A stretch of DNA of 47,307 nt, filler included, from Dimargaris cristalligena (taxonomy: Eukaryota), in assembly GCA_003614675.1 (NCBI GenBank). It is 2 parts of 2 records of this genome, joined end to end, with 100 filler letters (N's around TTAATTAATTAA, not from the genome) between each part and the next. Parts side by side here need not be neighbours in the genome. Positions count along the whole stretch, not along the records: positions 23,724 to 47,307 come from ML002607.1; 1 more part is not named here. One strand, given 5' to 3'. This document shows, piece after piece, positions 1 to 47,307 of the stretch; positions within the stretch are counted from its first letter, which is position 1; each line of letters begins with the position of its first letter. A program made the translations under genes and the position numbers. The notes under the pieces were generated by a model, which saw only the letters and a program-made list of their open reading frames with translations, had not been told where the DNA came from and made no database searches.

Positions 1-1
1 A

Positions 2-223
2 TCCTCGGCATTGTCCATCCATATTCGCACACATACGGGTGAAAAACCCTTCAAGTGTAAATACGACGGGTGTGCTAAGCGATTCGCCGAAAGCTCCAAC
101 CTGACCAAGCACATGCGTGTACACACGGGCGAACGACCCTTCCGCTGTCCCGTGGAAACCTGCGCTAAAAAGTTTTCCCGGCCCGACCAGGTGGCGCGGC
201 ACCAGAAAACCCATTCGTCGTAG
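2..223 (+). CDS. C2H2 zinc-finger transcription factor, 3' end (gene begins upstream of window)
   Basis: Open frame from position 2 reads [71 protein letters not shown]. It contains tandem CxxxxC...HxxxH fingers with canonical TGEKP/TGERP linkers. Confidence 0.93.
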
Positions 224-1905
224 AGGGCGTTCATTCGTGAAGTGTGGGTACGGGGCGCGAGTGAGGGTCCAGCACCAAGTCCAGTCTGTAAGGCCTCGAT
301 GGATCACCCCTTTGGTTTATTTACTCGCCGCTTTGGGCCCGTTGGTCTTTAGTCTTTCCGGCCTTTTTTTAATTATTTTTAACAGCCTACCTTCACGCTA
401 AGTCGTTTCCCATTCCCATCAAGTGCCATACTACCACTGCCTCCCATCATTTGTACCCATTACGTCCACCATCCGTGTCATTTGCATATCAGCCGTGACC
501 AGCCGGGTCCTGTAATCCGTACATTAACCTGTATTCCTACCTTCATCAACTGATTTCTGTTTTATATATTTATATACTATAGTCCATGCTCATCCTTCCC
601 ATATAACTTACCCTCAGAAGCCATTATTGGTAATTTTCTTCTATCCTACCTAGTCACGACGCGCCATTTAATTACTATTATATCTGTACTATGTGTACTC
701 TTTAGTTTTTCCATCCTATCATTCCATTCCTACGTGCAAACATCACCAAGTACCCTGCACTTCCTAAATACCATCTAGCATTGATTTTTTCTATGATTCA
801 GATCGCAGTTCCATTTATTGTTTTTTATTTCCTATATGTTCCCATCGGATTGGTAATGGAGAAGAAGGCCTTCTCCAATTTCCACTTTTCTTTCCTTTAA
901 TACCACACAATTTAACCTTTTCATTGCACAGTAAATAGCATACCTCGAGTAAGTTTACTCTTTTAATTACCTATTTCCTTGGTATCTACCCTATCCCAAT
1001 TGCAACGATCATTTTGAATGCACTGCTTTCCCTGGGTGGCGGCTATATTCGTCTAGAGGCAACCTGGTCCCTCTATTATTTGATGCATCGTTTGATTTTT
1101 TATTTACATACTTTCGGTTTTAATAGTATATTGGTTTTTTCTAATCAGCGCTCTTCTGATTGACAATGATTTCATCAAGTTTCGTTTTCGTTTTCGCTAT
1201 TGTACACCTCTAATAAATAACCTAATTCATAACACAGTGGTATTTGTGATATATCAAGGAAATTGAAACTAGTCCCGAATTTGTCTCTTAGTTGGGATGT
1301 GGCTGTCCTTTTTATTTTTTTCTCGAAAGGTATCATTAGTCAATTGAACATGCGCTCTGTTCGGCAATGTGATAATTATCCGAGTCGTGCTTTCGACGAA
1401 ATGTACGGAAATATAGAGTAGCTGCTGCTCCTAATTCGATTTTAAATCATAATTTTCAATTCAATTCAATTGCATGAAACCCTGAAACCAACCGAGCGCA
1501 TTTAAAGGAAAAGGAGTGTTTATGTATCATGAATTTGCGGTTATAGTTTGGTTGTAACAACCAGGCCCGCCAAAATGTGATTTAGTATACAATAAGCGCA
1601 GTCAATTACAGAAAGAAGGGGTTATTTTTTTCTGAATGAAGGCATGGTGGAGTGATAAATCTTAAATATTAATAGCCTATATAAAAAATAAAGCGAAGCA
1701 CATAATTATAAATACAACAACGGGATTGGTCAATCGAAATAATATTAAAATGCAAGTCGAGACTATCATTTCGAAATGAGAAAAATATGCATTGCTTCGC
1801 AACTATAGTTACTTCTCACTCGGTTTTCTCATTGACGTCATTGGCACCAATTCCCATTCCGGGTTCATCATTAGTGCCATCCATCTCGTCCGCTGTGCTA
1901 ATCTT

Positions 1906-4900
1906 TTATTCGTCTTCGTCTTCCTCCTCGTTCTCGGTTTCGTTATGGTTCTCGTTCTCGTACTTTGATACTCCCGGTTGATCTACCGTCATTGGCGAGT
2001 CCACATGATCCACCATACCCTCCTCGCCCATTCCCTTCCTCTGCTCGGCAGTTTCCGGTTCCATGGCGATTGAACCAGGGGCTATATTAGACAGTTTAAT
2101 ACCACCTTCTCGGCTAGCCGATTCCCCGGTTATATTCTCCGGTTGCCACCCAACCGGGGGATTATAACCATGTCGATGCGTAGGATCATCATCATCATCA
2201 CCACCTGTGGGAGTATTTGGGGCAGTGGCAATAGCTGCCGTCGGGGCAGCGGAAGTAGGGTCTCCCAACGAATGATCTAAACGCTGGAGAAGGTGTAGGA
2301 CCTGGTCCCGAAAGGCCGTAGCTAAGGCGATCTGTTCGTTTTGGTGATCCCGGGCTTCACGTTGGAGGTTGAGAAGGATGGTCACTGACTGGCCGATCGT
2401 TCCCAGGGTATTGTTAAGCGTGGTTTGCCGGGACGGGGGCCCAACGGAACCACCATCTGGGCCAGCCTCAACCACGACCTGTCCCGCTGGAAGCAAACCA
2501 AGGGCCGGGTCCCCATGGTCGGGACCGGAGTCCGATAGATGAGATAACGAGAACGACCGGGTCCGGGGGGTGGTCGTGGACCAGGAATTAACGGGAGGCA
2601 GTCCCGAGTGGACGCGGGAGGTTACTGGATGGGTGCTGGGTTTTAATTGGTATCCCGGCGTAGGTCGGTTAAATGGAGGGTAAGACAGAGGCGTTTCGCA
2701 GTTCTCGCCGTTCAGCCCACCTTCCTTTTCCCATTCGCCTTCCATTTGGGGTTCTGTTTCCGTTTCTTTTTTCCCAACATCCCGCCGCATGGTCACCGGG
2801 GGCGGGCCCTCCTCGTACGCGTCAAGCGCATTCGCTCTGGCGGAAGTTAGGCTGGACGGGGTCGAATGGGGGTCATTGTAGCAGTAGTAATTGGCCGGGT
2901 AGATAGGGGGCAGTACCCGAGCGGAATCGTTGCCTTGGATAGGTGGTAGTGGAGCTGCAACCTGGGTACTCTGGGTAGGCGATACGGAGCCTGCATAGCT
3001 GGTGTGGCGTGGACGGTAGTGGCGCTGCGGAGGAGGTGTAAATGGCCGCTGGTTCTCACCGGGATGGGATGATGATGAAGGGGGGGGTCCTACTGGTTGG
3101 GACGGACGGGGGCGGTGCGGATAAGGATGATGCCGATGCTGCTGCTGCTGATGATGTTGATGTTGTTGACGATAGTGGTGATGAGGTGGTTCCGATGGCG
3201 ACCCGTCCGACCGACCCGGTGGCCAAGCCGAACTAGGGGACCGGTGATATAAATCAAGGGGGGAAATCGAGTCCGGTTTGGACTGTCGCTCACGAAGGGA
3301 GGGTGGCGGTGGATAGGGCGTATAATAATAAGGTTGATGCTGCGAGCGGCCCAGGTGGCGGTGGTGGTGGTTGTTGTTGTTATGCGGCCTTTCGGAGTCC
3401 AATCCCGGCGGAGCTGGTCCCTTACCATCGTTACCTCCCACCAATCGACCGTTCGGGGCCCGGTAGGGTCCGGGGGATGCGGCGGGGTAGCCGGCCTGGG
3501 ATGGGTGGCGTTGATAGGGATGGGTATGGGGATGGGAGTTGCTGTAATGGTGGGGACGACTCCGATGGTCCGTGCGCACGGGGCCTCCACCCATGGGCAG
3601 AGGCAGCTGTAGAGGGGGGCGGTCGGTGCGCTCCCGTGGAATCTGGTGGAGGGGAAGCGAAGGATTAGCTTGCGACACTGGTCCAGTGTGTGCACTACCA
3701 GCATCACCCATATCCATCCTACCTATGTGAGGACCGGTGGTTTGGGATGCCGGAGCCGGAGGGGACGTTGAGGACACGGACGTGGTCCTTTCTGTAGTGG
3801 AAGGCCCACCATGCAGGGGAGTATTGGAAGCGGTGATAGTCGTTGACACAGTTGCAGTCTCATTGATTCGATAGTTAGCCCCGGGCGGAGTAGCACGACC
3901 AGTTCCGTTACGGAAATCCAGGGTCCTTTCCAATGGACCTAACGGTGTCGATGACGACGCTGACGTTGACGACATTGCCGAAGCTGAAACCGAAGACGGG
4001 AGTTTACTACTAGCCTCTAATTCATTTTCCCGCTCCAGTATCTTCTGGATTAGGAACGTGAACTCGAAATTCGAACTGGTTGGGTGGTTACCACCCCCCG
4101 GTGCCGATTGGGTTTGGGGTGGTTCACTATCCCCCCGGTCGCAGCTACTCCCCGGATGACCCGATGGGTGCTCCTCCCCCGTCAAACCGGCCGCCATAAT
4201 ACTCTGGCTGCTAGGCTGGGTTTTACACCCCAAAGCCGACTTCCGGTTATACTTCTTCCGTAGGTCCCGCAGTTGTTGTTTAACCTGGGCGGTTTCCCAA
4301 TTCCGCTGGCACACTTGGGACACTTCCTGGGCAATCAATTTCCAGTGGTGGTCTTGGTTCGTGATTTGGGGCATGTAAAAATGCACACACCGCAGCAGAA
4401 CCTCCTTTTCTTTGTACGTCCAGTTGGGACTGCGGGACGCCCGAGCTCGTTCAATCACAGGCGGCGGTTGTTTGGGGTGGTGGGTGGTGTATGGGTGTTG
4501 GTGGGCTGCTGAGACCAGGGCTGCGGTGGGGTGGGCCAGTGTGTTGACGGAGGCCGCTGGGGTTATAGTGGAGGTTGAAGTGCCGGGGACGCTGGGTGCG
4601 GAACGATAGTCAGAGCCGTTACTGCCGCCGTGGGCGGCCGGGGGTAGGCCGACCCTATCTACATCGGAATCCTGGACACCAACCTGGTTCGGAGGGAGGC
4701 CGAATGGATCCATTCGACCCGGTTCCGTGGCGGTGGTAGGAGGAGGAGTAGGACTAGTATTGGTAGGGGAGGAGGATCCGGAAATCCCGTTTTTGTCTGC
4801 GGGATAAGAACGGTGACCAATGTGCGTAGAAGATGAGGACACCGATGGCGGCGGTGATGACCGAGACGACGTCTGCAAACGGGGGGAGGACGACACCGAG

Positions 4901-5121
4901 CGTTGGTGTTGGTAGGGACTATGTCGGAAATGACGGTATTGATGATTCTGAAGGGGATGGTGTTTCTGGTGGTGGTGGTGCGGTTGGATGTGATTACGGG
5001 GGTGCTTGGGGAAAGGCAGTTCTTGTAAGGGCCGACTGTAGGTTTTGGGACTGGCAGAAGCGGACAGCGACATGGGGCCAGAAATAGATAGCCGGAGAGA
5101 GACCTGGGGAGAGTGCGACAT
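1906..5121 (-). CDS. Large, mostly disordered (Pro/His/Ser/Gln-rich) protein with a Myb/SANT-like (trihelix-type) DNA-binding domain
   Basis: 1071-aa intronless ORF. The segment RSPNWTYKEKEVLL...HHWKLIAQEV...RNWETAQVKQQLRDLRKKY has the spaced-Trp helix pattern of Myb/SANT-like domains. There is a predicted coiled-coil near the C-terminus and an acidic tail. Confidence 0.72.
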   Translation of the reverse strand: MSHSPQVSLRLSISGPMSLSASASPKTYSRPLQELPFPKHPRNHIQPHHHHQKHHPLQNHQYRHFRHSPYQHQRSVSSSPRLQTSSRSSPPPSVSSSSTHIGHRSYPADKNGISGSSSPTNTSPTPPPTTATEPGRMDPFGLPPNQVGVQDSDVDRVGLPPAAHGGSNGSDYRSAPSVPGTSTSTITPAASVNTLAHPTAALVSAAHQHPYTTHHPKQPPPVIERARASRSPNWTYKEKEVLLRCVHFYMPQITNQDHHWKLIAQEVSQVCQRNWETAQVKQQLRDLRKKYNRKSALGCKTQPSSQSIMAAGLTGEEHPSGHPGSSCDRGDSEPPQTQSAPGGGNHPTSSNFEFTFLIQKILERENELEASSKLPSSVSASAMSSTSASSSTPLGPLERTLDFRNGTGRATPPGANYRINETATVSTTITASNTPLHGGPSTTERTTSVSSTSPPAPASQTTGPHIGRMDMGDAGSAHTGPVSQANPSLPLHQIPRERTDRPPLQLPLPMGGGPVRTDHRSRPHHYSNSHPHTHPYQRHPSQAGYPAASPGPYRAPNGRLVGGNDGKGPAPPGLDSERPHNNNNHHHRHLGRSQHQPYYYTPYPPPPSLRERQSKPDSISPLDLYHRSPSSAWPPGRSDGSPSEPPHHHYRQQHQHHQQQQHRHHPYPHRPRPSQPVGPPPSSSSHPGENQRPFTPPPQRHYRPRHTSYAGSVSPTQSTQVAAPLPPIQGNDSARVLPPIYPANYYCYNDPHSTPSSLTSARANALDAYEEGPPPVTMRRDVGKKETETEPQMEGEWEKEGGLNGENCETPLSYPPFNRPTPGYQLKPSTHPVTSRVHSGLPPVNSWSTTTPRTRSFSLSHLSDSGPDHGDPALGLLPAGQVVVEAGPDGGSVGPPSRQTTLNNTLGTIGQSVTILLNLQREARDHQNEQIALATAFRDQVLHLLQRLDHSLGDPTSAAPTAAIATAPNTPTGGDDDDDPTHRHGYNPPVGWQPENITGESASREGGIKLSNIAPGSIAMEPETAEQRKGMGEEGMVDHVDSPMTVDQPGVSKYENENHNETENEEEDEDE

Positions 5122-8100
5122 GGTGCCCTGGGATAATCTCGACTATATATATATATAAGTATTTCTGGGTGAATGGGTGGGTGTGCGGGTAGGTATGGGT
5201 AGGTGTGGGTATCTACAAACGTGGACGGATATATATCTTCCAGAATTGCCCTGGAAGAAACGCGGTATGGGAAAGTAAGGCTACGACGTGTTTTAGCAAG
5301 GGGTGCCGAAGAATACAGTAGGCACAACCACTCGAAATTCCAGAATAATATCTAGGCTCTAAATGGGTGTGTGTGTAAGGAGGAGGAGGGGTTGTTGTTG
5401 GGTAAGTATGTACGTGCGCTTCGGTTTGCCGTTCTTACTCCCACCAAAATAAAACAATGGTCGACCAATAAATAGGGTATAAATGAATTGCTCCCTAGTA
5501 CGGCTAGCAATTTAAGCTGCAATCGGTCTTCTGACTGGCAGTAAACAAATAAGTGATGGTGGAGAGCTCTGCGGTACCTAGATAGTTCTCTAAGGTATTT
5601 CAAAGTAGCAGGTTGAACCGAAAAATAAAATAGAGAATTACCCCAAAATAGGGTAATAAAAAACGGGATTATCAATGATAGGTATATAGAATAAAGTACC
5701 GGAGTATAGCTGAATAAGCGAAAATGAGCTGGTGCAGGTGTGTGGATGTAAGAAAAGGAAAACGGGGCTTGAATAATAGGGTTGGGTAGCGCTGAAAATC
5801 GGATAAGATACTGAACTCGAACAGACCGAAGAATCGGAGGGTAAGTTGCTGGTGAATTAACGAACTTTTCGGAATATGGCAAGGCTAGCTGGGAGGGTTT
5901 AAATAATAATTAACCTAGAATTAAGTTAGGAGAAATAAAAAGACAACGATAACAACATAGAAGAGAGAACCGTTTTCTTTAGTATACCGGTAGATTATGG
6001 AAGTACAATGTGGAGCCCAGTCATAGAAACCCCTGGTTATTGAATTGCCATATCCAACTGAAAAATACAGCCATTGGTACATTTGACAGGTAAAGTTCGT
6101 ATCCACTACACCGGGGCACAAAGAAAAGTCAGCGGAGAGGAAGGTGGGCTAGGCCACAAAGTCGACGGAAGTCCTTCAAAACCCTACCGACAAGGCGGCT
6201 TACCATACACGCGGAATCCACCAACTTACCTGAATATGGAATAAGGAATACGGCGGCTGGGGGAAGGGGGATTGACACGCTATAGAATGGTACGATTTCC
6301 GAACTTCGATCATTCCCAGGAAATCCGAATGGTGGATGAAATGGGTATTAAGTGGCTAAGGATGTGTGAGTGGATAAAAGACACGGTAAGGGGGCAAATA
6401 AAGACATAATACCATTGTTTAGTACCTTTGGGCATTTTGATAAGGGAATGCCAATTGGGTGGAGTCGGTGGAAATATATAAACGTATATATTTATCAAAA
6501 GAGAGATGGGGCGCAGTGTTTTGTAACTGGGCTTTTAACAGCCACCATCCTGGTTCACTCCTCCACTGACACCCGGGGCAGGGTTCGGTAACCTCACAGG
6601 GAGTGGCTACCAGAAGAGTACAATAGAGTCGGGACGCCAGATGAGGCTACCGATGATTACAGAGACAGAAGGGGGGGGTTGTTACATGCACCAAAGCGGT
6701 CACGCACGGACTTACTCCTTAATGGATATGCAAGGCTGGATGGGGCGGAGTATAGTACAAGGCTCTGCTGCAATTTGGGCTGCGTTGGATTAATTAATGG
6801 ATATTAGGGAGAGCGCAATCAGGAGATGGCTACTAATCGCGGATAAGAAAATCAATATATTATAACCGTGAATGTCGAATAGGATAATGGTTAAACTTAA
6901 GTAGACGAGACAAGAAGGCGGAATTAAAGATAGAGTCCAAAAAAAAACACTTTATTTGGAAGCCGAAGTGACTAATCTTAAACTAAAGGGATAGCTCAGA
7001 AATAATCACTGCAAAGTTGATTGGATATGGTGGAAAATGGCAAGGGCAACAACCAAGTAAAGTGGTTACAATGTAGCCTGTAATATATCTATTTAAAAAA
7101 AAATCCGGTTAGTTGGAAAGCAGTTAGCGGATTGAAATGAACAAATGGCCTGGGGATATATGTGCAAATGTATGTATATCAGGAAATTATGGTAGAAACT
7201 AGCGAGACTGATATTCTCGTGATGGGCTTTGGATACTATCGGCGGTAATGTTAGTAAAGCGGTGCAGCGTGGTACGTCTTTATATGTCCAACACCGTCTA
7301 TAGCTGTAGTCCGACATGATGGGGAGCGGTTAATCGGAAGGGCGGGCTAATAGGGACGGTGTACACCCCAAGAGAACGAACGACGGAGAAAGAGGGTGAA
7401 GAACATAGGGAAGGGGAGTAGTAGAGAATAGGCGAATGGAGGAATACGGCGGAGGGAGTAGTGGTGAAACGAACGGAGAATCGCGAAACTTTTAAAGCAA
7501 TACAAAGGGTCACCAAGATAATCGTTCATATTAGTGTGTTCGCATAGGCGATAAAGCCCGCGTTATGGGGCTAGGAGTAAAAAAGTAAGGCGCAAACGGA
7601 CAGGGAAACGAGAATACGAAATAATCATAGGGAAGTTGAAATGATAATAGGGAAGTATCGACCGCCCGTATTCCCCATCCCATGTTTCCCCCTTCTCTTC
7701 CCCCCTCCCGCATCCCCTCTGCTTCACCCCATCATGCCCACCCTAGCGTCTAGCTGTTCGATACTAACTGAAAAGGTGATTATAAGGTGATTCGATGACT
7801 ATGCGTCTAGGGTTCGTCACAGCATTATCCTTAATTCCAATTACAAGCTTGCCGTGTGTATTATTGAGCAAATGCAGAGATGGTTAGACATGCCAATAAT
7901 GTCGAATGGTCAATTTCACCTTACCATCATACATCTACAATTGAGGGCATAAAAAAAACAATAGAGGCTGTGCACCAGGCACTTCGTTTCGCAAAAGCGA
8001 AAGACCCCGACCGAGGGAGAACGAATTCACGCTCTAGCCGAGTTCACCAGGCCTTCCAATTTCATCTTGTCCGCATTACGCATCCGTAGTTCCAACTAAC

Positions 8101-9265
8101 CGCGATTGAGGATGCCTAGGGACATATAGTCATTGGAAAGAAATAGAGAAGACGAGATAAAGACGGTTAGGAATGGCCTTTTTTGGCAGAGATAGGAGGA
8201 GAGAGAGTCTAGTCTGGGCTGGCCATTATCAGCATACCGCCAAACAATGAAATTGAAGACCCCGGTGACCATGAAATAGCAAGGTTCCAACCCCTTGGTC
8301 CCATTCAATTTCGAACTGCTCGACCTTACACAATGCGAGACAAATCATCCACGCACACACACATCCTCGCATCCCCCTATACACCCCTCCTTTCTTCTCC
8401 CCTTCACGGCTCGCCCTATTCGCCAGTTCTAGCGACCTACGCTGCATAGACCAGACGTTACACAGTCACTTAAATCTGGTGCACGAACTAAGCATTGGGA
8501 GAAGGGGATTGAGAAAGAGCTCAAAAATCTGGTGGATAGTGGCCAACTCCAAAATAGTTGATGCCAGCATTACTATCCACCATTTCCATCGTCACCCAAG
8601 TTGGTAGTGGTTTCTCAAAGTACCTCCACCTGCCCCTTCTTATCACATTGGTCCATTTTACTGGATACACCTAAATGTAGTAAACGTATACAATTAACAC
8701 GGTATAACACCATATACGGAGGGAGATGTTGGGGCAGTTTGGGTTTAAATATGGATGTACAAGAAATAAAGGCCCGTGCATGAACTTTAAACCGTAATAA
8801 TCGCATCCAATCCACCGATTAGCGACTACTTACAATGTCAAGAGAGTCATCTCTTTTCATTATGGATGGGCGGGAGGAGTATATATACGTGTGTGTATAT
8901 AGAGGCCCAAGCACGGGTTACACAGATCCCCACACGAACAGTAATTAAGGACCCCTTATCATCCCAACCGCTATACAAGACGAAAATGGTATGAATATGC
9001 TCTAAATATACAAACCAGGGTACAAAATACAAGAAAATAAAAAGCAACAAAGGTCTCTAACTAAAGAGTACAATTTAATAGTCATGAGGAAATGAAGTTG
9101 GTGTGCGCATGCGTCAAGACCAAATATGATTTCTATACAAGATTATATATATAAATAGATAATTACGAATAGTAATAGGTGGGTATGTAGGTGTACGAAA
9201 GGGGAGATTGAAAGTAGTCTACAGTGCAACATGACTAATGCAAACCGCAATAAAGTAGGACTTAG

Positions 9266-9297
<32 letters not shown>

Positions 9298-9514
9298 AAT
9301 GTGAAGAAGAGTATGGGAAGCAGTCGAGTCGACCGCCTCACCCAATAACAACCACCATAACTATAAACCATCAATGATAAATGGGAAATACCAGGGTCGT
9401 AAAGAGGGTGGATGGGTATGAAAATGAGAATGATAATAATGACAGTGATAAAAAGATTCGGATAGGAAGAGGGGAGCAAAAAGCACTCCTCCTGCACTTA
9501 ATATTCCCACCCAT

Positions 9515-12500
9515 CTAACCGGCCGTAAAGACCTTCACCACCGCGTCCGCACCGCCCGTCAATACCCACGGCCGCCTGGGATGCGCGCGCATACTCACAA
9601 TACCCTCGTCATTTTTCAGGCGGTGGGCCTCCTGGTGGTAGACACAGTTAAACGTTCGGCGATCCCACCACCGGAGAGTGCAGTCCGTACTGGCCGACAC
9701 CGTACAGTATCCCGTATAGTCTACATCAACAGTGGTCACGGCCTCAAGGTGAGCGTGTACCAGACCGATTTGCTTACCCGAGCGTAAATCAAGGAAGCGG
9801 AGTGTTTGGTCTTCCAGCGCGGCAACCAGGAGGGAATCGGAGGGGTAGACCGTGAGTTTGTTGATTTTGGCCCGGGAATACCCGTTGGCCGGGTCCAGTG
9901 CCATTTGGAGAGCACAGGTGCCATGGATTGTGTCGTACACCCGGATATGGGTGTTTTCGTAGCCGACCAGAAGTTGGTGGGGATTCGACGCGGGGAAGGT
10001 AACCGAAGTGGGAATGGCTAAGCTGCCCTCCGCTGCCGCCGATGGCGGTAAAGCAGCGTCGCCATTAGTATCGCTGGATTGGGCGTCGCTTCCCGGTAAC
10101 AGGTACAGGAATTGGTGCAGGGACGCCTCTGTGATATCCCGGGTGTTCCAGAGCCGGCAAGTACCGTCCGCCGAGATGGTTGCCATGGCATGGGGATCTT
10201 GGGGGTGCAGGGCAATTTCCCAGACCACGTTTTGGTGCTCGTCCATTTTCTGTTCACTAAAATTGAGCGAGGACGAGCCGGGCTGGTGGACATCGAGTGG
10301 TAGATCCCATACGCGCACGCGACCATCCGAACTCCCCGCGAAACAGCGGCGCTGCTTAGGGGAATAGGCCACTGCCGTGACCCGGTGGATCGAGCCGCGG
10401 AGATTGTAGAGGGAGGTGTAATCACTGCCGGACCGTCGCTGGGATTTATGGGAAGAGCGGGCCTTGTTCAAATCCCAGAGCTTGATCAGCCCGTCGTCCG
10501 ACCCCGTCACCACCAGTAAACTTTCGGGATCGATATCAATGGCACGAATGGGATCCAAGTGGCCGTACATAGCGCTGTGCATTTTCCACATGGGGAAGTT
10601 CCGAGCATCGGTCCGTGTGGATCGGTGGTTGGTATGATCGATGGGTTCCCCGCCATTAATTAGGGGGCGGGTAGGGGACGACGCTGAAGTTAGGACCATG
10701 GTGGTGGGGGAATTGGGGGTTAGGCCAGGCAGCTTGGACCCATTGGCCCCGGGCGGCGAGGTACTAACCCGATGGGCACTGGAAGGGTGGTGGGCTGACC
10801 GCGGGGAGCTCCGCTGGTTCGATGTTGATGAAGAGCGCAATTGATGAGCCGGGTGACCAGAGGGCTGGTGGGGCCCTGGATCAGTTTCCGTGGAGGAAGT
10901 AGTCAAGTCCCAAGCTGGTGATAACGATGACCGGGGTTTCATTGTGGATGACAGTAGGAGGGAATCAGTGGCGGTATCCGAATTATCACCATGGTTGGTA
11001 GGGGCAATAGCGACCGAAGCGTCAACAAACTCGTCGGGTGACAAAGGCCGACTCAACGAATCATCGCCATAAGCAACCGATATGGCCGCCAACTCCGACT
11101 GCTCAACCATACTATGGCTAGAGGTAGCAATGGTGCTAAGCCCCTCCGATTCCGATCGGCGCTGCGGCACACCTGGAGCGGTCAAGGATCTTGTCGACGG
11201 TGACGGCAATAGTGTTTGGTTCATTCCGGGTGTGAACGAGGTAGACCGCCGCTGGCTCACCCCCACTCCGGCAACCAAGGCTGGGGCGGATTGGGATGTA
11301 TGCAAGGCTGTCGAGATACCACTGATGGTCCGCGACTGCAAGGGACCCGGGATAAGCTTAGACATGAGCCGTTTCATGGATGATACGGACCGGCGGGACA
11401 CTGACCCATCGGTACCAATGGAGTCAGTTTCGCTCAGGGAATCTTGGGAATCCGTTGATTTACGGTTACGAACGGCGTAGAGCGACTTAGTGAGGCGGGC
11501 GGACATTTTGGCGGCGGCTGTGGAAGTCGTTGGTTTAGTAGGGTTTCCCGGGGTAGCGGCTGCTGGAGACGATGATAGTGGCAATTGGGAGGGGTGGTGG
11601 GGTCCGTTCGGGTCAGTTGGTAGCACAGTGGCCCGCCGTTTTCCGCGATTCTGGGCGTAGGATAACGTATCCTGGGAGTAGGGCATTTCGGGGATGACTG
11701 AGGCAGTTAGGGCCTGGGCCACTTTACTACTATGCATCCGGGAGGGCAATGTGGCGGAAGTTGCACCACCACCACCTACCATACCCAACGCCATAGTAAC
11801 GGGTGAATCCGCCGCCGACCGGACCGAGTACGTGCCTCCATGGGGCTGAGGGTTTAGATGACCGGGGGTTTCCGCAATCTGCTCGACAGGACAAATCCCA
11901 TTACTTTCTTCGTACACCTCTTCCCTCGCTTCGTCGGCATAGGGGTCCATATCTGGGTTGATCGGAGCTCCGGGCAATTCGGAAAACCGGTCGGGGTCGG
12001 GGCCATCCGCATTCAAAGATAGCTCCTCTCCTACGTCATCATCGGCTGCAATCATCGTCGGTCTATGTTCAGTCACCAGACCATTATCGCCGCGGGCAGG
12101 GGCCAATCCATTTATGGTGGTCGCCATGTTCCGATCAGTGGCGGCACCATTAAGCATAGGGACCGAAGGGATTGGTTCTGACGTAGGGACCGGGGCTAGA
12201 GTCGATGGTGACGGCGGAGGTGGCGGAAGTCGCACTGGATCAGTGGGTTGAAGGCGATCACGAGGGGCTAGGGGGATCATGCCGGGACTAGGGACAGAAG
12301 TGTTGCCGCTGGAACCGCCGATGACGCGTATGGGCACCGAATACATTTGCCACGCAATCCGTTCGACCGCCATAACATGGTGGTGCACCAAGTCTTTGAC
12401 GATATTAAAGTCGGTGGCGGGGGGCTGGGCTTCAATAAGACACTCGCGGGCGTGTTCCAGGCGGAGTTGAAAACTTTTAAGCGATGGCGGGGAGTCAGCC

Positions 12501-12991
12501 ACGGCCGGTGCCGGTGACATTTCAGCCATTCCATCAATATCTTTAGCCGGCATATCAGGCGACCCTTCACCACCACCACCTCCTCCGTCACCGACTGAGG
12601 CAGCCGAGTCCAAGTCACTACCAATCGACGACCGCTGCTTAAATATGGATTTCGATATTTTAGTGATGGGTTTCATTGCACTGCTACCACTGCGACTATG
12701 CCGTCCACTCGATTTGGGTTGGAGTTGCTGTTCTAATTTACGGAGCTGGGCGGTGAGGCTCTCGATGGTCTGGTCCCGAACCTCGCGGTCCTTCTCTAGG
12801 CGATGAATTTTGGTTTCGAATTCTTGACGCTCATAGTCCCATTCGTTGCGATCCAGGTCGAAGCGGCGCCATTCGGACTGGAGGTAATGGACGACCTGGG
12901 AGAATGTGAGAGTGGGCCGGGCATGGGCGGGTGGAGAGGGGTTTGAGGGGTCTGGGGTGGACGACGAATGGTAGGAATTGAGGTACTCCAT
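9515..12991 (-). CDS. STRN: Striatin family protein (STRIPAK scaffold; Far8/Pro11/STRN-like)
   Basis: N-terminal striatin motif TFSQVVHYLQSEWRRFDLDRNEWDYERQEFETKI plus coiled coil, a long low-complexity middle, and C-terminal WD40 repeats (GHLDPIRAI...TGSDDGLIKLWD; SADGTCRLWN; TGGADAVVKVF). First ATG is at 12991. Confidence 0.88.
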   Translation of the reverse strand: MEYLNSYHSSSTPDPSNPSPPAHARPTLTFSQVVHYLQSEWRRFDLDRNEWDYERQEFETKIHRLEKDREVRDQTIESLTAQLRKLEQQLQPKSSGRHSRSGSSAMKPITKISKSIFKQRSSIGSDLDSAASVGDGGGGGGEGSPDMPAKDIDGMAEMSPAPAVADSPPSLKSFQLRLEHARECLIEAQPPATDFNIVKDLVHHHVMAVERIAWQMYSVPIRVIGGSSGNTSVPSPGMIPLAPRDRLQPTDPVRLPPPPPSPSTLAPVPTSEPIPSVPMLNGAATDRNMATTINGLAPARGDNGLVTEHRPTMIAADDDVGEELSLNADGPDPDRFSELPGAPINPDMDPYADEAREEVYEESNGICPVEQIAETPGHLNPQPHGGTYSVRSAADSPVTMALGMVGGGGATSATLPSRMHSSKVAQALTASVIPEMPYSQDTLSYAQNRGKRRATVLPTDPNGPHHPSQLPLSSSPAAATPGNPTKPTTSTAAAKMSARLTKSLYAVRNRKSTDSQDSLSETDSIGTDGSVSRRSVSSMKRLMSKLIPGPLQSRTISGISTALHTSQSAPALVAGVGVSQRRSTSFTPGMNQTLLPSPSTRSLTAPGVPQRRSESEGLSTIATSSHSMVEQSELAAISVAYGDDSLSRPLSPDEFVDASVAIAPTNHGDNSDTATDSLLLSSTMKPRSSLSPAWDLTTSSTETDPGPHQPSGHPAHQLRSSSTSNQRSSPRSAHHPSSAHRVSTSPPGANGSKLPGLTPNSPTTMVLTSASSPTRPLINGGEPIDHTNHRSTRTDARNFPMWKMHSAMYGHLDPIRAIDIDPESLLVVTGSDDGLIKLWDLNKARSSHKSQRRSGSDYTSLYNLRGSIHRVTAVAYSPKQRRCFAGSSDGRVRVWDLPLDVHQPGSSSLNFSEQKMDEHQNVVWEIALHPQDPHAMATISADGTCRLWNTRDITEASLHQFLYLLPGSDAQSSDTNGDAALPPSAAAEGSLAIPTSVTFPASNPHQLLVGYENTHIRVYDTIHGTCALQMALDPANGYSRAKINKLTVYPSDSLLVAALEDQTLRFLDLRSGKQIGLVHAHLEAVTTVDVDYTGYCTVSASTDCTLRWWDRRTFNCVYHQEAHRLKNDEGIVSMRAHPRRPWVLTGGADAVVKVFTAG

Positions 12992-15138
12992 AACTTGCCC
13001 ACACACACACACACGATAAAGAGGGGGGCAACAATAATGCGGCGGGGAGTGTGGATAAGTGTGGTTGAATAAGAGAGAGAAAGAAGGGGAGGCTTAATAT
13101 GATATGACTATGCAGAGGCGAGTGCAAGTCTAGGTTCTATAGGAGAAGGGCAGAGGGGAGGGAGAGATACGGGCAAGGTAAGGTAAATAAACGAAAGGGG
13201 CGGGGGGAGAAAGAGAGGGCTGTTTGAAAAAGGGGGCGGGCTGTGAATATAAGAACAACTATAATCAACACAAGTCCAGTTTGACAACCCGCTGGACTAG
13301 TGGGATTTCTTACCCACTACAGGCACCAACGCAAAGTGGGCGATGGCTGACAGGGGGGGTTCGTGTGAACTGGCAAAAGTCTGAAAGATAGATAGAGGAG
13401 TACAGTCGTCAGTCAGTGAACGGCTACCTCCCAAGACCAACTATTATATTCGTTCACCCAAGGGAGAATACACTAAACGAACGGTGGTCCCAACAGCGTG
13501 AGTGACAAAAGGTGTAGAAGAATACAGTAGAAGTGAATGTGGTGGTATAGCATAAATATATATGTAAAAAGGGATCCTTTTGTCCACACAAGATAAGTCA
13601 CCGGACCACGGGATTCGGTGACAGTTGCAGCAGCAATAGGGCGGGCGAAACTAGACGGTATACAGGTTACACCCAAATGAGCACGACTAGCAAAGCGGGC
13701 AGGGGGTAAGTAGCATTCTAGACGAATGAGAGAATGTGAGGACACGAATATAGTAGAGTGGAGGGGGTCAAGTGGCGGGGTCCTCTGCAGGATGAGAAAC
13801 GAACCAGCGGTGGCGGACAGGGAAATAATAATAATAATCAAATAAAACAACCCAGCTATTCGAATTGGCCAAAGTCCGGCCGATGGGAGAGAGCAAGAGG
13901 GAGAGCTGAGGTGAATAGCGGCGGGATAAAACAGAAACAATAGGAAAGTGAAAGTGAAAGTGAAAGAGAGAGAACTAGGAGCACAGCCCAACTAGTCAGA
14001 AATAAGTAATAATGTGTAGTAAGTAGTAGTAGGGAGGGAGGGTGGGTATAAGCGCATATAGCCAAGCCCCAGGTAGAAGAAGCATATATACACATATATA
14101 TATATATATATAGGCGGGTATAGCAATCCGGCTGCATCCCTTTACCAGCAATAGTGCATCGCAGCACTCCCCCCTCCCCCCCTAAAATGCCCTAAAACTT
14201 CTAATAAACATTTAGTTTCGCCTCCTCCCTCTCTTGTTCTTCTTCCCTTTCTTATTGTGCTTCCCAAAGAGATTACTGTGGCCGAAACACTCCCGCCACG
14301 GTAGCCGAAAAGCACACTATACTCACACACACCTATATTTATCACATTTATACCCCGCATACTTTGCGTAATATCTGGCTGGCATCGGGGCTGAAAAAAT
14401 AAATACAAAGATGGCAAACAATAATATGGGTGAAATTCAGCTTTGCTGTAATAAGAAGGTAAAAAAACAACAACTATATGGGACAATATTCGGTGTATAT
14501 TTTGAAACCCAGGATTACCTGCTATTTATCAGACGGATATTTCGTTATACTGCTAGGCTGATCCACTCCCATATATTCAATAAAGACTGCGCTTCGGGAT
14601 AGTCACGGCCTACTGACTGGCTATTTGTCACGCCTGCCATTGGAACTTTACTATATCAAGTGCTCAACACACTACACTAACAGCCGCCCGCCCACTAAAC
14701 TTCCACTACTGTATCAATACTATCTGCTCGCATTTGAAAGGTATATATTATTCTTATTTTCAAGTCTCACTAATTGGTATGTCCCCTATATAAAAGGATT
14801 CGGGCGATTGCGAAATATAAAAAAAAAATAGTCAATAAATGCTCACATGTGTCAAATCATAAATAAAGGGATGGATGTGGCCTACAAATAATATATATAT
14901 AATTAAATTTTGAAGCCACTACATGTATATATATATATAAATGACGAAATGGGCACTAACTGAGCAGATGGGCATTATTAGAAAACAGCTGGGGGAGGGA
15001 GCTACTAAATGGGAGGGAGGGAAAGCCCAACCATGGGTGGCGCATTTATATTTTTATATAAATATATATCAGACGAGAGTATATAATCACCCCCATCCCT
15101 ACATACACCATCCTCGTTCGATAAAAATCATGTTCGTT

Positions 15139-17589
15139 CTAGTTATGGATATTCCAAGTGGACAGCCACTTCCGCGACGTTAATTCCTTCGCCGGATAAT
15201 CAAACCCGAAGGTGAACGGCGAGAAGTACATAAACACCGCCGCGGCCATGGCCGCGAACCCCAGAATCATTGAATCGTGGAATTTACCGTTAAACAGCCG
15301 GCGTCCGAAATGGTCCACCATGAAAGCCAGGAACAGCATGGCGAAGTAGACCGCGGGGAAATAATGGTGTAGATAGGTGACTCGGCCCATGATGAAGAAG
15401 GGGAAGTAGTGGAGGGCCCATCCGCCCCACAGCATTTTCGAGGTATGAAGGAATTGGTCCCATTCGCCGTCGGCTACGATAACGGCTTCACCAGCACCCG
15501 GTCCGCTCTTGGTGGTCGGTGGCGGAGGCGCCCAGTCGACCGATTGGTAACCGCGCACGCGGCGCACCGTGTAGTACAGGAGCAGGAAGGGGAACACCAA
15601 GAGGGCGGCCGTACTCGTCCACCAAATAAACGGATTACCCAGTAGATAGTACTTGACGCGGGCATCGTCCCAGCCGCACATACGCAGACCCAGGATCAAG
15701 AAGGGCCACTCGATGGGTTCGGAAGACAGAATATCAATCTTGTCCCGGTTGGGCACCAGCGCGTTGTTGGTCACGGCCATGGCCACGTTGAGGTGGACGA
15801 GGTCGTCCAGGAAACTCGACTTGAACATGCTGGGGGGAGCGGCCTCCAGTTTTTCGTGGCGGTGGTACTCGACGTTCCACAGGTTGGAGGTATCGTCGCG
15901 ATTCTTACGGTCGCAGGTTACTTCCTGTTGCTTGTAACCCCACTGCGGCAGGGTATCGCGGTTAGAGCGGAGTAGGCAACCCAGGCGCACGTGGCGCAGG
16001 CGGAACCGGGTGAGTAGGGAACGGATCTGGTCGGGCTTGTTGCTCTTGCCGGTCTGGACATCATCGTAGATCTCCACCTTCCAGTGGTCAAAAACATCGC
16101 CGAGGGTACGGTTTCCGTAACCGCTCACTTCGTAGTCCGTTTTGGTAACGGGGGCCTCGATGGCGTGGCTGTGCAGGTTAGCGCCGGTGTTAACATGGGC
16201 CAAACGCACAATCGATCCCTCGCGGATGTACTCGATACCTTCTTCAGGGATCTCGGGTTCGCCGTGGGGTTTAAGAATGATGAAGTTGTTGTTGTCGTCC
16301 TTGTGGCTGTAGCAAGTGATCTGCTGCTGCTTGGAACCTTCGGGATATTTGTGGGGATGAGAGTGCAGTAGACCACCGCCGCGGGGGTTGCTCTTCAGGG
16401 TCACCGTAGAGCCGAACGCGACGTTCAATGGGTTCTCCTTGAGGTTAGAACCCTGAAGCTGGGCCTGGAACAGGGAGGACATGGTGGCATCACCGGACCC
16501 ACTGCGGCGCAGGATAAAGAAATGGATCTTGAAGCAGATCATATAAATCAGGATAGGCAGGACAATGAGGCCGACAATACGACCGGTCCAGTGGTAAGCA
16601 TACCGGCGCCAGTTGAACTTCTTTTCGCCCAACATCCAGTAGAGCTGCTCGATGGTGTAGATACCAGCCAGGCTGACCACGAAGAAACCGACCCACTTGC
16701 TGCTGGACACGAGCCCCAGCGATCCACCGGTCAGCAGCAGCCACTTCCACCAGTGGAAGGAGAAGGGGTGGTGCCGTTGGTTATGGAAACCAGTCAGACA
16801 GTACAGGCTCAGGGCGGTAAAGAAGAGTAACATGGCATCCAACAGAATAAAGCGACTGATGGTGGCCAGGGCGTTATCAAAGAGCACGAACACAGCGGCC
16901 AGAATAGCGGCATTGCGGGACATCTTCAGGTTCAGGGCGGTGAAGTAGGCCAACGGGATCAGGCCCACGCCGAAGGCGGCGTTAAAGACCCGCATGACGG
17001 TGTAGTTGACGGTATCGGGGTAGTCCGCACCGGACTTGAATTCGAAATTACCGCGGTAGCCCCCCAACAGCCCGCTCAGCCCCACCAGCATCTTAGCTAG
17101 CGGTGGGTGGACATCGTGGTAGAAGGTCCCCTTGAGGTAGTGGGAGCCGAACTTGCCAAAGTGGGCTTCATCCCACACCACAAACTTACTCGCGGAAATG
17201 CGGTAGAAGCGGGTGAACATGGCCAGCAGGGTCAGAATGGTCGGGATCAGCCAGTAATCATTCTCGTACCAGTACATTTTGAGCTGGTTGGGGCGAAGGG
17301 AAGGGAGGTATCAAGGGGGGATATGGTAGGTCATTTTTCGGTGTAATTAATATGAAATTAAGGGTTAGTCAGGGGCGTAGAAATGGACAGACGGTGATGG
17401 GGGTTGGATCCAGCAGGGGCCTGTTTAAAGGTACTCAGAGTTAGATGGAGGTTAGTGCGCTAGGCTCAAGACCACTCAGTTGAGTTGACTGAGGACGGCA
17501 ATTGTATCGTTACGACCCCTAATAGCACAAGTATCATAACCTGTCTGGCGCATAGAAGCCTGGGGCCAGATGAGATTAGGTCGTCCGGA

Positions 17590-17624
<35 letters not shown>

Positions 17625-17802
17625 GAAAGCCCAACAGCAGAACAATGCTTACCTTGCTATCGGTAGGACGGAGCGGAGTCCGGCCCACTTTTTCGGCATA
17701 CTCAGTGGAGTAAGCCAGATGACCTTCGTCCTGAGAGGGGAATACGGTCAGCGGAGTCTCCGCGCGGTGCGACGAAGCGTTCCGCCGCTTCGTACTATTC
17801 AT
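15139..17802 (-). CDS. PMT2: Dolichyl-phosphate-mannose:protein O-mannosyltransferase, PMT2 subfamily (2 exons, ~764 aa)
   Basis: Exons 17802-17653 and 17283-15139; the phase-0 intron reads AAG|GTAAGC...GACTAAC...CAG|CTC. Motifs: VVWDEAHFGKFGSHYL (PMT2-type), DVHPPLAK, SRFILLD, MIR repeats (LHSH) and YLHHYFPA. Confidence 0.93.
17594..17622. repeat. (AT)n microsatellite in PMT2 intron
   Basis: Uninterrupted AT dinucleotide run. Similar runs occur near 9276-9297, 14095-14112, 19564-19579 and 23324-23343. Confidence 0.9.
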
Positions 17803-19581
17803 GACGGCGGAGTAAGAAACCTACGCAAAAAAAGGTAGGGCGAGAGGAACACTGTGCAACAGTAACACACCGGTATATATGACGAAAAGATGGAAGAGTG
17901 ATCAGTCCAATGTATATATTTAAAAATAAACGTCCAAGCTGAGCAGAAGCAGCAGCAACGGGCTGAGGAAAAGTATAAGAACTAGGCTTATTACCCCTGG
18001 GAGTGGCAGCCTTTCAAGGTGCGGATGGAAGGAAAGGGGTGAAGAAGAGGAGGAGAAGCCAATAATAGAATCAACTAAAACTAGGGTGAAGAACCAGATG
18101 GGGAGAGGCTGGATGGGAGTGGGAAAGTAGAGCAACACCCAAAATGGAGAGACGCAAACCAACGAAAGAACAATAGGCCAACAGCACCAGTGGTCCAGAG
18201 TTCTTCTTAATAGCCTTCGTCATAAGGACGAAAACGGGCCTTTTTTCCCCTTCCAGGAAGCCCCGGCTACATAAAGGCTATTAAAGAGACGACTATTTAT
18301 TACCTACCGTTTAGACAAGTCCGCAATAATAAATGGCGTCGGGACCTGAGAAAATGTAGAGAACCAGCGGAGTTGTACGAGGTTGAATGATAAGATACGG
18401 GCGAACCAACTGGAATAATAACCACAGGCAAATACATATAAATATATTTTAGTACATGTATGTATGTGTCGACAACCAAGAAGCAACTCCGAGCCCGGCC
18501 AAGGCCCAAAGGATCTGCTGCCGATAACCTCATTTTCCATTCTGCACGCCGCTGTATACGTTGAAACCGGTCGGCTAAACAGGGCCCGTCCCAACTAGAG
18601 AAACCTCAGGGGGGTATGACTGAACAATATTACCCCATTAAATCGAGTGAGTGAGTGAGGCTCCGAATCAACGAGCAGTCCAGCTACCAATCCATCTGAA
18701 ACCCAACCCAACCCGCGTGTTCAATCCCCACCCAACTCCGCCCTGCCTGCCTGCCGTGTGTCCGCAAGGGTGGGCTAAATTAAGAAAGGGGCAATGGTTT
18801 GTGTTCAGAGTATACTTAGGGAACGGGTTTCAGCTGCCAGTCCACGCGCAAAAAAGGAGATGGCCTATTAGTCGATTCACCTTCCGTTTGCTGGAAAATC
18901 GGTTGGGTTGGACGTACTAGACTGAACAATGAGTAGTCGTCCAATTCGGATACTAAATGAATTATAGGCCACCATTATTATCCCAGCCCATCGATCCATC
19001 GCTCTCTCTATGGTTATGACCAGGGCCCGACAGCCATTAAGCCAGCGCTATAGAGTAAGACGGGCCGCCGTCGTTGTCGCAGGGGAATAGGATCTACCTA
19101 TGGTCAAAGTATGTTATGATAATCATCTTCCCCCGTTACTATTATCATTTTGGTTTGCGGCTATTCCATTACGCATGCTATAATGAACGGGAAGGGGGTC
19201 ACAATTCTTCATTATGCGATCCTTCCTCGTAGATTCATAATTGCTGCACAATGTTTCTCATGGATAGAAACCACACAACTCAGACTCCTTGCCCCCTCCC
19301 TATATACTCCAGGGCTGTTCAAAAGTAATACGGGATTACAGCGGTATGCATTAAGTCAAATCACATCGGCAGTGGCCGGGAACTCTATAGGGCTGCCCCC
19401 TGAAGGCGGGGTTTTCATTCGATCTATATAGCTCGTCCAGGGGATGTACGCCTATCACTAGCTTTTTTAATGATATAGTACTAGTCCCCAATAATCCTTT
19501 AAACATGCCAGCTACGAGTCGTTTAAGTCGGACCAAAGCCAGGGGGGGGCTGAGGGAATGACGATATATATATATATATCG

Positions 19582-19725
19582 AAATGGATGAAATTCAAAC
19601 CAGCTGTATAAGGTTTTACATAATACGTGTATGGGCGAAAATAGGTGAAAGTAACTTTTAACCAGTAATATTGGCCTTATCCAATGGATTTTCCGTTATA
19701 TAGCCTGAATAAACTTCTCCCAAAT
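19582..19725 (-). mobile_element. MITE-like dispersed repeat, copy A
   Basis: Its reverse complement aligns end to end with 31167-31309 (about 78% identity by manual alignment, one gap). It has imperfect terminal inverted repeats and sits next to an (AT)n run. Confidence 0.75.
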
Positions 19726-20097
19726 GGTTTATTGCAAATTGTAGCAAAAGACAAAACCCATCACCATCTCCATGCACACAATTCACCTCAAGGATTTACG
19801 CCGCCCAAACAAAGTCATAGATATAACGACCTGTATATACAGCAGTAGACCTGTAAAAAGAATAAACGATTCTCCGCACATGTTACTGCATACTCAAAAG
19901 GCCTGAGTAGATACCATTACAATGCTTCCATACACACGCTCATATGAGGAAAGACAAATTTCTAAATATACATGGACTGGTTAAGACTAATAAGTGAATT
20001 GAAACTATCAAAAAAGACCATTTTTATACTGTACGTGTGGGGAATTACATATAAAATGAAAATATAAAATGGAAACAGGTGTAAAGAGAGAGGGTGA

Positions 20098-20099
<2 letters not shown>

Positions 20100-20131
<32 letters not shown>
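20100..20131. repeat. (GA)n microsatellite downstream of SCD6 stop
   Basis: Uninterrupted AG/GA run. Confidence 0.9.
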
Positions 20132-20139
<8 letters not shown>

Positions 20140-20219
20140 AACGGGTAAGACGAGAGGGTGTGAGGAACGGAGGCGAGTGCAAATAATAATAAGAATTCAA
20201 CTATCTTTCCCAACCGAAT

Positions 20220-22438
20220 TTACGATCTGGGATGGGTCAAGACCTGGTTTTGACTGTCATAACGCTGACCGCCCTGGGTGTCCCCGTTCCCTTGGCCCCG
20301 GTGGTGGTGGTACTGGTTACCGTTACCATGGCCATTGTTGTAGCCATTGACATTCTGGTGATACGTCTGGTTATAACCACCACGGCCGCGGCCCCGACCA
20401 CCCCGACCTCCGCGGTTACCACCACTATAGCCACGGCTATTGTAGTTGTACCGGTGGTAGCGGTTGTTAGACTGGGCCTGACCGAAAGTCTCCACGTTCA
20501 ACTTGCGCTCCTCATGCATACGGGATCGACGTTCGTCGGGTCCCAAGTGCTGCTGGGTGACTTCAGTGCGCTCCTTGGTCTCGCAGGAAATGTTATCAAA
20601 GAAGGAACTACTCTTGTTGTAAAAAGTGTCGGCGGGGGGAATCACCACTTCTTCCGCGCCACTGCCACTGCCCTTCCCGGTAGTGGACGCTGATCCCTTG
20701 CGAGAGGTCTGGCTGGCCTGGGCAGTAGCGGCACTGGTTGCGATATTGGCAACCGCGGGGGTAGAAGTAGTAGCAGCGGGGGTAGAGGCGGCAGTGCTGT
20801 TGTCATCATCGTGCACAGCCAGCTTGACAAACTCCTTCAAGAGATCATCCTTATTGAACTTGGCGTTGGAGGATTCAAAGTCAAAGTCAGACTTGGGGAT
20901 ATAAATGCGCTGGTTGTTGTAGCGGTTACCAGTAGGCCGACGACGATAGCCGCGCCCCCGACCGCGTCCACGATAGCCACCTTCCTGACCAGAGTAGCCG
21001 GCATCCGATGAAGGACCGACATTCTCAATGGCACCGGAGTCGCTAGGACGGGGACCCTCGTTACCAGCGGAGGCCTGGTCACGCTGCGGCATCTGAGCAG
21101 AATCACGGTCATCACCCTGGATGGGACCAGAGGACATGGGTGGTTCGGGGCCTTGGCCCATAGGCTCATTCATGGGCGGAGGAATGGGCACTCCGTTGTT
21201 GAACTATTAGTCATTAAGAGGCAATTCATCAGCAGTAAAGAATACAAGGTGAGTTTTTAGAATTCACTATAATGACGGTCGGCCACTGCAGAGAGCACCA
21301 GTAGTTAAACTGGTAAGCCTTAACGTAGCTTGGAGATTCAGAAGGAAGGCAACATGAAATAATATCATCATCGTGGGTAAGACTGCGGCAATTAGGAGTC
21401 CGCGAGTTATCATCATTATCAACCCATGAGCAGGGTAGGGTAGGGGGAGAGGGGTTCTGACTAAAATACGCCGAAGTGATCGGTATACAAAAGAGAGGAA
21501 TCGTTGGTTAATAGAGAGTAGTACTTACGTGCTGAGGCATGGGCATATGGGGATGATTCCAGTAGGGACCAGCCACACCCGAGGGGGGCATCATGTAGTG
21601 AGGATGGGGCGGGCCAGCAGGGTAGCCGGGATGCGGGGGCATGCCGACAGGCGGGTAGGCCTGTTGCTGAGGGGCAGCATTGGAACGGGGAGCAGGGCCC
21701 GACGACTACATTCGAAAAGAAGGATATCCGCGAATGGGGCGATGGTTTGGGTAAATGAATGAAGCATGGTAAAGAAGAAGAGGGTTAGCAACATAATATA
21801 CTATCAGTATAAACGAATGTGGGGTCAAATAAATGGGTAAGGGATCCATAAGGGGGTCATTTTGGCCAAGGTCAGAAGGAAGGCAACATATAATTATTCT
21901 CAACAGCCACTACACGAAGTAGCGTTTAGACACACGTTTTCATCCGCAATTTTATCATCAGTCCAGGCTAGATCCAAAAATGAGAGGGAGCTGGCGTAAA
22001 GAACGGAAGTTGAGGGAGAGGCTGGAGATGAAGACCGGACCTAAGCAAGGTCGACATCATCCAAATCCTCTCCCTACACCTCCGTTAGTTCCACAACAGT
22101 ATATCCATTTATACATATATGACGCTTACCCCGAGAATAGCCGGGTCGTTGGGGATGGACGGGGGGGGAGGAGCGGGCTTGGGGGCTTCTTCGGGCTCTT
22201 CCAAACGAATGTCAATGACGTCAGTAGCGCGGAACTGGATGAACTCGAAGACCTCGTCAGACGCGGGGATCTCTTCGTCGGGGTCACCCCCCTTACGGCC
22301 CTCAGTGCCCATGGAGCGCACCTGCTCCAGAGCCACGGTCGAATCCTGCTCGTTAATCTCGTGCAGAATCCCCAAGTACCGGATGTTGGACTTGGAGATC
22401 AGCGAGATGCGCGAACCATACAGAGAGTCGGCCTTCAT
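20220..22438 (-). CDS. SCD6: Scd6/LSM14 (RAP55) mRNA decapping activator / P-body protein (3 exons, ~489 aa)
   Basis: Exons 22438-22130, 21705-21529 and 21203-20220, all phase 0 with GTAAG donors and TAG acceptors. Domains: LSm14 (GSRISLISKSNIRYLGIL...VRSMGTEGR), FDF (DFDFESSNAKFNK), FFD (YNKSSSFFDNISCE), TFG (EERKLNVETFG) and RGG repeats. Confidence 0.95.
21335..21420 (-). ncRNA. Intronic box C/D snoRNA, snR52-type guide for 18S Am420 (yeast numbering), in SCD6 intron 2
   Basis: Minus strand reads gata-ATGATGA(C)...ATGATGA(C')...TGTTGCCTTCCTT-CTGA(D)-atc, with a short GAT/ATC terminal stem. The guide is complementary to the conserved 18S sequence AAGGAAGGCAGCA (one G.U); the D+5 rule points to the A equivalent to yeast A420. 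Confidence 0.85.
21872..21961 (-). ncRNA. Intronic box C/D snoRNA paralogue with the same 18S Am420 guide, in SCD6 intron 1
   Basis: Minus strand reads cTGATGA(C)-TAAAATTGCGGA...ATGTTGCCTTCCTT-CTGA(D). The guide plus D box (18 nt) is identical to the intron-2 copy, and the sequence just after box C is similar. Confidence 0.78.
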
Positions 22439-23570
22439 GCTGGAGAAGATGGAAAGGGGAGGAGATGTTCTGATCTGAGAGTATATCTAGTGGCTAAGTT
22501 AGCTCTCTAGGCGCGTGTTCCGATTAATCGCACAGTTGGGAGACTGGATGATGAACAAGACACGAGGTAATAAACTCAGGCGTGGGCAGCGAGATGACGA
22601 CTGCAGATGGGAAAGGGCCCCACACACAACACAACTAAAACACCGGGAAAGGGACGAGGGAGGAAAAGCGAAAGTTAGCCTTACACAAAGGAAGGTAAAG
22701 GAAAGGAAAGGCAAGCGATGAAGAAACAAGCGGGACAAAGCCGAGGGAGGGGGAACTAATAAGAGAAGGGAAAGAAGGGGGTTTAACGAGGGGGAGGCAG
22801 TCCAGATGAGCAGCCTTACTACCAGTACTAGGAACTAGGCTTCCCCCCCCCCTTGACAGCATATAGCCAGCCAACATATACACTACTAGGTAGGATAGGC
22901 TGTATGCGCTGCCTATACTACGGAGAATGGGTCACCAGGGGACTGCCGCCTTTACCCTGTGGGATCCTCTTTCCCACCCAGCCGTAAAAAATAGTACCAA
23001 GGATGGAGCAATCACATTGGGTACAGTCCAGATAATCCCAACCAACTGTGGGCTAGTGAGAACTTACCGGAATGATGAACAAGGCCAGCCACTCGTGTCC
23101 CGCGTACAATAGCTAGGGCCGAAACTACAAATACAAGAAGAGGGGGAGGGGATTACCAAGAATGGTAGTCGAAAGGGGTGTGTGGATGGAGGCGGGGAAG
23201 AAAAGCACGCCCTCTCACAATAGGTTTACAAAAGATTCACTACTCTAAAAGAGAAGGGAAGAGAGGGAGAGGGCTTACTGAAAAAAAGCCCCCTCCCATT
23301 TCATCAAGTCTCCCCAACTATAAATATATATATATATATATACACCCCTAATCACAGCAAATCATCTCTCGCTGGCCGCCTGCGTCTTTGCAAAAATGAA
23401 TTCCCGATTTGCTACTAATAATTCCTATCGAATGTCCGCAAAGTGATTTTTTTTCTTCTCGTTAACACCAAATTTTCCTTGAGTAGAAATTTTTTTCCAG
23501 TTGTCACGACGACTTTCAGGTCAGCCGATCTGGCTAAGGCTCTACCAAAATATACCATCCTTATGGAGGG

Positions 23571-23623
23571 ATATGGCAGAAGTTCATCCAGGCTGTATAA
23601 CGAATAATCCATTTGAAGAGGTG
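23571..23623 (+). mobile_element. MITE-like repeat, copy C (5' part only, cut by contig end)
   Basis: ATATGGCAGAAGTTCATCCAGGCTGTATAACGAATAATCCATT matches the left end of copies A and B (ATATGGGAGAAATTCATCCAAGCCGTATAACGAAAAATCCATT), then runs into the N spacer. Confidence 0.7.
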
Positions 23624-23723
23624 NNNNNNNNNNNNNNNNNNNNNNNNNNNNNNNNNNNNNNNNNNNNTTAATTAATTAANNNNNNNNNNNNNNNNNNNNN
23701 NNNNNNNNNNNNNNNNNNNNNNN
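23624..23723. other. Artificial contig spacer: 44 N + TTAATTAATTAA + 44 N
   Basis: Exactly 100 nt and symmetric. The central palindromic 12-mer gives TAA stops in all six frames. Confidence 0.97.
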
Positions 23724-25168
23724 GCAGTAAGGGGGAGTATTTATACTCAAAAGGGGAAGCCTAAATGAAAAGATAGATGAGTAATAGAGAAAGGGAGAGA
23801 AGGTCCCAGAATATTAGATGACTAAGCAGAGGGAAAGGAAGAGGAGTTCCCAGGTAGTAATATTAGTTATCACAAAGGATAGGTAATACCCAGGTAACCA
23901 ATAAATTCAATGTAAAACAATAGAAGGGAAAAAGTGAAAGGGATAAAGTTATTTTTAGCTATACTTTGAATAGGTGCACAGTTGGGCCAGGGGCAGTGTA
24001 AATGCAGGGTTGCAGTCTAGTCAGGGGTAGGGGTATAACTTAGTTAGGAGGATATGTAGAAAATAATATACTAATAACTTGAGATAAATTAACTATACTT
24101 GCCAGGGGTAGGGGCAGGGGCTCATTCACTTGTCAGGGACATACTTCTTATAAGTACAAAAAATAGGAAAATAATAAAAGTAGGTAAAAATATGGTAAGT
24201 TTACCACAACCTTATTACTGTGAACACCTCAGTGAATCTAAAAGTCTTAAATTTTCTGTGTAAAGTAATTTCCTTAGTCCTGGCCATTTTTCCCCTTTAA
24301 ATGAGGTTTTATAGTATTCAGTTTAACCCTAATAGTAAAACCCTGTCACCTGGGTTTACCACTCTTAGTCTATCAAGAGTCCCGGGGATAGGCTTCTAAT
24401 GGTCAGACAGGGCTTAGACTCAGCCAAGTGGGTCCTAGTATTAGGTTAAGGTATAATGCTAACTAATAAAGGATAAGTACAGGTATATGCAAGGGATGTG
24501 CAGTGGCACACTTACTAGTTAGACTAAAGGGAGGGAGTGTATATAGAGTTTATTGAGGTAAACTAGGGGGTAGGAATAAGCTAAGGAATCTAACCAGTTC
24601 CAAGGGGGCCCAGTTATATATATATATATGGGGACAACTCCAGAGGGAGGTCCCAAGGGAAGACTATGGGTAACTAAGGTATATAGTGAAAATAGGCCAA
24701 CCAGATGGCCACTGGTATCTGGAAGACTCTCATGGTAACCAGAAAAGTCTTTGGATCAGCATACTGAGTGATTAGTGCAAAAAGCTGGAGTCAGGGAGGG
24801 GAAGGGTTATATGATATAGGGTGATCCCATAGTCACCCCTAGTACTATGGGAGGGTTAATATGGTCCTATAAGGCTGAATAAGGGCAGTCAGCCTGGTGT
24901 CCAGATTAAGGTGGATTAGAAGGGCTGACACAGAATATAATGTTATCTACTAACAACCAATTATGACATATTGGATGGCACTGCATATATAAATACTTAC
25001 CCAAATAATTAAGGGAACATATATTGAGTTTTCACAATTGCCTAAAGTTAAGCATTGAATAATGACACTACAAGATGGGCTTAACAAAAGGGGTGCCAAT
25101 GCAGCAGTAAGACATGGGGCATTAGATAATGTTTAATCAAATTTAATAATGAATTATGGGGAGGGATG
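23724..25168. repeat. CpG-depleted degenerate repeat/TE relic at contig end
   Basis: Manual scan found one CpG (24383-24384) in ~1445 bp despite abundant G and C. There are no ORFs >=60 aa in the track, and CpGs resume abruptly at 25169. Repeat identity is inferred, not shown. Confidence 0.6.
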
Positions 25169-25294
25169 CGATCCGGGTTGAGATGCTACGAGGGTGAGAT
25201 AGGCTATCCGAAAAGTATGATCAACTGGGCCGTGCCTGAAACGGGCGGGGCTAAATTAAAATCAATAAAAATAATCCAACTGTATTCGAGTGGT

Positions 25295-28200
25295 CTAGGT
25301 AAGAGCGGCCTTAACCACTACAAGCTCATTAGCGTTGAGAAATTTCTCCACAAGCTCATTCAATAAATCACGGCGATTGGCTGCCAACTCTCTCAAGAAA
25401 TTCACCAGATACTCCTATAAAACATGGCAGGAAAATAGATACGATGGGACGATAATGATAATAATAGAATACAATTAGTAATTAGGAAAGGTGCGTCATT
25501 TGTAGGCCAGCTCTGAGCAAACTGAAGTACTCGTTTAATCGCGAAAAAAAAATATCCGCTGCGCAGTATCGAAATTATGTGTGCGCTAAAAGACCAGTGT
25601 ATTGTCACCTACCTTGAGGTTGAGTTGGTAGATCGGGCTCTGCTTCAGATCCTCGTCATCGTCGTCGTCATCATCGTCGCCGAAGCTATCGGCGCCGAAG
25701 TCCGCCAGGTCTTTTAAAAGCAAAATTCAATATTACGAGTAGAAAAAAAAACATGTATACGGTGAGTCCGAGTGCTCCAACAGAAATAATCCAGAATAGT
25801 TAAATACTGATAGGTAAAATAATTGAAAGTAGAGTGGCCTTACCGATCAAATCCTTGTAATCGTCAGCAGGGGCCAAAAGATCTTCGGCATCGACGTCTT
25901 CCCATTCATCATCCTAAAACGAGGGTTGCAAACAAAAAGAATGTGTGAGTTTAGGGTATAGGTGAGTACATCAGGGTAATTGGGCGATAGGCGATTATAA
26001 TCGAATAATAAAACCAGCTAAATCATAACATAAGGCAAATAAAAGGGGAGGGGCCCCAGATTTTGAAGGAAAATTAAACTTACATCGCTTCCATCGTCGG
26101 CCAGTCCGGAGAGTTTTTCAGTCTTCTTGGCTACCAGGTGATCGATATCATTCTGGATGTCAGCGATGAACAACTTGATGATTTTGGCATGGGCGGGAAT
26201 CAAAGAATACTGTTCCTTAGCTAGAGATAGCACCGTGATAACAATGGCCATGGTGAATATTGAAATAATGGTCCAACCAGGTTGGGATACCCATTAAGGT
26301 ATGCAGTGCCATCCAATGCAACAGGCATAAGAATAATAATTAGGTTAGTATGCTCATTGAAAAAAAAAAGTAAAGGGGCCAATAATAAATAGGGTACCAA
26401 AAAGGGTCTAAAATTAAATCCGAATGAGGTAAAGGAATGGGAAAATAGTGGAAGATATGCTATAGTAAAGGAAATAAATAGCTTGCCAGCAGTACTCACA
26501 ATTAGCAGTACGAGAGCGAGTCATAATCACTATAAGCGGTAATACCGAGATACAATATTAAGAGTAAAGTAACAAAGCCAGTATTGAGACATGGGTTAAA
26601 CAGATTTTAGAAAGTGGCATTGCAAATAAACGAGATCGAGGAAGTAGTATCCATTCTAGTCAGTCTCTCCCACTCATTGATACCGATGATAACTTTCCCG
26701 CGAACTAAGCGAGGTCGTAGTGGGCTATTGATACAATAACGATGGTTATAGTTATATTCAAAGACGACTTACTCTTGTTTTGTGTCACAGTAAGATCGCC
26801 CTTAACCAAGAACCGGCCTAATGCGGGTTCGGTCTCTTCCCAAAGCTTGCGCATGGCCACGGCGCTAAAATGACAACAATGTCATATTTTTAGAGAATAA
26901 AAAATAAAAATACGCCGTAGTGACCATTAATGGTTAATAAATAATAGTACTATATCTGTATGATTGCATGTGTTTCAAATCCCGGAAGGCGGTCAATCGT
27001 AATAGACTCGCTCAGAAGAAGCACAGAGAACTAAATTAAAACCATACAGCAAATCTATACAAGGCTACAGTACTTACTTGGCCTTAAGTGTGTATACGCC
27101 GTTGAAGGATTCGTACTCTTCGCACCAGCGATCAACGAGCAACTGCAGAGCCGGCCGACCTTCGATGGTGAGTCCCTGAACAACCGCCAGGGTATTTTGC
27201 GAGTCCGCGATGATCAAATGGGCCATTACCGCAATCAACGATTGGGCAAAGACGGACGTTTGTGCGCTGGCGATACGGTTCAGCACGACCTGGATCAGGC
27301 TAGCCGCATGGGGGGCCATCCAATGGTACCCCTTTTGGATGAGTTTGACGATCAAATCCCCCACAAAAAAGGAGGCGGACTCGGATTGTTGGGGCTGGAG
27401 GAGGAAGGCCACGTACTCGAGTAGGATAGCCAAGCCGGTACGCCCGGTGGTGGGATCCTCTTGCCAGCGGGCGAGATGGTCCAAATCCTTGGTGACGTAG
27501 TATTTGAAGCACTCCTGGCCGTTCTGCATAATGGCATGGTCGTCACTGCGACGCAGCAGTTGGACCAGAACGGGGAAGATTTCCTCGACATAGCCGACGG
27601 GGAGCGGGGAGGGGCCATTCCTGATCAGTTCGGACAGTAGATCGAGGGCGTTGGCCACCACGCCACCCTCCACTTCCTCCGGACCCCGGCGCATGACGTC
27701 CGTAATGAGGGGCACCACCCGGGCCTGGAAAGCACCGAAACACTGTGGGTTCGACACCAAAACGGCCAGGATATCCACAGTCAGGCTGTTGATAAGGTGA
27801 TTAGCTGGGTGTTGCTGCCACACGGTTAGAACGAAAGGGCCTAGCACAGGTTCAAGTTCGGCGGTGATGGATGCATCAATCTTCATGAGCACATATAGAG
27901 TTTCGAGAGCTACCAAGAGGGTATCAGCGGTGAACTGGTCCTGCAACCGCACAATACCCGTCAGGATGGGCCGTAGCAGGGGCCGAATTTGGTCCTTGTC
28001 GGCTTGGCGACCGAAATTATCCAGGGCCTTGAGGGCGCTAATCTTAACCGCCAAAGGGTCCGCTGACTCCAACGTCGTGGCGGCCGCCTGCAAGTACTGA
28101 ACGTTGACAGCGGGGGGCAGGATTTCACTAAACTGGCTAGTGAAAATGAATGCCCGACCGCGGGCAAATGGTTCGGGGCACTGGGCCATTTGAATGACCA

Positions 28201-30165
28201 CATGCTCAAAGAGACCCGGCAGGTCGAGGTGGACCCGGCTCCGGCTGTGCTGATAAGTTTCGATCATATCCTCAGCCGCCAGCCCAATTGCCAACAGACA
28301 GGCCTCCAGGATAACCCACCAACGGGGATCCCCGGCGGTCCGGGCCTGGGTGGCCTGGGATGCGAAATTGGGGGCTACCTGGCCAAGCACGCCCACGGTA
28401 ACGAGGGGGAACTTATCCAGCATAGAACGGATGGTATCCTGGGCAAAGGTGCGCACATTAAAGCTGAGGGACTCGTGCTCTTCGTCGGCGATAAACTGAT
28501 CAATGTCATCCTGCCAGGCCTCAGCCTGTTCCTGGGCCACCTGAAGGTACGGCACGACGGCATTCACTAATTGGATCATCGCCGGTTGGGGCTCAAGGGG
28601 CTGATTGGGGCCGGCCTTGTGGACCAAGTAGGGGCGGACGACGGTCCGGGTGATGAACTCGCTTAGGAAGTCCAGGCAAGCAACAATGTACGTTTCGAGG
28701 CTCAAATCAGCGGACTCCCCGTCGTCGGTAGACACCACCCATGATTGACCCTCCTGCGAGTACACAAATCCCTCGGTGTAGGGGGCACACAGGGTCATGA
28801 GGTCCTGGACAATCAGATCCATGATTGTAGCGACTGCGTTATTATCTTTGGGAGCAAACCGGTTGGCTACTTTGACGGCCCGTAAGACTTCTATTTTCAT
28901 GGATAGGTTGATGGAACCGGCCGGGGCATCGGGCTGGAAAACAGTCGGCTGGCGCAGATAGTGGACGAAAAGCTCCTGCCAGGAACCCAGGTAGGGTTTG
29001 ATGTAGGTATCGATGGCACCTGGACGATCCACACTTACGATGGCGAACATTTCTAAGCAGTCTTTGAATACCCCCACGGCCCGGGCGCGAGTTCCGATGT
29101 CGTGCACCTAGTCAAGGCATAGTGTCAAAATAGACGTACTCCTATAACAAGTTAAAGTTCGGCTGGGGTATTGAATAGGGCGATCGAATTAACATGTATA
29201 TATATATACATATCGAAGGAGGGTGGGTGATAGATAAGTCAGGAAAGTACATACCTGGTCCTTGGTGGCAATGGTGTAAAGTTCTGGCAAAAGCTGGATG
29301 ATTTGGTTCATTTGCTGATCGGTCATATCGCGCCTCACGAATTCGGAGTAAACGTGCATGGAGGCCTGGACCTGCTCGGGCGAGCCGCTCTTCAGAAGAT
29401 GGAGTAGGTAGTCAAACAGCTCAGGCCAGTCCTCGGGCCAGTCAAACTGGGCGATTTCTGAAATAACATAGGCCTGTGTCAGACATTTATCAACCGATAA
29501 GCAATATTAGAGTAAAAGACGAATTAGACATCGTGATATTTACTCCTTAAAAAATGGAAGAATGGTCGGATTGTGAAAGTAGCAGTCAAAAATGTCCGAC
29601 ACATAGCCCCATTTCCCTAAAATGTTGGGTATGATTATACTGTACCCGCCATTGAACTCCCCAGCTAGGCGTTCCGGCTAAGGCAGCAAGATACCAGGAG
29701 CAATGTGATCAGCAGTAAGAGCCGTATATATAAAGTGTATTCAGTCCAACTCGCCCAGCTTCCACGCTTGCCTCTTTTAATCAAAAGAATCTTTAAAAAA
29801 CCCACAGCCCAATACATATGTCTATATACAATATCACCTACCGCACCCACTCGGATTTTCTTTTCCGAATCGGACAAGCCCTCCACGATTTGTTGGCGGA
29901 TAAGCTGTTTCACCGAACCATCCAGCTCGGGTTCTTCAAACCGCTGAGCTGAGGCGGACCAGTGTTTATCGACATAATTCTTCAGCGAGAATATAGCTGC
30001 CTGGCGCTGCGGCAGGGAACACTCGGGGGCGGTCGCGCAGCGGGTTAAACTCAGAGGGAATTCGGGCTTAGGGGTCAGTTGGCGCAGCGTCAGCTCGGCC
30101 TGCATGCGAACATTGGCCTCGGGCGAGAGGGTTTGCAGAAGGCATTCGTAGACGGTCCGATCCAT
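25295..30165 (-). CDS. KAP114: Importin-9 / Kap114 (importin-beta family), 9 exons, ~1039 aa
   Basis: Exons 30165-29842, 29473-29255, 29107-27078, 26864-26773, 26529-26500, 26220-26084, 25913-25844, 25710-25613 and 25414-25295 splice in frame (3120 nt). Motifs: IBN_N domain, IAQFDWPEDWPELF, VKGDL...IMTRSR, acidic loop DDEWEDVD, and C-terminal YLVNFLRE. Confidence 0.9.
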
Positions 30166-31166
30166 GGTAGAGGTGAGAGACAAGGCGGAGCACAGTGCCG
30201 GGAGAGGAGATGGCGGAGGTAGATAGTATAATAATAATAATAATAATAGGGGAAAAGGGGGGACAGTGGAGAACGGAAATGCAAGAGTGGAGAGATAAGA
30301 ACAACGGGCAAGGGGGAGAAGGTTAATAGTCCAAACGGCCCGGGCTAAAGGGGGTTGGAGGGGAAGTGTGCAAGAAAACTGTCCAAACAGTGGCTAGACT
30401 CGAAAACAAGGAGGGGGTGGTGGTGATATAGAAAGGGCACCAACAGGTAAACAGGGAACATTAACTATGGCTGTAATACAGACTGGGGGGTTGTACTATA
30501 AACACAAACCGCAGGCCAAGGCTGGTCAAACAGCAGATGGCCTTGGGTGGCAGAGTACTTGGCTGAATATTATAAGGTGGACATTTGATATCTAGAGGTC
30601 CATCGCAACTATAAACAATGCGCCGGAATTACCCATCCCCTCTCATAATGGGCCGTGGCGGAGTTAAACAGTCGCACTTACGTATTCTAATCTACTCTAC
30701 TCTGCGAATACATCAATAACCTCAAGTCGATAGATATACTAAACCCATATTATAGAGGTGGTAATTTTGATACAATCTTTTTAGTCAACACCTACCACCT
30801 AGACTGTCCCTTTATAGTAGACTAATTACAGTCCAACTGAGACTCCATGAGACAGTATAAAATTAGTTGGTCAACCTAACCATTTTCACCCTTGTCGAAG
30901 AGGGACAAATTAGGGGGAGCTTGTCATTTCCTTGTTGCTCCAACATAGTGGCTGTCGAAAAAACGATGCCCAGCTAATCATGACATGATTGGTTGAAGAT
31001 CAACTGTATATAAACGAACAGCAAATTGAAATTTGCGCTCACTAACAACCAGGACAGCTAATTGTGGAGCGCATACCATGGCGAAAATGGCCGGGATGTT
31101 CGATGTAAGTCGATAAAGATCGGTCCGGCAAATGTATTATTGATGATATATTTAGTAGTGCTAAAC

Positions 31167-31309
31167 ATATGGGAGAAATTCATCCAAGCCGTATAACGAA
31201 AAATCCATTAGATTCGGCCAATATTATAGTTAAAAATACATTTCCCATATATTTTCCCATACACGTATAATGTAAACCATTATATAGCTGGGCCGAATTT
31301 CACCCATAT
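31167..31309 (+). mobile_element. MITE-like dispersed repeat, copy B (best-preserved TIRs)
   Basis: Left end ATATGGGAGAAATTCATCCAAGCCGTATAA versus reverse complement of right end ATATGGGTGAAATTCGGCCCAGCTATATAA: 24/30 match. AT-rich, non-coding interior; homologous to 19582-19725. Confidence 0.78.
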
Positions 31310-32067
31310 TATATATGGTCTTCAATGTCTTGATAGCCCCTGGGTTTCCACTTAAAGCCATTTTAAGGATTATATTGACTGTTATACGTAAAAAACCCGC
31401 AAATAGCTGTTGCATATGGGAGAGGCAGAGCTGATTTAAATGCTAGTTGGTATTGTCACCAATGCTGGACTATGGTTAGGTACGTTAGCCTACCCTTGGA
31501 TTCCTAATCCTACCTTCGAATGGGTGCCAACATCACTATTGTGCAAATGCAATTACAGGGAGTGGGATTAGCCATATACAAGGAACCTTTAATAATGATC
31601 CTATGTATAAGGCAATATAATTTTATTAATACAAAATTACAGGTTGAATCATCTATAATATATTTTGAGTTGTTTTCCCGGAGTCACTAATCCGAAGAAT
31701 GGTGCTTCTGTCCCTATATTAAACCCAGGGTTGCATTTATATATGTAGACTAAACGGGAAGACGCTTATCACAGTTGGCACCCGCAGACCTATTATCACT
31801 ATACCCAACAACACTTAGCCATATTCCTACAGTCTGTCTACGCATGGGTTATGCACCATCAACCAGTATCCTAAAAGGATGGTGCAATCGTAATAACCGG
31901 GGTGGGGCTACATACCTTCGGGCCAATCTGTTGTCATATAAAAATCTCTAGGAGCTGGCAGGGTGAAATAGATTCCAGACTAAATACAACCTATACGGGC
32001 ACCATAAAATTGGTACAACTAAATTTAATTTTAATAAAATTTACATTGTCAAAAGATCGACATGCAA

Positions 32068-32141
32068 GGTCGCATGGCCAAATTGGATAAGGCACCTGAC
32101 TACGGATCAGGAGATTGCAGGTTCGAGTCCTGCTGCGATCG
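32068..32141 (+). tRNA. tRNA-Arg (anticodon ACG), intronless
   Basis: Acceptor stem GGTCGCA/TGCGATC with discriminator G; D-arm TGGCCAAATTGGATAAGGC; anticodon arm CCTGA-CT-ACG-GA-TCAGG; T-arm GCAGG-TTCGAGT-CCTGC. Confidence 0.97.
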
Positions 32142-32146
32142 CATAA

Positions 32147-32151
32147 TTTTT
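32147..32151 (+). terminator. RNA polymerase III terminator (T5) of tRNA-Arg
   Basis: TTTTT lies 5 nt downstream of the tRNA discriminator base. Confidence 0.7.
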
Positions 32152-32627
32152 CGGACCTATTTTTATGTTAGGTTCTATTTCCCCCTCATTTTACTGCCAA
32201 ATACCCCATGAGACGGACCTAATCTTTTGTTTAGATGGTTGGCAATAAATTGTCCAATTGTGAATATAGGTGTTGGTTAAAAATTGGTAGTTATATGGTA
32301 TGGCTGCAGTAAGTTTAATTGGGAATAATTCTAATAACTATACCTAACGTTCGAAAGGGTTGGCGGTTTCATTTACTTTGAGGCTATATTTAACCTTACT
32401 CGATATTACTCCTGAAGGGCCACACACGAAAGCCAAGGGAAGAAGGGGCTTCAGCTACCTTCTGAACGGATGCCCTCTGACCGTTTTCCTCATTTCGCTG
32501 AACTTCTCTAATGCGTCGCTATACATATACCACCTTGCTCTCTTTAAGCTAATTCACTTCAACTCCGACCACCGCGCCTTTCCTAGCCCGCCCATTCGCA
32601 ACCAGCCCCTTCTCTCCCTCCAATGAC

Positions 32628-33995
32628 ATGCCGCTTTCTTCAGTCGTTTGGCAGATTTCCACGCTAGCCTTTTTTTCCATTTGCGGCGTATGGATCCGCC
32701 TGGGCGTTCTAAACCTGTTCGACTTCGCTAACACGGATGTTTTTCCGCTGGCCTTGGTGCAACTCCTGGGCTGTCTCGTGATGGGCTTTATACGGAAGCT
32801 CAAAACCGTCCAGGCGCGCGCAAATGACGAGCGGCACTATGTAGAACAACTTAGACGGGAGAGGATAGTGGGGGCCGCCGCCAACGGCGCAAATGAAAAT
32901 GACCACGCTGACGGCCATAGCGGTACCTGTAACGCCCGTAACTGGCATTCTTTTGAATACCACCTAACCCACCACCCTTATTTGTTCACGGGCATCGCCA
33001 CCGGTCTCTGTGGTTCCATCACCACCTTTTCCAGCTGGCAGCTTGACATTTTTCAAACGGCCTTTCGCATTCCCACCCGACTACCCACCACCACCTCCGC
33101 TATCGATTTGGAGCAGGCTCGACTACCTCCTACGCATTTTGATTCCCTATTGGCGTCGTTTAATAATATCGTGGTAACTTGGTGTGTGGCAATCGCCGGT
33201 TTTTGGTTCGGTTCCCATGTGGCCCGGGCTTGGTTAGCTCTCCGGCGCTGGCGACTGCATTGCGCCAGGGTCGAATACATGCGGGGCATCGATGTCGGAT
33301 CAACAACCGAAGCGGCACCGGCTACCCGTTTTCCGCCCCTTAATTCTGGCTCCCCACAGTCGTCTAGAGGTAAAAGGGCCGTGCAAATACTTGCCTGGAC
33401 CATCGCCGGTCTCGGTCTCTTCGGCTGGATCGGGGTAATCGTTGGGACTTCCCTTAAATTCCATTGGCGGAACTATAATTTCGCCGCCTGTTTCGCACCC
33501 CTGGGCACCCTCATCCGGTACGGACTCGCCCGGTTCAACCATTTATCAACTTCCTCTTCCCCCCCGACTTATACCGCGACCGCCCCACCCAGCTCAAGAG
33601 TTCGGCGCTGGGTTCGCCAATTGCGATCCCTCGTGTTTCCCTGGGGTACGTTCACCGCTAATATCCTAGGAACGGCTATTCTCGCCGTTTTATTCATCCT
33701 GGGTCGGAACGTGTTTCGGATCAATGCGGCGGCAGCCGCGCAGGAGGACCAGTACCGTACCCATGCGTTTTGCCAGTTCCGCCAAGCCCTTATAGACGGG
33801 CTCTGTGGCTGTTTGACGACTATCTCGACCCTAGTGGTGGAAGTAGCGGTGCTACTGCCTTCATTGCGGTTGAGCTATATTTACGCGTTAGCATCACTAC
33901 TCGTGGCACAGATTTTTATGGTTTTTATCGCTGGCTTCTATGAATGGTTTGCTCAGCCTGATACCCGCGTAGGGTATCTCAATTGTACATTATAA
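32628..33995 (+). CDS. FEX1: Fluoride export channel FEX (two fused CrcB/Fluc domains)
   Basis: 455-aa membrane protein with two Fluc repeats: GVWIRLG...GIATGLCGSITTFSSW and APLGTLIRY...FPWGTFTANILG...DGLCGCLTTIST. Confidence 0.9.
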   Translation: MPLSSVVWQISTLAFFSICGVWIRLGVLNLFDFANTDVFPLALVQLLGCLVMGFIRKLKTVQARANDERHYVEQLRRERIVGAAANGANENDHADGHSGTCNARNWHSFEYHLTHHPYLFTGIATGLCGSITTFSSWQLDIFQTAFRIPTRLPTTTSAIDLEQARLPPTHFDSLLASFNNIVVTWCVAIAGFWFGSHVARAWLALRRWRLHCARVEYMRGIDVGSTTEAAPATRFPPLNSGSPQSSRGKRAVQILAWTIAGLGLFGWIGVIVGTSLKFHWRNYNFAACFAPLGTLIRYGLARFNHLSTSSSPPTYTATAPPSSRVRRWVRQLRSLVFPWGTFTANILGTAILAVLFILGRNVFRINAAAAAQEDQYRTHAFCQFRQALIDGLCGCLTTISTLVVEVAVLLPSLRLSYIYALASLLVAQIFMVFIAGFYEWFAQPDTRVGYLNCTL

Positions 33996-34393
33996 TGTAG
34001 TCAATGGGAGATGGAATGCTGTCTTATTCACCGCCCTCCCTCTGTGGTAAATATACTATTGATCTAGAATGATCTGCCTGCGTGGCTTAGATACTAAACA
34101 ATAAAGTTATGAATTTAATAGTGGGAAAAATGGGGATATGCACACTTAATCAACAGATTGTAACGAAATCAAATAAATCAAGATCAAAAATAAAATAAAA
34201 TATTAAACTAGATCAATAGATATAAATGCCTCAAAACGAAACAGAAAAAAAAACACATACAGTACACATGCCAGCAAAGTATCTAGGGGATGATGGAGGT
34301 TCTCTAATTACGAAATGGACAAACGCTTGCTGTCTACTTTCAGGTTGAGAAAACTCGGTTGATTGATGGATTAATGGGGCGAGAGGAACCTTA

Positions 34394-37213
34394 TCACTCC
34401 GAGATGGCTTGAGCGGTTTCGCGGTTAGAAGTGGCAGATGACTCGCCCTCAGTCTCGACCGGCGCCGGTGTTGTAACTGTAACCGCGGGTTCGGCCTTGG
34501 CCACCTTCACCTTACGCGCTTTGGTGGCGGTGGTCGCCGACGAAGAATCAGAGGATCCCAACGACTTCAACACCTTGGAACTACTCCGCGAACTCGGCGG
34601 GGGAGAGGCACTATGCACCCGAAGCGATTTACTATCGAAAGCCAAATGGACCTTCCCCAATGTCCCATCGAACCGATTCTTCTGGATATCGAGGTAGCGA
34701 GTGGCGATGGCATCCCCGTACTCATTCAGTACACTGCGGGCTACTTTGCCTACCTTCTGGATGAGCACAACATTATCCGCATCTTGGGTAATCTTGGCCG
34801 ATCCAAAAATGGAATTGATATCGAGTTGGTTTTTTTCGTCGCGTTCTTTGCGGGGGTGGACGACGAGGGAAACGTGTACGTTGCATTCGGTCGCGAATTT
34901 ACGGAAGGTGTTGAGAGCCATTTCCTGGAGATCCCACTTTTCGAATCCCTTGCCCTGGCCCGTCATCATGAATTGAAGGTTGTCGATGAGGACGTGTTGG
35001 ACGTCGTAGGCGTAGACGGCGTGTTTCAAAGTATCCAGGACTTTGTCGGCTTCGGTACTGCCAAAGAATTTCAAATAATAGAGGGGAAGTTGCTCAAACT
35101 TATCGGCCCAGTACTCGAATTCGTCGGGGTGTTCACTGAGGTCCTTTTCGGCGAACTGGTACAGCATCCGTTTGGCCAGGCGGACATTGGGGATTTCGAA
35201 ACTACCCCAAAGGGTACTGACGCCGGACTGACAAAAGTCCAGGGAGAGCTGACTCAAAATGGTGGTTTTACCCACCCCCGTCGTGCCGCTCCAGATGGAC
35301 AGTTCACCGGGCCGGAGACCCTTAAGAATCGCGTTGAATTGACTGAAATCCCGGGAACTGACGCCGGCCACATCCACGGGGTGGAGGATTTCTTGGTGCA
35401 CGGCATCCCGCAGCGAGGAAAACTCGAGGATTTGTTCATGACCCAAAGGACGAGCCATATCCAAGATGTTCTGGAAAGACTGTCCTTTCATGAGGGCTTC
35501 GGACGCATTCACGGGACCACTCGCCAAACCCCCGCGGGAGGAGACAATCAGGCAGCGGTCGATGCCCAATTTATTAATGATCCGCAGGGTGGCTTCCTGC
35601 CCCTGGCGGTCGTCGTCGAGCCAAATGTAGATGCGGGAGAACCGGTCCAGGCTACGCATTTCCTCGAGGGGGAGTTGATAGGAGTTGGCGGGAAGGGCCA
35701 TGCTAACCATTCCCGTTTCCTGGTGGGCGACCATGGCGTCCAGTTCGCGGCCGGTTAGGATCATGGTATCGGCGTTGGTGGGGGCGAGGTGGAAACCAAA
35801 CAAACCGGACTGGCAGTTACGGACGGGGTCGAACACGACGTGCTTATCCTCGGGGAATGAGACGGCCTTGAAACGGGTGACTCGGAATTGGTCCTGATCT
35901 AGTTCGAGGGCTTCTGAGTCGGGTGATGAAGGATTCGCTAGTTCCGCTTCGAAGGCCGCCGTGGGCTCGGTAGACTCGGCAACTTCCGTGGCGCCGGTAG
36001 GACTGGTCGGGGCGGCGGCTGTTTTGGCATTGGGCCGGCGCTTTACTCCCTTTACGTTAGAGTCGTTTAGGGCCGTGCGGGGGTATACTATAAAAGGGTA
36101 AACGTCCCGTTCCCCGTTGGCCTCCAAATCTTCCAAGGTGTCGGTCATTTCATCGCGGCTGAAGGACCGGTGCGAATGAATAGCATCCCTTGCCGAATCA
36201 ATGGTAGCGGGGTTGGTGTTGAGATAGGTCAAGCCGACTAAGTACTTGCGCAGGGTCTCGGGTTTCAAGCGACGCTGGCCTGGTTCGTGACCGGTAAGGT
36301 AGCCATAAACCACCGAGTTTTGGGATAAGTTATGGCCGTAGGTTTGGAAATCTCCGAGGGGTCGGTCGAACGGGCCAGTCCCTGAAACCGTTTTAGTTTG
36401 ACCATCACTGTCGGTGACCACGACTTGGCTTACGGATTCGATATGGAAGTGGGGGTTCTTTCCTACCAGGGATTTGTACTGGGACCAAGTGCCGCTGGTC
36501 AGACACTTGGTGCACGTGAAACTACCGGATTTCTTATCCAGATGGGCGGTATAGTTGTGCCGTCCCAGGCGCGGCGGACACTTGGGGCACTTGACCAGGA
36601 GTTCGTTTTCCTTGGGACCCTGGCGGGGGTTCTGGCCCATTTTGTGGAGTTGGTTGTACATTGTAGCCAACGACACCATGGATCCTCCGCCGCTGGAACT
36701 TGCATTATTATTTCGCCGGGCCCGGGCGGCTGAGTCAGTAGCGACGTAATCCACTTTCTTGGGGGTTATGTTGGTGCCCGTTGTTGATTTTACCTTCAGA
36801 AATCGAACTTTTGATGAAGCCGATTTCGATTTCGCTGAAGGTCCGCTAGATGGCTTTTTTGGGGCAGCGGAGCCTTCCCCCCGGTAGTCATCGGTGGGGG
36901 GAATCATTGATTCGTCGAATGGCCTGGCTTCGAAAGTAGCCTCATCGGTTATTTCGTCCATATCTATGGGAGGGGCCGTGATAATGGATTTCTCGGATTC
37001 TTTGAAATCGGGGGCCACTTTATCGATAATCGAGGCTATGGACCGGAGGGACAGTTGGCCAAAGTGGGAAGTTGAGGGCATCCAAAGGCCGGTTCGATTG
37101 ACACGCATGCGGGAAACGGGGCCGGCGGCCGTCCGACCACGAAGACCGTTAACCTGGCCATATATGGTTGCTGATACCCGAGAACCAAGTAAACGAGTGA
37201 TCATGGTGGGCAA
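34394..37213 (-). CDS. TWNK: Twinkle-like mitochondrial primase-helicase (T7 gp4 family)
   Basis: Arg-rich presequence-like N-terminus, CPKC...CTKC zinc-binding motif, TOPRIM-like segment (LTGRELDAM, WLDDD), and SF4 helicase motifs SGTTGVGKTT, GSFEI, IDNLQF, VVHPRK, IFGSAKITQDADNV and KNRFDG. Confidence 0.92.
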   Translation of the reverse strand: MPTMITRLLGSRVSATIYGQVNGLRGRTAAGPVSRMRVNRTGLWMPSTSHFGQLSLRSIASIIDKVAPDFKESEKSIITAPPIDMDEITDEATFEARPFDESMIPPTDDYRGEGSAAPKKPSSGPSAKSKSASSKVRFLKVKSTTGTNITPKKVDYVATDSAARARRNNNASSSGGGSMVSLATMYNQLHKMGQNPRQGPKENELLVKCPKCPPRLGRHNYTAHLDKKSGSFTCTKCLTSGTWSQYKSLVGKNPHFHIESVSQVVVTDSDGQTKTVSGTGPFDRPLGDFQTYGHNLSQNSVVYGYLTGHEPGQRRLKPETLRKYLVGLTYLNTNPATIDSARDAIHSHRSFSRDEMTDTLEDLEANGERDVYPFIVYPRTALNDSNVKGVKRRPNAKTAAAPTSPTGATEVAESTEPTAAFEAELANPSSPDSEALELDQDQFRVTRFKAVSFPEDKHVVFDPVRNCQSGLFGFHLAPTNADTMILTGRELDAMVAHQETGMVSMALPANSYQLPLEEMRSLDRFSRIYIWLDDDRQGQEATLRIINKLGIDRCLIVSSRGGLASGPVNASEALMKGQSFQNILDMARPLGHEQILEFSSLRDAVHQEILHPVDVAGVSSRDFSQFNAILKGLRPGELSIWSGTTGVGKTTILSQLSLDFCQSGVSTLWGSFEIPNVRLAKRMLYQFAEKDLSEHPDEFEYWADKFEQLPLYYLKFFGSTEADKVLDTLKHAVYAYDVQHVLIDNLQFMMTGQGKGFEKWDLQEMALNTFRKFATECNVHVSLVVHPRKERDEKNQLDINSIFGSAKITQDADNVVLIQKVGKVARSVLNEYGDAIATRYLDIQKNRFDGTLGKVHLAFDSKSLRVHSASPPPSSRSSSKVLKSLGSSDSSSATTATKARKVKVAKAEPAVTVTTPAPVETEGESSATSNRETAQAISE

Positions 37214-38244
37214 TGGACTCGGACAGAGTATGAAACTACGAAACTAACAAAATATATATAGACGAAGCAGCTGGAAAAAGGTGCAACGATAGCAGGTGGA
37301 ATGTCGTGTCCAAGTGACGTCGATCGAGGTGCACAGTAGAAAGGCCGGGAGGGGTAAATTAGGAATAAACAGGAGACCTGGCCAAAGGGGGGTCGATATG
37401 CCAACAGTGAAATCAGCCGGGGGGCCAAAGCGAGCAGGGAGGGGGGAAAAGACACGGGCTGCAATAGTAGCACTGGAGAAGGCACGGTCTCGATAAACGA
37501 AGCCGTCGATAAACGGGCCGGACGGAGGGAGAGGCTTTGGTAGAGTTAAAGTAAATTGCGAATGCAGTAGCCAAGTCAACTACAGTTAAGGCAGAGTGGG
37601 TGGCGCCCGCAGTCCAGCACTGGGCGGAGTATTTAATGAGAGGGCCTGGCTATTTTTTTTTCTATAGTGTGTAACCACCACCGCACTTTGGGTGTATGCG
37701 AGACGTGGCTCTATCGTAAATTAGCGCGTATTTGGTGGGCCTCCTTAACTATTCCAGCCGCTTAATCAATCTTGGACACCCCGTCCACACGGCTCAATGG
37801 CATTACACTATTTATCCCTCGTTGATTCGCAAATGCCCGGATGGCCACTATTACTACTGCCATGGGTCCATAGTTGGTCACGTGCCTATTGAACCAGGGG
37901 GAAACGAGCGGAGGAAGGAGGCAGAGACTCGAATGGCCTGCCTGGGTCAACAAGGTGTGTGTGTGTGTGTATGGCTGTAATGCCTTCGGGCTGAGTCAGC
38001 CCAATCTCCTACCCTTCGTTAATTGACGGTAGTAGACTCTGTAGCCTCATCCCGTCCTGACACACTGGCATATAGTGTCCATCTGCTTCCTTCTTACTTT
38101 CCCACTTCATTTGCTTCACTTTCAACACCAACCCTCCCCTCTCATCCATTCCCTTTTTCTTGTACGATTTTTCCATCTCCGTAACCCCACCTTCCGTTTC
38201 CCAACCCCACTTAGCCCTTGTCGTCTCTCTCGCTCAGCCGCGCC

Positions 38245-39800
38245 ATGTCTACTTTAGCAGGCAGCTCCGCTCCTCCCACCGACCGCCGGACCAAGATCCT
38301 GCACGACTACCGTCGGCGTCTCCTCGAACATCGCGAGATGGAAGAGAAAATTAGGGCCATTCGTTTGGAAGTCCGTCGCCTCGAGAAGGAATTCGATAAA
38401 ACCGAGGACGATCTGAAGGCCCTGCAATCCGCCGGCCAAATTATCGCCGAAATTTTCCAGCAACTCGACGAAGATCGCTGTAAGTTCCCGTCCCGTTGCT
38501 TATCTAAAGGGATTTAGCCGGTCCTAGACCATTGCTGGACTAATGTGGGATGTGGGTACACAAGTCGCTGGGAGAGGGAATCTCAATGCAGTTCCCTGGC
38601 TTTGGTCATTCCGGTGGAAGGAAGACATGCGAGAGGCCTTGGGGTTTCCTAAAACAAGCCCCCCTGGGCATCGTAGTCGCATGTCATTAATCCCTGTAAT
38701 AGTGTTAAAGGTCCTTTCTGTTACCTACCCCCCACTGTTCTATCATACGTTTACTTCCCCCTGCAAACTCCTTTACTTGCACTAACCCCTTCCATATAAG
38801 CAACCACTCCCATTTCACTATCCCACCTATCCAGTCCTGGTTAAGGCCTCCAGCGGTCCCCGGTACGTGGTCGGCTGCCGCAATAAGCTCGACCGGTCCG
38901 AACTCAAGCAGGGCACCCGTGTGGCCCTCGATATGACCACCCTTACTATTATGCGTCGTCTGCCGCGTGAGGTCGACCCCTTGGTATATAACATGTCCAT
39001 AGAAAAGCCCGACGCCGTCGATTTCGCCGGCATTGGCGGACTTTCCGAACAGATCCGCGAACTCCGCGAAGTCATTGAACTACCGCTGATTAACCCCGAA
39101 CTTTTTATCCGCGTGGGGATCAAGCCCCCCAAGGGGGTTCTCCTCTACGGCCCCCCCCGGTACCGGCAAGACCATGCTGGCCAAAGCCGTGGCCAATACC
39201 CTCGAGACCAATTTCCTCAAGGTCGTCTCTTCGGCCATTGTGGACAAGTACATTGGCGAGAGTTCCCGTCTGATCCGGGAAATGTTCGGCTACGCCCGTG
39301 ACCACGAGCCCTGCATTATCTTTATGGACGAAATTGACGCCATTGGCGGACGCCGGTTCTCGGAGGGTACCTCGGCGGATCGTGAAATTCAGCGTACGCT
39401 GATGGAACTGCTCAACCAAATGGACGGTTTCGACTACCTGGGTAAAACCAAGATCATCATGGCGACCAACCGACCCGATACTCTAGACCCGGCTTTGCTC
39501 CGTCCCGGTCGGTTAGACCGTAAAATCGAAATCCCTCTCCCCAACGAGCACGGCCGGGCCGAAATTATACGCATCCATGCCATCGGTATCACCAAACACG
39601 GTGAAATCGACTACGAAGCCATCACCAAACTATCGGACGGGTTCAACGGGGCCGATTTACGTAACGTATGTACGGAAGCGGGTATGTTCGCCATCCGGGA
39701 TGACCGTGACTATGTCGTCCAGGAGGACTTTATGAAGGCGGTGCGTAAGGTGAGCGATGCGAAGAAATTGGAAACTAAGTTGGACTACGAGAAATTGTAA
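38245..39800 (+). CDS. RPT4: 26S proteasome AAA-ATPase Rpt4/PSMC6 (2 exons, ~399 aa; one extra base in a C8 run as assembled)
   Basis: Exons 38245-38479 and 38835-39800 (GTAAGT...CTAAC...CAG). Motifs [69 protein letters not shown]. Walker A GPPGTGKT is restored by removing one C at 39151-39158. Confidence 0.93.
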
Positions 39801-40789
39801 ACATATACTTCACACAGTACGCACCTTCGCTATCCTACGGGAGTGGTTTCCGCCTTCCTATCCCACCCTGCTGCTTTTGCGTGGCTTGTTACACCCGATA
39901 TTCGGCTTTTTTTTCTTTGCTTTGCGATTTCGTCTGTGATTCTTATCTTCGTTAAATTCGACTCTCTTTTATTAAAGCGCAAATAAACCCTTGTCCGTAC
40001 TTTTAATCGAATATAAGGGTAACCCATTAACCACATTACTTAAATGGTATTAGTAGCAAGGGGAATCGTAAATAAACCAAGGTTGGTAGCTTTTATGGGT
40101 GGGACGTTGAGGTTAAAATTTAAAGGGGGCGTAGTCAGCCACACACTCTTCCTGTTCGCCTCCAATGCCGGTATCATTCCGATAGGAACCCTTTATCGTT
40201 GCGGCCCTTGAAATACGGAAGGGCGAATATAATTTTATAAAACGGTTGATTAATAGGGTTTGGCTTATGAACTAGCGCGCAAGCAAAGCTACCGCTGGGC
40301 CTGATAGTTTTTTTTCTATGGGTAGCTCTTATTAGACTAACCCATTTTCTCCCTCGCGGGGTCTTAACCTTAACTGTCCGTCATTCACAGATGAGAAAAC
40401 CTGGGTTTATTTTAACTTTTCTATTCCCCACCACACACACGCGCCCTCTCCTTTGAGCATTACTATCCATTCCCTTTTCTTCCATTTTGATTAACACGGC
40501 TGTCACCACTAGTGGGTACTGGAATCGGTCTCGTCTCTAACCACCATCGTTATCTCTAATCCGTGTTTGTCTTACACCTCTTTTACTTCATCCCAGTTGT
40601 TTCGGAATCGGCTACCAGTTTTATACATATATATCTATATATTTAACCGATCTTTGCGCTCACTGGTGTAGTGTAAAACCACCTGGCCATTAGCTCCCTC
40701 TTACCCACGTCTAGAGTCACGTCTTCACTTCCATTCACACATACTCGCCTACATTCATTCACTAATTCATCATAGCCTATCCACCCACA

Positions 40790-42286
40790 ATGTTCGGCAC
40801 TGCTAATAATTCCGGCACCAATGCCTTTGGCATGCCCGCCTCTTCCGGTTTCAATAGTAGTTCTTCCGGTTTCAATAGCGGTGGAATGGGATTTGGATCG
40901 GCGACCAACAACGCGCCGACTTCGTCGTTTGGCACCAATTCAACGAACACTAATAGCAATAACAATGCCAACCCCATGGGCAACGGCGTTTTCGGTGCCC
41001 CCATGAAACGATCCCTGTCCAATCCGTCCTTGGGTCTCAGTACCAATAATCCCCCAGCGGGCGGCACCGGAATTTTTGGTATGGCCAATAATACCGCTAA
41101 CAACAATGGTTTTAACACTAATAATACCAATACTACTACTACCTTTCCGCCCGCTTCCACTGGCCCATTCGGGTCCCAAACCGGTAGTATGGGAGCGTTC
41201 GGCAGCAATTCCACCAACACGACGAGTACAGCCGGTGGTTTTGGGGTGGGCGGAGGATTCGGAACGGCGGCGGCTACTCCTGCCCCTGGTTTCGGCGCGA
41301 CGGGGAACTCGTTCCTAGGCAACAACAATAACACCACCAATACCTCCTCCGGATTTAGCATTACTACCTCCACCCCAAACGTTGTTACCTCCAGTGTTAG
41401 TTTCAGCATGGGGGGTAACTACAACACCAACCCAAATCCCAACCCCACCGCCCCCGCTGCCGCCCCTGCGATTGGATTCCCCTCGCAACCCGTAGTCGCC
41501 GCAACCCAACTTCAACGACACAACCAAAACCACGCCTGGGACCAAATTCAACTGGTCATAGAGTCATGGAACCCCCACTCCCCGCTCTGCCAGTTCCGCC
41601 ACTACTTTTATAATCTCGTGGACCCGGCGCAGGTGGGTCTGTATACCTGCCCGCCCGACCACGACCCGGCTCTCTGGGAACAGGCCCAGCTGGAAAACCC
41701 TGACCCGACCTGTTTGGTCCCGGCACTAGCCGTGGGGTTTGAAGACCTGCGCAAGCGGATGGACCAGCAGGAAACCGAGGCTACCGCCCATATCACCAAA
41801 CTTGACGAAATTAGCGAAAAACTCACCCAGCTGCGGCACCTCCACCAAGTAGAAACGCTCGCCCGCTTAGCCGAATTCCGGCGCCGGAACCAGGAACACG
41901 CCTACCGGATCCAACGGTTGGTTAAAATGGTCCAGGTCCTCCGATTCCGCGGCCAAACACTGCGGCCGGAAGAAGAGGTAGTCCGCGTCCGTTTGGAAGC
42001 CATGCTCAACGAACTGACCCGCCCGGGCCAGCTTCAGCGGCGGTCCCAGGACCTGTGGACCCAGACCCAGACGGGACTGGCCCAACGGCGGGGCCAGGGG
42101 AACGGCGGCCGGGTATGCGCTACGCAGCACGGGAATATTCGCTACGAAGTGGCTAGTGATGTGGATTTGGAAACGTGCGTCAATTTACTGGATAATTACC
42201 AGGCTGGGCTAACCCAGTTTACGGGCATCGTGCAGCAGCACCTGGTAGACACGAAATCACTTTGCGATAAGTTCCGCCCATCTTAA
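40790..42286 (+). CDS. NUP57: Central-channel nucleoporin Nup57/Nup54
   Basis: N-terminal Asn/Thr-rich FG repeats, then the Nup54-type region WNPHSPLCQFRHYFYN...LWEQAQLENPDPTCLVPALAVGFEDLRKR and coiled coils. Confidence 0.88.
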   Translation: MFGTANNSGTNAFGMPASSGFNSSSSGFNSGGMGFGSATNNAPTSSFGTNSTNTNSNNNANPMGNGVFGAPMKRSLSNPSLGLSTNNPPAGGTGIFGMANNTANNNGFNTNNTNTTTTFPPASTGPFGSQTGSMGAFGSNSTNTTSTAGGFGVGGGFGTAAATPAPGFGATGNSFLGNNNNTTNTSSGFSITTSTPNVVTSSVSFSMGGNYNTNPNPNPTAPAAAPAIGFPSQPVVAATQLQRHNQNHAWDQIQLVIESWNPHSPLCQFRHYFYNLVDPAQVGLYTCPPDHDPALWEQAQLENPDPTCLVPALAVGFEDLRKRMDQQETEATAHITKLDEISEKLTQLRHLHQVETLARLAEFRRRNQEHAYRIQRLVKMVQVLRFRGQTLRPEEEVVRVRLEAMLNELTRPGQLQRRSQDLWTQTQTGLAQRRGQGNGGRVCATQHGNIRYEVASDVDLETCVNLLDNYQAGLTQFTGIVQQHLVDTKSLCDKFRPS

Positions 42287-43015
42287 AACACAATAATATC
42301 ACCGCTGTTCTACCAGCATTGGGTCGACTTCACCTCTTTTTATTTTATTGCTATTGACCTTACATTTCTTTTTAAACGTACGCCGCCCATACTCATATAT
42401 AATCTCCCCCACCTCATGTACGCGCTTACATATGTTTCCCCCCTCTTCACCCTTTGACCACCCCAAGATCATTAGTCTTCAGGTCGCCTATCCATGATAT
42501 AAATATGATGTATCCATCCCATCCCATACCAGCTTCCCTATTCCGGACTTTCTTTTAATTTCTTAATTCTCGGTTTGTGACGCCCATGCGAATAAAATAG
42601 ATTGGCCTTGGGCAACGCCAAGATTTCTGCGTATTCTTGCAATTTCAAAGGCATTTGAGTGACCAGGTTTAAGCTATATGACTTAGAACTACCGGTATCT
42701 ATGAGCTGGGTATAGGACCACCCGTGAATTGGGTGGGATGCTCAATAAATGTGGCTGCATCTTTAATTATACGAGCATAGCAAGCCAGTTCGTTTAATTC
42801 TAAACTATCGTTGCCATTTTCATAATACCCTGTCGATGTCACTGAACCTGGATATGATTTTACGAGTCAACCACTGTGGACTGTAAACAGCACATCAAGC
42901 CAGACCCCGCTTTACCTTTGGCAGCCAAATACCCAGAAGTCTCACTCTACTGTCCTTGGATTGCCTACGTCCAGTTTCCGCCCGCCTTTTATTTTTCCGG
43001 GTGTAATTCATTCGC

Positions 43016-45028
43016 ATGTCCTGGCGCATTTTCACGGCCCGTAGTTTGGCAGGAGGCCGCCCCTTAACTTATCGACCTCTCGGCCGCCTATTTCCACGAC
43101 CCACCGTTTCTATTTTTTCACGACTCCTCTACCCTATCCCTACCGGTATTGCTTATTCGTCACATTTACCCATGTCGACTCCGACATTACCCACTCCGAC
43201 ATCGGCCCCGCCCACCATGCCTCTCTCCAACCAGGAGTACCTGGCCATCGTCCGGCAATTCAAAGCCGCCCATTTCGCGGACTCAGACCAGTCCTCCGCT
43301 GGAACACCAGCGAACGCCGACCCCCTCCGAACCACTGCCCAGTCGGACCCAGTGCATGAGTCCCCGTGTAAACGACCGCGACCCAATCGTCCCCCACCGG
43401 TGCGCCTATGCGTGTTTGACTTTGACAATACCCTCTACAGCTCACCCGTTCCCAACCGCGATCTATGGGCCTCCAAAGCGATCGGTGAACTCCTCGGTAC
43501 GCGGATCGGGTGGTTCCACGACGTGCGTACCCTAAGTCCGCCCTATACCATACCGGCCCTCACCAACTACAACCCTGTCGTCCTCCAAGCTGCGCGGGAC
43601 GCTCTGGCCCAACCCCATACCCTAAACATCGTGCTCACGGGACGATGTAACGTAAAATTCCGTGCGGCCGTGGCGGAGACTTTGGCGGTCGTACCCGATG
43701 TGCAATTCGATATGGTATTTCTCAAATGCACGCCCCCCCGCCTGGGTCTCCCGGGGTTGAGCTTCAATGACCAACTATGGGAAATTCCCCACCATGAACA
43801 ACCGGTGTCCACCTTTGACTACAAAATCCATATCCTCAACCTACTCAAGCAGGAATTCCCCACCATTCAGGAACTCCATATTTGGGAGGATCGCGAACGT
43901 CATAAAATCCAATTCCAGCGGTACGTGGACGAACAGATTAAGCTGGGGAATTTGGCGGCCGGGTCGGTACTGGACTTCATCCCGACGTACGGTAAAATGC
44001 CGGTTCGCCTGGAACGACAGCTGGTAGAGTCATTGGTGCGGGACCATAATCACCGACAATTGCTGAAGTTGGATACCACGAATCGACGAGCTATCTTTAG
44101 TCACTTGACGCCCAGCTGGTCGACGATGAATTTACCCGACCACTATAATGCGGGTTCGGTTGAATTGGCCCAAGCTGCAGAATCCAAGCCGGCGGATCTT
44201 TCGCCACAGGCTGATCCGACACCACTACCTCCACCACCATCTCTCTCGCCATCGGCCTACTCGGCACCCGCTAGTCCCCTGGTCGACTACCCGGACTTGC
44301 ACTTACTAGAGCTGGTCCAGGTCACCCACTGCGTTCGACTCCAATTGGATGCACCGTCCGAAAAACTTCTGGCGAGGGCTTGCCGGTCATTAACCACCCG
44401 GTATCGACCTCGTGTCGGGCCCGCTCTGTTGGGCTACGGGCCGTTACCCCCCGCCGCGACCGCTTATTTTCAATCGCATCTGACTACCCCCGCCTCCGCC
44501 CCCACTCCTACACCCGCTTCCTTCCCTTTGACTTTAAACGTACGTCGCCTAGGACTTATCCAAGGTCACCACGGAGGCGGCGGAGGAGGCGTAATCGCTG
44601 AACTTGACTTACCCAAACCTTTAGTACAACAATGCTTCCGGGGCCAAGCCCCCTACTTCATTGTGGCTAAGCAATGTTCCCCGTCTGAACTCAATAAACA
44701 GTGGGCGAAGGCTGAGTGGACCGAATCACTACCGCCTTACTGCCCGCTCCCGATCCGGGCCCGGTTGGTGGTGGAGGAACGTACTTCGGTGAGCAATCCC
44801 CTTCAACCATATGTATCGTCGGCGGCGGATGCCCCACCGGCTGAACCGAAAGTGAAAGTGAGTTTACTAATCGGCAAATGGCACCCCGCCGTCCAGGGCC
44901 GACGGATGGGCCTGGCAATCAAATCGGTCGAGGCACTACTAGAGGCCAGGGGGATTAAGACCACTTTGGATAACGAAGCAGTCATTGAAGATATTGTGAA
45001 GGAGTTGGATTTTTCGACACAACATTAA
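43016..45028 (+). CDS. HAD-superfamily protein of the 'Swiss Army Knife' RNA-repair-like type (HAD_SAK_1-like)
   Basis: HAD motif I VFDFDNTLYSSP, GWFHD, motif II IVLTGR, MVFLK, TFDYK and motif IV IWEDRERH; 670-aa intronless ORF. Confidence 0.75.
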   Translation: MSWRIFTARSLAGGRPLTYRPLGRLFPRPTVSIFSRLLYPIPTGIAYSSHLPMSTPTLPTPTSAPPTMPLSNQEYLAIVRQFKAAHFADSDQSSAGTPANADPLRTTAQSDPVHESPCKRPRPNRPPPVRLCVFDFDNTLYSSPVPNRDLWASKAIGELLGTRIGWFHDVRTLSPPYTIPALTNYNPVVLQAARDALAQPHTLNIVLTGRCNVKFRAAVAETLAVVPDVQFDMVFLKCTPPRLGLPGLSFNDQLWEIPHHEQPVSTFDYKIHILNLLKQEFPTIQELHIWEDRERHKIQFQRYVDEQIKLGNLAAGSVLDFIPTYGKMPVRLERQLVESLVRDHNHRQLLKLDTTNRRAIFSHLTPSWSTMNLPDHYNAGSVELAQAAESKPADLSPQADPTPLPPPPSLSPSAYSAPASPLVDYPDLHLLELVQVTHCVRLQLDAPSEKLLARACRSLTTRYRPRVGPALLGYGPLPPAATAYFQSHLTTPASAPTPTPASFPLTLNVRRLGLIQGHHGGGGGGVIAELDLPKPLVQQCFRGQAPYFIVAKQCSPSELNKQWAKAEWTESLPPYCPLPIRARLVVEERTSVSNPLQPYVSSAADAPPAEPKVKVSLLIGKWHPAVQGRRMGLAIKSVEALLEARGIKTTLDNEAVIEDIVKELDFSTQH

Positions 45029-45745
45029 ATAAAGAATGCCCTCGCGGCGGTTATTTTGTACCATTAACGACGACTTGGATATAGTAGGAAAGAGTGTATT
45101 TTTATAAGGAGGGCCTCTGGGAGAGGGGCAGGCGGGATTGTGACCAGGGGCTTGATCCCTGTATAATATAGAATGCATGAAATCGGACGGGCGATACCAT
45201 CCCGCCTTCGAGGTATTCGGTAAGCTGTAGAAATTTATAGGCATTGGGGGTGTCGGTTGGTGCGATTTGCCAACTGCGACTGATGCTTATCAGTCTGAGT
45301 TGGGAGTGGTGGTGGTATACCTGCATCAGTTGTAGGAACCCTTGTCCACAATGGATGGAATATCAAAATGGCCTACGATAATACGACAGACCCTATGGAC
45401 TATCTCAGTGGGACCCTGGCTGTGGTGGGATATACGTAAGAGTGTGGGGGAAGGGGATATGCTGATAGTAGGCGGCCAGCCGGGTAAAGTTCCCGTACAT
45501 TCCTGAACCCCCGCTGACTTGAATCGCTGCCCATCTCCTTCGGGTTCCCAAGAACTGTTCTAAGCCAACTTATCTTGATTCCTATACCACCAGTCCTTTC
45601 CTTGTTCCGAGCTTCGACTAACTTTACCCTTCTCCTTTTGGAATTACTGCATTGCATTATTGCACCCCAGTTTATTTAATCCATCTATTTTGGACCCTTG
45701 TCAGGTATAACCCCCTCCCTACGCACTTTTCGTTCATCGCACACC

Positions 45746-46469
45746 ATGAGTTCCTGGGCCCACAAGTTTACCGAACGCATCATGAGTAAGGAGTTCCGCT
45801 CCTACTTGTGCAGTACCCACTTCTGGGGCCCCGTCGCCAACTGGGGTTTGCCTCTGGCGGCCATGGCTGACATGAAGAAGGATCCCTCCATTATTAGTGG
45901 CAAAATGACTGCTGGTAAGTCTTACTAGATCACTTTCTTCCCCCCCCCCTCACATGCCCGAAGAAGGCGGTTGTGGCACCCGTGACCGTCGAATGCCACC
46001 AACCCTCCATACCGCCATTGTCTTATTCTATCGCTCTAGTTGAAAAGCCCACGACGAAGGCCCTTTTCCTCGGACAGCGATTCTTAGAATGAGCCTCTAG
46101 TCTCTTCACCATATATCCACTGAACATCCCTCCTGTATGGCAGCATCCTTTTACTAATCATCGAATCCATCCCAATCGGCATTTACTCTATCAATATACG
46201 ACTATCCCACCCTCCGCTTGACTCCTTGATACCATCAATCGATATTATACCCGACCATTTCAGCCCTGACGGTCTACTCGTTGGTCTTTATGCGATTCGC
46301 CTGGGTAGTCAACCCGCGTAACCACCTGCTATTTGCCTGCCATTTCGCCAACGAAATTTGCCAACTGACCCAGTGCTACCGTTTCGTCAACTACCACTAC
46401 CTCAGCGGCTCGCAAACCCACGACGAGAACAAGATTCCCCTGGACTCCAGCCCGAAGCCATCCCAGTAA
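45746..46469 (+). CDS. MPC1: Mitochondrial pyruvate carrier subunit 1 (2 exons, 124 aa)
   Basis: Exons 45746-45914 and 46264-46469 (G|GTAAGT...CTAAT...CAG|CC). Motifs [41 protein letters not shown] and [10 protein letters not shown]. Confidence 0.95.
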
Positions 46470-47307
46470 ATAAATAGCCAAATTAAAAAAAGGCTGGGCA
46501 AGTATGGTTATCGGTCGCGTCCTACCAACCGGGTGCCCGTCCCGGCTCACCTAATAAATGTCAGTCGCCTACGGCCGAAATATTTATTTAGATGGACTGA
46601 GATCCGCTACTATATTATTTTTATTTAATGTCCCAAATATTCGGACGGATTTTAAACTAGCTGTGTTTTGTGACGGTGACTACTATTTATTTTCGGAATA
46701 AAGAATGAACATTAGCGATTCATCGGCTGGAAAGATGACGCCACCCAGTTCCTGGCTCTCACTGCATTCTTCCATTACAGTTTAAGGTATGGAATGGCCC
46801 GTCTGCTTAGTAGCTACCGATTATAATCTAAATGCTGGGCCTGATATTCATTAGTAGCTGTATAGTGCGGGTAGGGTATATGATACCGATGGAATATGTA
46901 TAAAATATTAGTATTAGTCAAGCTAAACTGGTGGAATGGGGGCAACCCAGTGACTACAATGGAGTATGAGTCATAGTTTGGCCTATAGAGTGCTGCACTA
47001 CTACGTATAATCCACAGGCTAACAACATGTTTGTTGTCTCCACACTTCGCTTCCTCGCTTTTTTTTTGAATGTAAGGTCCATAAGTGCTAACTCATTTAA
47101 ACATTTTCATGTTGTGGTAGGACCTGAGACTACTTAGTTAACTACAGTATTTCTTTATTAATCAATTCTCATTACTATATCCTTTTATCAGCGAAGTCTC
47201 GATTTATTATTTTATAGCCTTGCAATATCATAGCAAGTGAGAAATACATCAAATATCATTCGCATTTATATTTGATATCATCATTAGCCAGATATATTCG
47301 TAAACTC

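What the first reader, a model, noticed from the sequence alone, without database searches (positions are those of the whole stretch)
21335..21961. Twin snR52-type C/D snoRNAs, one in each intron of SCD6/LSM14
Seen: both introns carry TGATGA...ATGTTGCCTTCCTT-CTGA on the sense strand, with an identical guide plus D box and divergent interiors. Established: this guide is antisense to conserved 18S AAGGAAGGCAGCA; D+5 gives yeast Am420, which snR52 guides, and snR52 is an independent Pol III transcript in S. cerevisiae. Inference: here the guide is intronic and was duplicated intron-to-intron in an mRNA-decay gene, coupling rRNA modification to SCD6 splicing. The diverged D'-side regions may have different or orphan targets.
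Basis: partly seen in the sequence, partly recalled or inferred. Interest (0 to 1): 0.75.

Follow-up and report, generated by a model that had tools for sequence, protein, structure and literature searches.

The report
Twin intronic snR52/U83-type C/D snoRNAs
Two small guide RNAs of a well-known family, predicted to direct methylation of one conserved adenosine in 18S ribosomal RNA, sit one each in two consecutive introns of an SCD6/LSM14 gene of an early-diverging fungus, an arrangement already known in other fungi and in animals.

Summary
An exact 18-mer (guide plus D box) occurs twice on the minus strand, each 60-70 nt downstream of a TGATGA C box, with 0 matches expected by chance.

Each copy lies in the sense strand of a separate intron of an LSM14/FDF gene. 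Both introns are supported by alignment to a related protein.

Rfam places the copies nearest snoU83 and snoZ13_snr52. Both score below the curated cut-offs, but they share those families' guide and D-box register.

Between the boxes the two copies are no more alike than shuffled sequence. Both therefore look constrained.

The organism is related to Dimargaritales (Zoopagomycota), not an ascomycete.

Intronic snR52/U83 homologues are already published:
- N. crassa CD42
- A. fumigatus Afu-200
- human U83A/U83B in RPL3 introns 5 and 7
- sponge RPP0 introns

Not tested: expression, this species' own 18S, and orthologous introns. No convincing target was found for either D' side.

Verdict: a real, ordinary new member of a known kind, of low to moderate interest.

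The parts
22130..22438 (-). Host gene exon 1 (ATG at 22438): Scd6-like Sm (LSM14) domain
   Evidence: Pfam PF12701 E 6.5e-28. It is 84% identical to Tieghemiomyces P0121.
21706..22129 (-). Intron 1 of the coding region, 424 nt, GTAAGC...TGTAG; holds copy A
   Evidence: The exon 1 to exon 2 junction fits P0121 and the intron-less homologue L002.
21864..21970 (-). snoRNA copy A (C box to D box is 21872-21961, 89-90 nt)
   Evidence: Rfam snoZ13_snr52 32.0 bits (cut-off 47), E 0.001 for the region and 0.041 for the window; snR56 21.5 bits.
21955..21961 (-). Copy A C box, CTGATGA
21926..21929 (-). Copy A candidate D' box, CTAA (one mismatch to CTGA)
   Evidence: It is aligned with the CUGA D' of snR56 in the Rfam alignment. 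No target found.
21908..21924 (-). Copy A internal hairpin CGCUAC/GUAGUG between D' and C'
   Evidence: This helix is present in the minimum-energy and centroid folds.
21902..21914 (-). Copy A 13-nt stretch complementary to the 18S sequence directly 5' of the methylation target (possible accessory pairing)
   Evidence: it pairs fully (2 G-U) with the variant seen in 11 of 48 rDNA loci. The variant seen in 34 of 48 gives an A-C mismatch.
21900..21905 (-). Copy A candidate C' box, TGTTGA
   Evidence: aligned with the same motif of snoU83D.
21876..21888 (-). Copy A D guide, TGTTGCCTTCCTT
   Evidence: Forms 13 bp (one G-U) with 18S AAGGAAGGCAGCA.
21872..21875 (-). Copy A D box, CTGA
21529..21705 (-). 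Host gene exon 2, 177 nt, Pro/Gly/Met-rich linker
   Evidence: Open frame, 67% GC, 68% identical to P0121 in the matching position.
21204..21528 (-). Intron 2 of the coding region, 325 nt, GTAAGT...CTAATAG; holds copy B
21334..21421 (-). snoRNA copy B (C box to D box is 21338-21416, 78-79 nt)
   Evidence: Rfam snoU83 RF01179 36.9 bits (cut-off 50), E 0.0003 for the region and 0.012 for the window.
21410..21416 (-). Copy B C box, ATGATGA
21392..21395 (-). Copy B candidate D' box, CTAA
   Evidence: No target found.
21365..21370 (-). Copy B C' box, TGATGA
21342..21354 (-). Copy B D guide, identical to that of copy A
21338..21341 (-). Copy B D box, CTGA
20220..21203 (-). Host gene exon 3 with the FDF domain, FFD/TFG boxes, RGG repeats and the stop codon
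   Evidence: Pfam PF09532 E 7.4e-13. Best hit is the Tieghemiomyces Scd6 protein, 59% identity. ORF end.

Best explanation
[quoted passage not shown] Each lies in the sense strand of its own intron of the SCD6/LSM14 gene of a fungus related to Dimargaritales.

Inferred mechanism: the host pre-mRNA is transcribed by Pol II. The core snoRNP proteins (Snu13, Nop56, Nop58, fibrillarin) assemble on the kink-turn formed by the C and D boxes. After splicing and debranching, exonucleases trim the intron down to the protected RNA of about 80-100 nt. This biogenesis route is established knowledge for intronic snoRNAs and was not tested here.

The 13 nt upstream of the D box then pair with 18S rRNA AAGGAAGGCAGCA. 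Fibrillarin would methylate the 2'-OH of the A paired to the fifth guide nucleotide. That is the site called Am420 in yeast, Am417 in N. crassa and Am415 in A. fumigatus.

The two copies are redundant for this site. They are most likely old paralogues kept by selection on boxes and guide. Their D'-side halves have no assignable methylation target. These halves may be vestigial, or may provide accessory pairing next to the target.
For: 1. The exact 18-mer (guide plus D box) occurs twice, with 0 expected by chance.
2. Both copies have a perfect TGATGA and CTGA, 78 and 89 nt apart. Copy B has a perfect internal TGATGA; copy A has TGTTGA.
3. Of 8 C...D box pairs in the whole window, only these 2 have an rDNA-complementary 10-mer abutting the D box.
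4. In an Rfam scan of all 4227 families over the whole window, they are two of the three non-tRNA matches at E<=0.05 (the third lies antisense to the tRNA gene) and the only snoRNA matches. They match snoU83 (36.9 bits) and snoZ13_snr52 (32 bits), with the identical ...UGCCUUCCUUCUGA guide and box register.
5. Both lie in the sense strand inside introns validated by homology.
6. Interior similarity is at shuffle level while 18 of 18 plus 6 of 6 functional positions are identical. This argues for constraint on both copies.
7. There is no run of four or more T within 80 nt downstream of either D box, so no Pol III terminator like that of an independent Pol III gene.
8. Published homologues with the same guide site are intronic and were cloned or detected as RNAs: N. 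crassa CD42 (92 nt, intron, 18S-Am417, D guide) and A. fumigatus Afu-200 (91-nt cDNA, intron 3 sense).
Against: - Both Rfam scores are below the curated gathering cut-offs (36.9 against 50; 32 against 47). Nothing but the tRNA passes at gathering.
- Whether the RNAs are made, and whether this species' own 18S carries the target, could not be tested here.
- The 48 of 48 rDNA loci that hold the target were selected by that very motif, so they are not independent support.
- Terminal stems are only about 3 bp.
- Copy A has C instead of a purine before UGAUGA.
- Fold energies are not exceptional: z -1.83 for copy A and +0.27 for copy B. This is usual for C/D snoRNAs.
- None of 5 metagenomic LSM14 loci carries the guide. 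These are distant, at 40-62% identity, and L002 has no introns at all.
Confidence: 0.85

Rival explanations
1. Only one copy is a working snoRNA. The other is a decaying or poorly expressed paralogue. Copy A is the weaker candidate, with a non-purine before the C box and a degenerate C' box.
For: Copy A has CTGATGA and TGTTGA where copy B has ATGATGA and TGATGA. A further degenerate piece resembling the C'-to-guide part lies 95 nt downstream in intron 1, so decay products may exist here.
Against: The interiors have diverged to shuffle level, yet the 18-nt guide plus D box and the 6-nt C box core are identical in both copies. A pseudogene of that age should have lost them. Copy A also has the better terminal and internal pairing.
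Confidence: 0.1
2. The RNAs are made from their own promoters inside the introns (Pol III as for yeast SNR52, or Pol II), not by processing of the spliced intron.
For: S. cerevisiae SNR52 is widely used as a Pol III promoter. This is recalled knowledge; I saw only the listing of papers. N. crassa has 9 independently transcribed C/D snoRNAs out of 55.
Against: There is no T run of four or more within 80 nt downstream of either D box. Both copies lie in the sense strand, one per intron, at least 112 nt from each splice site. The N. crassa and A. fumigatus homologues are listed as intronic. Promoter elements were not searched for with a tool.
Confidence: 0.04
3. The repeated motif is not an RNA gene. 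It is a chance repeat or an intronic regulatory element of SCD6.
For: One C-box...guide pattern match in 2.9 million viral contigs turned out to be a chance hit in coding DNA. Such strings therefore do occur by chance in very large collections.
Against: Zero matches are expected in this window. Both copies have full box sets at the correct spacing and match snoRNA covariance models over their whole length.
Confidence: 0.01

Closest known systems
S. cerevisiae snR52 and Rfam family RF00335 (snoZ13_snr52)
   Same: Box C/D snoRNA with the same ...UUGCCUUCCUU guide abutting CUGA, so the same 18S site. A CGGA motif sits about 7 nt after the C box in the family consensus, and GCGGA is present in both copies here.
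   Different: Copy A scores 32 bits, below the 47-bit cut-off. The copies here are intronic, whereas the yeast gene is an independent Pol III unit (recalled). No guide for the large-subunit site Um2921 was found; snR52 is listed for that site. There are two copies instead of one.
Human SNORD83A/SNORD83B (U83A/U83B) and Rfam snoU83, snoU83B, snoU83D
   Same: Same guide and D-box register in the Rfam consensus. Two paralogues sit in two different introns of one host gene, RPL3 introns 5 and 7. Sponge homologues sit in two introns of RPP0 (passage read in PMC3412847).
   Different: The host is a ribosomal-protein gene in animals and an mRNA-repression/decay gene here. Copy B scores 36.9 bits against snoU83 (cut-off 50).
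Fungal clan CD_19: N. crassa Nc CD42 and CD41, A. fumigatus Afu-200
   Same: Nc CD42 is 92 nt, intronic, guides 18S-Am417 from the D guide, and is listed as homologous to snR52 and U83. Afu-200 is a 91-nt cDNA in intron 3 (sense) of Afu1g12390 and guides Am415. [quoted passage not shown]
   Different: Afu-200 also carries a Gm1422 guide and Nc CD41 a Gm1423 guide. No such guide is present anywhere in this window. Here both members keep the same D guide. Whether their host genes are SCD6 orthologues could not be established.

Membership tests
Box C/D snoRNA | C box RUGAUGA near the 5' end and D box CUGA near the 3' end, 60-130 nt apart | tested here: met
   Copy B has ATGATGA...CTGA over 78 nt. 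Copy A has CTGATGA...CTGA over 89 nt, with a perfect core but C at the R position.
Box C/D snoRNA | Short terminal stem that brings the C and D boxes together | tested here: inconclusive
   Only 3-bp stems, as marked in the Rfam alignments (GCC/GGC and GAU/AUC). The copy A fold pairs its two ends; the copy B fold does not.
Box C/D snoRNA | At least 10 nt of rRNA complementarity ending at the D or D' box, with the target at the fifth pair | tested here: met
   13 bp (one G-U) with AAGGAAGGCAGCA directly upstream of CTGA. The target was seen only in rDNA of other eukaryotes, which were selected by that motif. This species' own 18S was not seen.
Box C/D snoRNA | Internal C' and D' boxes | tested here: inconclusive
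   C' is perfect in copy B and TGTTGA in copy A. D' is only a CTAA candidate in both, with no target.
Box C/D snoRNA | Accumulates as a stable RNA of about 70-120 nt bound by fibrillarin, Nop56/58 and Snu13 | not testable with these tools
   No run on record as RNA holds the stretch.
snR52 / Z13 / U83 family (Rfam RF00335, RF01179, RF00593) | Score at or above the curated gathering cut-off | tested here: not met
   32.0 against 47 (RF00335), 36.9 against 50 (RF01179), 16.8 against 35 (RF00593).
snR52 / Z13 / U83 family (Rfam RF00335, RF01179, RF00593) | D guide ...UGCCUUCCUU directly before CUGA, selecting the yeast-A420-equivalent adenosine | tested here: met
   Identical to the consensus in the printed alignments for both copies. 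The N. crassa homologue is annotated with the same site and a D guide.
snR52 / Z13 / U83 family (Rfam RF00335, RF01179, RF00593) | Second guide for large-subunit Um2921 (S. cerevisiae snR52 only) | tested here: inconclusive
   No complementarity of 10 bp or more at a conserved large-subunit site was found. The only complete large-subunit rDNA available came from an unidentified eukaryote (L049/L052).
Intronic snoRNA (one per intron, processed from the spliced intron) | Sense orientation inside a spliceosomal intron, one snoRNA per intron | tested here: met
   GT..AG introns, with exon 2 confirmed by 68% identity to a related protein. One copy lies in each intron.

The most novel reading that the evidence does not exclude
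The pairing of an snR52-type snoRNA with the SCD6/Sum2 host gene is ancient, shared from Zoopagomycota to Aspergillus if Afu1g12390 proves to be the SCD6 orthologue. On this reading the two copies are kept because their non-guide halves differ in function. For example, copy A's 13-nt stretch between D' and C' would pair with 18S immediately 5' of the target and boost methylation, in the manner described by van Nues et al. 2011, while copy B's D' side would serve another, still unknown target.
Probability: 0.12. Interest if true: 0.45.

Novelty: new member of a known kind. Interest (0 to 1): 0.22.

Why it matters
It adds two probably unannotated snoRNA genes to a poorly studied early-diverging fungal lineage. 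It also supports the view that the intronic location of the snR52/U83 guide is the common state and the yeast Pol III gene the derived one. An mRNA-repression gene as host, rather than a ribosomal-protein or non-coding host, is a small curiosity. It opens no long-standing question.

Tried and rejected
- Whole genome of the window: none is held.
- Sequencing runs: 5 DNA holders were listed and no RNA holder.
The species' 18S therefore remains unseen.
- Viral contigs: the 18S motif gave 0 hits. The C-box...guide pattern gave 1 hit, a chance match inside phage-like coding DNA with no other snoRNA feature.
- Metagenome scan with exon 1: 5 LSM14 loci were found and 0 of 5 hold the guide. They are distant (40-62% identity) and L002 is an uninterrupted ORF. 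They say nothing about close relatives.
- Searching five bacterial assemblies that carry fungal rDNA contamination for the guide gave 0 of 5.
- D'-side targets. I scanned for at least 10 bp (at most 2 G-U) against 48 rDNA loci, and ran a D'-anchored scan over 4 candidate D' boxes. Only chance-level or rule-breaking hits came back. One example is 11-12 bp to 18S near position 150, but with G-U at the would-be target pair and a CTTA box. Another is 11 bp to 18S near position 956, but 4 nt away from the CTAA box.
- Duplex energies of the interiors against the 45 nt flanking the target: the best case was copy B against the upstream flank, with 18-70 of 1000 shuffles as good. Sixteen tests were run without correction, so I did not count this as evidence.
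- A guide of the snR56/Gm1428 type: 0 matches in the window with up to 2 mismatches.
- The identity of the A. fumigatus host gene Afu1g12390 was not recoverable from the library.
- Literature on SCD6 or Sum2 as a snoRNA host: one unrelated paper, then none.
- Literature on snoRNAs in Zoopagomycota: 3 papers hold both words. The one I checked mentions none of snR52, Scd6, LSM14 or Dimargaris.
- The putative 5'-UTR intron holds no snoRNA match.

Full report
**Observation.** On the minus strand the 18-mer ATGTTGCCTTCCTTCTGA occurs exactly twice, at 21338-21355 and 21872-21889. No further site matches with up to 2 mismatches, and 100 dinucleotide-preserving shuffles gave 0 matches. Each copy is preceded by a C box: ATGATGA at 21410-21416 and CTGATGA at 21955-21961. 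The C-to-D spans are 78 and 89 nt. In the whole window, both strands, there are only 8 TGATGA...CTGA pairs 50-134 nt apart. In 2 of those 8, the 10 nt abutting CTGA are perfectly complementary to eukaryotic rDNA, and those 2 are these copies.

**Host gene and introns.** The minus strand encodes a protein with a Scd6-like Sm domain (PF12701, E 6.5e-28, exon 1, 22130-22438) and an FDF domain (PF09532, E 7.4e-13, exon 3, 20220-21203). Between them lies a 177-nt GC-rich exon 2 (21529-21705). It is flanked by GT..AG introns of 424 nt (21706-22129) and 325 nt (21204-21528). Exons are 57-67% GC and introns 43%. Skipping exon 2 would keep the reading frame, so I checked that it is real. It aligns at 68% identity with the Tieghemiomyces parasiticus Scd6 protein P0121, exactly between the parts matched by exons 1 and 3. 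The exon 1 to exon 2 junction also fits the intron-less homologue L002. The two elements therefore lie in two separate introns, in the sense strand. They sit 168 and 112 nt from the 5' splice sites and 166 and 134 nt from the 3' splice sites.

**Organism.** Named best hits of the neighbouring PMT2-like ORF (15142-17310, minus strand) are Dispira parvispora (73%), Tieghemiomyces parasiticus (72%) and Dimargaris xerosporica (69%). Kickxellales follow at about 54%. The Scd6 exon 3 is closest to Tieghemiomyces, at 59%. The window therefore comes from a relative of Dimargaritales (Kickxellomycotina, Zoopagomycota), not from an ascomycete.

**What the elements are.** At Rfam gathering cut-offs only a tRNA is found. 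With E-value reporting, copy B (21334-21421) matches snoU83 RF01179 end to end at 36.9 bits (cut-off 50). Copy A (21864-21970) matches snoZ13_snr52 RF00335 end to end at 32.0 bits (cut-off 47), and more weakly snR56 at 21.5 bits. Over the whole window these two and a match antisense to the tRNA gene are the only non-tRNA matches at E<=0.05, at E 0.012 and 0.041. The printed alignments show the family consensus ...UGCCUUCCUUCUGA identical to both copies, in the same register to the D box. Formal Rfam membership is therefore not met, but the defining guide and box arrangement is.

The guide TGTTGCCTTCCTT forms 13 pairs (one G-U) with 18S AAGGAAGGCAGCA. The fifth pair from the D box selects the A in AAGG[A]AGG. 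The N. crassa homologue Nc CD42 is annotated with exactly this kind of guide: 18S-Am417, 12 pairs, D guide, homologous to snR52 and U83 (Table 1 of PMC2780460, passages read). The numbering Am420 for yeast is recalled, not checked here.

**Both copies look constrained.** Between the C box and the shared 18-mer, the 65 and 54 nt align with 34 identities. The shuffle mean is 31.4, and 193 of 1000 shuffles did as well or better. Against that background, 18 of 18 identical positions in guide plus D box, and 6 of 6 in the C box core, are best explained by selection on both copies. The alternative is convergence on the same function. There is no run of four or more T within 80 nt downstream of either D box, so no Pol III-type terminator. 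With the sense orientation and one copy per intron, this favours release from the spliced intron. That release step is inferred from general knowledge of intronic snoRNAs and was not shown here.

**The D'-side halves.** Both copies have GCGGA 6-7 nt after the C box. The Rfam snR52/Z13 consensus has CGGA at the same place. Both have a CTAA that could be a degenerate D' box. I scanned both RNAs against 48 eukaryotic rDNA contigs found as contaminants in bacterial assemblies. These include several complete 18S genes but only one complete large-subunit gene, from an unidentified eukaryote.

No canonical D' target emerged. The best hits either leave a gap between duplex and box, or put G-U at the target pair. 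They are as frequent as chance predicts by my rough estimate, not by a formal test. No snR56-type guide for Gm1428 exists in the window. No guide for the large-subunit site Um2921, for which snR52 is listed in PMC3511168, was seen.

One feature may matter. Copy A's 13 nt at 21902-21914, between D' and C', are complementary to the 18S sequence that ends 3 nt before the methylation target. The pairing is complete (2 G-U) for the ...CTACTACATCC variant, found in 11 of 48 loci. It has an A-C mismatch for ...CTACCACATCC, found in 34 of 48; the remaining 3 loci differ otherwise. van Nues et al. [quoted passage not shown] The same stretch also forms an internal hairpin, and this species' 18S is unknown, so I leave this as a hypothesis. 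Duplex-energy shuffles were not convincing.

**Comparison with what is known.** The intronic location is not a novelty.
- Nc CD42 is intronic.
- A. fumigatus Afu-200 is a 91-nt cloned cDNA lying in intron 3 (sense) of Afu1g12390, predicted to guide Am415 and Gm1422 (Table 1 of PMC2377427).
- Human U83A and U83B lie in the fifth and seventh introns of RPL3. [quoted passage not shown] 'Twins in two introns of one host' is thus a known pattern for this very family.
[quoted passage not shown] It defers the clan's history to Supplemental Section S9, which I could not open (PMC5824354, passages read).

What differs here is the host gene, the lineage, and the fact that both members keep the same D guide. 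I found no text naming SCD6, Sum2 or LSM14 as a snoRNA host. I also could not establish what Afu1g12390 encodes. Supplements and papers outside the library may say so.

**What could not be tested.**
- Expression: no RNA holder was listed.
- Conservation in orthologous introns of close relatives: no whole genome is held. The one metagenome scan returned only distant LSM14 genes, 0 of 5 with the guide and one without introns.

**Verdict.** These are two genuine-looking, redundant, intronic box C/D snoRNAs of the snR52/U83 kind in the SCD6 gene of a Dimargaritales-like fungus. I put confidence at about 0.85 that both are snoRNA genes. This is a new member of a known kind. Interest is about 0.2.

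Noticed in passing
window 21779-21806 (minus strand), intron 1, 95 nt downstream of copy A: A third, degenerate piece resembles the C'-to-guide part of the snoRNAs. It is 75% identical to the copy B reference over 28 nt, shares ATGTTGC, has no D box, and overlaps a GCTAAC branch-point-like motif. It could be a decayed partial duplicate or chance.
   Followed up: partly
window 22004-22084, intron 1, upstream of copy A: An imperfect inverted repeat (hairpin) draws weak hits to several unrelated miRNA precursor models on both strands, at 15-20 bits and E 1-6. Its significance is unknown.
   Followed up: no
window 22440-23066 (minus strand): A possible 5'-UTR intron of the SCD6 gene: GTAAGT at about 23066, GCTAAC at about 22503, and CAG directly before the ATG. 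No snoRNA match lies in it. A 12-nt string CTTGTTCATCAT occurs both just before the putative 5' splice site and inside the intron.
   Followed up: partly
window 23320-23345: An (AT)n microsatellite lies upstream of the SCD6 gene.
   Followed up: no
window 32068-32142 (+): tRNA-Arg (anticodon ACG), Rfam 64.4 bits.
   Followed up: yes
window 15142-17310 (minus strand): A protein O-mannosyltransferase 2-like ORF (PMT, MIR and PMT_4TMC domains by precomputed Pfam). The Tieghemiomyces PMT2 and Scd6 hits both list a longest contig of 21473 bases, hinting that the two genes are also neighbours there.
   Followed up: no
By my recollection of 18S sequences they include plant-like and fungus-like types. 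They look like contaminants.
   Followed up: partly
L001 6904-7001 (minus strand): The C-box...guide pattern matches once in a 244-kb viral contig, inside what reads as coding DNA without other snoRNA features. It is a chance hit and a useful control.
   Followed up: yes

Follow-up and report, generated by a model that had tools for sequence, protein, structure and literature searches.

A CpG-decay footprint around LTR-like repeats in Dimargaris cristalligena

Background

Transposon copies decayed by C-to-T change with a CpG signature have been described in fungi carrying a lone DNMT1/Masc2 methyltransferase (Microbotryum, Melampsora and Puccinia), and also in Tuber melanosporum. The excerpted text of PMC4352252 reads this signature as methylation followed by deamination, and reports that lone-DNMT1 genomes display CpG decay only, with no CpA component. 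In the portions of PMC11258239 and PMC8647823 considered here, CpG 5-methylcytosine (5mC) is restricted to repeats in Phycomyces and Linderina, and repeat-restricted 5mC in Rhizophagus goes with low mCG at short and at old transposable element (TE) loci. A Dim2-dependent mitotic mutator in Zymoseptoria tritici converts CpA to TpA in TE regions while sparing CG (PMC8016269, in excerpt), and MIP in Ascobolus immersus acts on LINE and LTR repeats that exceed a minimum size (summary of PMC13297926).

Here we analyze a tract nearly devoid of CpG in Dimargaris cristalligena (GCA_003614675.1), contained in a 47,307-nt stretch of DNA referred to as the window. The original prediction interpreted the tract as the footprint of a CpG-specific defence process in an early-diverging fungus, where such systems were said to be poorly described. 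Placement of the host seems correct: it would belong to Dimargaritales within Kickxellomycotina, an early-diverging group, as judged from an O-mannosyltransferase (15139-17310) with 69–73% identity to Dispira, Tieghemiomyces and Dimargaris proteins and ≤55% to others among the matches listed. The claim of poor description does not stand, since decay with a CpG signature in lone-DNMT1/Masc2 genomes and 5mC confined to repeats in early-diverging fungi have both been published (PMC4352252, PMC11258239 and PMC8647823, each in excerpt). A search of the open-access literature returned no report of a CpG-decay footprint in Dimargaritales. The present analysis extends a known footprint to this little-studied order, and its new elements are a two-step fit, a strand test, a MITE control and a miscall by the composite RIP index.

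The locus is like those of Microbotryum and the rusts in showing C-to-T change at CpG in transposon copies and a DNMT1 with RFD and BAH domains, with no RID or DIM-2 found among the candidates from its own genome (PMC4352252, in excerpt). It differs from these and from Tuber, as presented in the same excerpt, in that the host belongs to Zoopagomycota rather than Dikarya, 98% of sites are gone, and a halo in single-copy flanks was measured; the TpCpG preference of Microbotryum does not occur here. Tuber combines CpG with CpA decay but has RID and DIM-2 (PMC4352252), whereas here CpA is a second target in a genome in which no RID was found. Targets and enzyme class are the same as in Phycomyces, Linderina and Rhizophagus, and Linderina lies in the same subphylum, but in the excerpted accounts of those fungi the mark itself was measured, whereas our evidence is the mutational scar alone. 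The Zymoseptoria mutator likewise produces C-to-T change in TE regions, including CpA to TpA, linked there to the Dim2 methyltransferase (PMC8016269, in excerpt); here, in contrast, CpG is hit first and DNMT1 alone was found. LTR repeats are hit as in Ascobolus MIP, but MIP, as summarized, methylates without mutating and needs Masc1, and no Masc1/RID was found here.

As in RIP of Neurospora and other Pezizomycotina, repeats bear a load of C:G-to-T:A change and a gain of TpA, short repeats, here the 143-bp MITEs, are spared and the effect spills into flanks. Changes in Neurospora-type RIP are clustered and strand-coordinated. The process at this locus is not RIP: a RID/Masc1 gene, CpA as main target and strand clustering were each tested, and none was found; CpG is the main target and decay is graded.

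A nearly CpG-free tract next to an importin gene

Base composition predicts 50.8 CpG in 23724-25168, but a single one occurs, at 24383 (o/e 0.02; whole window, 0.90); the tract contains 40 GpC. The CpG-free gaps within it measure 786 and 782 nt, the latter counting the linker in, and no other gap in the window exceeds 187 nt. Even taking 60% of expectation, the probability of one CpG or none is 1.8e-12, so the predicted depletion is confirmed as real. Other dinucleotides give an o/e of 1.18 for CA and 0.77 for TG, TpA/ApT of 1.29 (0.89 elsewhere) and (CpA+TpG)/(ApC+GpT) of 1.01. The tract and its borders comprise the following features.

23624..23723, no strand: artificial 100-nt linker joining two contigs, with N runs at 23624-23667 and 23680-23723
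23724..24208, plus strand: LTR-like repeat A, 3' 485 bp, truncated by the contig start; 0 CpG, 13.9 expected
24209..24346, no strand: single-copy spacer within the halo, 138 bp; 0 CpG, 3.5 expected
24347..24931, plus strand: solo-LTR-like repeat B, 585 bp, TG...CA with short inverted ends; 1 CpG, 26.9 expected
24383..24384, no strand: sole surviving CpG, an ancestral CpG site of B; in 39 copies CA 20, TG 9, CG 5, TA 5
24932..25168, no strand: single-copy tail, a 237-bp halo of CpG loss past B; 0 CpG, 6.0 expected
25169..25294, minus strand: CpG-normal stretch, presumably the importin-9 3' UTR; 8 CpG, 6.3 expected
25295..25414, minus strand: open frame ending in a stop, presumed to be the final coding exon of importin-9 with its stop codon

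In the window, the linker joins contig C399 (1-23623) to contig C400, of which the tract is C400:1-1445. Its supposed start at 23724 is therefore artificial and not biological, being base 1 of C400; because contigs are numbered by size, C399 and C400 need not adjoin, and this apparent boundary need not be the tract's own left extent. The right edge was read correctly as a sharp return of CpG about 125 bp past the importin stop: 25169 lies 126 nt from the stop (25295-25297) of a minus-strand open frame, with all eight CpG in between. That this frame is the last importin exon is suggested by importin domains (importin-9 and IBN_N) at 27074-29107 and 29665-30393, upstream in the gene; the 39-aa last-exon piece had no PDB match. 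The 126-nt stretch would then be 3' UTR, and the right edge of the halo would fall at its border.

Two studies supplied four runs whose contigs span the internal junctions A-spacer-B and B-tail-gene, with the tail joined to the gene in runs X2, X3 and X5. The tract is thus not a chimera, with the proviso that the best-matching bridging runs may be the source sample itself. At 26309, 26310, 26314 and 24404, three of the four runs share the same difference from the window, and these positions are probably errors in the reference. Run X5 additionally lacks 31 bp at 24096-24128, a gap bounded by short direct repeats. A 36-nt inverted match (78%), which may be due to chance, links the tail (24970-25005) with 26282-26317, in the 187-nt CpG-free stretch of the importin gene. 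Farther along the window, a 949-aa ORF on the minus strand (34394-37243) combines Toprim with DnaB-like helicase domains, and we take its product to be a Twinkle-like protein.

Repeats and single-copy DNA within the tract

Repeat A is about 590 bp when whole, with TG...CA ends, and has 50 matches in its own genome; the best 40 of 382 candidates were scored and show 76–94% identity. Its copies share a sharp 3' end, and most matches sit at contig ends. This position and the retention of up to five of nine CpG sites in some copies hint that the family was recently active. Repeat B has 1098 candidates in its own genome (best 40 scored, 73–87% identity) and displays the features of a solo LTR, namely TG...CA ends, fixed length and a 4–6-bp target-site duplication in 20 of 39 copies, the 5-bp flanks agreeing at ≥4 of 5 letters in those 20 of the 39 full-length copies. 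The copy in the window lacks such a duplication (1 of 5 letters agrees), and its 36 CpG-type sites include 10 TG, 13 CA, 8 TA and 1 CG. Among 30 reverse transcriptase (RT) loci, pieces of B occurred in two and pieces of A in two, none demonstrated as the own ends of an element, and no full-length gag-pol parent of B between two LTRs was demonstrated among these loci. Nested insertions are common, with B found within A and A within B. A MITE variant accounts for an eight-letter resemblance of the C399 end to repeat A.

The spacer and the tail each match only themselves in their own genome (E≤1 and E≤0.1, respectively), although absence of matches does not prove rarity. No CpG remains in the two combined, where 9.5 would be expected (p=0.0013 with the expectation set at 70%). 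The original prediction overlooked this component, single-copy DNA that makes up about a quarter of the tract and was erased through spreading.

Spread around repeat B and genomic targeting

CpG o/e rises with distance from B, at 0.04, 0.10, 0.16, 0.25 and 0.35 per successive 100 bp over the first 500 bp; MITE flanks have 0.62–0.89. CpG recovers in 48 of 78 B flanks at a median of 428 bp (range 54–1771, inflated by nearby repeats), and the other 30 stay below normal CpG as far as the sampled DNA extends. Lone B copies in gene-dense DNA have short halos on both sides (233 and 380 bp at locus L017; also C2:8776-9700). At locus L009, one member of the target-site pair has TG where its partner has CA, indicating that a host CpG was present at insertion and decayed afterwards.

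CpG deserts were counted in a 447-kb sample and in 169 kb of MITE-centred loci. In the 447-kb sample, deserts make up 11.3 kb; B occurs in all nine, and all nine B matches lie inside deserts (7/7 once this tract and a contig picked for bearing B are excluded). Three of the four deserts in the MITE-centred loci contain B. No repeat was matched in desert L088 among the loci sampled; its 650-bp CpG-poor stretch (L088:226-875, on contig C290), which matches neither A nor B nor any other sampled locus, resembles decayed coding DNA. Depletion is limited to repeat neighbourhoods, and ordinary DNA and genes are spared, which removes the concern that ordinary DNA might be equally depleted. Two RT matches on contig C55 (L186 and L188; GC 0.28–0.32) keep their CpG (o/e 0.68–0.77) and are possibly mitochondrial intron genes.

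MITEs and longer repeats as controls

Two miniature elements (MITEs) in the window serve as internal controls.

31167..31310, plus strand: 143-bp MITE; 5 CpG kept, flanks with CpG; best 40 of 1017 candidates scored
19584..19726, minus strand: MITE of a second subfamily, on contig C399; 3 CpG

The ends of the 143-bp element are GGG...CCC within ATAT duplications, and about 1000 candidates exist in its own genome, where a search for a Harbinger-type transposase (PF13359) as autonomous partner gave no match. Because 52 of 86 copies were top matches to CpG-bearing queries and were dropped, counts refer to the 34 untargeted copies. Outside deserts, 28 such copies hold 74 CpG against 125.5 expected (o/e 0.59); within deserts, six copies hold 1 against 21.7. 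The earlier statement that MITEs keep their CpGs is thus right for most of these CpGs but not for all. Youth was considered as the cause of retention and rejected, since nine old copies outside deserts (≥8% from the nearest relative) still hold 30 CpG against 47.1 expected. Losing CpG in deserts and keeping it outside, MITEs are passengers rather than seeds, depleted only within halos.

A length threshold had been suggested as possible for the process, and a minimum repeat length is a trait of RIP. Age does not remove the sparing of the 143-bp MITEs, but several repeats of 335–2100 bp are spared as well: those of 335, 414 and 422 bp retain CpG, as does a tandem pair of about 2000 bp with 70–84% identity (91/103 and 102/103), and an 802-bp repeat retains half. 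A plain length threshold is therefore not demonstrated, since length is inseparable here from element class or copy number.

Mutation spectrum and order of change

Dinucleotide states were tallied column by column across 39 B copies, which are top matches to a decayed query; young copies, which would tend to break contigs, are probably missing. The 1366 cells at CpG-type sites comprise 28 CG, 552 TG, 526 CA and 260 TA; about 98% have lost CG, a loss near saturation. Erasure of CpG is thus linked to repeats and driven by transitions, as had been predicted. In the main subfamily (15 of the 39 copies, 33 sites, grouped by transversions), the counts are CG 10, TG 210, CA 175, TA 80 and other 17, with CG left in 10 of 475 cells. 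C-to-T change in the same copies affects 148/660 CpA (22%), 47/1229 CpC and 58/1212 CpT (about 4% for the latter two), and T-to-C change 86/4060.

Expressed as a per-cytosine hazard, these counts give 1.93 for CpG and 0.25 for CpA, an order that bears out the earlier view that this is not classical Neurospora CpA RIP. The CpG hazard is about 44 times that of CpC/CpT and 90 times that of T-to-C, and the CpA hazard 5.7 and 12 times, respectively; subfamily differences raise the background rate estimate, which derives from old, assembled copies. CpA is a slower second target of decay. "CpG-specific" is accordingly apt for the main target but too narrow, with CpA decaying about six times faster than CpC/CpT. 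Likewise, CpA is still frequent as a count, as had been stated, but it too is decaying, and its number stays high because decayed CpG supplies it.

A sequential model, in which an initial change at CpG is followed by decay of its product at the rate of native CpA, predicts TA at 17.5% of changed sites, and 17.2% was seen; concerted hits on both strands are unneeded as an origin of CG-to-TA change. Along 30 B copies, TG and CA follow each other at random (406 of 788 neighbours alike; null 395±12, p=0.18), and per-copy strand bias is absent (p=0.39). A Microbotryum-type preference for a 5' T (TpCpG) was rejected, the first-hit share being 0.55 after T, 0.55 after A, 0.52 after G and 0.46 after C. 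Across copies of the main subfamily, TA share shows no correlation with native CpA decay (rho 0.04, p 0.90), and in two six-copy groups rho is 0.28 and 0.74.

Decay seems to be still in progress. Repeat A retains 28 of 199 CpG-site cells, 30 of 80 RT matches have a CpG o/e of 0.05–0.86, a graded decay, and related copy pairs give the same order of change (CpG, then CpA, then others). Six positions inside the tract distinguish run X5 from the window. Four of them are CpA/TpA (binomial p=0.054, weak), including two in the single-copy tail (24965 and 24998) and one at the former CpG site 24439, which is CA in X5 and TA in the window; the difference at 24047 is a change of another kind. None of the four X5-only differences outside the tract is CpA/TpA.

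Methyltransferase and repair genes

The suggested methyltransferase search was borne out in part. A PF00145 search of the own genome gave two candidates, a DNMT1 and a second gene that, by motif, is presumably DNMT2-like; neither is a RID/Masc1 or DIM-2, in an assembly that is fragmented. DNMT1, on contig C729, has RFD and BAH domains and the catalytic PCQ motif, and its best PDB matches are DNMT1 (136 bits). The gene leaves the contig at about residue 1436 (numbered on an 1875-aa relative); its C-terminal part is absent from contig C730 and was not found by protein search of the own genome, and relatives have a complete DNMT1. The Dimargaritales proteins (P0121, P0122 and P0124; 1742–1875 aa) are longer than most fungal relatives listed and showed no additional Pfam domain. 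Among two PF03167 candidates, no TDG/MUG-type T:G glycosylase was recognized, a weak negative. An AT-rich 2-kb contig (locus L221, C2211:1-2017) carries a uracil-DNA glycosylase ORF adjoining a 454-aa ORF that, in our assumption, resembles a D5-type primase-helicase; it is possibly a giant-virus-like fragment within the assembly.

Origin of the footprint

The tract is probably explained by DNMT1-type methylation seeded by a retroelement, with short spread and later deamination of 5mC. Insertion of the element would seed a small silenced domain, within which a DNMT1-type enzyme would methylate CpG heavily and CpA lightly. The domain would reach into host DNA for a few hundred bases, halting at the next active gene, with transcription setting its edge. 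5mC would then turn into T singly, on either strand and with little repair, apparently through spontaneous deamination, so that CpG would yield TpG or CpA first and, more slowly, TpA. Several results weigh against this reading. The 44- to 90-fold CpG excess may be more than spontaneous chemistry alone can give, DNMT1 is read only to residue ~1436, TA share and CpA decay are uncorrelated per copy in the main subfamily, and desert L088 matched no repeat among the loci sampled. The vertebrate CpG excess is roughly 10-fold, well below the one seen here. The CpG-only decay of lone-DNMT1 genomes in PMC4352252 also counts against it, as CpA is hit here too.

The size of that excess would also suit an active mutator, in which DNMT1 or a partner assists the deamination of CpG and CpA in vegetatively growing cells, with the same targeting. 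Loss of CpA would then continue once CpGs are gone, as the CpA/TpA differences of run X5 in CpG-free DNA suggest, although one of the six, at 24047, is of another kind. The failure to recognize a TDG/MUG-type glycosylase among the PF03167 candidates is weakly in its favor, but lost repair would account for the excess with no active enzyme, and the ratio itself hangs on a background taken from old, assembled copies. The Dim2-dependent mitotic CpA mutator of Zymoseptoria is a precedent (PMC8016269, in excerpt), but it spares CG and hits CA; the order is reversed here, as spontaneous 5mC decay would give. We regard an active mutator as improbable. Conceivable, if still unlikely, is a RID- and DIM-2-independent mutator defence of Dimargaritales, in which the long DNMT1 would be recruited by retroelement chromatin, need no remaining CpG, raise C-to-T change ~90-fold at CpG and ~12-fold at CpA, spread, and still act between isolates. 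If true, this would be a mitotic analogue of RIP outside Dikarya, and may be what RIP indices detect in other Zoopagomycota.

We give less credence to a RIP-like process that senses homology at the sexual stage, with no RID and a CpG preference, and leaks into flanks. C-to-T change near saturation in repeat neighbourhoods, sparing of short MITEs and the raised TpA/ApT of the tract would suit it, as would the high RIP indices of Zoophthora (PMC11105155, in excerpt), and many weak rounds could blur runs of strand-coordinated change. However, clustering by strand is absent from the 30 B copies, single-copy flanks are as bare of CpG as the repeat, decay is graded by age, and neither PF00145 candidate is a RID-type match. 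The 2-kb tandem pair also keeps its CpG, though it is possibly too diverged to count, and repeat-enriched RIP k-mers are almost confined to ascomycetes (PMC12543289, in excerpt).

It is very unlikely that the halo is not caused by the LTRs, these having entered DNA already poor in CpG, or the flanks being old repeats below detection. Nested insertions, the 30 B flanks that do not recover and desert L088 could be read in that manner, but the short two-sided halos of lone B copies in gene-dense DNA, the decay after insertion at L009 and the single-copy state of spacer and tail contradict it. A chimeric, contaminant or amplification-damaged sequence, for which the contig junction at the left edge and the three probable reference errors near 26310 might be cited, can be dismissed, because the CpG-free sequence, likewise linked to the gene, recurs in contigs of two studies, with the right-hand junction ruling out a chimera, and dozens of copies repeat the site-wise pattern.

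Implications for RIP indices and repeat defence

The analysis quantifies the footprint through context-dependent rates, halo size and a route to TpA in two steps, with MITEs as internal control. The composite RIP index, taken in its familiar form, is +0.28 for the tract and -0.17 for the rest of the window. The rule of a composite index above 0, applied to Entomophthorales in the excerpted text of PMC11105155, would therefore call RIP here despite CpG being the main target and no RID being found among the PF00145 candidates. This miscall implies that RIP-index claims outside Dikarya can stem from decay of CpG to TpG and CpA to TpA, and site-wise alignment of copies is a direct test of where such an index comes from. 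If the excess at CpG were proved to be enzymatic, it would represent a new route of repeat mutagenesis.
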